DNA from: Octopus vulgaris
Lineage: Eukaryota
Assembly: GCA_951406725.2 (NCBI GenBank)
Contig: OX597822.1
Span: 15,314,001-15,378,000, forward strand
Direction of reading: 5' to 3'
Length of the DNA: 64,000 nt
The translations under genes were made by a program, and so were the position numbers. Shown here piece after piece: positions 1 to 64,000 of this stretch; the stretch's first letter is position 1, and every line of letters begins with the position of its first letter. Under the pieces are notes generated by a model. The model did no database searches. It was not told the DNA's origin and worked only from the letters and a program-made list of their open reading frames with translations.

Positions 1-112
1 TATATATATATATATATATATAGTAACCCCACCCCCCAAAAAAATACGAAGAACAAGCACGACATAGGAAAACAACATATTCTCTGCTACTCCATACATT
101 CCCCTTGTTCTT

Positions 113-1117
113 ATTATCCAAGAGTGTGCTATCATTTCGTATGCTTTGCGATAATCACCTCATACCATGTTCAGGTTTGTATGTCTACTCTTGCTATTCC
201 TGATAATTAGATTATCAATTAAGAGCCGATTCTTCGTTCCCCAGCTCCTTTTTCGGCACCCTTTCTGTTCAGTGGTTAGAATCCCACCTTTTTCCTGTTA
301 TCTGTACAATTCAACGGTCAAAGCCCCTGACATTAGTTTCCACATTGGCGGAAGGCAAGTTATTGTCCTAAAGTTGGATGCAAGAGTTTCTTTTTCAGAA
401 TCCTTTGTACATGACAATGTCTTTCCCTTTGTCATTCAGCTGGGTGCTGTGCCTTCCTGCCATCACTCATCTAGCTGTTTCGCTATCCTTTTATGAAGAA
501 CTCTCAGCTTCTTCATCCAATTAACTTGGAACCCATCCGGTCCTGGGCTATTCCAATTTGGGAATTATTTTCTTAACTGTTTTTTTTAATCATTTCTGTA
601 GTTATTCTTATGTCTTCTTGGACTTCTATGTTTCTTAACCTATCTTGGATTTCCAGCAGCACTCCGCTTCATCTTTATGCTCTCCGGGTTGGTCCCACAT
701 CCGTCTCCAGGATGCATTGGTTTCCTCTGCATCTGGTATCATTGTTAGGTGTAATTGCCCATCTAGTTTCTGAAACAGTTTCTTCTGATTTGTTTCAAAC
801 AATCTGTTTTGCCTGAACTGCTTTTTTCTATTGTCATATCTTTCCTGTTTTGCTTTGATTGCTGCTACTCTTTAATTCAATTCTTCCAATATCACATCAT
901 AACCTTTATCTCTTATTCTATATGTTCTTTCCTGCATTATTCTTATGCTTTCGTTCTGCAATTCCCTTCTTCTCAAACTATCAATTGGTCCTAAATGACA
1001 TTTTAACTTTATTTCTCGCAAATTCGTCTACGCCAGTACGGTTCTTTACATTCTGTTGGTTATTGTTTTTTATTGTATCCAACTCTATCAGCAGCAACCA
1101 GAGCAACCATAACTTCG
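113..1117 (-). mobile_element. R4/Dong-clade non-LTR retrotransposon fragment (degenerate RT and upstream region)
   Basis: Manual minus-strand translation across stops and frameshifts gives [52 protein letters not shown] and DYRKAYEMIAHSWII, typical R4/Dong RT motifs. The 5' end abuts the (TAA)n array. Confidence 0.85.
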
Positions 1118-1877
<760 letters not shown>

Positions 1878-1973
<96 letters not shown>

Positions 1974-1998
1974 TCATTATTATTATTATTATTATTAT
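1878..1998. repeat. (ATT)n microsatellite
   Basis: Directly visible. Confidence 0.97.
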
Positions 1999-2239
1999 TT
2001 TAGAAAAAAGATTGACGTAACTCTTCACAAAGGCAGACAGTCAAGACAAAGAGCGCGATTCAATTGTAATAGATATTTTGTTGTTTGAACGATATTACAA
2101 CAGTAAACTTTCTTTGTCAATTTCAGACATTTCTATTATGATTTCTGATGGAATTCACTTGACTCATGTTGTTGCACAATGAAGGAAGGTTTATCTGTCT
2201 TTGTGGTTGTTTTTCAAGGTACAGAAATGTTATGATTTA

Positions 2240-2780
2240 TACAGAAGTTGGGATATGTAAAGATTCCCATTTGGTGTACGCTGCAGAATGCACGAAGCAC
2301 AACTTAATTTATGTTTGTTGTACAACAGAACAATTAAACAAAATGTTACATGGACACAGATTCGACAACAGGCACAATAACAGTAGTTCGACTGAACTAG
2401 CCGATCGTTTCATTTCAAACGGCTACAACTATGAAGAAGACTCCAAAGTGCATATTCTCAGAAAATATTCTGAATCTACTTTACTTTCACTCCTCAAAAT
2501 GCATGAGGAGAAATATGCTTGCGGGTTATTAACATCGCGCCCTGGAGAAATGACTTAAATGACAGGAGAACGTCATCAAATTTATACAAAACTTTCTGAT
2601 TATATATTCTTCGTTTCGTTTTTCTTTTATTCTTTCCTCTTTTTTGTCTTTTTTCTGCCTTTTTCTTTTCACCTGTTATAAAATTGAACCTTAAAGACTA
2701 ACGGTATAATTCCATCAACGTGTGGACTCTGGTTGCTCTCGTTCATGATTTAAATTTAAATTTATATAATTTTCAATTTT
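2240..2780 (+). mobile_element. Penelope-like element 3' fragment (degenerate GIY-YIG endonuclease plus 3' UTR)
   Basis: ORF 2166-2558 contains CKDSHLVYAAECTKHNLIYVCCT..LHGHR..ELADRF..KVHIL..E...LLTSRPG, matching the PLE GIY-YIG layout. Confidence 0.7.
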
Positions 2781-2867
2781 TATCATTTCTTATTTTGAAG
2801 TTGACAAAGACAGACTTACTGTTGAAATATCGTTTAACCAATAAAATATATATTACATTAGAATTCT

Positions 2868-3237
2868 TCGTCTTTACCATTGTTGTTGTGATCCCCTTGG
2901 GTCATGAATGACCATGGGATTGCACCTAGAAAACTACCGTCCGAGGCACAAGTCTGGGCAAGGTTGTTTATGGAAGTCCAGCAGTCGCCCATACATACAA
3001 GCCAACCATCCGCACGCCACCGATGTTGTCCAAGGGCCGATACAGCTTGGCACCAGTGACGTCTCAGCTCATTTATTAACGTGCAAGTGGCTGAGCACTC
3101 CACAGACACGTGTACCCTTAACGTATTTCTCGGACATTCAGTGTGACACCGAGTGTAACAAGGCTGGCCCTTTGAAATACAGGTACAACAGAAACAGGAA
3201 GAAAGAGTGAGAGAAAGTTTTGGTGAATGAGTACAGC
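2868..3237 (-). mobile_element. Composite SINE fragments
   Basis: 3073-3237 closely matches the SINE body at 33738-33902; 2868-3062 is a different repeat-like segment. Confidence 0.7.
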
Positions 3238-3304
3238 TAGACGCGGTATCCCAATTTGATTTATAATTCTGTTGATGCTTTCTGACACTAATACCAATGA
3301 CCCA

Positions 3305-3548
3305 ACTATTATTATCATACCATTTCTCTCTCAGCATTTTGTACCTGCCGGTGTAATACCGATGCTGCTGCTCGCAACTAGTGGCACCTTCAATTTTTAA
3401 GCACTTTTCGAAGTACTGCAGTAGTTCCAGGAATATTGTTTTCTGTAAGTGTAATGCTGTCCCTGGAGTTTTTAATTCAGGTGCTCACAGCACCAAGCGC
3501 CCCAGCAACGACTTTGTCCGTTGTCCATATATTTCCACATATCTCCCA
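3305..3548 (-). mobile_element. Short R4/Dong 3'-end remnant
   Basis: Minus strand reads VVAGALGAVS..GTTAVLRKVL; the 3' UTR resembles that of the element at 23166. Confidence 0.6.

Positions 3549-3597
<49 letters not shown>
3549..3597. repeat. (TAC)n microsatellite
   Basis: Directly visible. Confidence 0.97.
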
Positions 3598-3598
<1 letters not shown>

Positions 3599-4457
3599 GT
3601 TTTAGTGTAGTAGTGTATGTGCGTGTGTATCTTGTGTGTGTGTGGGGGGAAGTACATTTATATAATCATATATAGATTTTAAACATATGAATCTTGCAAA
3701 ATATGCGCTTAAAATATCCAAGCTGAGCTGCAGTAACCGAGTATTAAAACGCCTCCAGAGAAGATATTTTATCGATACGTTCCATAGAATTTGTTTCCTT
3801 ATGGGGCCATAAAGATTTCTCATGTTTTTAATACTTTGTAACAGGCAAATTAAACATAATTTCTGTTCACAAAATACGCTTGTTGCTTTGTTTATTGGAA
3901 AATCGTATCTCTTCGTATTCATAATAATTTTTATTAAATATTTTTGATGAAGTTAATATATATGTATAGTTTAAAATCTCCATAACGCCAGTATTATTTC
4001 GTTTATAATGCTTCTATAACCTGGACGGGCATCGTTCAAGACTGCATCAAAAATATGTCAATAGCTGTAGCCTGTGATACAAAAGAAATATATTTCCATC
4101 TATCTCTCGCCTACTGACAGCACCTTTTTTAATATTCAATAAAATTTTGTGTAATCAACCCTTAATTTAAATGTATAATTAAATTACGAATTGAGGCCTT
4201 TTCACCCAAAGCTGGAAGCCATTAGGTTTCTAAATCATATTCTCTTTGGTCGAATATAATCTGTAAGAATATAGGAGTAGAAGTTTAGTGCCTGATACTG
4301 TATTTGAACAAAACATTGGCAAAATCAGGGCAAACCAGCGTGTTACGTCTCTTTACATTCAGGCTTCAAAACCGCCTTTTTGAACAGCTAATACTTACTA
4401 CCATTGGCTGACCAATGGATCATGAGTGAGTTTGTTAGATGGAAACTCCATGAAAGC

Positions 4458-4509
<52 letters not shown>

Positions 4510-4591
4510 TTCAGATGAATGTGGTACTTCAGTTAAAGGCACCAGAATTAAGTATGATATTATCCATATAATTCAAAATTGGGTGATTAAA

Positions 4592-4800
4592 ATCAAAATA
4601 AGCAACAAGGATATCCAGAGACAATGTAGTACGATCGTTTCATGCGACTCCATTTAATTGAACAATGGAAACATTGCATCAATTTAAAATGAAGATTGCT
4701 CTATATTTTAAATTGACGTAATATTTGCATTGTCAATTAAATGGAGTCGCATGAAACGATCGTACTCATTACCTCTGGATATCCTTTTGCTTATTTTGAT
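4592..4800. repeat. Inverted repeat (~70-bp close-matching arms) carrying the 3' half of a hammerhead motif, between TA arrays
   Basis: atcaaaataagcaa..gtacgatcgtttcatgcgactccatttaattga is mirrored at 4733-4800; contains GAAAC-GATC-GTA. Confidence 0.85.
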
Positions 4801-4847
4801 ATATATATGTATATATATATATGAATGTGTGTCTGTGAGAATGTGTA

Positions 4848-4895
<48 letters not shown>

Positions 4896-5875
4896 GTCAC
4901 TTATGTATGTGTCTTTGTGTTTGTCTTCCTCCCTGTCATATGGCAATTGGTGTTTCTTTTTATATTTACGTCCCTCTTGCTTTACAGAATGGCCAAGAAA
5001 ACGACAGCATACGCATGAGACTTGAAAAGTACTTCTGCGGACGATTTGTTCTTCTAAACCCTTCAAAGCGGTGCTCTGCATGGTCGCAGTCCAATGAATG
5101 AAACAAGTAAAACAAGAAAAAAGAAGATAGACCAACGAAATAGGTATATCTACGTACGTCTGTATTACAAGTGTTTCAGTTTAAACATCTACTGGCAAGG
5201 AAGCGTATATATTTCAGCCGGTCAGGAAATCTATTTTAAAGAGAACGAAATGATAGAATCAGTATTATGATAATGTTAGAATTCGCCTGATGCAGAAGTT
5301 AGGAATAATGATCTGGCGATCGTCGATACCAATTCATAGGCCGGAACGCGCGTGATTGTTGTGTTCAAGATGATTCTTAAATTATTTGATAGTCATAATT
5401 TTAGCGCTACCTTTTATCTTGTTCTCAAAATGTTGGTATTCTACGAGGACATCTAAATTACGTTTTGGTTAAATATTATTATTTCATATTGAATCGTTAA
5501 TTACCAATAACCATGAGAGGTTTTAATTAATTCTGAAGTTTTGAAATTCGTTTTGGCCCCTTCTTCTCTTGGGTAAAACTCTCTCAACTTCTATTCTCAT
5601 GATGTTATTTTTCTTCCTCTCACCGACTTTCCTCTTATTATTACAAATTCATTTTTAATCATTCTTAATTCTGTACAATGTTATGCACGCGATTGGAAAA
5701 TGGTAATTTGAGACAGTTCTACACACCCACATACACATCACACTCAATCAACACTCACGCACACAAACACACACATCAATGCATACATACATACATATGT
5801 GTGTGTTTGTATTACTAAGATAGAACATATAATAGAATTTCGTGTAGTAAAATGGTTTCCTGAAACGTATTATTT

Positions 5876-6048
5876 AGGCGTAGGCATGGGTGCATGGCTG
5901 CATGGATAGGACGTTCAGTGTTCAACCAAGTGGTTTGGAGTCTGTCCTACTACGCGGCACTTTGGTCAGGTGTCTTCTATTAAAGCGCCGGGTTGATAAA
6001 TACACTGTGAGTGAATTTGGGTGGATGACAGAAACTGTGGACGCACGT
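5876..6048 (+). mobile_element. Degenerate tRNA-derived SINE 5' half
   Basis: Similar to the SINE head and body at 60495-60642 (gtgtcttcta, gtgagtgaattt, gaaactg). Confidence 0.65.
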
Positions 6049-6070
6049 TCTCTCTACATACATACATAAT

Positions 6071-6375
6071 GGAGAAGGCTCGTGACTTAGTGGTTAGGAT
6101 GTCTGGCTTACGAACGTAAAGCTGTGAGTTCAATTCCTGGCGACACCTTGTGTCTTCGCGCAAGACATTTTATTTCAGATGGCAAAAATGAGTTGTACCT
6201 ATATTTTTAAGACCTAGCCTTGTCAGATTCTGTGTGATGCTGAATCTCCTTGACAAGTACATAAAAGGTACACGTGTTTGGGAAATGGTCAACTACTTAC
6301 TCGTTAATTTCCCGAGCAGGCTGTTCCTTTGATTGGATCAACTGGAACCCTCTTCGTCGTAACCGACGGAGTGCC
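6071..6375 (+). mobile_element. tRNA-derived SINE
   Basis: A-box-like tgacttagtggtt and B-box-like gagttcaattcc; its tail (ggatcaactggaaccctc..accgacggagtgcc) is shared with the SINE at 33671. Confidence 0.85.
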
Positions 6376-6663
6376 TGTGTGTGTGTGGGGCGGTGTAAAA
6401 ATTGAAGTGAATAGAAAAATGTCACGAATGTCTGTGTTCACTATCTTTTAACTCTCTCTTTTCTACATTATTAGTATTGTTCTTTATCCTCCTCTAACTG
6501 TTTATAGGAATTCTGGTTACTATGAATAAAAGTTTCCTACAGAAGTAAATGTATTATTTGATTCTCTGTCTGAAGAATTTCTCTTTCCCGTACAATTTTG
6601 CGACATCTCCCATAAAACAAGTAATTAAGTAATTAATGTCAAAAGTTTCCAATCTCCTATTTT

Positions 6664-6700
<37 letters not shown>

Positions 6701-7967
6701 ACTCTTAATGACGGGTAAAATTAAAGGATAAGAGAAAAAAATATGAGGTAAACCATATATAAATCCGCTTTCAATTGCAGCGTAATGTGTTCATAAAGGG
6801 ATCCGTCTTCATATTCATCGTTTTCATTAACTGAAATATAATATTTCTTTCATACCTCATGCTTTAAATGCAAAAATAAACTTGTAATTGTAATCTAAAA
6901 TAGAGAGAAAATATAATTTCTCCCAAAACAAATTTTACAACTTCTCGAAAAGGAGACATGCAAAACGTCAGATAGAGAGAAAAAATGAGAGCGAACGGGG
7001 AAGAAAGAATGAGCGAAAAACAGAGTGGGAGAGATATACAAATCGCTCTGCCAATAAACCCAAGCGAACTTAATAGTTCCAGAAATTAAACATTTAACTT
7101 CTTATCTAAAATATTCCTAACTCGTTAATCCAAAGAATAATTTGAAATTTTATTTAAATCGTTACTTGCCACGCCACATATGCTTAAACATTGACCTCGC
7201 ATTATTGGATAAAATATGATGTTTATAATCCTTTTAAATGAATTTTATGTTTTAACTCTATAAAAACATCGCTTTATGTTTTAGCTTTCGTGTAACGATA
7301 CAAATTTATTTTATTACGGTAAAACAACGCTTTCAAATTAAACTGCGTTTGCACCTGATATCATTTATTTCAGTTTTAATACTATAACAGAATTGTGAAA
7401 ATAAAAATTAATAGAGAAATAAATGTTATTAATTTCTCCAAGAACGTTGACGGATATTTCGAGCGAATAAATATCTGAAAAAAGTTGTTCAAATCTAACG
7501 AGTACAATGCTATTGAAATGTTAAAATCCGTTTCAATGTTCGGTGGACGATTAATTAAAAATTCCAAGGACATTGCATCCATTGGAAATGTGGTGTTATT
7601 CACGTTAAACATGGTGGCTTAAAGTCAAATGATTACTCATTATGAAAGTTAATTAAACAACCAACATAAGAACAAAGTGCGCACTCTAAGAATGCATATA
7701 TTTTTCTGTTCATACTTACATGCGAAAACCTAGTCACAAATAAAAGCCAACACACGCACTGCATTTTGCTTTCGTTCGTATAACCGAGCGCAGAAACGCG
7801 ACGGAGTTAAAACAGTGATGGAAAGATTCACCGACATATAACTGACTGTAATGTATACATCCCTTATATAAAACTAGTCGTGTTAACCTCATGAATGAAT
7901 GGTTTCATCCAAGCATAAACTGGTTGAATACTAAATATTTTGTGGGAATTAATTTCCTTAAAATAAT

Positions 7968-8024
<57 letters not shown>

Positions 8025-8621
8025 GCTTATATTCATATAAAAGAAGAAAACGGGGAATGGGAAGTTAATAATTGTTTATTAACAACGACTCAATCATCAT
8101 CAATTTCAGATGCTTCAGTTAATTCTTAGTGAATCTAATTAAATTCATATGCCCTGAGCATAATATCTTCAGGGGGATAAAATATCCCCTTGGATGTTTT
8201 ATATGCGTTTATAGCAGAATGAATGATAATGTTTATAGTTTGTATTTTTATGTGTTCGGGGGAAGGGTTTGCAGGTTGACTTGGACATAAGATAGAATAA
8301 GTAAATAGAATTAGAGTGATAAAAGAATAAATTAAATAACGGTGATGGCGGAAATTTAAATAGAAATAAGGTAAGAATGAAATATTTATTTGTAAGGTAT
8401 AAAGATAAGAAAATTGATATACATGAAAGTACGTACAAGCATATATGCATCCGTACGTCCATTGAGATGCACAGAGAGACACACATATACTTACACATAA
8501 ACATACATCCAAACGCACATATCGGCGCATATACGCATATATGCACACACATACGCACACGCACCTATATGCGTAAACACATTAATGCCTATGCACACTC
8601 ACACACACACATCTAGGTGTG

Positions 8622-8690
<69 letters not shown>

Positions 8691-8758
8691 AAAGAGGACA
8701 ACAAACGTTAAGGCAAAGCAAACATCTCAAGTCATATATTATTAGTGGAAAAAATTCA

Positions 8759-8814
8759 GTCTTACAGCTGTTTCTGGGATATACCAGAGTATGTAACATC
8801 CCGTCATCAGAGAC
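8759..8814 (-). ncRNA. Type I hammerhead ribozyme motif (C3-G8 core)
   Basis: Minus strand: gtct-CTGATGA-c-gggat..atccc-a-GAAAC-agct-GTA-agac. Stem I gtct/agac, palindromic stem III, C-A mismatch at the base of stem II; ~70 nt from (TA)n at 8625-8686. Confidence 0.85.
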
Positions 8815-9261
8815 AAATAGGGAAAATGAGAAGGGTCTACATTAATGAAATGACGACATAGAGGACAGAACTAAAGGATTAAGGATATGAAGAGAGAATA
8901 AAAAGACAATTTCGTAAATAATGTGTTTCCGTAAATTTGTTCTTATATGATGGCTACGTCACTTTAGTGTAAAATGCTCTTCAATGTAAAATTGTTTGTC
9001 GTATGGAGATAGGTTTGTAGGTTGGTACGCCGTACATTTGTGTCTATTATTGTATGTTTTACTTGCAGGCTATCACAGGGTATAGACTGGTTAGTGTTGA
9101 ATTGGTATTTCATATTTTCACAGATTATGTTGCTGTTTAAATAACGGAAGCTACCGACAAATGATTTAAGTTGAAGAAAACGTCTTTTTTACGTATATAT
9201 CATTCCATACAGTTTAAGATATCACATTTAATCCAGTGAAGGCAACATCATTTTAATTTCT

Positions 9262-9327
<66 letters not shown>

Positions 9328-10231
9328 GCAATTGTTCATTTAGGTTTAGAATAATTATGTACAGTTTTTATCCTACACGTGTACGTAATATGCACATACA
9401 AGCATAACACACACTTATACAATACTAGCATTATTGAAAAGTAAAAATTTGGCATTATGTAGCTTGTTATTCTCTTTAAGTGAACATTTTTCTGGTTGAA
9501 ATACACTGAAAAAATGGCGACACAGCAGTAAAAAAATCGCAAAAAATAGAGGTTTTCATAGAAAAAAAGTACCTTTTTGATGTAAATAATTTTTGGTCTT
9601 AACATGGTCCAATTTGAATTTCACCTTCTACGGAATGAAGAGCAAGCTTTCTTCTATCATACTCTCAATTTTTGTCAACTTGCGCCGCAGGTTCTCGGAG
9701 GAGATAGGGTTAGTTGAAGGCTACCAAACCTTCAGCTTTATATATAGAGATTTATGCATACATATATGTATATCTACATTATCCCATATATACGAATATA
9801 TACTCGCAAATGTATCTATATGCACATACAAATTATGTCTGTGCGTATACGGCCTCCATCTCAAAACGTTGAAGTTCTCTAACCTCCACATTTGTATTTT
9901 AATGATGTAGGCCTTTCTTTTCGAAAAGGCTTCATTTCAGTAGATGAATATTGCTGACGCTTCGCCCCACTGCAGTTCACCGTGAATATACAGCTTATTG
10001 AAAACGTTCCGAATATAATGATCCTATTGCTTTTAAACGTACACTGTAATTCTGTAGATGTTTTGCCATTTGCGCTTCTTTGTTCTCTTGAAAACATGTC
10101 TGGACTTTATAGAAAATTGTTTGTTATCTCTAGCATGTGGATAGCCATGAGCCTTTTCTTCTTCGGCTTATTTCTTTAGATATACGCAGCGGTATATACA
10201 TGCATTGACGGAATATGTGTGAAAGACAGTT

Positions 10232-10630
10232 ATATATTGGCTGTGTAGTTAATAATTATGCTTGACAACCATATCGTTTCGTGTTCGCGTCCAATTGAGC
10301 AAGTATCTTCTACTGTAATCTCTTGGGCTGTCTCATGTCTTATGAGGCATCTGATGGAAAGAAACCCTGTGAAAGCCCATTGGATATATCTGTTTATATA
10401 CAGATAAATGTGCGCGCACGTGTGTGTGTGTGTGTGTATGTTTGAGATTGTTTCCCACCACCTCTTGTCAACTGATGCAATGTTTTTTTATGCATTATTC
10501 AGCATAAAATCCCGATTGAATAAGGAACTTTAAAATAATCAGTACGAGGATCAATTTGTTTTACGAAATCCTTCAAGGGAACGTCCGAGCATGCTTGAGG
10601 TTCAATGACCGAAACAGTAAAACTAAAAGA
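10232..10630 (+). mobile_element. Degenerate SINE with internal (TG)n and a LINE-type tail
   Basis: Colinear with the head and tail of the SINE at 60495-61455. Confidence 0.7.
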
Positions 10631-11393
10631 CAAAATATATACCCACACACAGACATAAGCGCGTATTCGAGTGTGATATATATGTGTGCGCAACTTATTT
10701 ATAGGAAATACGCAATTATGGAAGAGAAATTCAGTAAAGCGAATTCAAACGAAATGTTTTTGATACTCAATTAAAATAGACAACATCTCTAAAAATCACC
10801 TTCTGAAATAGAATGAGTAAATGATTGATATCTTGCGAAAGTGTAACCAATGTGCTAGTTTTATAAGTTCGTCATAAATGAACCAAAAATATTTTCACGT
10901 AAAACACTGTGGAGAAATATTTTAATATTGCTTTTACCTGAGTTAATATTTACAGCAGTTGGGTGGTTTATGTTGTATACACAATCATGGAGAATTGTCA
11001 ATAACAGCAGACGATATGTCTGTTTATTGAATGGATGGTGAAGCGAACAAGAGAGATGGAGCTGAAACGATACAACATTTCATGGTGATTTTCTTTCTTA
11101 TCCAATCATTTCAAGCCGTGTTTTCACTGTTATGCCATAAAAAGAAAGTTCGCACTAAAAGAATTCACAATGTTTTTCACATGTTTGATATCAAGACATA
11201 CTTTCAACGTCAGAAGTAAAAATGGTAATAAAAGACAAAAATAATTGGAAACCAAAACGAACAGTGATTATATAGTATAAACAAACACCCACCCACACAC
11301 ATATATGTATACACACATGCATATACTTGCGAATACACACATACGCACGCGGGCACATACATTCATATATATCAATATCTATCTATCTATCTA

Positions 11394-11441
<48 letters not shown>

Positions 11442-11753
11442 AAATTAAATAATATTTGTTGTAAAGATTGATAAGAAAAATATCAGGCTCATAAATAGCT
11501 CTCACAATAAATAGTAAACGCATAGGTGCGCCAAACGAGTACAAAACGTGAGAGGTCTGACTATATTGATAATCTCTATTTACATCTATAATTGTTAGCA
11601 TCCTCAACCAGATAATAGTAACCAGTTCATCACAGTCATTCATTGCTTAGGAGTAATATAATCTTAAGTTATTTCAATATTATTTATTTTATGAATGGGC
11701 TTAAATATTAGCATTCAGTCAATCGTTATTCTATATGCGTGTGAGTGTGATTA

Positions 11754-11792
<39 letters not shown>

Positions 11793-11984
11793 CCCCAAGG
11801 AAATCATCAGGCGTGCAAATTATATATATATATTTTTTCTCTCTCCTTGTTTTTTCTGTGTCCCTTTCTGTAGAAGAGCGAAGAAGGAACGTAAAAAACT
11901 TTTCTATTTCTGAGCGTTATACTAATACATCTGTATGTTTTGTACACCACCTGTCTTCGTCTTTTCTTTTTTCGTTAATCCTCC

Positions 11985-12078
<94 letters not shown>

Positions 12079-12080
12079 GT

Positions 12081-12151
<71 letters not shown>

Positions 12152-12154
12152 TAT

Positions 12155-13440
12155 AGCAAAATTTTGGAACTAAAAACAAATAATATAGAATTCAACCTAA
12201 AATGCTATATAGTAAGAAGAGCGCAACCTTATAGAGATAGTACGGATGGTTGTCAACTTTGTTCTGTGGAAACTTATGAAATTTTGAAACATCAGAGTAA
12301 TACAAATCTGTTGAATAATCGTTTGGAGCTGGGAGTGTCTTGTATACATCGTACGACCCGAACGTTTAAATACTTTAAATAATAATTTTGTGAATATTCC
12401 TATATTTTTCAAATTTCAATTATTTATAACCAAATAAGAAGGAATATACCATACTGGCTTCCAATTTAACATTCATAGATGACTAAAAAAACTTCACTGC
12501 AAACTTAAAATTGAATTCTTCTTTTTTCTAAAATTAAACTGTATGAATCTAAATAGTTGGAATCCTAAATAGTAGGAATACTAAATAGTATGAATCCTGT
12601 GTCCCCAAAGAAACTATTCAGTTCGCCTTGATTACCACACTTCCATTTCTTAATATATAATTAGTCTAAGATATCTTTACAAAATATATTTAACCAAATA
12701 GGAACGAATATACCATACTGGTTTTAGTTTAACACCCATAAATGATTAAAAAACTTCATTGCAAACTTAGAATTAAATTCTTCTTTTTTATAATGTTCTC
12801 CAATCCTAAGTAGTATTAATCCTATGTCCCTAGGGAAACTATTTGGTTCATCTTGATTATCTCACTCCCATTTCTTAATATATAATTAACCTAAGATATT
12901 TTTACCTAACTAATTAACTTGTATCCGCAGGTAGTAAATTTTATTTCCAATAGATCCTATATTTTGATTCATATTAATCAACTCACTATCCATGAAATTT
13001 GAATAATTTACTCTTCTAAATTACCTCTCTTCATATTATAAAATATTACCTTCCACTAAACCTATGAATATCTTCCTTCTTTGATTTTCCCTCTTCCATC
13101 TTTCTTAGTATATATTTTGACCACTAATATGTTCACTTGATTAATAAGTCCCCCCCCCAGTTAATAAGTACTATGCCTACTCATAATAAGTGATAGTCTC
13201 TTTCTCCAAATTTGAATAAATTTTAGATTTATATTTTTTCCTTTATTCTAACATGTCAAAGTACTTGGAACTTATAGACCAACTGATGATATGCATAGGG
13301 TTTGTAAGGTCTCTGCACTCTCTGTGAATGTTATTGTGACCATCTGACTTTGACCTAGTTCTAATGCAGAATCTGTTAATCAAATAGTAGTAATTGGCAT
13401 TTGGTTGTGACTGCTGTCTTCTACATAAATTCCTTATATG
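12155..13440 (+). mobile_element. Penelope-like element 3' fragment after a (TA)n array; the 3' UTR contains a ~265-bp tandem duplication
   Basis: [45 protein letters not shown] resembles PLE GIY-YIG C-termini; 12428-12680 is repeated at 12691-12905. The right boundary is uncertain. Confidence 0.7.
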
Positions 13441-13469
13441 GAGCTATGACATCCCCTTTACCCCATTTC

Positions 13470-13934
13470 TATAATTAGAAAATCTTTATTGTCTCCTTTC
13501 ATTTGTTCTTCCCTCTCAGAACCATACAGTAGTCTGGAACAACTGAATCTTAGTCAGTCAGTTGATGGGCTCCACTACCTCAAATGTTCTTAAAATTTAA
13601 ATCCACATCTTTGTCTATGTATCTACCTTCTCTATAATGTTGCCACTTGATATGAAAATTTTTGTATTAGTGGAAAACCTTTATAATTGGCTGATGAGTG
13701 TTCAGATTTCCCAAAGAATTTCAGTTCATCCATAAACAGAACATGGTTCAATGATGGAGCTTTCTTTCCAGATCGGTAAACCTCTTTAACTTTCCTAAGT
13801 ATCATTTTTATGGGTTTTAGTGCAATTGCAAAAGATAACGGAGAAACGAGTCACCTTGGAAGATCCCTTTTTTAATATTAACTCTCGTTTGGTAATAATT
13901 ATGACTATGGAAGAACTCGTTTTCTGTCGCAGGA

Positions 13935-13935
<1 letters not shown>
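13470..13935 (-). mobile_element. R4/Dong RT fragment abutting (TAA)n
   Basis: IKKGIFQGDS and LNHVLFMDELK RT motifs on the minus strand. Confidence 0.85.
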
Positions 13936-14020
<85 letters not shown>

Positions 14021-14051
14021 CATTATCATTATCATTCTTCTTCTTCTTCTT

Positions 14052-14125
<74 letters not shown>

Positions 14126-14136
14126 CATTATTATTA

Positions 14137-14218
<82 letters not shown>
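13936..14218. repeat. Compound (ATT)n/(ATCATT)n/(TTC)n microsatellite
   Basis: Directly visible. Confidence 0.97.
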
Positions 14219-15442
14219 CTCTTTTTTTGCGGATATGTGCGAAGATGCAACGTTAGTTTTGTACTGAAGGTTTTTATAATTATTCCAGTCACACTGAGAA
14301 GTAATTTCAGATTTGTGTCGTCTTTCGTTTTTTCATAAACTGTAAAGTGTTACGCAGTCAGCCAATAATAACGCATATTTCTACTAGTAAACGTCAAGTC
14401 TAGCGAAGCGTGCATATATGACGAACATAGAACCTAAAGTAACGTGAATCTCTCAAAGAATCATGTGACAGTTTTACTAAGAAACTCATACTGAATAGCT
14501 TAGTTTCGTGATGGAATCAGCGGATAACAATGTCACCTTATTCTTCCTTCATAACACTTCTGAGGACCAAAACATATTTGAAATTGGTGTGTTGCCTCGG
14601 GGAAAGTATAAGGAAGTTTCACATTTTGTAATGATTTTAATATGAATATATTTCAAGTATACACACGTATACGCAGACCTGCACACCTATTTTTACATTT
14701 ACACATCAGCAATTTGTGTGAATCTGTATTTTGAATAAACTATCGTAATGCTCAATATGTGTGGGTTAAATTGAATTGAACATATAATTCCTTCCAGTTT
14801 TGAAACGATTTATTTCAATAAGGGATTTGTGTTGTTATAGGAAAGTAGAGAGTTATAATAGTTAGCCGCAGGGAAGATTTTGCTGTGCAGTTCTCGTAAT
14901 ATACGCTTTGCAATTCATTTAAGTGTTCCATTCTCTGTTCTTGCCTCTACAACCATTTTATGAAAGTGCTATCATTACGTAATCAGGAAGTAAATGCATG
15001 TATTAAAATGAAATGAAATTAGTTAATGATGGGTGAAGCAATGGCAGTGAAATTAAGAGTTTCGCTTCACAACTGAGGGCTCCATATTCAATCGCTTTGC
15101 TGCTTATGGATCGTAAGAGGGAGTAGGTAGTCAGAGATGATGCAGGTCTAATGTCATGCACTTTTTATCGAGTGGTGGAATTAACGCGTCTTCCTATTTA
15201 ACACTAGTAGATTTTGTTTACTTTTTACTGGGATATTTGCCCGCCTAACGATTCATATCAGGTTACCAGTCAGAAGATAGACTTATTTGTAGCATTGCGC
15301 TATTGTTCCCAATAGATTCTATATCGTATGTCTCTGTGTAGTTGCAAATAAAACATACACCTTCTACCTTGCTGATGCGCATACATAACAAAGAAACAAC
15401 TCAAAAATGTATTTTTGCATCCGCTAAATATAATCGAGTAAA

Positions 15443-15735
15443 GGCACATGGCCTAATGGTTAGAGCAGCGGTCGAGGGATCGCGGGTTCGAATCTCAGAC
15501 CGGGCGATGTGTGTGTTTATGAGCGAACCACCTAAGCTCCACGCGGCTCCGGCAGAAGGTAATGACGAACTTCTGGTTACTCTTTCGTCACAACTCTCTC
15601 TCACTCTTTCCTCATGCATCGTGCAGCTCACCTGCGACCGACCGGCGTACAGTCCTGCTGGGGAAGCTATACGCCAAGGAAACCGGGAAACCGGCCCTTA
15701 TGATCCAGGTATGGCTCGAGAAGGAACAAACAAAA
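15443..15735 (+). mobile_element. tRNA-derived SINE
   Basis: A box tggcctaatggtt, B box ggttcgaatct; body shared with the SINE at 33671-34048; A-rich end. Confidence 0.85.
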
Positions 15736-16830
15736 TATAATAGAACCCATTTTGTCGATAGTTTTGTGAATCACGACAAAGCAATGGCAACAAAGGAATA
15801 ATTGATTACAATTATTACACATACCACCATCAGCACCAACACCACAATCACCAGCATATCTATGCAAGGATTTTGCATTTGACCAATGTCCAGTTATACG
15901 ATACATGTAAAGATGCGGTGCGAAAGAAAAAAAGGTTCAATTTTTCTACAGGTGAGAAAAAAAAACAAGAAATTGAAAAACAAATATGAGCCAGAAATTA
16001 GGATGTTCAGACAATTTATGCAGAACCAATTTTCCCTATGAAATACTTGGCGGGAAGCAGTCCGGCGCTTTCCCTATATAGTAGCAAACCGACCGTGTTT
16101 TGTTTTGATTATTTCCCATGATTGATCTTCATTGATGACAATGTTTTCTCCAATGACTCGCTCGAAAACTCTCCGTAGATACTTCTGTCACATGACAGTT
16201 TAACAAAACTATTCAAATGCTAACTTGATGTTGTTTTCAGCTTGAGTCGCAAAATGGCTTAATTCGTTTGTTCAGTTGTAAACAAGGGATACAAAATCAG
16301 TGTATACAAAGCAAACACCACTTGATACATGAGGCCATTTAAGTGTAAATCGAGCCTAATACAAAATGCACCAAGCCTCTATATTATTTTCATAACAAAC
16401 TTAATCAAATATTTAAAATGACTCACGGAAACACGTGGTTTTTAAAATGGTGCACTCTTATACACAAAATTCGTATATTTTCAACATACGTTTTGTATAT
16501 GGTTACAGATTATTCTACCTGGATATAATTGCTTCGCAATGAAACGAAGGCATACACACACAACCCTATCTCAACAACAAACATCGAACCGTCAAAATCC
16601 CTTTATCTGCCACTCAACAAATACGCATATTTAAAGGACACTTCATATCATCAACCCATGGAAGTGTGCTGTCTACTGCTCTAATGACTGTCATTTGTCG
16701 TCTGCGGCCATAATATAGCTACCCGGCCGACAATATCGGTTCGAGAATTTCATTGGTTTCTTGGAGAAAATACAAAGTTTACGTGGATACAAATGGTTGA
16801 ACTTAATAGGCAACATGCACAGACGTACAT

Positions 16831-16866
<36 letters not shown>

Positions 16867-16869
16867 AGA

Positions 16870-18408
<1,539 letters not shown>

Positions 18409-18410
18409 AT

Positions 18411-18475
<65 letters not shown>
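18409..18475. repeat. (GATA)n microsatellite
   Basis: Directly visible. Confidence 0.97.
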
Positions 18476-18482
18476 ATAGGTA

Positions 18483-18585
18483 GGTAGGCTTTACTTTTTG
18501 GGAAGAAGAGAAAAAAAAATGCGGGTCGAATTTCGATCAAAAGGGATCGTGAGAAAAAAAGCCGATTAATAGGGATCATGTATCG
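18483..18585 (-). mobile_element. Second, older Tx1-like 3' UTR remnant
   Basis: tttcgatcaaaaggg.tcgt..aatagggatc matches 17058-17215. Confidence 0.65.
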
Positions 18586-19882
18586 GATAAATAGAGAGAT
18601 AAGCAGACAGAAAGACTGATAGATACATACATAGTTATATGCACACCTTGCATCTGTACATGTGTGCGAGTGTGTGCGTGCGTATATATATCGCTGTGTA
18701 TGCACCTACTAATGTTTACGTTGGTTATATTCCGATGACAAAGTTTTGGTTCATTCTGGGACACATTATTGGTTCTGGAATACATTAGCGGATAGGTGGA
18801 CTTTGGTCACCAGCGCGAGATCCAACCCTTCACTTTATAAATTAAGAAGTTGAAGTGTGTGTGTAATTGTATTAAATTCTGTGCCACGTCGGTAAGAATT
18901 GATCCTCTTAAGCACATGTTACTATTTGCATACGTTTACTTTTAATCTCATATTGGTCTCGACTCCTTCCAAAATACTAAGAAGTATTCATGCAATATAT
19001 CTCCCCCTCTTTTCTCTCGTAACCGGAGGGTGTATGTAGTCTTCTTTTAATCTTATTTATGAAGATCCTTTGATTCGAGATTGAATCCTGAATTTTTTTC
19101 AAAAATTTGCACTCATTGTTACATGTAAAATACTTTCCCTACCCATCGGACTTCCTTGCACAGTTTTGCTAATATTCGTTTTTACTTATTCTCTAACTCA
19201 TTAATGTACCGGTTTGATTTTACTTCTGAATTATATATTTGCCGGTTAATGCGTCTCATTTCAGTTCTCCGTCTTTATACATTTCCTTTTATTTTCCACG
19301 GTTTCGGGCTTTTTTCAACATCTTCCTATGAATCTCATATTCATCCTATATTTACAAATATATCTATCTATCTGTCCAGCTTTCTGTGTTCCATAATCTT
19401 TGATTCTCTCTTACTCTCTCTTTTTAATCCCACCATTACTTAGAAAGCTTATTTTATTTTTTCCTACAGTTTAACTACTCGCAGCTAATCTCATTTCTCA
19501 GCATCCTACCTGATATTAATTTGCAATGCAGTTTTTGGAAGGGCAGTGGTTAGAAATATACAAATCATAAGAAATAATAGATGCAAATCTACCTGTGTTC
19601 CCAAAAGTATGTTGAAATTGGAAAATCTTATCAAAACATTGCAAATCTAAGATGTTTTCTAGACACCAAAGGCACATATTTTTGCTTTTATTACACTATA
19701 GGATCATATTTTGGAAATGAGATAAGATATTGTTTTAAAATTTAAACAAATATTGCAAAAAAGTAAAGTAAGCAAATATGTGTTTCGTCTTCTCGGGTGG
19801 TTTATTACTAAGTGGTAAATTAGAATGAAAGTAATGGACATAGGTTTAAATGACCAGCCAAGTCAGTTTAATATTTTAGAAC

Positions 19883-20260
<378 letters not shown>

Positions 20261-20263
20261 TGT

Positions 20264-20341
20264 CTCCTATACGGGTATCAGCTACCATATGCCATCATAA
20301 GCTCCTATACGGGTATCAGCTACCATATGCCATCATAAGCT
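20264..20341. repeat. Perfect 38-bp tandem duplication
   Basis: ctcctatacgggtatcagctaccatatgccatcataag occurs twice. Confidence 0.95.
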
Positions 20342-20740
20342 GGATTACTCCTTTTACTGGACATATATGTGGAACTCCTGTAGTGTGTACAGAGCTTACA
20401 AAATTTTTCAGGTCAAGAAGACAGAACGAACAGGCTTTAACTACGAACCACATCCATTGTTTATGTGCCGCGGTAACAGCTGTTATTGCTGGGTTTTACT
20501 TATATTATTTAAAAACTTATTTCTTAAATAGGCGAAGCTGGTAGTTCTGAAATCTGTACAAGTAATGTAAATAGTAATTCTACTAAAATGTCTAGTAACA
20601 GTGTTCTATGCAGAAAAACTACGTTAAGGTGGTAACAACCATTACTGTTCAGGAGAGTTACTGCATACATCTCTTATAGAGATTCTACAGCTTGCAACTT
20701 CAGTTGTTTAAAATGAGTAGCTGTTTGTCATTTATTTATA

Positions 20741-20969
20741 CAGGATGTTCAAAAAGTCTCTTCGTAGTGAATTCTTTCATCCTACGCATCACCATGACGC
20801 TACTTTAAGAGATTTTTGGCAAACGGATTATTCCGAAAGAACTCTGGTCACCAAGAGCACCTGATTTAAATCTGCAGATTTTTTTCTGGTGAGCAAGTAA
20901 AGGATCAGTGTACAAGAATTGCCCGAAAACCATTAAATACTTACTGGGGAGGGACTTTCTGAACACCAT
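20741..20969 (+). mobile_element. Internally deleted Tc1/mariner element
   Basis: Imperfect TIRs caggatgttcaaaaagtctc / gggactttctgaacaccat with TA flanks; internal LWSPRAPDLN..FFW resembles the WPPRSPDLNP transposase motif. Confidence 0.8.
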
Positions 20970-21021
20970 ATATATATTGCGAACTGGGGCGAACGACTAC
21001 CATTTCTAGCAGACATGTGTA

Positions 21022-21068
21022 CCAGTAATGATGAAGGGTGAGACCCTACAACTCAGCTAGTCTACCGG
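21022..21068 (+). ncRNA. Possible decayed hammerhead motif
   Basis: ccagta-aTGATGA-agggt.gag.accct-acAAC-tcagcta-GTC-taccgg: three stems present but three core substitutions. Confidence 0.4.
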
Positions 21069-21317
21069 TCCTATCGCCTCCTAGAAGCGAGATGTTCACT
21101 CCCCTGTTTGTAATATAGCGGACAGATATTTTGTCATTAACCAGCAGGAGAAAGTGTCCTCCTGAGTTCAAAACCGAGGTACCATTGTATTTTGCAGAGC
21201 AACCACGTTCAGGTGGTAACAACTATTATTTCATAAATGATTATATAAACAGATATGACGCAGCAGCATCTTTGATAGCAGCCATACACTGCTGCTGTTG
21301 GATCATAGGTATTTATG

Positions 21318-22352
21318 TTATTACCTCCGCCTTAACAAAGGCGGAGGTGTTGTTTCCAGACTTGTTTGTTTATTTGTTTCACCGTGGAAAAGATATCTCA
21401 AGAAGCGCTGGGTGAATCGGATGAAACTTTCAGAGATGATTGGCCATGTGATTGGCACGTACTGATTAGATTTTTGGATCAATCCGGTAGCAAACAAGGA
21501 TTCTGGATTATTTGTTATATTTACTTTATATGAAGTATTACGATCTTACGTTCGTTTTCAAGTCTTTCTCTGATTATCTACCTTAAAAATACGCTCATAG
21601 ATTCCATTTAAGTTACAGCGGCGTTGCTGTTTCCAAAGTTTTATTTCCGTTTCCCTATTATTAATTCTACTCGCGTCTCTTAGTAAAAAACTGATGGATG
21701 AAGACATTAAACTACATAAACAAATGGCAGCAAAACCGTTCAGAAATTAAATAACACTAACATATTCAGTAACAATAGTAAATTTAATTCATCCTCCACA
21801 ATTTTTAGTTTTACTAATTTTGAATATGTCGCTCCTGTTTAAAACCTCGTAACTACTTCTAGCTCTGCCTTGAAGAAAGCTTTACTTCTTGGACTCAGGC
21901 TTTTGTGCGCAACGATGTTGTTAAACTTCCGTTAACAGAACCGTATGCATGTCTGTCTGTTATCTTTCACGCAGGGATAAATTTTTCCCTATAGACCTTA
22001 ATGGTCGTAAAGACACTATAACAGTGTATAGACTAAAACAGGCCTTCATAGAGAACATGTCTCTGTTCCCACTGCAGATGACATACACACAACATTACAA
22101 ACACGGCCCGCACTCCCACCTTTACATTCGATGACTATCATTGGGATCGATCAGGTACTACAAAAGGATTCTGGATTATTTTTCCTGTTTCTTTACTTAA
22201 CTTTTGAGAGCGGTCAGCTTTATTTTTACTATTCTCGTTTGTGACAGCAGTCAAGTTTATTTAAGATATTCTCATTTTAAAAATCATTTCCGGCTAATAA
22301 TCGTTGAGAGGACGCTGGTGTTGCCTTGGCGAAGGTTTGCTCTTGTTTATAT
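21318..22352 (+). mobile_element. Non-autonomous Helentron/DINE-like element with an internal duplicated segment
   Basis: Starts TTATTACCTCCGCCTT..AAGGCGGAGGT (hairpin) then a (GTTT) tract; ccttggcgaaggt near the other end; aaggattctggattattt occurs at both 21497 and 22165. Confidence 0.65.
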
Positions 22353-23119
22353 AATATTGTATGTAATGGTATGATATAGAAAACTCAGCGACTAACACCT
22401 GTTACCATTGCACAGAAACAAGTGTTGCGATTTATGACTGAAGCCTGTTCATTCCATCTTCTTGTTTTAATACAGTTGTGTGAGTGTTTGTGTGTGTGAA
22501 AATGAAGTGTGCATGATGAAATAATATATCTGAAATAACAATTTCAGACATACATACAATGAGTGACATCTTCAAAGTACCAAATGCACTGGTTACTGGT
22601 TTCAATAAGCAACTTCCTACGTGTCCTTCAATACATAATCTGGTCCTTGGATTCAGCGATGAGTCAGTGCACGTGCGCATTACTCGCAGAGCTATACATA
22701 ACTTGGCATAACTTATATAGGAATGATATGTATTAGTCTTCGACTTTTACATAGTTACGAGAATTTTTCATATTATGTACTGGATGAATCTATGTAAGAT
22801 TATTTATAAATCACCGCAAGATTGTGTATGAATCTACAGGAACCACACCGCTCTATAATTACGCATAATTAATGGTTGGCCATGAAATTGGGAAAAAAAT
22901 GTTACGCGTGTAAAAAACAGAGATGTCAGTAGAGATATATTTTCGTCAACAAGATTTTTTTTTGTTATATACGTGTTAATAAGTTAAATACGTGTTGATA
23001 AGTGTAATTGTGTAGATGGATGTTTGACAAGTGAATGATGTTTTCGGATATGTGTTTATGTGTTTCTTCCTCTGATCTATGTGTGTGTGTATGCTTGTAA
23101 CATTGAAAAATATTTCCTC

Positions 23120-23165
<46 letters not shown>

Positions 23166-23725
23166 GCCTTTGCACAGCTTCTAACGCTGGAGATGTACTA
23201 CAGTGTCAGTTCTCCACAACCAGTGAACTAAGTTAACACCTATTTTTTCGAGCACCTTCCGGAGTATTCAAGCGGTTCCAAGCAGTGCCATTTTCTCAAG
23301 TGCCCCACCCTTATTGTTGCCCCTATTTGTTCCATGTACTTCTCAAGATTTTTACACACTGTTCCCAGGGTTCCGACAATTATTGGTACTACCACCTTTT
23401 TCATCGACCACAACTGCTTAACCTCCCAAGCTAACCTGTCATATTTATCGACTTTTCTTTCTTTTTTATTGCATACCTTGTTGCCAGCTAGGCATACTAT
23501 ATTTATGATCCAGCTTAGTTCGGTTTCTTTCTCAATTAAGACTATGTTTGGTTCCCTATTCTCTATCCCATGGTCGCACTGAATCATAAAATCCCACAGG
23601 ATCTTTGCATTTTACTTTTCGATTAATCCTTTGGGCTTGTGGTCGTACCAAGTTTTTGCTCTGTCAAGTCCATACTTGTCGCAAAGTGTCCAATGTACAA
23701 GTCTTGCTATACTGTAGTGGAGTCT
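23166..23725 (-). mobile_element. 5'-truncated R4/Dong element (REL endonuclease) with its 3' end in (TAA)n at 23119-23165
   Basis: ARLVHWTLCDKYG, KILWDF, ORF 23240-23587 (NREPNIVLIEK..KVDKYDRL..VVPIIVGTLGTV) and LGTA.ILRKVLE. Confidence 0.9.
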
Positions 23726-23761
23726 TTTATATTCTTAATTTTTTATTATTATTATTATTCC

Positions 23762-23870
23762 AGCGAGGTCGATTTTACCTTTCATCATTTCAGTATCGGT
23801 AAATGAAGTACCGATCAAACACTGGGGTTGATGTAATCGACGTATCTTCTCCTCCAATATTGCTGCCCTG
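23762..23870 (+). mobile_element. Nin/Deu-domain-like SINE fragment
   Basis: gaggtcga..cctttcatc..aagtacc..cactggggttgatgtaatcgac matches 46388-46463. Confidence 0.7.
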
Positions 23871-25325
23871 ACACACTATAGCAATTCTAACCTCACAGGC
23901 AATGTTGTAGAAGTGTCTAAATTCTTAATTATTCCTGGTGTATTTATATTGTATTTTACAAACAAAATTTGTAGTCCTTTATAGAAGGCGGACCTAAACT
24001 GCAAACAGAAATTTTGGAAAGCCGTAGCTATTATTACGATAAATATTCCCTGGTTACGTTATTCTTCAAGAACGATGAGTTATTGGTTGATATTCCTATT
24101 TTATTTTTATTATTTAATCATAGGGCCAGAAAGTTTCAGGCAATAAAGTTACGTACGCAATAAGGTTACGATTTGTTAATGGATTTTATTGGAGGGAAAG
24201 CAAATGAGTGGAGGATTTTTATCCAGAATAGAAATTAGTCGTTGAGTCATCTCGAGGCAGCGCCATATTTTTAACAATTCGAACGGTGATAGGATTCATA
24301 TTAATGATTATCTTTGAACAGGCAATAGCCATAAAGTTATTCAAGAAGAGAAGAGTCGATTGAATCATCTCCGGTTCATACTTCATATTTATTTTATGGC
24401 CGCAAGGGAAAGAAAGGAAAATTCAATCCTGTACAGAGCTAAACTAAGATGACACATTTTGACGCGTTTTGTTTCTCACCCCATTAATATTATTTAGAAT
24501 GGTTTATTTTCAACTATTTACGAAGGGCCATTTGCACAAGAAATAGAGATTAAGTGTGGGATTTAACGGGAAATATGCCTCCAGAACATTAGTAGCATAC
24601 ACACAGTGAAATGCTTCCAGCTGTGCACTGTAAGAGCACCTCAGATTAAGATTATATAAAGATAATCTATTGTTCTTGAACAGAATTCATATTTGCTCGT
24701 TTTATCTATTCAAAATATAGTGCTGTAATTTAGGGAACGTAATGGCATGACGTTACTTGTTTAGAAAGAACTATTTTCCAAAGTTCTTTAGCAAACTAAG
24801 TGCAGTGAATTAGTTTCTGCCAGCGATCGATATGCTGGTGTTGTCTAAAATTTCTTCAACTACAATTTCCTTTTACTAGGAATACATTCTGCATATTTTG
24901 TGCGAATGGAAAACTTTTATTTGGTAAGGACATTTATGTAATCAAGAGTAATATTAACATAACTGAAGTGGATTTAATCTAAATGAGATCGAAACTGGTT
25001 TCTGGCCTTGTTATTGACTTAAATTCTTCTCTTCCAGAAAGCCAAAATGAGAGCATATCCGGTTTCTGTTACGAGACAAAGTGAATGTTAAAATGGTATT
25101 TCAATGAAAGTTAACGTATTTATGGAGACTTAGTATTTTTGACTAGAAAAACAAAATAAAGTAAAAAGGAATTGTAATTATGTTTCCCATCCAGGGTATT
25201 ATGTGGGTAACTCTAATATAGTCTGAGGCACAACCAGCTTGTTTAGAGCTCATCACTCGCCCTTTCGAAGTGGAAAAAGCGAAAACCATTCAAGAAATTA
25301 TATGATACAGTTCTGTATTTAAGAG

Positions 25326-25940
<615 letters not shown>

Positions 25941-26059
25941 GATAGTTAAAGCGGTATCTTCAGTTTACAGACCTGAATTTTCATGGAAATGAATTTGTCA
26001 CTCATAGAATCAGGTTGCATGAAATATATTACCCTTTCAAAGCAGTTAATTAACATTAC

Positions 26060-26540
26060 TGTTAGAGCAGCAGACGAAATACTTTCTGAGGTCTTCGACG
26101 GTGAGCTATCTCGTTCTTGAGTTTTTTCAGTCGATTTAATTTTGTTGCAAGTATACGAGTTTACTTTTCCTGTTTCTGGATTACTTACTCCCGTCTATGG
26201 GAGGTCCAAAGACTCAACAAATGATCATAAAGGCTGACTGCACTATGCCCTAGAATAATTTTTAATATATTGAGAGACAACAAACTGAAAGGCCTGGAGT
26301 TTTTGTCCTTCCATAGTTCCTTTCAGAGAGTCAAGCACTATGATTTGGATACGTGTCATCGAATGTGCGTATACACTGTGCCATCTGTTACTGATGGCAT
26401 TCTATAATGGAAAAGTGCTTCCTTGACCTGTTGTACTGAATTGAACACTTTTGCGGCTACAATCAGAAGAGGAACCAGATATTGCTGGTGTCATCTGTAT
26501 TCCGTTTCCGTAATCGTACGACGAGATGAATATCACAAAA
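26060..26540 (-). mobile_element. Possible highly decayed LINE RT remnant
   Basis: NSRPFSLLSLNILKII resembles the NYRPISLLS RT motif; many stops. Confidence 0.3.
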
Positions 26541-27465
26541 TGGAGGCAACTGAATTAATAATTTGACAACGCATTGATAAACAAATACAATGAAAATATC
26601 GTTGATAAAGTGTACAAAGTTCCAGTATTCAAAATACTTAAGAACAACAATTATGTGTATGTGTGTCTGTATGTGTGTGAGTACGTGTGAGTGTAAAATG
26701 GAACACTTTAAATCTAACTCAATTATGTCTTGAAGTTTTGAATTATTTCGACTTCAAATGCATTTAAATATTGAATAAAATTTATTAGATCAAATTTAGT
26801 TCGTATCGAATACAACAATCGTTCTCTTTCATCTCTTACAAACATTCGGTACGCATTAATACTTTGAAAATATGTTACATATCCAAGGGCGAGAACATTC
26901 GTCAATACGATGTCAGAATTGAGAATACATCAGAATACTATCTGTACCATACTATCATAGTCGAGTACGTGATGGCAATACTAAGAACAAGTACAATAGG
27001 AAGAAACACTTTCAATATATCAACTAAATGCATGGGTTGGTAATTGATATGATTTTATAAAACAAAATAAAATTGTCAGGAATCAAAGGAAACAAAAATT
27101 AAAAGGGAGGATTGAAGAAAGGCCGGTATATTTAGCTTTTAAAGGGTGACTAATTAATTTATATAGGCAACAACGTTGATAACAATAATTATATTTAAAT
27201 CACATCCGCTTCAAGAGAAGAGGAATTTTTACAGCGCTAATTAGATTTATATGAATAACCGGCGAAATTTAATTACTCTTCTTCATTATGGAATTATTTG
27301 AGAAATAACATCACAATCGATAAAGAAGTTTAAGGAACAGAGACAATGTGCTGAACATAAGAATTGCAAATGGTTTATACCGATAGACGTAGAAACAAAC
27401 CTACATACATACACACACACACACATACTAACATACATATATACATATACACATACATACATATA

Positions 27466-27505
<40 letters not shown>

Positions 27506-27655
27506 TCTGTATAAATGTTTATATAACTGCATATACAAGTGTTTATGTACGCTAATATCTAGGAATTTATATATATATATATAGATATATATACATTAAA
27601 CAAATATACACATGTATATTTGTTTAATGTATATATACATATATACGTGTATGTA

Positions 27656-27728
<73 letters not shown>

Positions 27729-27970
27729 GTATATGAATATGTGTGACTATGTGTGTGAATATGAATGCATTTAATACAGAAAACATTCAGTTAACATCTA
27801 AGCCAATCACTAGTTTACGTGTGAATATACAGTTTTAGATGAAGCTCCTCTAAAAGTAAAATGGACTGATAAAGCACAGACTTTACCACAGACGTACATA
27901 TGCAATTTCTTTTCTCTCTATCTTACATCCATCTATCTGCTTCTTAAGCCATTAATATGTCTGTATATAA

Positions 27971-28160
27971 GGCGGCGGTGAGCTGGCAGAAAGGTTAGCA
28001 TGCCGGGTGTAATGCTTAGCGGTAATACGCCCATCGACACGTTCTGAGTTCAAATTCCGCCGAGGTCGACTTTGCCTTTCATCTTTCGGGATCGATGAAA
28101 TAATTACCAGTTTTGCACAGGGGCCGATATGATCGAATAGACCCCTTCCCCATAAATATC
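27971..28160 (+). mobile_element. Nin/Deu-domain-like SINE
   Basis: Head ggcggtgagctggcagaa, B box gagttcaaattcc, and gcctttcatctttcgggatcgat. Confidence 0.85.
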
Positions 28161-28461
28161 TCCCAGACAGTAACACACACTTTTTTTACGTAGGCAAAGA
28201 GAAAAAATATCGAATCCACACGACTCAGATTAGCTACATACGCGTTTCAGGAATAAAGTAATGTTATATATACTTATTTCCAATTTTCAATGCAGAATTT
28301 CAAATGTAAATTTGAGTGTTACAATTAAATATGTACGCGATCAAGCGTCATCGCATAACTGATATTTAACCAACACTTCGAGATATATACAGCCGAATGA
28401 GAACACCTATTTATCCTCAAATAGCCACGTGAGTTACAAGTAATCCCGCAGAAACTGTAGT

Positions 28462-28977
28462 TGGTAGCGGAAAAAGGTATTTTAACTGCTATTTCTAAAT
28501 TCGGTGTGTGGCGATGCAATTAGCTGACCTCTGATTATAATTATGCTTATAATTATAGAATATTTGTATAATATTACCTAAAAAGATTATTTTAACGTAC
28601 CGAACTACCTGGTAAGATTCTTAGTTAATTGATTAATTAATTAAATTTACTCTTTTATTGCTATTGAAATATAATTAACTCCCTGATCGAAAACTGCACC
28701 TCCTTATAAATACATTTCTTTCTTACCTACAGGGGCTAAACATAGAGGGGACAAACAAGGACAGAGAAAGGGATTAAATCGATTATTTCGATTCCAGTGC
28801 GTAACTAGTACTTATTTAATCGAACCCCAAATGATGAAAAGCAACATGGGTTACTGTCTGGGAGATAATTATGGTAGAAGAAAAGGTGTTTTGGCTGCTA
28901 TTTCTAAATTCGGTGCGTGGCGAAGCAATTAGCTAACCCCTGATTATAATTATACTAATAATTATAGAATATCTGTA
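28462..28977. repeat. Diverged ~105-bp direct repeats (28462-28568 and 28872-28977) with a SINE tail fragment (28712-28845) between them
   Basis: ctgctatttctaaattcggtg.gtggcga.gcaattagct..ctgattataattat occurs twice. Confidence 0.8.
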
Positions 28978-29234
28978 CTTATAAATATATATAGGGTCTT
29001 GCACTCACAATAGCTAGCAGGCAGTTCGATTTCCGGACTGTGCAGCATGTCGTGTTCTTCACCTTGCTCTAGTGCGCTCAGCTGTAAATACTATCAAAGG
29101 TGCACTTTTATTAACTACCCAAATATTCAATCACACCCACCTTCACAATACATTGGCGACCGCGCGGTTTTTTAAAAAAATTCTCTAATAGTTGTACAGT
29201 TAAAAACTTTCTCAGCTTTTAGTGTCACATTCAC

Positions 29235-29456
29235 TAAAAGTATAAATTATCCTTTCTGCTAAAGGCACAGGGTCTGAATTTTGGTGGGGGGAGACTAGTC
29301 GATTGCATCGACCCCAGTGTTTCCCTGGTACTTAATTTATCAACCCCGAAAGAATGAAAGGCGAAGTCGAACTCGTCGGAATTTGAACTCAACGTAGCGG
29401 CAGACGAAATACCACTAAGCATTGCTCCCATTCTGCTAACGATTCTGCTAGCTCAC
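29235..29456 (-). mobile_element. Nin/Deu-domain-like SINE
   Basis: Reverse complement of the family at 27971. Confidence 0.85.
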
Positions 29457-29989
29457 TGAGAATATTAAGAATATTAATCATTTCGATATTTAAAATCATT
29501 CATCAAATAACAATTAAAATAGAAATTAATGTAGAGTAACTTGCTTTTCCCTGTAAAAGAGACTATTAACCGAATAAGATGGTGCTTTCATTCGTTTCAA
29601 TACGTAATATCTAAACTTCTGTCAGCGAATATATAAATACATGCACACATATTTAAAAACATACATGCATACATATATATATCTTAATTGTCCCTGTCCT
29701 ACTTGTGTTACAAATTTTGACCCACCGCAAAATCCCAAATTATATTTAATTTGCTTTGCGGGAGCATCTGTTTTATCGAAAGGGTATATTGTTGTTAAAT
29801 TCTCGAAATACGAGACTAAAAAAACAGCCAACAACTGATGAAGGGTCGTTCTTTACATTCTTTGTCTTGTTTTCCATTTGTGTTTTTCGTTATTCGAAAA
29901 AATAGTTCATAATCCATGTACTCGTACTTCGTATATTTTTTTGTTGTACGTTTCGTGACGTCCCATGCCCACATATGTGTATATATATA

Positions 29990-32702
29990 TCAGAAAAATA
30001 AAAACGGAAAATACGCACACTTACATGGTTATAGTATACTTTTTAATGTATCGACCGGATTCGCAATCGCTATTCATGATACAATGTTTAATTTATATGA
30101 AAATATATTTTTTCTTAAGAAGAAAATGGGTCCATGTTGTTTATAATGAGATCCACGAGTGAATGATTTTACAAGTTGACAAGTAAAGGGAGGTAATTGG
30201 TTGTTATTATTGTTATTGGTGTGTGTAGGGGAGATAACTGTTTAGGTTTTGGGTGGGGAAAAATATGTGTACAGAAAGGAGACAGGTTTTAAAAAAAGGG
30301 GGCCTTGTTTAGTAGGGAATTTATGTACAGTGATGTAATGTGTAAAAATATAAAAATTGGTTATGCGTGCTTATTCAGACGCGTCTTGTATTTTTCAATG
30401 AAAAAAGTTTCTTTATTTAAGCGTTCTAGCTGAGAGATTGTGTCTTTGTACTGGTAGAAAGGGAAGACTGTAAAATTTGGTTTGATGTTACCTGCACATT
30501 TTTCTATGTGTTCACCAAGAGGGATTTGTCTGTATTGCGGGAAACGGATTTGCTCCTTATGCAGAGTAATTCTCTACCTCAAAATTAAACTCGTTTGTCC
30601 AATGTACTGATGACTGCAACCCGAGCAGGTTATTACATAAATTAGGTTCTCAGAGGCACAGGTGAAAGTAGTTTTAATTGTGAACCTCTGTCCTTGTTTG
30701 AAAAGGAAGTCCGAGCCTTCAAGCAGGTGGAGGCAGGTTCCACAGTTCGGGCGTCCACATTTTTCAACCGTTGGTTTCGTGGTTGTTTTGTAAAGCTTCG
30801 CATTTGTTAGTAGTCTCTTTAGCGATTTGTCTTGCATTTGATGAGTTTGTGTGTTTTCAGGGTGTCGTTCATTTTTGGATCTCTAGTTAGTAAAGGGAGA
30901 GTTTGCACAATAGTGTTGAATGCCTCACTGTTTCTGGGGTTGTGTGTTGATATAAAAAGTAATGTTTTGGTTTGAGGTGTGGTGCTATGTTTTTTTGTTC
31001 TTAGTGTTTTTGTGTCTAATTGTTTGGCACGTTTAATTCCCTCGTCGATAAGAGAGGGTGGATATTGTCTTTCAATAAGTGTTGCTTTGAGGTCTTGAAG
31101 ACGAAGGTCCCGAGTTGTTCTATCAGACACTATTGTGCAGATCCTTTTTGCTAAGTTAAAAGAGATGTTTATTTTTATGTGTTTCGGGTGGCATGAGTTA
31201 AAAAGAAGATATTGTTTTTGCGTCATTTGTTTTATAATAAATGTCAGTTATGATTTCATTGTTAACCTTTTTATCATGATGTCTAAAAATGGAAGTTGTT
31301 CTTTATTATATTCCATTGTGAATTGAATGTTACTATTTATGTCATTTAGTGTTGTTTTGAAATCCAAAAGTTTGTCGATGTTCTCCTTCCAGATGATAAA
31401 AGAGTCATCCAAGTATCGCTTCCAATTTTCTCTTATGTAGAAGTAAAATGGGTAACCATATTTCTGAAGCGATACTTCATATAAGGTGAATCCAAAACAG
31501 CCCATTATTAGATTCGCAAGAACAGGAGCTGCTTTCGTCCCATCGCAATTCCGCATTTCTGACGATAGTATGTGTCCTCAAACAGGAAATAATTGTTCTG
31601 AAGTGTAAATTTTAAGGATTCAATAATAAAGGTCTGGTTTATGCGTTCCGGGAGGACTTGGGGGTACTTTTCCAACCAGAATTTAATTGCTTTCATTCCA
31701 TAGTCATGGGGGAAGATGGTGTAAAGATTGATAACATCGAGGGTGACCAATACTGCTTCTTCATTAATCGTTTTTGGTAGGTGTTCTAACATGTCTAAAT
31801 CATCCCTAATAAAGCTTTTGATGTATTTCAGCAAGGGTTTCAGTAGGATGTTTAGAAAATTGCTCAGTCGGTGGGTTTCACAGGCTGGCGCAGCTACAAT
31901 GGGTCTTAAAGTCAAGTCTTCTGGCGTTTGGATGTTTATATATTTGCCTAGTGATTGTTTGCAGGCTTCATTGATTATCTTGCTCTTGTGTATTTTAGGG
32001 AGGCCGTAAAAAAGACTTGGTTTACATTTGAAGTTCGTGATGTAGCCTGTTTCTTTTTCTGTCAGGCCTTTTCCATGTAGGAGAATTAAGGATACAAGAT
32101 TTTTCATGGTTTTTTATTGTTTATAGTTTATAATTTTTTCGTAGAAGACCTCGTTTTCTAATATGGAAAGTACTAGTTTTTTATAGTGTTCTGTGTCCAT
32201 CAGAACTACAGCACTTCCTTTGTCAGCTTCTGTAATTGTCAGGTCTGTGTCGTTTTTTAGTTCAGTCAGATTTTTCCATTCTAGATTGTTGAGGTTAGGA
32301 TTAATTTTTCGTTTAATTTTTCGTGTAGGGGAAATTTTGGATATGGTTGCAGTAGTCATCCAGTGTTTTATTCCTACCCATTCTCTATCTAATAACAGGA
32401 ACTACCCATCTATTAAAAACACTAGAATAAACCAGCCTAGAATAAACAGTTATCTCCCCTACACACAACAATAACAATAATAACAACCAATTTCCTCCCT
32501 TTACTTGTCAACTTGTAAAATCATTTACTCGTGAATCTCATTATAAACAACATGGACCCATTTTCTTCTGAAGAAAAAATATATTTTCATATAAATTAAA
32601 CAGTGTATCATGAATAGCGATTGCGAAACCGGTCGATACATTAAAAATTATACTATAACCATGTAAGTGTGCGTATTTTCCGTTTTTATTTTTCTTATAT
32701 AC
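29990..32702 (-). mobile_element. Neptune-type Penelope-like retroelement, 5'-truncated and frameshifted, with an inverted pLTR
   Basis: ORF pieces 30574-32359 give EADKGSAVV, FYGLPKIHK, LRPIVA, GIAMG, WKRYLDDSF, the Cys linker CGRPNCGTC and GIY-YIG NLIYVITC..YIGQT. 29990-30243 is mirrored at 32443-32700; both ends lie at or near TA runs. Confidence 0.95.
32602..32642 (+). ncRNA. Minimal hammerhead motif with A3-U8 core variant in the pLTR (second copy at 30045-30085, minus strand)
   Basis: agtgtatc-ATGAATA-gc.gatt.gc-GAAAC-cg-GTC-gatacatt; both pLTR copies carry ATGAATA. Confidence 0.75.
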
Positions 32703-32840
32703 ACTACAATCTACCACGTGGGGACAACCGAAATTCCTCTGTTCTGTTACTACTACTATATATATATATATACGCATATATGTAAGTATGTACATATACG
32801 TATGCATATATGCATATATATATATATATATATGTATATA

Positions 32841-33272
32841 TATTATTCAAATAAATTCCAACTCTGTTTTTCATGTTTTATTTATATTCTTTTTAATATC
32901 AACGTAGGATATAGAATGTATAGTATAATAAATATATAGTAAAATGAAATGAAGTATTGATTGTCTTATTGAATAGATGAAACATTGAATATCAAATATT
33001 AAGGGACTAGTATACTTTCTTGCATTTAAGCAGTCTTCAAGGTTCCAGGTTCTGTCACAACCTGGGACCTTGAAGATTGCTTAAATGCAAGAAAGTATAC
33101 TAGTCCCTTAATATTTGATATTCAATATTTCATCTATTCAATAAGACAATCAATACTTCATTTCATTTTACTATATATATATTATTTATACTATATATTC
33201 TATACTCTACATTAATATTATAAAGAATATTAATAAAACAAAAAAACAGAGTTGGAATTCCTTTGAATAATA
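32841..33272. mobile_element. ~210-bp-arm palindrome with head-to-head hammerhead motifs, TA-flanked (PLE pLTR-like)
   Basis: Arms 32841-33051 and 33059-33272 are near-perfect reverse complements. Confidence 0.9.
33064..33107 (+). ncRNA. Hammerhead motif with an 8-nt CTTGAAGA core strand (mirror copy at 33003-33046)
   Basis: gggac-CTTGAAGA-ttgc.ttaaat.gcaa-GAAAG-tata-CTA-gtccc. Confidence 0.75.
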
Positions 33273-33318
33273 TATATCCCTCTATACACAATCATACAAA
33301 CCCCTTTTTATTTAATCA

Positions 33319-33366
<48 letters not shown>

Positions 33367-33670
33367 TGTGTGTAAATGTTTGTGTGTACTGTAAATTGTT
33401 GATTAGGGATGATGAAGCCTCGTGAGCGGAGCATTTTAATTCAGTTACAGACGGATATTCTAGGTATATTCAAGTGAGGGGAATTGACTTGAATTTTCAT
33501 TCGTGTTATTTATCTCCTTTTTATATGATAACTTAATTCCTTGGATGGTTAGTATAATATATAGGGTAACTTAATCATCATACAGAAACAGAGTTTGGGA
33601 TAAGTTATAAATGAATACTAAAGATCAAAGAGTTTGAAGTTGGCTGCATAGCTATGCACCATTGTATCGT

Positions 33671-34048
33671 GGCACTCCGTCGGTCGCGACGACGAGGGTT
33701 CCAGTTGATCCGATCAACGGAACAGTCTGCTCGTGAAATTAACGTGCAAGTAGATGAGCACTCCTCAGCCACATGTACTCTTAATGTAATTCTCAGGGAT
33801 ATTCAGCGTGACAGAGATTGTGACAAGGCTGGCCCTTCGAAATAGAGGTACAACAGAAGCAGGAAGAAAGAGTGAGAGAAAGTTGTGGTGAATGAGTACA
33901 GCAGGGTTCGTCTACACCCCTGCTGGAGCCTCGTGAAGTTTTAGGTGTTTTCGCTCAATAAACACACATAAGGCCTGGTCTGGGAATCGAAACTGCGATC
34001 CTACAACCGCGAGTCCGCTGCCTTAACCACTGGGCTATTGTGCCTCCA
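33671..34048 (-). mobile_element. Full-length tRNA-derived SINE
   Basis: Minus strand has A-box-like tagcccagtggtt and B-box-like gtttcgattccc; head shared with 15443, tail shared with 6071. Confidence 0.9.
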
Positions 34049-35298
34049 CATACATTGGATAGATAAACAGGTAAGCTATTAGATAGACATGTAAGTTAGA
34101 TTGCCAGTTAGATAGAGAAGTTCGCAAGAAGGGCAAGTTAAATACAGAGAAAGGCAAAAATTTACATATAAATAAGTTTATATGTAAATAGATAGTTTGA
34201 TGTCCCTACCTATCTCTCATTTAGCATGCCTATAAATGTATTAATTTATCAGTCAATCTTTCTGTTTAGCCGTTTCACTAATCCAGATCAATGTGGTACT
34301 TGTTTCATATTTCTTGTCTTTATTTATTTTGGTCATGGTTTTTTCTGTCTTTCTGAGAAACATACGTGTGATCACACAAAAGGATAGAAATGCAGATGAT
34401 CAATGCTTTGGACACTTCACCTTTCCACGAACTTCCCTCTTCTACCTTAACAGTGATAATATTTCCGTAGTATTTTTATGTAAGTATAACATAAATTCAG
34501 GTGACTGCGTAGGAAAGTATACACACGATTATCTGTGTTAAATGTAATTTAGAGTTTAGAAAAGGATCAGTTTGTAAGCAATTATATGCCTGCTTGTAGT
34601 AAAATGTATATAAAAAAATAAGCGTAATATGCAGAAAGTTTACTTTGTATTGGTGTAAAAACTGAAGACAAATATGTTGAATGAAACAATATAATGACCA
34701 TAATTTTCACTGGGAAACTGTTTGTCTATGTCTAAACTAAGCGTTCCTGAATTATTGCATATATGTTTTACGCATAATTATACTGAGATATTTTTATATA
34801 TGTTATTTAAATATGTTTTCTTTTTTTTTTTTTGCAATTTATATCAAACTACAGACCATTATTGCCATTCCCGGTAGTATTGTATGAAGGCTTGTAAAAT
34901 ACATACGGTTACTGCACAAATATCTCGAAGTGAAAGGAATATATTTCTGCGTTCAAGCGCACTGACGTCGTCTCGAAAATAAACGAAGGAAATAGTGCTG
35001 CACATGATTAAATGTTTTAAGAAATTTGTAATACGTAAAACAAAGATCTGTGAATTCTATATCATTTTCCTGAAATTTATTAAATTTCAAATCACAACAG
35101 ATATGAAATTATTTCTTCCTCATAGTAATTGTTAACGAGGCAATGACAGGCGTTGGAAAAACTTTATTTATTCTTCCAAATCTATGTTCTTAACATAGTC
35201 AGCAATAGCCAGCACTTTGTGACTATAAGCTATACTGTCCCGATTTTTTTCTCTTTTCTCATTTTCTCAACCAATAATATTATTATTACATTCCTTTA

Positions 35299-35533
35299 TA
35301 CCTATCTCTTTACTACCCACAAGGGGCTAAACACAGCGGGGACAAACAATGACAGACAAACGGATTAAGTCGATTACATCGACACCAGTGCGTAATTGGT
35401 ACTTAATTTATCGACCCCGAAAGGATGAAAGGCAAATTCGACCTCGGCGGAATTTGAACTCAGAACGTAACGGCAGGCAAAATACGGCTACGCATTTCGC
35501 CCGGCGTGCTAATGTTTCTGCCAGCTCGCCGCC
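35299..35533 (-). mobile_element. Full-length Nin/Deu-domain-like SINE with a Tx1-like tail
   Basis: Head as at 27971; tail tgtgtttagccccttgtgggtagtaaagagatag. Confidence 0.9.
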
Positions 35534-36071
35534 TTTACATCTCTATATATCTATAGACTTACCAGTAACATCTGCAAAGTCTGAAATTATGAAGTATCGG
35601 CCAGTATAGCGTATTAGCAGATTTATGTATCGTATTAATTACGTGTAACCCAAATATTAGCCATGTAGACGAAAATAGTTTATAACGATATTTATAGATG
35701 ATAACTGGGAACATCATTAAATGTACTTTTAAGAGGAGATATCAGCTGTCCACCTGCAGTGCCATTCATTATTACAGGACTATACATTGTGAGAGATTTT
35801 AAAGGAATGCTTCAGTTAATTGTTTCTGGTAGGGGCGCAAGCATTTTTCTCTTCCTCGTCGTCTGAGATTAGCAAATATTCCATGACTTTATTTTAAGTG
35901 TTATAGAATCAGACACCAAATATAACATACGAATATACTTATGCCTGATATAATTGGATCCTGTCTGATCGCACTTGGCCAGTTTCTGTCTGTCTGTCTC
36001 GCCCTCAGAATAGCTCTGTCTTTTCTAACGTACCGTTCATCTTTAATAAAATTATCTGTCTAATCTTGTGA

Positions 36072-36141
<70 letters not shown>

Positions 36142-36299
36142 TGAGAAAGCTGGTGTGTGAAAGCACGTGGTTGAATATATAGAAAATAGTAAAAAGTGAA
36201 AAAAGTACAGAAGGCTTGTTTTAAAAGGTTAAAAAATATATATTTGAGTCATTATGTCTGAAGAATGTTATAAATTTTTTTCATACAATAACATATTTT

Positions 36300-36369
<70 letters not shown>

Positions 36370-36955
36370 TTTAAAATCCTGTCCAGACACTGCTAGCCTT
36401 ATTACCATATGTATGTATGTATGTGTGTGTGTACATATATATATTTCCGTACTACATTTTAACTTATACTTTAAGTAGAAATTCAGACTTTCATATTGTA
36501 AATTTATGCTTAAGCTAAGATATATATTGAAATTTTAAAATATTCTTTCATTATTCATTTCCAACCAGAGTGTAATTTGCATTATTCTCTTTGAGACTAT
36601 TATTTTACCAATGAAGACACACGCACTAAAAACTATATTTCCATCATTAAATGTGTGCGTCGTAATAGAGGGATCTCATCTCTTGCTCTAACAATTCCGC
36701 ACTTTAGCTCCGGACTGTCAACGATCATAAAATCGCAGAGAACCAAAACAGGTATTCTTATAGATTTCTTCCCTGTCGTCTCGCGATTCCATCATAAGTG
36801 TCTGTGTGTTGAGTGTGTGTTTGTGCCCTCTCCGCATTTCCGAGCTCAATAATCTAAGTAGCACTCAAACCAATGTCGTTAGGTTGCTGCACTAACCAAT
36901 AATTATTATTGAGATTCGTGGACCGGAATCCATAGATATAATGATATATAAATGG

Positions 36956-36988
<33 letters not shown>

Positions 36989-37051
36989 CACACACACACG
37001 CACACATACACACATGCACACACATACACACACACACATATATATATATAT

Positions 37052-37256
37052 AAGAAAAATAAAACAGAGTAGAAAATGCTAAAATAATTTTATCATGAAG
37101 ACCACTTTCGTGCTGGTTTCAGTCTTTGCGACTTTTTCAACTTGGAGCAAAGCATGAAAAATAATTAAATTATGGCAAAATTAAATGAAATGTCTTTTAA
37201 AAATATTTTCATAGTTTTCAAATGTAAGGGACATTTTCCATTTTTTCTGTCTCTGC

Positions 37257-37290
<34 letters not shown>

Positions 37291-38450
37291 TTTGATTTTG
37301 TGGAGGCTTGGTAGCAGGTAGTAGGTAGTTGCAGGCCTAAATAATATTTGGTCTTGATAGTTTAAGCAGCAGTAGTAGCCAAGAAGAAGAAGAAGAGAGT
37401 CGGATGTTGGTGGAATCCTCTTAAATGATCAAATTACCTAAAATTGAATTGTTGTTGTTGTAATAGTAGTGAGGGGAATTGTTCTGAATAAGTTCATGTG
37501 TACTGACTCTTCTGAATATACCCGTTTCAATATTTGCGCGCGTATTATTCTAAGGCCCTTGTAAGTAGTGTCATTTTTGTGGACGCATTCAAAAGGAGTT
37601 TATATTTTGCGATAAAATATGACTCTTTGCTAATGCGCTGATTATAGGTTGCATCATCCCTGAATTTATAGAGGCGAAAAATTCTAAAGCTGGGTAGTTC
37701 GTTAGATTTACTTATGAAGAAAGTCATACAGTCATATTACTTGTCGGTAAGCCCTTCTCTGTATAGGTTTAACATAGTTTTTAGGCTTCTCATTTTCTAC
37801 TGACTGCTAAACCTTTCCATAATAAGTTGCGTCTTCTAAAATGGATAGTACTAGAGTTATATAGTATACCGTATCCATTAAGACAACTACACCCGTTTGA
37901 TTGTTATTACTTTAACATCTTTAATTTTGTTCAGCTCAGCGCATTCCTTTTTGCTAAAGGTTGACTTTTGTTTTTGTTTGTGTATATGCTGATATGAGTA
38001 ATTCGAGATGTATTCACAGAAATGATCAAGAATTTTGTTCTTAGCTTTTGAGGGGGTGTAGTTACTTTTATTTCGTTCTAACAATTCATCCTCGTTGTAT
38101 TGGTCGTAGAGTTCCTTAGCGAGTCGTATTTACCACAGAATTCTGCAACGTCTTCTTTCATGCTGTTGTTGTTGGGATGGGATGGGGGTGGGGTAAGTTT
38201 GAGCCCTTTGGAGAGTATGTTGATTTGATTTGCTGCAAGTTCTTTGTGTGTTAGATTGATGATTTTTATCACTTTCGGTTCCTTCAATCTGTCTGGTGCT
38301 ATCTTGTATCTCCTTGTTTCGTATTTGGTCTAAAAAATGATTGAGGTGATTGGAGCGGTAGCTGTTATGTAGCTGTCCCCTGTTGTGGTGGAGTGCCCTG
38401 TTGTTGTGATTTATGGTGCAGGTTCTTCGATGGGGATTGAAAAGTGTGTC
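37052..38450 (-). mobile_element. Internally deleted Penelope-like element
   Basis: N-terminal KIINLTHKEL..ILSKGLKLTP and C-terminal RISKESYFIAKYK..LN with the RT core missing; (TA)n at both ends. Confidence 0.8.
37105..37145 (-). ncRNA. Degenerate hammerhead-like motif with U3-A8 core
   Basis: TTGAAAA-agtc.gcaaa.gact-GAAAC-cagca; stem II intact, stems I and III poor; about the same distance from the TA junction as the HHR in the other PLE. Confidence 0.45.
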
Positions 38451-38734
38451 TATAAGTATTATATATATATATATATATAATATTATATTATATATTGATA
38501 TATAGGTGGATTATGTATTTGTAATACTAAATTTAAGCTAATTAGGTATTATATTATTTGATATTTAGTCAATTTTGTTATAGATTGTTATATTAAATCT
38601 ATAGATACTACACATGTATTTTTATTATATACATACCTGGTCCCGTGTATCCTGTCTGTTTTTTATTCAAATTCGTGAGTTGGTAGCATAGGGCTTGGAA
38701 TTCTCCAGCATTAAACTGCATGTTATTGTCTTCA

Positions 38735-38905
38735 GCCCACCTGTTTAATGCGTCCAACTCCCGTTGCAGATGCACAACCTCTCCAGCATTCTGTATCTCC
38801 TACGCAGCTAGCAAGAGTGGCAACTCGGGCAGCTGAGAACATGCCTGAGAGGCCCACTATGAATAGTAGCGACCCCAATACAGTGTCCTGTGGAACATTA
38901 GTCAT
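38735..38905 (-). mobile_element. CR1/L2-group LINE RT fragment
   Basis: NVPQDTVLGSLLFIV..SCVGDT corresponds to GVPQGTVLGPLLF..YADDT. Confidence 0.75.
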
Positions 38906-40879
38906 TATTTGTGTCTCTTTGCGCAAAGCATTCAATGGTTACATTCTTCTGTTAAGCTATGAAGAATATTTACACTCATATAAGGAATGGAACACTCATT
39001 TACACCACTGTCCTATATTTATTCATGTATACATATATGTGTGTGTGTTTCAGCGCGTGTTGGTATGTGTGTATGAGGGTGTGTGCTTATACGTATAAAT
39101 ATGTATGCATACATATATATATATGTGTATGTCTGTGTATGTACGTATATATACATATTTCTATATATTTATATAGTATGTACTTAAATTATATGTATAC
39201 ACATGTATATACGTATACATGTATCTTTAAATATTCACATATATCCCTATCTGTATAAACATATTTATATATATATGTGTGTATATGTGTCAGTGTGCAT
39301 GTATCTATATGTATATATATATAGATATATAGTTATAATCATATATATACATATATATGTGTTATATCTATATGAATAGGTATATATATATATTATATAT
39401 ATATATCTACGTATAGGCATATATACTTACGCGTGTGTGTGTGTTTGCGCGTGCGCGCCCACACACATGTGTGTGTTCGGTTTTGTTATTATTTCCCTTA
39501 AAATTGTTTTTGGATACTTCCCAAAAGAGAAAATATGTGAACCATTCTTTCATTTAAGAGACATTTATATATTTTTTCTCTTTATTATTCCGTTACATAT
39601 CGTTTTCCTATAAATATATTTCCTGTAAATACGTCCTATAATTGCACGCCTTTCTTTTCATCCTCAAATACCAACTTCCGGTTTAAAACTTGGTATCGCA
39701 TTTCTTGATTATATTTATAGAACTCGGTAATTAGCCTTTCAAATTATCACTTTTATTACTGACATTGTCACTCCGTGAAGGCCATTAACACTATCAAATA
39801 CTGAAAAAAGCAAAACTTACTACTAAAAATATCCTTTGCCCGCCCCTCGACAAACAATAAGAACAACAACAACGCGGCAACTACCAACACCAACACCATT
39901 GCCACTTTACAAATACACACACACATACATGACGACAGAAATACTCATTTATATCTAAAAATATTAATTTCAAATTGACTCAACGCCAATTTGCGTACGT
40001 GAGATGCATTGTCGATAAAATTGATCCAGTTTATCAATCGCCATATCTTTCTATTGGTTCTCGATGCAAAAGACTGAAAGTTGACCTCATCGGGTTTTGG
40101 AAATCAGATGCAAAACCATTTGAAACAATATACTAAAATATATCCATATATATGTATAAACTGCCTCTCTCTAATATATGTTAATGTCGAACGATGAAAA
40201 TGAGTGCTCTACGACGGATTGGTGAATATAATTTCTTTATTTGTGAATTTAGGCTACTGTTGGTTTCATGCTAAGAAAAGTACTAAAATATCCTAACAAT
40301 TTTAACATTTTTTCAAGCCAATCACATAGAGAAAGAAGTTCGCCTCCATTTCGGGAAATACAGCCTCGTTCAGATTCTCTTGGATTCACGCAAATAAAAC
40401 AATGAAGCAATGAATCAAGGGACTTTATTCCCCTGTGGCATCTTTTGGATGATTGTCGCCCTTTGATTTGTCATTTGGGCAAATTGTTTGGTGGTCAATT
40501 TGTTTGCATTGTTTTGTTTTTGTTCTGTGTCGAATGTTCTTATACTTGTGTGCTGAGGTAGTTCGTCATTGGGCTATATTTCTTTTGTGTATTGAGTTTA
40601 TGTTCTATGTGTGTTCACGTTTCCCGTTTAGGAAAGGGTCTATCCTGATTGGATTACCATGTCTCTTCTTTGAAATTATTTGAGTGTAAAATATTGCTTG
40701 TGTATGCATACACACATACATGCATACATGCATATATATATATGCTGTGCCTATATGCGTATAGTTATGCAAACTTGTATGTGTGATTATATCCATATAC
40801 GCTCTAGGTGAGGCAAGACCGGTTATTCAATTTCCATGATTTATAACTAAACGAGATCACATCAACGACCCCGAATTGG

Positions 40880-41030
40880 GCTCAAGACAGTTATTGTTTG
40901 AGTTGGACCTCATCGACTCCGAAGTGAAGATGGCTGATTTGTCCTCGGTGAGATTTGAACTCAGATTTAAAGATCTGGAAGAAATGCTGAGAAACACTTT
41001 GTCCAATGCGCCAACGATTCTGTCAGCCTT
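40880..41030 (-). mobile_element. Degenerate Nin/Deu-domain-like SINE
   Basis: cctcggtgagatttgaactcaga and its flanks match the family at 35299. Confidence 0.6.
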
Positions 41031-41514
41031 ACATATTAGCTTGATATAAAAGTCATTAGGATCAATTGAGATATCAGACAAAGTTATTTATCACAGTTAT
41101 TGCTAATTGACATTTTAATTTCTTATGTGAATATAAATATTTCTGGAATTAGACATGTGAATTTCAGAATGTATGTATAATAATAATAATAATTTTTTGT
41201 TCTATAATTATATGGAAATATTCACTTACATTAAGATCCTGGCATTATATCAATGGGTGGATTGTTCACAAGTGCCATTGCGGACAATATGAATAATGCC
41301 AAAATTTCTCAGGAAATGTCAAAATATATATAGAATGGTAAAATAGTCAATGTCTAGCTTGACCTCTACTTTCAGATCGTTATGGAATGTATGTAGGGAA
41401 TATCACTTTGAATAGCGAGTGATTTATTTGAGTAACTCTGAAGTAACGTACGAACGGTTGATATATATATATATATATATATATATCAAAACCAGACACA
41501 ATGTTTAGTGTCAT

Positions 41515-41680
41515 TACCTCCGGTAATTTACTTTCTGAGCTCAAATGCTGACGAGATCGATTCTACATTTCATCCTTTCAGCATCGATAGAATATCAATC
41601 AGTAGATCGCGGAGTCGATGCAATCGATATACACCTCTCATCAATAAGTTTGCCAGTCTTGTATCAAAATTTGAAATTAT
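41515..41680 (+). mobile_element. Degenerate Nin/Deu-domain-like SINE
   Basis: ttctgagctcaaat..tttcatcctttcagcatcgata..gtcgatgcaatcga. Confidence 0.6.
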
Positions 41681-41724
41681 CATTAATACGTGGAGTAATA
41701 TGCATAAATACCTATGTATATATA

Positions 41725-42242
41725 TCTCTTATTATAAAAGGCAGATTTTATCTGCCTCCCTTTGGGAGTTATACAAATCTACAATATAGGATTTCTTCAA
41801 TTACAATTTACCTTGTATTTTTAAGAGTACAATGCATCGCGTCATGCCAGGTCCAGTTTTTAAAATTTAAACTCCAGTTAAGCAAAATTTACAGAAAACT
41901 CACATTCTGGTGTGTGTGTCAAATGCTTTTCTTAGTCTGGTTTACAGCACACGCAAACGCACACACACAGTGGGCAACGAATAAAATGAAAGTAATTGAC
42001 TTACTGTAGTGAGTGATTCTTTCACTCTGCCTCCCACTTCCTCTTTCAACACATAGACACGCAAATATATAAATAAAATTGTAAGCTAACGTGCGTGTGT
42101 GTGAGTTGGTGTGTGTGGGTGTGCGCGTGTGTGTGTGTGTGAGGGTGCGTGTGTGTGTGTGTGTGCGTGTGCGTGTGCGTGAGTGTGTGACAGGAAAGTT
42201 TTTTTACGACGAATATAACACCTATATCCAAGTAGCAGAAAG
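41725..42242 (+). mobile_element. Putative Helitron-derived 5' segment
   Basis: Starts A|TCTCTTATTATAAAAG, like the Helitron at 43722; no 3' CTAG hairpin found. Confidence 0.45.
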
Positions 42243-42934
42243 ATAAGACAGTAAGGTGTGATTTGAGGGAGATTTGGCTGCTATTTCTACCATGTCTAGC
42301 TGCCATGTAGGGGTCTCCCTCATAGGCTCATACATACATATATACATAGATAAGACAGTAAGGTGTGATTTGGGGGAAATTTGGCTGCTATTTCTACCAG
42401 GTCTAGCTGCCATGTAGGGGTCTCCCTCATAGGCTCATACATACATATATACATAGATAAGACAGTAAGGTGTGATTTGGGGGAAATTTGGCTGCTATTT
42501 CTACCAGGTCTAGCTGCCATGTAGGGGTCTCCCTCATAGGCTCATACATACATATATACATAGATAAGACAGTAAGGTGTGATTTGGGGGAAATTTGGCT
42601 GCTATTTCTACCAGGTCTAGCTGCCATGTAGGGGTCTCCCTCATAGGCTCATACATACATATATACATAGATAAGACAGTAAGGTGTGATTTGGGGGAAA
42701 TTTGGCTGCTATTTCTACCAGGTCTAGCTGCCATGTAGGGGTCTCCCTCATAGGCTCATACATACATATATACATAGATAAGACAGTAAGGTGTGATTTG
42801 GGGGAAATTTGGCTGCTATTTCTACCAGGTCTAGCTACCATGTAGAGGTCCCCCTCATTGGCTCATATATATATACATACATAAGACAGTAAGGTGTGAT
42901 TTGAGGGAGATTTGGCTGCTGTTTCTACCAGGTC
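42243..42934. repeat. 107-bp minisatellite, ~6.5 copies
   Basis: Unit ataagacagtaaggtgtgattt..catacatatatacatag starts at 42243, 42350, 42457, 42564, 42671, 42778 and ~42882. Confidence 0.97.
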
Positions 42935-43004
42935 TGTTAGGCCTTCTCATGAAAACTCAAGCTTTCTCATGCCTTGAACATAAGACCAAAGCAGAGAATG
43001 TATT

Positions 43005-43235
43005 CTTTTATTCTTCTGCTTTTTCCAGCCATTGGTCTGTGGCCATGCTGGGGCAATGCCTTGAAGAATTGTAGTTTAATGAATCAACTCCAGTTTTATT
43101 TTTGTAAGCATTGTACTTATTCTATCTGTTTCCTTTGTCAAACCACTAGGTGACAGGGATGTAAACAAACCAACATTCGTTGTCAAGCAGTGGTGGAGGA
43201 CAATCACAAGCACAGACACGCACACACACACACAT
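43005..43235 (-). mobile_element. SINE 3' half
   Basis: Reverse complement of 61245-61455. Confidence 0.75.
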
Positions 43236-43300
43236 ACATGCATACACATATACACACATACATACATACATACATATATATATATGTGTGTATATATATA

Positions 43301-43559
43301 TTGCAGCCTGGAAGGTGTTTGTAAGCCATTTAAGAAACACACAAAAACCGTTACATTCACTTCAACATTTAAATTTAATTTGCCAAAATATTTTCGTCGC
43401 TTTGAGACCGCGACCTGTTCACTGACAAAAATATCGTGCTAACAGTTCGCGGTCTCAAAGCGACGAAAATATTTTGACAAATTAAATTTAAATGTTGAAG
43501 TGAATCTAACGGTTTTTGTGTGTTTCTTAAATGGCTTATAAACACCTTCAACGCTGCAA
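43301..43559. mobile_element. ~119-bp-arm palindrome containing a hammerhead motif, next to (TA)n
   Basis: Arms 43301-43419 and 43441-43559 are reverse complements. Confidence 0.9.
43379..43429 (-). ncRNA. Hammerhead motif with G3-C8 core variant
   Basis: Minus strand: tttgtca-GTGAACA-g-gtcgc.ggtctcaaa.gcgac-GAA-aatatt-T-tggcaaa; 7-bp stem I, 5-bp stem II, palindromic stem III, UUU triplet. Confidence 0.7.
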
Positions 43560-43721
43560 CTGTTTTCGTTCCAGCACACGATCTCAGATCAAGTCACTTG
43601 CTATGCAAGTACATCTCTGTAACTATATATATATTTATATATATATATATATGTATATTGGTAAAAACAGTAAGATAACAAAAGAAAGAAAGAGACCTCA
43701 ATATTATGTAAATAGAGGAAA

Positions 43722-44114
43722 TCTTTATATATAAAAGTGAGGTTGTGTGTCTGTCTCCTACGATTTAGATTCCTAACTACTCCCACATTTTGCGGTTCAG
43801 TTTAACCAAAACCGGGTATCTTATAGTCGTGATTCATATCGAGACCGTCTGGGTATTAGCGCGCGTCTACGATGAGTCTACAATTTAAAAAAAATTTACC
43901 AGCAATTTTTCCCATTTTTAATCCATTTTTGACATATATAAGGGAAGTAACTCTCTAAAATTTATTATTAAATCTCAGAACGTAAAAAGCTACAGTAACA
44001 CCCCTCCCCCTTTGTGGTTAGCCATTTTGAGATGGCTATTATACTTTACATCTCTAAAAATGCTTATATAATTATTTCCCTTACAAACCCGAGCAACGCC
44101 GGGCGATACTGCTA

Positions 44115-44115
<1 letters not shown>
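43722..44115 (+). mobile_element. Complete non-autonomous Helitron
   Basis: A|TC start (tctttatatataaaag), subterminal GC-rich hairpin cccgagcaacgccggg, CTAG|T end. Confidence 0.9.
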
Positions 44116-44182
<67 letters not shown>

Positions 44183-44183
<1 letters not shown>

Positions 44184-44735
44184 AACCGATAAGGATGAGT
44201 CGATTGTACTCGCTGTTATAATTCAAGTGCCCCTGTCATCGCCCGCCAAAATTCACGGAAACAAATACTACATCCCAAATTAAATGCAGCATAATTACAA
44301 TCAACCGATAAGGATGAAAAATTTGGGTACTAATTTAATAGCACATCTATTTACCACCAAGTGGCTTAGTGCAGTATTTTTTTCCGTGAATTTTGGCGGG
44401 CGATGACAGGGGCACTTGAATTATAACAGCGAGAACAATCGAATCGACCGCACGTGCGTTTATCGTTATGGTGAAGTCTAGCCTGCGATCGGGTAAATTG
44501 TATTCTGGACGGGTTCGGCTGAGGAGCTACAGATAAATTTATGTAAGTAAAACCACATAATTTATTAATAGCGAAACAATTGTCTCGAACTAATCTATAT
44601 TTTGTTATGTTTATTTGCCCTGTTCATTTGCGCTGGTAGTAGTGCTAACTTTCAACGGAAACAATTTCTTTGTGGCTGAAACCTTGCGGATCTATTTTTA
44701 GTGCTAGAGTAGACAACATGGTGGTCACTCTCTTA
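44183..44735 (+). mobile_element. Hammerhead-containing element with an internal ~72-bp inverted repeat, between two (TA)n arrays
   Basis: 44200-44271 mirrors 44370-44442; aaccgataaggatga is repeated at 44184 and 44303; HHR at 44513. Confidence 0.8.
44513..44590 (+). ncRNA. Type I hammerhead ribozyme, canonical core
   Basis: gttcgg-CTGAGGA-gcta..tagc-GAAAC-aatt-GTC-tcgaac; extended stem II. Confidence 0.9.
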
Positions 44736-44795
<60 letters not shown>

Positions 44796-44923
44796 GGAGT
44801 AAACACATAAATGTGAAACGAGGTGGAAAAAAGATCTTATTCTAGCAAAAACTGTCCGACGAACGAGAACGTGAAACTCAGAGTAACAGGTTTTGGTGAA
44901 TTTTTTGCTGCTTTTAAATAAAC

Positions 44924-44964
<41 letters not shown>

Positions 44965-45084
44965 GTGCGTGTGGGTATACATCTACATGCATGCACATAT
45001 ATATGTCTATGTATCTCTCTCACTTACTCTCTTTCTCTCTATATATATGGTATACATACCGCACTATAAAAACATATATATATG

Positions 45085-45330
45085 AAGCCAGGTGGCTTAG
45101 TGGTTAGAGCATTTGGCTCAAGATCGTAAGGCCGTGAGTTCAGTTCCCGGCGACCCGTTGTGCCTTTGAGCAAGACACTTATTTTGACGTTGCTGCAGTC
45201 AACTCAGCTGGCAAAAGTGAGTTGTGTCTGTAATTCAAAGAGAGAGCCATGTGATACTCTGTCTCCCCGAGAACAGCGTTAAGGGTACATGTGTCTGTAG
45301 AGTGCTCAGCCAATTGCATGTAAATTTCAC
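45085..45330 (+). mobile_element. tRNA-derived SINE (same family as 6071)
   Basis: A box tggcttagtggtt, B-box-like gagttcagttcc; body as at 6071. Confidence 0.85.
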
Positions 45331-45981
45331 GGCCATGATTCTCTGTAGCTGTATCGCGTCAGGCGACTTTTCAAATAGTATTCAAATACATGCAAATTAG
45401 ACTGTAGGACTTTATAAAATGTTATTGGCTATTTATTCAATTAATATGCATATACTGACCATACTATTATTGCTTGAGCAAAATGCATACCGTGTTATTG
45501 ACATTCCTATACTGTGTTATTAATATCCATGTTGTACCTCATTATATGAAATCTTTCACGCATTTGTGAATATAACTATCCATACATATCCGTGCGGAAA
45601 TTTGTGTCCGTGAAGCCATGTGCGTGTGTGTGTGTGTGCGAGCGTGTGCCTCCGTGAATATATAAATGTATAGATAGACAGAGGAGGTGGATCCCGGGGA
45701 CAGTGGAAGTCAAATCATAAATCAACATTAAATGCCCGCCAACTGATTCTTCGGTGTCTGTAAGATGGAGGCGAGGAGAGTGAATGTGTTTTTGTATGTA
45801 TCTATAAAACACTTTAGTCGCGTCGCTAAACTCTAATAAACCGCTCAAGTGTGCCGTTGTGTTTTTGCGTATCCGACTCCCACGCGACTGCCTATCTTTT
45901 AATGACTTTATTTAATGAAATATCTTTATCAAAGTAAGAATAGTATCAGGTCGTTGTATGATTGATTGATTGATTGATTGA

Positions 45982-46025
45982 TTCTAGTTTAAGCTTATGA
46001 GCTGTGGCCATGCTGGGGCACCGCT
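45982..46025 (-). mobile_element. ~45-bp LINE/SINE 3' tail followed by (AATC)n
   Basis: gcggtgccccagcatggccacagctc on the minus strand, same motif as 47569 and 48580. Confidence 0.7.
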
Positions 46026-46269
46026 TATCAAAATAATATTTTCTAACTTTTTAATTCTTAAAATACGTGTTTTCTGTATGATTGATCATACGTAGGTCCA
46101 TCGCCTTATAAAAACGAACTGTATCCATTCCGTATCATTGTAAGCTATGAAACCCCGTATGCAACCAGCTACAGGCAATTGACTGATTTTATTAAGGGAG
46201 ATACCCTTTGAAAAGTCACCTTATGAGAAGCTCCTGTACCGAAGGATGCGTATGACCGATGGGAGATAA

Positions 46270-46530
46270 TTGACTTAATCCGTTTGTCTGTCCTTGTTTG
46301 TTCTCTCTGTGTTTAGCCCCTTGTGAGTAGTAAAGAAATAGAAATAGGTATTTCGTCTGCATTTACGCTCTGAGTTCAAATTCCGCCGAGGTCGACTTGG
46401 CCTTTCATCCTTTCGGGGTCGATGAAATAAGTACCAGTTATGCACTGGGATCGATGTAATCGACTTAATCCCTTTGTCTGTCCATGTTTGTCCCCTTTAT
46501 GTTTAGTCCCCTGTCGGCAATAAAAACATA
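46270..46530 (+). mobile_element. Tandem Nin/Deu-domain-like SINE pieces with two Tx1-like tails
   Basis: gacttaatcc.tttgtctgtcc.tgtttgt..tgtttag.ccc..taaa at 46272 and 46462. Confidence 0.85.
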
Positions 46531-47294
46531 AATTAAATCGATACTGTTGATGAAATCACTTGACCTCTGTGAACGTGCTTCAATTAGCATACTTCCATGT
46601 GTACACAAACCTCAAATAATATATATGTGTGCGCGTGTGCGTTTTTATACATATATTACATACTTCTTTCATTCTGCAAAAACCTTGTCAGTGCGAATTT
46701 CAAATTAAGATCTAAAAGAGAAGACTACATTTAGAAATACGTCAAGCAAGAATCTATGAGATCAATATAAGAGCGAGTAGAATGCGTATAATTGTTTCTG
46801 TTCTTATTGTGCCAACGTTCAAAAATACATGAAATTGTATGAGTAGGTTACAGGATAAAAATTGCCAGCCTTTACTTTGGATTTAGGGTTCTAAGACGTG
46901 GCTGCAGTCATTCAAAATTCTTCAAAATTTTCAAACTGACTGCACTTCCAAAGATTATCTCTAATTGTGTTTGCCACTATCTATGTTTCATTCGATATTT
47001 TCGTTTTTAATACATTTTCACTCTGTTTTACTTTCCACAAATTTTAACGCACCATTCGATTAACGCTACTGTGTAGAATTGTGTTGCCTTGTTTTGAAGT
47101 TGAGTTCGTTACAATTCCCATTTACTTTTGGATTCATTCTACCGCAGAATCCCAAATAGATAGCAACAAAAAATAAGATCAGAGTACTTTTTGTAAATGC
47201 CAGTCTTATGAGAGAATGAATATATACATATAAATATATACATATAAATATATACATATAAATATATACATATAGAGTGGTCATATATATATAT

Positions 47295-47331
<37 letters not shown>

Positions 47332-47335
47332 ATCG

Positions 47336-47374
<39 letters not shown>

Positions 47375-47568
47375 ATTAATTTAATTAATTTGTTTACTAA
47401 GTTTGTCGAAACTATGCATAGTCCAGAGATGAAAAGGGTAAATGTTTTTATTTCTCTTCCAATTTCAGAATTACAACTATTTAGCGGTTTGAGTTTGGCT
47501 GCACTTTCTAGTGAGTCGAATGGCCTATCAGGGCCATTCCTTATATTGTTGTTGTATATATATATATA

Positions 47569-47625
47569 TGGCGGTGCCCCAGCATGGCCACAGCTCGTGA
47601 GCTGAAACTAGATAAAATAAAAAAA
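47569..47625 (+). mobile_element. Very short LINE/SINE 3' tail within (TA)n
   Basis: ggcggtgccccagcatggccacagctcgtgagctgaaactag followed by an A-rich run. Confidence 0.7.
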
Positions 47626-47627
47626 TA

Positions 47628-47689
<62 letters not shown>

Positions 47690-48248
47690 CATAAATACAT
47701 GTATGCATTATAGGTTAAGCGTTTATTTCAATACTTTTTATTAAAATATATACTGATAATATAAGTATGTCTTGAATTAATGAAAATATTGTGAGAAAAT
47801 TTATTTTTTTAATCAGTAAGACACTTCAACAAAATATTATGTGAGCTCCAGTATAAAATAATTGGGAATTCTTACGTTTTGGGTAAAAATTAGGTGGTAA
47901 CGAAATAAAACACGCCAGCACAATCGTGAATGAAAAGAATACTTGATATATTAGCACCTGTTATATAAGTTTCAAGAATATTCTTTAGAATAGAAGTTTG
48001 ACATCTCCTCCGGAATCTGTGGCTCATCACCACTCCAAATAAAGTTTTTAATTAGGCAAACTTCTGTGAATATAATTCCTATAGCCTAACAGGCGCCATT
48101 CATATATGTATGTATATATAGTGATGTATCTATACTATCTATATGTATGTGTGTGTGTACATATATGGAAATGTATGGATATGAATATATACATAGTATA
48201 TACACATACATGCGTGTGCGCATTTGAGTATGTAAGCACGCCCGTGTT

Positions 48249-48304
<56 letters not shown>

Positions 48305-48508
48305 TCTATATATACATACATATATATACATACGTGTGTAAATATATATGTATACGTGTGTAAATATATATATGTATACGTGTGTAAATATATATGTATA
48401 CGTGTATAAATATATATGTACGTGTATAAATATATGTATATATATATACACGTGTATATATATATATATATATATGTGTGTGTATAAATATATTTATATG
48501 CGTGTATA

Positions 48509-48552
<44 letters not shown>

Positions 48553-48579
48553 GTGAATAAATATATAAATGCTTAAAAA

Positions 48580-49320
48580 TGTTTCAACCCGAAAGCTGCG
48601 GCCATGCTGGGGCACCACCGTTGACTGTGCTACACTAGTATGTGAAACCACCTCTGATACGTGGCACTTGGTCAACAAGGGAGTTCGACTCCACTGCCCG
48701 CATCTGTGTTTCCTGCCAAGAGGTAGGTTCATCTGGAACCCCGGACAAGAAGAGATCCAGTTACGTTTTAAAGAAACCCACATCCACACCAGGTCGCTCA
48801 GGCATTTAGGAAGGATATTGAAGAACTGTGGTCCCCTGAAAACCAAGCTGTTGCAGTATCTGATCTTGTATTTTGATGGTGATGTTGGGATCTTTCAATG
48901 CCAAATTTCGGGACAAGGCCCCCCAGCAATTTCCAGATGTATATCACTGCATATCTCTCCCGCCTTCGCTCCAGGGAGAAGAGTTTTAATACTTTCAGTA
49001 TTTTCCAGTAGCTGATATGCTGCATTGAAACGATGTTGTTAGTGTAGCTTCGTTAGGCTGCTTCGAGTTCTGTTGTTAACTTTATATTGTGTGGTGACCA
49101 TAGTTGAGAGCAACAGTCCAAGCGGCTGAGGACGAGTGTCTTCCAAAGGACCACCAGTGTCTCCTCTTGTTCACAAAGTTAGGATAATCCATCCAGCTTG
49201 CTGTCTGCATTTTATTACCAAATTGGCAATACGCACTTGGAAAGATGCATCATTGCTCATGTATTTACCCAGGTCATGCACTAAGGATTTTTCAGTGAAA
49301 ATTGGTGGACACACCTGAAA
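48580..49320 (-). mobile_element. 5'-truncated CR1/L2-group LINE (RT C-terminus plus 3' tail)
   Basis: VHDLGKYMSNDASF, SYWKILKVLKLFSLERRRERYAVIYIWK and [12 protein letters not shown]; tail ggtgccccagcatggccgcagc. Confidence 0.9.
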
Positions 49321-50270
49321 GGAAGTATGTAGTTTGTGCAGATGTATATCCAGACATATATAAACACATTCATACATATACATACATATTTAAGTGCGTG
49401 TGTGTGGTTCAAATTTACAGCAAAGAGAGGTGAGAAAGCAAATAGCAAGCGTATCAGTTTGACGCTCCGGAAGAATGGAAAATTCTTTGACGTTTCGACA
49501 GAAAGAGATGAAAGGAAAAAATAGTATATAATAGCGCCGACGTCAACCTTGCATTTTACACTAACCGAGTCGATGAAATAAAAACCAGCAGGTTACATTG
49601 TCGATGCCAACCCTTTCTTGAAACCACTGGATTTTTTATTAAAATTAGAAAGAATTATTATTATTATTATTATTAGAAAATATTATTCTCTCTAGATAAC
49701 AATTCTTCGAATGCAGTCATAGTTGTCATTCAAGGTTTTTGAATATATTTGAAAGTCTGCTACGTATTTGATCAATCTAGCTCTCAACCTACTATGTTAT
49801 GAGAGGCTGTAAACTTGAACACATGGAACGCAGAAACACAAAACATGTTCATATAATATAGTCAATATAGAGATATATGTCGGACAGAACTATTTACTAG
49901 ATTAATTATGAAACGGACAAAGCCACGCAACACCACGTAAACAAGTTTAGAGATTTCTGTGCCGACCAGAAATAATATTGTTCAACATAATCAAATAATT
50001 AGCAATACAACTCGAATCAATTATGTATTTAATATAGTTTGTATTGATTAGTAACAGAGGACTAGAAGTTTATGCCGTCAGGAAAATGAAAACAAGCCGT
50101 TAGACAGCAATTACAGGACAATCTATTAGAGGCGTCATTTAGCATTATATTTGGTGGCGTGTTAGAAAGACAGACAGGTCGTTTACTGGAAGTTCAAAAG
50201 TTTGCTATGAGAGCCATTTTCCGAAAAAAAAGATAGAATTACTGATAAAAAGAAAAAAGAAAAAAAGACT

Positions 50271-50545
50271 AGCACTCCGTCAGTTACGACGATGAGTGTT
50301 CCAGTTGAGTCGATCAACGAAGCAGAGAGGTCGGAAACTTAACGTGCAAATGTACTGAGCCACAGGTATAATGGTGAAGGAAACCCAGCCTGGCACAGAA
50401 TGGGATAAGGCTGTTCTTTTGAAACACAGGTGCTACTTATTTTTGTCAGCTGATTGGACTGCAGCATCATAATATAAGGATACAACGTGCTGCCGGGGCT
50501 CGAACTCACGATTGCCAAATACTCTAACTACAGAGCCACGAATCT
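50271..50545 (-). mobile_element. Degenerate SINE (same family as 6071)
   Basis: gcactccgtc.gttacgacga.gag..ttccagttga matches the tail at 33671; B-box remnant gggctcgaactc. Confidence 0.7.
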
Positions 50546-50789
50546 TCATGTTGCTGACGTTGTGAAATATATCTGCTCTTTACGAGTATTGTTAACACTT
50601 TCCAACGAATGGTCACGTGTAAGAAATATATTTATGAGAGACCAAGCCTTTGCAGGCAAATACGGAAATGTAATTACTAAATCTAGAAATGAAGATTATC
50701 ATTGATTCGAGTGTTTGCAAGTTGAAATGTAAAAATACTGACTGCTTTAGGATTTCAGTTAAAATTCGATTCCATGGGTGAAGAATAAT

Positions 50790-51100
50790 CTCGAAAAATG
50801 CATGAATGTCATATGGGACAGCATTTCTCGAGTTGTATTAGTAAAGCGCATGGCGCCATTCAGGAAATCAGATGTAGTGATTATCGATACAATCAGTAAA
50901 AAATCCAAATGGATTATTTTCTCTGCTATAAATAAGAGTGTCTATAGTTTGAAAGGAATATATTTGGAAATGCAAGTTTGGTATCAAGAATGCAAGAATG
51001 AACATATAACATATTAAGGAACGATATAATAATGAATAGTGATTGTAGGAAATAATATTGACTCGTCACATTGGAATAACATCACGCATTTCGGTGTGCG
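50790..51100 (+). mobile_element. Possible decayed REL-endonuclease remnant (R4-like)
   Basis: NVIWD..RKSDVVIIDTISKKSKWII resembles ILWD..RPDIVII.K..CWIID. Confidence 0.45.
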
Positions 51101-52100
51101 TGCAGTTGATTCATGAAACAATAGCATGTAGCTAGTATTTTGCGTTCATGATCCCTGGAGGAATGAAGAGCAAAGTCGAGCATAGATACAATTAGGGCAG
51201 TTCATTTGTTTTTTTCTGATTTGGTAGTATGGCTATAGCAATAAATAATAAAAAATTATGCGACAAATCTTTTAGCACAAATTGAAAAATATGCAACGCT
51301 TGCAGCTCGATATATAGCGAAGATTGCTGATGGGAGTAAATCTCACGTATGAAGAATTATTTGAATCGTGCAAGGAAGAAATCTTTAAATACATACTTCA
51401 GAGTGAAACAGATACTTCAGAGAATAACTGAAAGCCGCGTAATATTAAGTTTCTCTTAATAATATATTCTATATAATGATGTATTGAACAAATTTTAAAA
51501 TTAAACATACTGCTATATAAGTTTTACTCCGTGAAAACGCAATTAACGTTCAAGCAAGTTTAGTACAAGAATCCTTTCATAGATATCTGAGAATGTAGGT
51601 CGCACTGCCTTGACGGTGACACTTTATTTAGAGGTTTGCACTTGTTTGGTGCAAGCTTTAAGTCGTAAATAATATACATATAGAGATTTCGCTATTCAAA
51701 TACATTGTAGAAAATACTTGGTTGTGGAATATATAGATATGCGCATGTATGTGTGTGTGTGTGTGCGTGTGCATACGTGTAGTGTATGAGTGAGTTTATT
51801 AGCCTTAAAGAAAAATGTTGACAGTGGCCTCGCAGTTTCCGTCATTGGCGGACGAGTATCCACCACCGGGGATGGCCATGAAGGGGTTGAAACCGTACGG
51901 TCGGGTGGTTTCGTGGCTGGATGTTGGTATAGGTTTACTCCCTCTGTTTGCAATATACATCGGGTGCAGATAGTGTCGAATAACCAGCTGGTGAAAGCGT
52001 GCCCTTGGGGTTAAAATAGTTGTTGCGTCGTTTTCTACGATACCGCCATTTTTTAAGTGGGGATAAGAGTTACTGCTTTCATCTTCTATAGAAATGTTCT

Positions 52101-52139
<39 letters not shown>

Positions 52140-52334
52140 CAGTCATGGTTCCTATGTTAAATTCTATAAATAATGCTAAGTGAAATTTCAGCTTCAATAC
52201 TCGCGTTGGAATATGCATTTCTGATGGGCATTTAGGCCCTTACAACATATTCATTACTTTGTAGATGTACCACTCTTCTCCTAGAGAGAATTCCCCTAAA
52301 GATAATCCCTAAAGATATCGGCCTAAACTGTTTT

Positions 52335-52965
52335 ATATTCATTGCATTGACCTCCTTCTGCCTTACACCACTCCTCTACTAGAGTCTCTTTGCACCACAG
52401 CTGTCTGAATAGTACAAAGAGCTTCTTTCGTAGACGATTGCTATATTTGTAAACTTTATACGAGACGCCATCACCTCCTGGGGTAATCGTTGCTCTGGCT
52501 TTTCTCACGAAACCATTCACCTCTTTCTTTCTGATGTCCCCAATTTGAAATTCAATATCAGGTTCTAAGAGATGCTTCAGCCCATTTCTAGATGGCAGTG
52601 GCTGATTAAGGCTTGAATCGCTGTAGGTTTCTTTGATATGAGAATCCAAATCTTCTTTTGTGCACGATAAAGTACCACTCTTCGGTTCAGAGAACAGCTT
52701 CTTGGTTACTCCGTACGAGTCCTTCAGAAACTGTTCACGAGTCCTTTTACTTTCTTTTATTTGCTCATATCGGCGGATATGTCGTTGCACATAACGGAAT
52801 TTCATTTTTAAATCTTCGCATAGCTGTACGAGTTCCGGATTTTCGTCTCCCTCAGCACAATATCCATTGCTTTCTTAGGTTGTATTTTTTTCCTTCTTTA
52901 ACTGTTTCATTTTCCTGATTCTCCTGCTTGGTTCACACGTTCCTTTTCCTAATCGCATACCATAT
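52335..52965 (-). mobile_element. Hero-like (R2 group) non-LTR retrotransposon fragment
   Basis: ORF 52323-52805: FLKDSYGVTKKLFSEPKSGTL..ETYSD..VRKARATITPGGDGVSYKVYK..WCKAEG, the typical pre-RT region. Confidence 0.75.
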
Positions 52966-52980
52966 TCTTTAAATAAAGTT

Positions 52981-53031
<51 letters not shown>

Positions 53032-53204
53032 TATCTCCTTAACAACTTTAATGGAACGAAATCATGTGCAAAGTTTACCAAAGAAATACCATATGAATGT
53101 CTTCGAATTTGGTATATTTAGCGTCTTCCTACTTTTACACTTAACATATTCTTCTGGCATCACTTGATTCAGCTTGCAACATCAATCTTACTACCACATG
53201 TGTG

Positions 53205-53218
53205 TGTGAATATACATA

Positions 53219-53300
<82 letters not shown>

Positions 53301-53471
53301 CATATATATATATACATATATTATATATATATATATATATATATACATTCATGTATATATGTGTATATATATATATGTACATACATGTATATATGTATAT
53401 ATATATACATATATATACATACATGTATATATATGTATATAAATACATACACACATATATACATACACGTA

Positions 53472-53515
<44 letters not shown>

Positions 53516-53549
53516 CATACACACACATATATACATACATGTATATATG

Positions 53550-53580
<31 letters not shown>

Positions 53581-53600
53581 TCAGTAACACACATATATAC
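53205..53600. repeat. Compound (TA)n/(TACA)n low-complexity tract
   Basis: Directly visible. Confidence 0.95.
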
Positions 53601-56600
53601 ACATCTTTATGATATTAAGCATACCATATTCAGTCGGTGACGATGATAAGTAAGAACGGTCTTGGCGTGTATTATTGAAAGCATTCTTAGTAGTTACAGA
53701 TGTAGATGGAAAAGAACATATTTATTCGTTGATCTATTACATTATTCATTTTGGTACTGTTCTTTGTGTTCTTTGTTTTTAATTAGAAAGCTGTAAAATT
53801 GTGAGAAAACTCAGTATCACTTTATAATTAGACTGGTGTTAGTGACATGGTATGTGTTTATAATGAAAGATGCAATTTTATAGAATAGTAATGACATTTG
53901 GAAAATATCTGGTATCGACTGCAAAAATTACATTCTGCATTGTGTTATATAACAATACACTGCTATACCTCACATAGTCATGAAGCAGGAAATTAGTATT
54001 TGCAACACATATGTAACAGTAGAAAGGATAGGTGTGATTATAGTTTCATTATACGCCAGCATAATATGATGGTTGAAAGCAACCATAATTATCTGCTGTG
54101 TATATTATAATATGCCATGAGAATCTTCCAGCAACAGTAGCAGTATGATAGATTTTGAGTAAGCTGTGTAAATATCATAATTGTACGACAGACAGTTATT
54201 AATGATAATGAAGCTAGCTATCAGAATAGGACGCGTTTCACATGAAGCTATTTAATGTAGAATATAGCAATGCATATGATACATATGTACGAAACATATC
54301 CAATTGTGAATGAATGTTTAATATCATTAAAGGGTATAGGTGGCAGAAGAAGTCTGAAACTCATAATTAATGGTCATATAATACACGAAGTGGAATAAGC
54401 GTTTAAGAGATACCTATCAACTATTTGCCTTCCTTATCCTCACCTAGAACACTAATAAATTTCTGTATTTCTCTTATTAGTAATGACGTGATCTACTGCT
54501 TCTTAATCGATGAAACATCCCAGTAGAATCAAATCTATATCAGTCAATATCGTTCTAATAATTTCTTCCTATCCCACTGTACCTCTATGACTTTAATGTA
54601 AACGTTGTCTTTCTAGAATTGTCCATTGAAGTGCTACAGTTACCTGGTATCACATATTTTATAGACTGGGTCAACGACGAATATCAAATACGTATACTTG
54701 ACAATAAAACACATTTTATGTCAGGAAATTGCAGAGAACTGTAAAGTTTCGGGCAGATCTCATAATCGAAGAGGAAAACAATTCCTTCCACGCATAAGAA
54801 AGAGCACTGCCTGTGTCTCTCTTCGGGAACCCTATGAAGAGTACACGAAATAGAAGAGGTTGATCGATTCTAACATAGCGGAGACGTAGCCTTAGAGTTA
54901 CTACGCCAACGAAGGGAAGCATAACTGCAATTAAAACCAAATGATTGTAAAAATCTGTCACGGAACTTTGTTCCTTCAATTTTGTAGAAGTTAAAATGTT
55001 ATAACAGAAAGCATAAATAACAGCAAGGTATAAATTTGCATTCGTGTTCTCATTAAAATTCTTATCGCTTATTTTTTCTTTTTCTTTCTCTTTTTTTGTG
55101 TTAATCATTGTCCACTTTGCATGCGTAAATGTATGTTGACATTTTCTGAGTGCAACCAGTCAATTAACGATGATCTTTCTCTAGAGTTTTCCTGCGAAAA
55201 TATACCATTCAAGTGATATAGTTATTCACCAAAGCTTTCTTCTCAGACCATTTCTGAGTGTAATTAGCTACTTTTTATTGTTACCCTCCATCTCAATTCG
55301 TAACAAGTGCAAGGTTTGATTGAAGTAAACCAAACCAAAGAACTTGTATATGTCTCTCTACTTAGCGAACAACGCTGGTCAGAACTTATTTGTCTGTCTA
55401 TTGCAAGTGTCGCATCGAAACGCTACTGACTTTCTCTGGTTTTTGTTGGTTATTCCACCTTCTAAAGGACACCTCAAGATATTTTATTTCACAGATGCTA
55501 CTACTGGCATTAGCGTATATCTTTCTTTCCTCTATCTTTGAATTATTTTGCGTATGACAATGAATCGATCACATTAGAATTTACTCTTGGTGAGAATGCT
55601 TGGAGGTGAAAAACGGGAATCATTATGGGAGGTATGTTACGAAAACGGAGGAAAAGCGCCCTCTACAAAAATGCTAATGACCGTCATGAAAGGGTACTTC
55701 TATGTCGTGTTGTAATTCACCCTCCCAATTAAATTACAAGTACAAACCACGCTGCCATTGACGGTGGCTTCTTTTCTGATTTGGTTTGTGTTTCTATTCT
55801 ACCCGTTTCTGGTGACAATGAAACAAAATCAATTAGTTAATGAATAGCTCCAAGCTATAGGAATTTTAGTAGCGATAACCTATCAGATTTGATGAATTAC
55901 TTCTATTTACTAAAACATTATAATATATTATAATACTGAATCTATTTAATGCTGGTAGTTTGTTTCTTTCTTAAGCATCATTAGTGTTTATCACATTCGT
56001 AACAAAAAGAATTCGAAAGTAATTTTCAGTCATATATAGAGTCGTTCCAAAAGGCTATAATGATTTTGTATAAATTTATCTCGTTGTAAAATAATAAACT
56101 AGAATTAAAGAGAAATATTCATTGTCCACGTCTGTTAAAAATCCGTTTTGTATAATGTACATAATATATTGTGCGCGGGGAGAGAATGTAATTCTAACAT
56201 TATTCAATTTATAATTATATATTCATTGTACATCCTAACTCTATATTCTTACTAAAGCATCATGTTTGGTAATTGCTAACAGAAATAAACATAATAGACT
56301 TAACAGAAGCTGTCAAATAAGCTGAAGGATAGTCTTTTATGAAGTAAAACAGAATCATCTTTTGCAGGAAACCATCTAAATAATTCCCTTGATTCAATGA
56401 TTTTTTTTTTTCTGTTCATCTCGACATTTGAGAGAAAATAGTTACGAATGACCTTATGGAAATTGTTTGGTTTTCAATCTCAGAGATTCAAGAATAGCAA
56501 GCGATTGTCATTCGGTTACTGGCAGTTAATAAATTCCCAAATAAATCAAAGTAAAATGTATAATATCATGCAATAAAATATATTTCGAAATTGAATTAGG

Positions 56601-57039
56601 CAACAGACCAAACATAATCATATTTTACGAGAGGAGAATATGAATCGAAAATTCTTGAATAATATGTCGTCCGAAACAAAAATATCTATCAAAAGAAGGC
56701 GAAAGTAAAGCGAAATAATTTGCAAGACATATACATCGTTGCCAGATCATATGGACCTATAACCAGAATACAAAAGATACGTAATATAACTGGAAAAGAA
56801 CGTCACAGAAATAAAAACTCCTGAATTTTATGAGTCTATAACTTTACACTTTATGTATCACAGCGTAAAATTTTATAATTTCTATTAGATACAGTCTGTC
56901 TAGCACAATTATACACTCTACAAACACTCAAACAAATGTAAATATATATCATTCATAGAAAACACGACTCTGTTCTAGTTTAATTTATTTCATCCAGTTA
57001 TTTCTATTCTGCTAAGAAGTCCTTGGGGTATGTGCGGTA

Positions 57040-57440
57040 CAGCAGCTTTCTAAAATTCTTCACCATAGTTGCGTGGTTAAAAAGCTTTTCAACCACGGGG
57101 TTTCGACACCGCCATGAAGGCTTTTCGTTGAACAAACAGGCTTTAGGACTTATTTTCAAGAAATAATCTTGAAAATATTCTATCTGTCCCTTTCGCCAAA
57201 CTACTAATGTAACGGGTACCTGTAGATAAACCAACCCTGATTTTGAAGTGACAAACACGAACACACACATACATATGTTTATGCGACGGGTTTCCCTAAA
57301 GTTTCCCTCTTGCAAATTCACTTAGAAGGTGTTGATCGGCCTCGGACAATAGTGTAAAACATTTACCCGAAGTGCAGTGCAAGTGGACCTGAAACCACGT
57401 GACTGGAAATGGAATTCCTTATCCCTATATTCATACCCAT
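57040..57440 (-). mobile_element. Degenerate SINE pieces (same family as 60495)
   Basis: acaaacacga.acacacacat..cagtttcc-like..caaattcact..tcggcctcg..aatagt mirrors the family at 60495-61455. Confidence 0.55.
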
Positions 57441-57859
57441 AATCAAATCTGTAGTGATTAATAATTTACTTCATCGAACTGGCTTCTCGGGTGGTTGTTT
57501 AGGTATTTGCTTTTGATAAAATAAAATAATAATAGTAATAATAGTAATAACATTCCTTCTTTTAATGTCGGTGCTTTCCGTCCTACATTATGTCGTAGAA
57601 TATGGTTTCATGTCATAGATCTTGTCTCCAGTCTTCTGACATTATCGATAACATTTTTATATAATTTATAACTACAATGAATTTTATTCAAGTAATGCAT
57701 TTAGTCCATTTCTATAGATTTAGAATGTCATGTACTAATTGCATTGAATTTGTATTTATATTGCTCTAGAGATCGCTTTATTTGTCTATATAAATACTAT
57801 TAATTGGCGAGTGTGCGTTTTATTCCGTAGATTTTAAAGCTTGTACATGCTTTAGAAGG

Positions 57860-58675
57860 CCGAGTGGCAATGCACTCCTTGGTAGAGACATCACCTCAGC
57901 TTTTTGTTACCTGTGTAGAACATGACTACCTGTGTTTTTATCTTAAATGGAAAAAATAGTCCAAGAAGATGATTTAAATCAAAGAGAGGAGTTTTGCAGA
58001 AGTACTTGCTGAAGATGATGTACAGAACAAAGTATTGAGTGATGAGGTTAGATTTAAATCAAACGGCTGAATTAACGGCCAAAATTGCATCTACTGGGGA
58101 ACCGACAATCCGAATATTACGGAAGAAAATCTTGTTAATATACCTGGAGTAAGAATATGGTGTAGATTATCATCAGAAGGACTAATGGGACCATTGAGTT
58201 TGGGGGTGGTGACTGGGCCCAATTATCTCATGCGGCAAGCTGTTATTAATTATTCAAGTGGATTTTAAAAGTGTGGCGTTGTAATGGGTCATCCACGGGC
58301 ATATCCAGATTGACTGGAGATGAACGTTGTGTAGAATACACTCCGCATTCACAGGACTTCAGGTCACAAAACATTTTTTATGGGGATGCTTAAAATATAA
58401 ACTGTTTGGTACCAAACCGTCAACAATCCACGAATTGAGGGTAAGCAACCATTGAAAAAGAATGCTCACAAATACGGTAAGACATGCATATTTGCAACTT
58501 CATTGCTTCGTCTTATCTGCGGAGCATAGATATAGACGTTCATTATCTAATACAGTGGGAAATAACAGCATTAAATCCTGTGTGTAGATTCTGTTAAATT
58601 TTGGAAATTAAATGTATTTCAATAAACATTAACTTTATAAATTATTTAATGTGCGTACATATATTTTGGAGATAC
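57860..58675 (+). mobile_element. Decayed Tc1/mariner transposase
   Basis: SDEVRFKSNG.INGQNCIYWGTDNP..VNIPGVRIWC.LSSEGLMGP and later EYTPHSQDF..LWGCLK..KPSTIHEL. Confidence 0.8.
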
Positions 58676-60381
58676 TTTTCCCTCCCAGTCGCTATCTATC
58701 CGTGTGTGTGTGTGTGTGCGTGTGTATGTGTGTGTGTGTGTGTGTGTATGTAGGTTTCTGCGTCTCTCTGTGTGTAGGTGTCTGCGTGGGTTAGTGTCAA
58801 TAAGTGCTTGTGTAGGTGTGAATAGGTGTCTGTGTGTCTATGTGTCTATGTGTGTGAGAACATAGGAGTTGCTTGTATACTTCTGATCATGTGCTTCCCT
58901 ATATCAGGTTATATAATAGACAGAATTATACACACATACTGCCTTGAATGGGTAGCTGAAAGCCGGGAATACATTCATAGATCGATATTTATTTTCTGTT
59001 GTTGATATAAATTATGCTCTTGGCGTATTCTCATTATTTCTTATAATATCCCATGTAAAAACGAGCAGCGAAATAAAGTAAAGCTGTGCTATATTCACGT
59101 CTGAATAGATGAATACTTCAGAATAATGGGAAATGAAATGAATAACACGGGGAAAGAACTAACTGAAGAGTTTTTACATTAAATACGATAAGATGCAGTC
59201 GGTACAGCAACGTTCTCGAACAAAAACAAAAAGTGAAAATCGAATACATTGTTATTATTCAGGAATTTTCCATAACGTTATTGAATATCGAATGACACCG
59301 AAATGTAATATATGGAAACGGAAGGAAAGTCTATACGTTGTTAGAATATACCTAGTATTCTGCTTAAAGCAAGGATCTAATTATTATTTGGCACGTATAA
59401 CCAGGCTGAGAGCAGTTAACACTATCGATATACATTGAGTTAAGAAATGCTATAAGACCAGTGAAGTACCATAAAAAGTTCGTAAGACGTGTTCTTATTG
59501 TTAAGACCAAGATGCATATAGCTGGAGAGAATTTATGCGTTGGTCATTATTGTCATAAAAAGGAAGCTCACTTTATAGCTATCTATTGCAACCGTTTTGA
59601 ATATGGAGACAAAAGATCGGGAAACTAATTATGTATACAATGGAAATGAATGGAGACGACAAACTTGTATAGAAAAGGAAAAAATTATAACCTGATATCA
59701 ATGTAGTGTAAGAATTAAATGAAATCTCCAAAGCATACATATTAGCAAAATGTCAAACGATCCTAAAGGTATACGGATTGTTTTTGGTAATGGACATTGT
59801 CATGGTTATAGAAATTGGTTGTCACTTGAAATAAACGGGACATTATAAATACATTACAGAACTTTTGGAAATGAACTCTGTGTACAGAAAGACTAATACA
59901 CATATATTGCTGTGTACGTGTGAGTACATGTGTGTGTGTATACATGTGTGAATATATATATACATATATGCACACACATATATAATGTATATATTTATGA
60001 TGAACAGTCCATAGTTAAAAGACAAGGCTACATACACACATCCAACACTCGCCATCAGTCTCATGAGATTTCATACAATCGAACTGTAGTCTTTTCACAT
60101 TACTTATTTCTGGATCATTAAAATATTGGAAGGAAAAAGAAAAACAACATTAGTGCTAAAAAACAGACTTGAAAGAAGAGCTCGTCTGATTTTCTTCCTT
60201 ATATGACAAGTTAGATAGCTGTCAATATTACAGAATTCCTCTCAGATTAATTAGTTTGTTATTTTGGCCATATTTGATATATTTTCATATATCATGTATA
60301 CTCTGAGAGTACAATATACACAGCGGCACTATATGCACTTATAATATAAATACATACATACGTTCATACATTCATATTCAT

Positions 60382-60481
60382 CCACGTTGAAAGCACCGGT
60401 TCTCGTCCGATCACCGAAGTTAAGCAACATCGAGCTTAGTGAGTATAGATGGGTGACCACTTAGGAAACCTAGGTGCTGTA
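60382..60481 (+). pseudogene. 5S rRNA pseudogene lacking the first ~13 nt
   Basis: ccacgttgaaagcaccggttctcgtccgatcaccgaagttaagcaac..gatgggtgacc..ggtgctgta matches invertebrate 5S rRNA; the 3' half is mutated and there is no oligo-T terminator. Confidence 0.9.
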
Positions 60482-60666
60482 ATCATTAAAAAAAGGCGCA
60501 GAAGTGGCTGTGTGGTAAGTAGCTTGCTTACCAGCCACACGGTTCTGGGTTCAGTCCTATTGCGTGGCATCTTGGGCAAGTGTCTTCTACTATAGCCTCG
60601 GGCCGACCGAAACCTTGTGAGTAGAATTTGTAAACGGAAACTGTATAGTATATATGTATGTGTGTG

Positions 60667-60751
<85 letters not shown>

Positions 60752-60755
<4 letters not shown>

Positions 60756-61176
60756 GTAAACAAAGTCAAATGCGATACAATAAAATTAATTATTATCGCC
60801 GGTGTTCTCGCACACGCCATATATTATTCATATATAAGTACATTAAAAGGCGAAGTGTGTGCTAGATACACAAAAGCTGGATAAATTTAATGAGATGAAA
60901 ATTAAAAACTTTTACAAACTTAGTTCTTCTTATACTGCAGTTTCGCCTATTTCAGCAATAAAAATAATATTTATTTACTCAGGTAGGCTCTTCAGTAAGA
61001 TTCCTGTTATTATGGGAAGCGCACATCAATAGAGGCACATGCGTCTATTAAATTGCTCTTTCTAAACTATTCAAATCACTGCGCAGACTCAGAACGTACC
61101 CGACAAAATAGGGTTTTCTGGTATATCGTCTAACGCTCAAAAATTTATCTAGAAAATACGTAAACAAAGTCAAATG

Positions 61177-61181
<5 letters not shown>
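60752..61181 (-). mobile_element. Retrozyme-like monomer (404-bp period, 26-bp terminal redundancy) within (TA)n
   Basis: atacgtaaacaaagtcaaatgcgata at 60752-60777 and 61156-61181; internal HHR. Confidence 0.75.
60928..61000 (-). ncRNA. Type I hammerhead ribozyme, canonical core
   Basis: Minus strand: tctta-CTGAAGA-gccta..taggc-GAAAC-tgca-GTA-taaga. Confidence 0.9.
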
Positions 61182-61215
<34 letters not shown>

Positions 61216-62077
61216 TGTGTGTATATGTATGCATGTGTGTGTGTGTGTGTTTGTGTCTGTGTTTGTCCCCCCAACATCGCTTGACAACCGATGCTGGTGT
61301 GTTTACGTCCACATAACATAGCGGTTCGGAAAAAAGACCGATAGATTAAGTACTAGGCTCCCAAAGAATAAGTCCTGTGGTCGATTTGCTCGACTAAAGG
61401 CGGTGCTTCAGCATGGCCACAGTAAAATGACTAAAACAAGTAAAAGAGTAAGAGAGTATATATATGCTTCTATACAGTTACATTGTTATAAAACAGACAT
61501 GGAAGTCTATTTATATATAGTCGTAAACGCGGCATTGGATATGTTCTTTAATAATCTAAAGTTGAAATATAGAGAAAAAAAATCATAGAAAAATGTTTCA
61601 CTTCTGAGCAAAACACAATAAAGCAGATGGCTCTCAATTAAGGTCGGTTAGGGACAACTGAGAACAACAACTTAGGATGAGATCAATAAAAGCAACGGTT
61701 TGGTATACGTATGAAGGGTTTGTGGGTTATTGTAACTAATATAGCGATAGTGCATTCATAGAAGAAACGGAAGAGAGGAGGAAAGACAGGATGAGATTGA
61801 GTCGGAGGGAGAGAAACGGAGAGAGAGAGAAAAGGTATAAAATTCTGAAATCTTCAAGTTTATGTTTCTCAATTACAACACAATTGATGTGTTTCCTACG
61901 GAGGAACGGACATATATATATGTGTGTGTGTGTGTACATGTACACGTATATACATACATATATCTGTACTCGCTAGCATGCATATATAGTACATTTATAT
62001 ATATATATATATATATTGCATCTAACTTAAGTACCATATTCATTTGAATCTAAATTTTGCTGAACTTATATATATAA

Positions 62078-62151
<74 letters not shown>

Positions 62152-62582
62152 CACCTATTTGCGTGTGTTTGTGTGTGTATGTATGCATGTATGTGTATCT
62201 AACCCAGTACAACATGTTGTATGGCCGGATCGTGGGTGAGTAAACTAGCAACTCCATCAACCTCGCTTGCTGACGAGGGTGGTTGTTGGAAACCCTTCAG
62301 GACAAGAAATAAGACCTGTCAAAGGGCGGAACAGCTCATGAGCAGTCAACGGGCATCCAACAATATGTGTGTATGTGTATATATGGGTTCGTATCAAGGC
62401 GTGCGGTTGGCCCTTGTCCACGTTCAGAGAGTGGGATTAGATTTGTTCAAGTAACAAAAAAAAACATCATGCATCACTCGTAAAAATTAAGATCTATCAT
62501 AAAAATGTCTGCTCCTATATTTTGTATGTGTAGGACATTCGATCAGGTGATGGCAATACACGAACATGAGGTTGCAGCAATC

Positions 62583-62585
<3 letters not shown>

Positions 62586-62615
<30 letters not shown>

Positions 62616-62720
62616 TGTATGTATGTATGTATGTATGTATGTATGTATGTATGTATGTATGTATGTACGTATGTATGTATGTATGTATGTATGTATGTAT
62701 GTACGTATGTATGTATGTAT
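62586..62720. repeat. (TATG)n microsatellite
   Basis: Directly visible. Confidence 0.97.
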
Positions 62721-62902
62721 AGAGTAACACTCAGGCAATAATTATTTTCCCTAATGAGTTTGTATGTGTTTGTATAGATGTGTGTGATTGTAGTAATTAT
62801 TTGTAACACAACAGCATAATCATAACTAACGATTCAAAACACGATGCTGCTCCAACATGACCGTATGGTTGAAAGAAATAAAAGAATAAATGAGTAAAAG
62901 AA

Positions 62903-62934
<32 letters not shown>

Positions 62935-62976
62935 CTGTGCGTGTGTGTGTGTGTGGGGGGGGTGTATCTATGTATA

Positions 62977-63295
62977 CTAGCTTGCCCCGTGCCGTCAAAG
63001 ATGACGGCTAATTGTAGTAATTTAAATATAAATAACGTACAAAACCAACTTTTTACTTTAATAAATCTTTGCACCCTTAGTGGTTAGCCATACTGAGATG
63101 GCAAATATACCTCACTTTGCCGTGCAGTTACTGTTTATACCTCATTCAGAGATTTATTATTGCTTGCATACACTTTTTCAAGATCAGTGACGAAAAGTTA
63201 CTGGAAAAAGGATATAAATATTTGCATTGGGAACTCCTTTCATCGAAAACCGGTGTTTTGACTCGTCTAGGGACCCCTCTTTCATCTGCGTATTG
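62977..63295 (-). mobile_element. Putative Helitron 3' end
   Basis: Minus-strand hairpin gccgtca.tctt.tgacggc followed by CTAG|T; shares gtggttagccat..tgagatggc with the Helitron at 43722. Confidence 0.5.
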
Positions 63296-63299
63296 AGAA

Positions 63300-64000
63300 G
63301 TTAGCTGCCTATTTTGTTGAGTGAGTTCGTTTTTTGTTCGTCGTTGTTTGTGTTTGCTCGTGAATTGAACAGTTGTCCGTTGTGTGACAGTAATTTTCGC
63401 CCTACGGGGCTCAAAATTCTGTGTATAAACATTGTTATTACCTTCGGGGTAATTTTTTTTTTTTTTTTTAAATTGGTTCTCATAATTTGAGAAGTGGAGT
63501 TCGACTTGGCGTCGAGGATCGACTTTCCCGTGATGGGAAAAGGCGAACAGAAGGATATCGAGGTTAGAAAACAGTCTTTTTCGGCCGCAGTGGGCGGAAC
63601 CGTAACGGAAGTGGAATTCAAAATAGAACAGTTGTTCGAATACCGGAACTTGGTCAAAAAGAAGGCAACGAAATAAAACTGGTACCGCCGCAAGCGATAT
63701 TACAGGAAATAAAGGCCAAGACAGTGGTGTACAAGGTTTACAGTAACAAAGAGAAAAAAATAATAGACGTGAAGAACGAAATAGTAGAGAAGTGCTTGTC
63801 CCCGGTGAGGAGCAAAATTCGCTACGTCGGTCGACGTGTCCGCAGCGCTACCGTTGAAGCACATTTCGACTCGGCTGATGTGGCAAGAGAGATTTCATCG
63901 ATGACCGTAAAAAGTGAGGACATCATGTTACTACCTACCTATATGGGCAAAAGAACTACGAAACTATATGTGGAAGACATACCAAGAGGATATGATATAA
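63300..64000 (+). mobile_element. 5' end of a Tx1-like LINE: 5' UTR plus ORF1 with one apparent frameshift, running off the window
   Basis: ATG at 63533 (MGKGEQ..QSFSAAVGG), then another frame open from 63568 to 64000 (RTVVRIPE..TVVYKVY..TVEAHF..LPTYMGKRTTKLYVEDIP), resembling RRM-like Tx1 ORF1 proteins. Confidence 0.6.

What the first reader, a model, noticed from the sequence alone, without database searches (positions are those of the whole stretch)
32602..32642. A3-U8 minimal hammerhead fixed in both pLTRs of a protein-coding Neptune-type PLE
Seen: both inverted pLTR copies read TGTATC-ATGAATA-GCGATTGC-GAA(A/T)CCGGTC-GATACA, so the variant core predates the duplication. Stem I is 6-8 bp, stem II is 2 bp, stem III is the palindrome ACCGGT, and the triplet is GUC. 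The copy at 30045 has GAAT, a later lesion. Inference: the element transposed with a non-canonical core that probably works only as a dimer.
Basis: partly seen in the sequence, partly recalled or inferred. Interest (0 to 1): 0.75.

Follow-up and report, generated by a model that had tools for sequence, protein, structure and literature searches.

The report
Flipped-core minimal hammerhead in Penelope elements
Over a thousand copies of a jumping gene in this animal genome carry a tiny hammerhead RNA motif whose central base pair is A-U instead of the usual C-G; it likely cuts itself only slowly, as a pair and probably with protein help, but cutting is untested.

Summary
Observation confirmed. 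The motif lies at 32604-32640 (+) and 30047-30083 (-). Corrections: 32604 is in an inverted 5' end-copy, antisense to the ORF. The sense copy is the one with the GAAT lesion, and the ORF here is broken and 5'-truncated.

A3-U8 is family-wide: 37 of 37 close copies, and 1160 genome matches against 17 control. Related Penelope-like lineages carry U3-A8 (1817 matches, partly a retrozyme). An RT tree nests A3-U8 inside U3-A8, so the 3:8 pair flipped once by a double change. Stem I covaries; helix II is only 2 bp.

This is a real minimal type-I hammerhead homolog of a Neptune-like element. A dimer is likely needed, since helix III forms only between two palindromes. Against essential cleavage: no copy ends at the cut site, a U3-G8 subfamily also spread, and published mutagenesis rescued only G3-C8.

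Minimal dimeric PLE hammerheads and U3-A8 are published. A3-U8 was in none of 56 published examples, but Lunse 2017 could not be read. The scan's notes show other core variants elsewhere, not A3-U8. New variant of a known kind.

The parts
32604..32640 (+). Minimal type-I hammerhead motif with A3-U8 core, intact, in the inverted end-copy (A3 32610, U8 32615, predicted cut after C17 32634); antisense to the ORF
30047..30083 (-). Same motif in the sense 3' end of the element; private A15.1U lesion at 30059 breaks GAAA and the helix III palindrome
32443..32758 (+). Inverted, 5'-truncated copy of the element's 3' end, including the tail
32702..32758 (+). PLE 'tail' (about 57 nt), present on this end only, followed by (TA)n
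29986..30360 (-). 3' UTR / pseudo-LTR end of the main copy, short end, running into a TA tract
30361..32379 (-). 5'-truncated, frameshifted ORF: DKG motif, RT, thumb, CX4CxxC linker, GIY-YIG-type endonuclease with CCHH
   Evidence: Pfam RVT_1 and GIY-YIG on the closely related open copy L166
32380..32442 (.). About 63-nt junction between main and inverted copy that does not align to three family copies

Best explanation
This is a minimal type-I hammerhead motif with an A3-U8 core, fixed in the pseudo-LTR of a Neptune-like Penelope retroelement lineage, and it likely self-cleaves slowly after the GUC as a dimer, probably helped by the element's protein. Shown: position, family-wide fixation, covarying stem I, 2-bp helix II and palindromic helix III. 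Inferred from a tree: one U3-A8 to A3-U8 flip. Inferred mechanism: the monomer cannot close helix III (2-nt loop), so two motifs pair through their ACCGGU palindromes into a double hammerhead. The 3:8 pair positions the ribose of residue 8, whose 2'-OH is the proposed general acid, so the base can change if pairing is kept. Cleavage would trim or circularise precursor RNA but would not be required for each insertion.
For: A3-U8 in 37/37 and 73/74 copies. Genome counts: A3-U8 1160 vs A3-other 100; U3-A8 1817 vs U3-other 130. The A3-U8 RT clade (16 of 45 rows, SH-aLRT 95) is nested between two U3-A8 lineages. All 6 stem I pairs and the 3:8 pair show both-side changes; covariation score 0.308 vs at most 0.097 for slid controls. 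Between A3-U8 sublineages 22-24 of 25 core letters match while upstream flanks are 50-77% identical. The double-hammerhead fold is the dimer MFE for 3 of 7 tested motifs and within 2.5-3.5 kcal/mol for 3 more. A 359-bp retrozyme in the same genome has C3-G8 and U3-A8 versions with the same helix III. Published: min-HHRs cleave weakly and only as multimers (PMC4209133); the Anolis PLE hammerhead cleaves only with protein and needs the 3:8 pair (PMC11167929).
Against: No cleavage data. None of 74 copies ends at C17; they run on to two fixed ends about 62 or 120 nt downstream (many were picked for full-length match, but the loci were not and also run on). A U3-G8 wobble subfamily spread to about 49 listed places. 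In a type III hammerhead only G3-C8 rescued activity among all double mutants of this region (PMC9901934). The pair flip is a single event. The shuffles ignore relatedness. The three lineage-B rows are long branches. No direct-tandem A3-U8 pair and no full-length open ORF of this lineage was seen. For the window's own subfamily an alternative dimer scores 2.5 kcal/mol better.
Confidence: 0.58

Rival explanations
1. The motif descends from a hammerhead but is now practically inactive. It is kept as a protein-binding, dimerisation or packaging structure next to the reverse-transcription start sites.
For: Copies run through the cut site. Helix II is cut to 2 bp, shorter than all 56 published examples. 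U3-G8 subfamily and an odd junction in the youngest family. Anolis hammerhead mutants still insert in vitro, and no RNA-seq ends were found at the cut site (PMC11167929).
Against: The 3:8 pair belongs to the catalytically active fold, yet it is kept through a double transversion. G5, A6, A9, G12-A14 and H17 are kept across lineages about 55-70% identical in protein.
Confidence: 0.3
2. A neutral relic: the core drifted in a master copy and was amplified without selection, and A-U complementarity is luck.
For: Only one flip was observed, in an AT-rich genome. Copy numbers reflect a few founders.
Against: The core is far better kept than its flanks between sublineages. Stem I has compensatory changes. 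No large A3-A8 or U3-U8 family appears among the listed matches.
Confidence: 0.1
3. Chance resemblance to a hammerhead.
For: Loose patterns do mislead here: most of 1040 C3/G3 matches are an antisense stretch of a LINE RT frame without stem I.
Against: Position in the PLE 3' end, stem I covariation, homologous U3-A8 and C3-G8 motifs, and 0.0 hits in random controls.
Confidence: 0.02

Closest known systems
Minimal type-I hammerheads (min-HHR) of metazoan PLE pseudo-LTRs (Cervera and de la Pena 2014, PMC4209133; read: text parts 1-2 of 4, supplement parts 1-2 of 3)
   Same: Type I topology, short helix I, G10.1-C11.1, palindromic helix III, location in the pLTR, second copy on the opposite strand at the 5' end of truncated elements, U3-A8 variant known.
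   Different: A3-U8 is in 0 of the 56 aligned examples (53 C3-G8, 2 U3-A8, 1 U3-G8 by my count). Helix II is 2 bp (3 bp or more there). There is no extra nucleotide between 9 and 10.1.
Small dimer-cleaving hammerhead variants of PLEs (Lunse, Weinberg, Breaker 2017, PMC5785218; not held; seen only as a citation and as summarised in PMC6765202)
   Same: Very short palindromic stem III, dimeric cleavage, PLE association.
   Different: Could not check whether A3-U8 is listed there. This is the main gap in the novelty claim.
Anolis Poseidon (PAc) hammerhead (Frangieh 2024, PMC11167929; read: parts 1-2 of 4)
   Same: PLE hammerhead upstream of two RT start sites that define a one-sided tail; the same two-end pattern is seen here.
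   Different: C3-G8 core, Poseidon clade, 30-40-bp tail; activity shown (protein-assisted, dispensable for insertion in vitro).
Natural U3-A8 hammerheads (Perreault 2011, PMC3088659; passages read)
   Same: Natural covariation of the 3:8 pair.
   Different: Only U3-A8 is reported in the passages seen.
Neptune-clade PLEs (Craig 2021, PMC8557442; passages read)
   Same: C-terminal GIY-YIG, DKG, CX2-5CxxC linker, CCHH, (TA)n targets, inverted 5'-truncated copy, one-sided tail.
   Different: Tail about 57 nt rather than 30-40; not placed against named Neptune or Nematis references.

Membership tests
PLE minimal type-I hammerhead | Literal core CUGANGA | tested here: not met
   Core is A3-U4-G5-A6-N7-U8-A9
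PLE minimal type-I hammerhead | Watson-Crick pair between positions 3 and 8 | tested here: met
   A-U here, U-A in sister lineages, C-G/U-A in a retrozyme; a U-G subfamily exists
PLE minimal type-I hammerhead | GAAA box, A15.1-U16.1 and NUH triplet | tested here: met
   36 of 37 copies GAAA, GUC triplet; not met in the 30047 copy
PLE minimal type-I hammerhead | Helix I closing the motif, with covariation | tested here: met
   6 of 6 pairs with both-side changes, 76% of cells paired, 16 sequences
PLE minimal type-I hammerhead | Helix II with G10.1-C11.1 | tested here: met
   G-C in 16 of 16, but only 2 bp, nearly invariant, so no covariation support
PLE minimal type-I hammerhead | Helix II of 3 bp or more and an extra nucleotide after A9 (typical, not universal) | tested here: not met
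PLE minimal type-I hammerhead | Palindromic helix III allowing a dimer | tested here: met
   ACCGGU self-duplex -8.3 kcal/mol; lesioned form -6.3; dimer folds
PLE minimal type-I hammerhead | Located in the pLTR, sense to the RT-EN ORF | tested here: met
   About 260-350 nt behind the last aligned ORF residue in A3-U8 copies
PLE minimal type-I hammerhead | Site-specific self-cleavage | not testable with these tools
   Only contigs, no raw RNA reads, were available
Neptune-clade PLE | RT with DKG followed by C-terminal GIY-YIG with CCHH | tested here: met
Neptune-clade PLE | CX2-5CxxC linker finger | tested here: met
   C-x4-C-xx-C before the endonuclease; Nematis has a reduced linker (PMC8557442)
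Neptune-clade PLE | (TA)n targeting, inverted 5' copy and one-sided tail | tested here: met
Neptune-clade PLE | RT phylogeny with named Neptune and Nematis references | not tested
   The homologs carry no clade names

The most novel reading that the evidence does not exclude
The first natural A3-U8 hammerhead: an active ribozyme with the 3:8 pair that mutagenesis failed to rescue and a 2-bp helix II, made functional by dimerisation plus the PLE protein. One genome's PLE/retrozyme system would then hold a natural series C-G, U-A, A-U, U-G at the active-state pair, invisible to CUGANGA-based searches.
Probability: 0.35. Interest if true: 0.62.

Novelty: new variant of a known kind. Interest (0 to 1): 0.42.

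Why it matters
Whether PLE hammerheads are working catalysts is open: activity is weak, protein-assisted and dispensable in vitro. A lineage that flipped the active-state 3:8 pair by two transversions, next to U3-A8, U3-G8 and C3-G8 relatives in one genome, gives a natural allelic series to test that directly. It also shows that standard descriptors and Rfam miss about 3000 such motifs in this genome, so 'no hammerhead' calls for PLE families need relaxed cores.

Tried and rejected
Rfam scan: no hammerhead hit, only microsatellite/miRNA noise.

Pfam on the window's four broken ORF pieces: nothing significant; an open relative was used instead.

Metagenome scan for outgroup loci with their hammerheads: 2 distant loci, neither with a motif, so the state outside this genome's lineages is unknown.

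Search for a family copy continuing past the tail into a full-length tandem: none among 67 matches, and the pattern was poorly selective. The tally undercounted through a regex fault and was redone. The first fold was off by one base and was redone. MAFFT misaligned the 19-sequence set with different loop lengths, so pairs were counted on 16 equal-length motifs.

The apparent large C3-U8 family was rejected as a LINE antisense coincidence. Seven distant RT loci (L154-156, L162-165) and L169-170 showed no motif with my patterns; not followed.

Sequencing runs: no RNA holder listed, contigs only, so no evidence on expression or cut ends.

Papers not held: Lunse 2017, Przybilski and Hammann 2007, two Nelson and Uhlenbeck 2008 papers. 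Searches for A3-U8 in print showed no report among the listed papers, but text search misses figures. File 1 of the Cervera supplements was unreadable and part 3 of file 2 was only keyword-searched.

Full report
Observation. On the + strand the stem I arms are 32604-32609 and 32635-32640, the core A3-U4-G5-A6-A7-U8-A9 is 32610-32616, helix II is two G-C pairs around a 4-nt loop, then GAAA, the palindrome ACCGGT and C17 at 32634. The second copy is 30047-30083 on the - strand, within a 259-nt 97% inverted repeat. A relaxed descriptor finds one hit in the window (the lesioned copy fails it) and none on average in 100 random sequences. Rfam reports no hammerhead.

The element. The ORF lies on the - strand, about 32379 to 30361, in several frames with stops. 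[quoted passage not shown] A close open copy (L166, 635 aa) hits RVT_1 and GIY-YIG, and its homologs include bivalve proteins at 45-46% identity. The structure is a 5'-truncated main copy with an inverted end-copy at its 5' side. Family copies stop at two fixed points, about 62 and about 120 nt after C17, and run into (TA)n. In the window the inverted copy has the long end and the sense copy the short one. This matches the PLE tail and inverted layout described in PMC8557442 and PMC11167929. Neptune is supported by the linker and TA targeting, but was not tested by a tree with named references. So the flagged motif is antisense to the ORF, and the sense motif carries A15.1U, seen in 1 of 37 copies. 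The genome is 2.8 Gb in 227 contigs; 'octopus-like' comes from earlier scan notes and my inference, not a test.

How fixed is A3-U8. All 37 aligned close copies have A3 and U8. Of 74 distinct family copies, 73 are A-U and 1 is C-U. With the helix III part held fixed, genome counts (reversed control in brackets) are: A3-U8 1160 (17), A3 with other 8 100 (28), U3-A8 1817 (10), U3 with other 8 130 (44). The A3-other matches look like scattered point mutants. The U3-A8 count mixes a PLE lineage and a retrozyme. C3-G8 with a G/C helix III gave 90 (41), about 43 of them a 359-bp tandem retrozyme and none with the 2-bp helix II (my count). The 1040 C3/G3 matches are mostly a coincidence: 20 of 21 new loci examined are the antisense strand of a LINE-type APE-RT frame with no stem I (LINE type recalled from motifs). 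Contigs from four runs labelled as four organisms cover the motif with no listed change at positions 3 or 8 (one run has only 2 contigs).

Evolution. RT-EN trees (FastTree; IQ-TREE quick search, 45 rows after dropping 8 duplicate places and 1 frame-error row) give one A3-U8 clade of 16 rows (SH-aLRT 95). It holds the window's lineage and an older lineage with a different stem I and N7. Its sister is a young, largely intact U3-A8 family, and the next branch is another U3-A8 lineage containing a U3-G8 subfamily. The root comes from database homologs whose hammerheads are unknown. The simplest reading is one U-A to A-U flip, needing two transversions. It is one event, and the older rows are long branches. 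On 16 equal-length motifs all six stem I pairs and the 3:8 pair show both-side changes; covariation is 0.308 against 0.113 shuffled and at most 0.097 slid (relatedness is not controlled). Between the two A3-U8 lineages 22-24 of 25 core letters are shared, and in the alignment the fixed differences fall on N7 and loop II, while upstream flanks are 50-77% and downstream 55-95% identical.

Mechanism. A 2-bp helix III with a 2-nt loop cannot close in a monomer (standard RNA geometry), while two ACCGGU palindromes pair at -8.3 kcal/mol. The double-hammerhead fold is the dimer MFE for 3 of 7 motifs, 2.5-3.5 kcal/mol above it for the window family and the retrozyme, and 5.9 above for the lesioned copy. 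The 2'-OH of residue 8 is the proposed general acid (PMC6155905, passages) and residue 8 pairs with residue 3 in the active fold (PMC3884650, passages), so a base swap is tolerable in principle. I therefore infer slow, dimeric, probably protein-assisted cleavage after GUC, as shown for the Anolis element (PMC11167929).

Against. None of 74 copies ends at C17: 45 have the long end, 27 the short, and two others also pass the site (60 loci were selected by full-length or tail match, but the loci were not). A full-length copy of the U3-A8 sister family begins about 50 nt upstream of an intact 5' motif, so uncleaved RNA was a template. All 12 distinct two-motif arrangements of A3-U8 copies are inverted; direct tandems were seen only in U3-A8 families (L152, L197). 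A U3-G8 subfamily spread to about 49 of the 100 places listed. In pairwise mutagenesis of a type III hammerhead only G3-C8 rescued this region (PMC9901934, passages).

Novelty. Minimal dimeric hammerheads in PLE pLTRs, the opposite-strand second copy and U3-A8 are published (PMC4209133; PMC3088659). In the 56-row alignment of PMC4209133 I count 53 C3-G8, 2 U3-A8, 1 U3-G8 and no A3-U8, and no helix II under 3 bp. Searches showed no A3-U8 report among listed papers. Lunse 2017, the paper most likely to list it, was not readable. The scan's notes hold other core variants but no look-alike of this stretch.

Verdict: real, family-wide, a new variant of a known kind; activity untested. Interest 0.42.

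Noticed in passing
L151-L153, L157-L161 (e.g. L153 about 5860-5905): A young PLE family with many near-identical open 750-780-aa frames carries a U3-A8 hammerhead with a 4-5-bp helix II and an odd junction: five-letter GAAAA before the palindrome, so either an extra A with a GUU triplet or no free N17.
   Followed up: partly
L091-L099, L007, L115-L120: A 359-bp tandem retrozyme with the same helix III palindrome occurs in C3-G8 and U3-A8 versions, often in inverted arrays like PLE insertions.
   Followed up: partly
L040, L043, L194-L196: PLE subfamily with a U3-G8 wobble core, about 49 listed places, several as inverted pairs 2-3.7 kb apart. An A8-to-G change could come from RNA editing followed by reverse transcription (speculation).
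   Followed up: partly
L200, L202-L206, L213: Small repeat family with U3-G8 core, 2-bp helix II with 3-nt loop and the same palindrome, but no evident stem I and no linked RT passing the filters.
   Followed up: no
window 30044-30092, runs X10 and X4: Single low-depth contigs show clustered T>C on + (A>G on the element's sense strand), as expected of A-to-I hyper-editing of inverted-repeat RNA; they hit N7 and loop II but not A3. May be error.
   Followed up: no
window 32663-32668 (+), about 30 nt after C17: A GTAAGT splice-donor-like word conserved in the family just downstream of the hammerhead.
   Followed up: no
L152 (minus strand, 5' part): Full-length sister element has an upstream 367-aa open frame and a C-rich stretch before the RT frame, suggesting a long N-terminal region or frameshift.
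   Followed up: no
window 32925-33185: Near-perfect 130-nt-arm palindrome (96%, 1-nt spacer) just beyond the element.
   Followed up: no
L173-L193: Young high-copy LINE (APE-RT) whose antisense strand mimics a hammerhead core pattern; a false-positive source for motif scans.
   Followed up: yes
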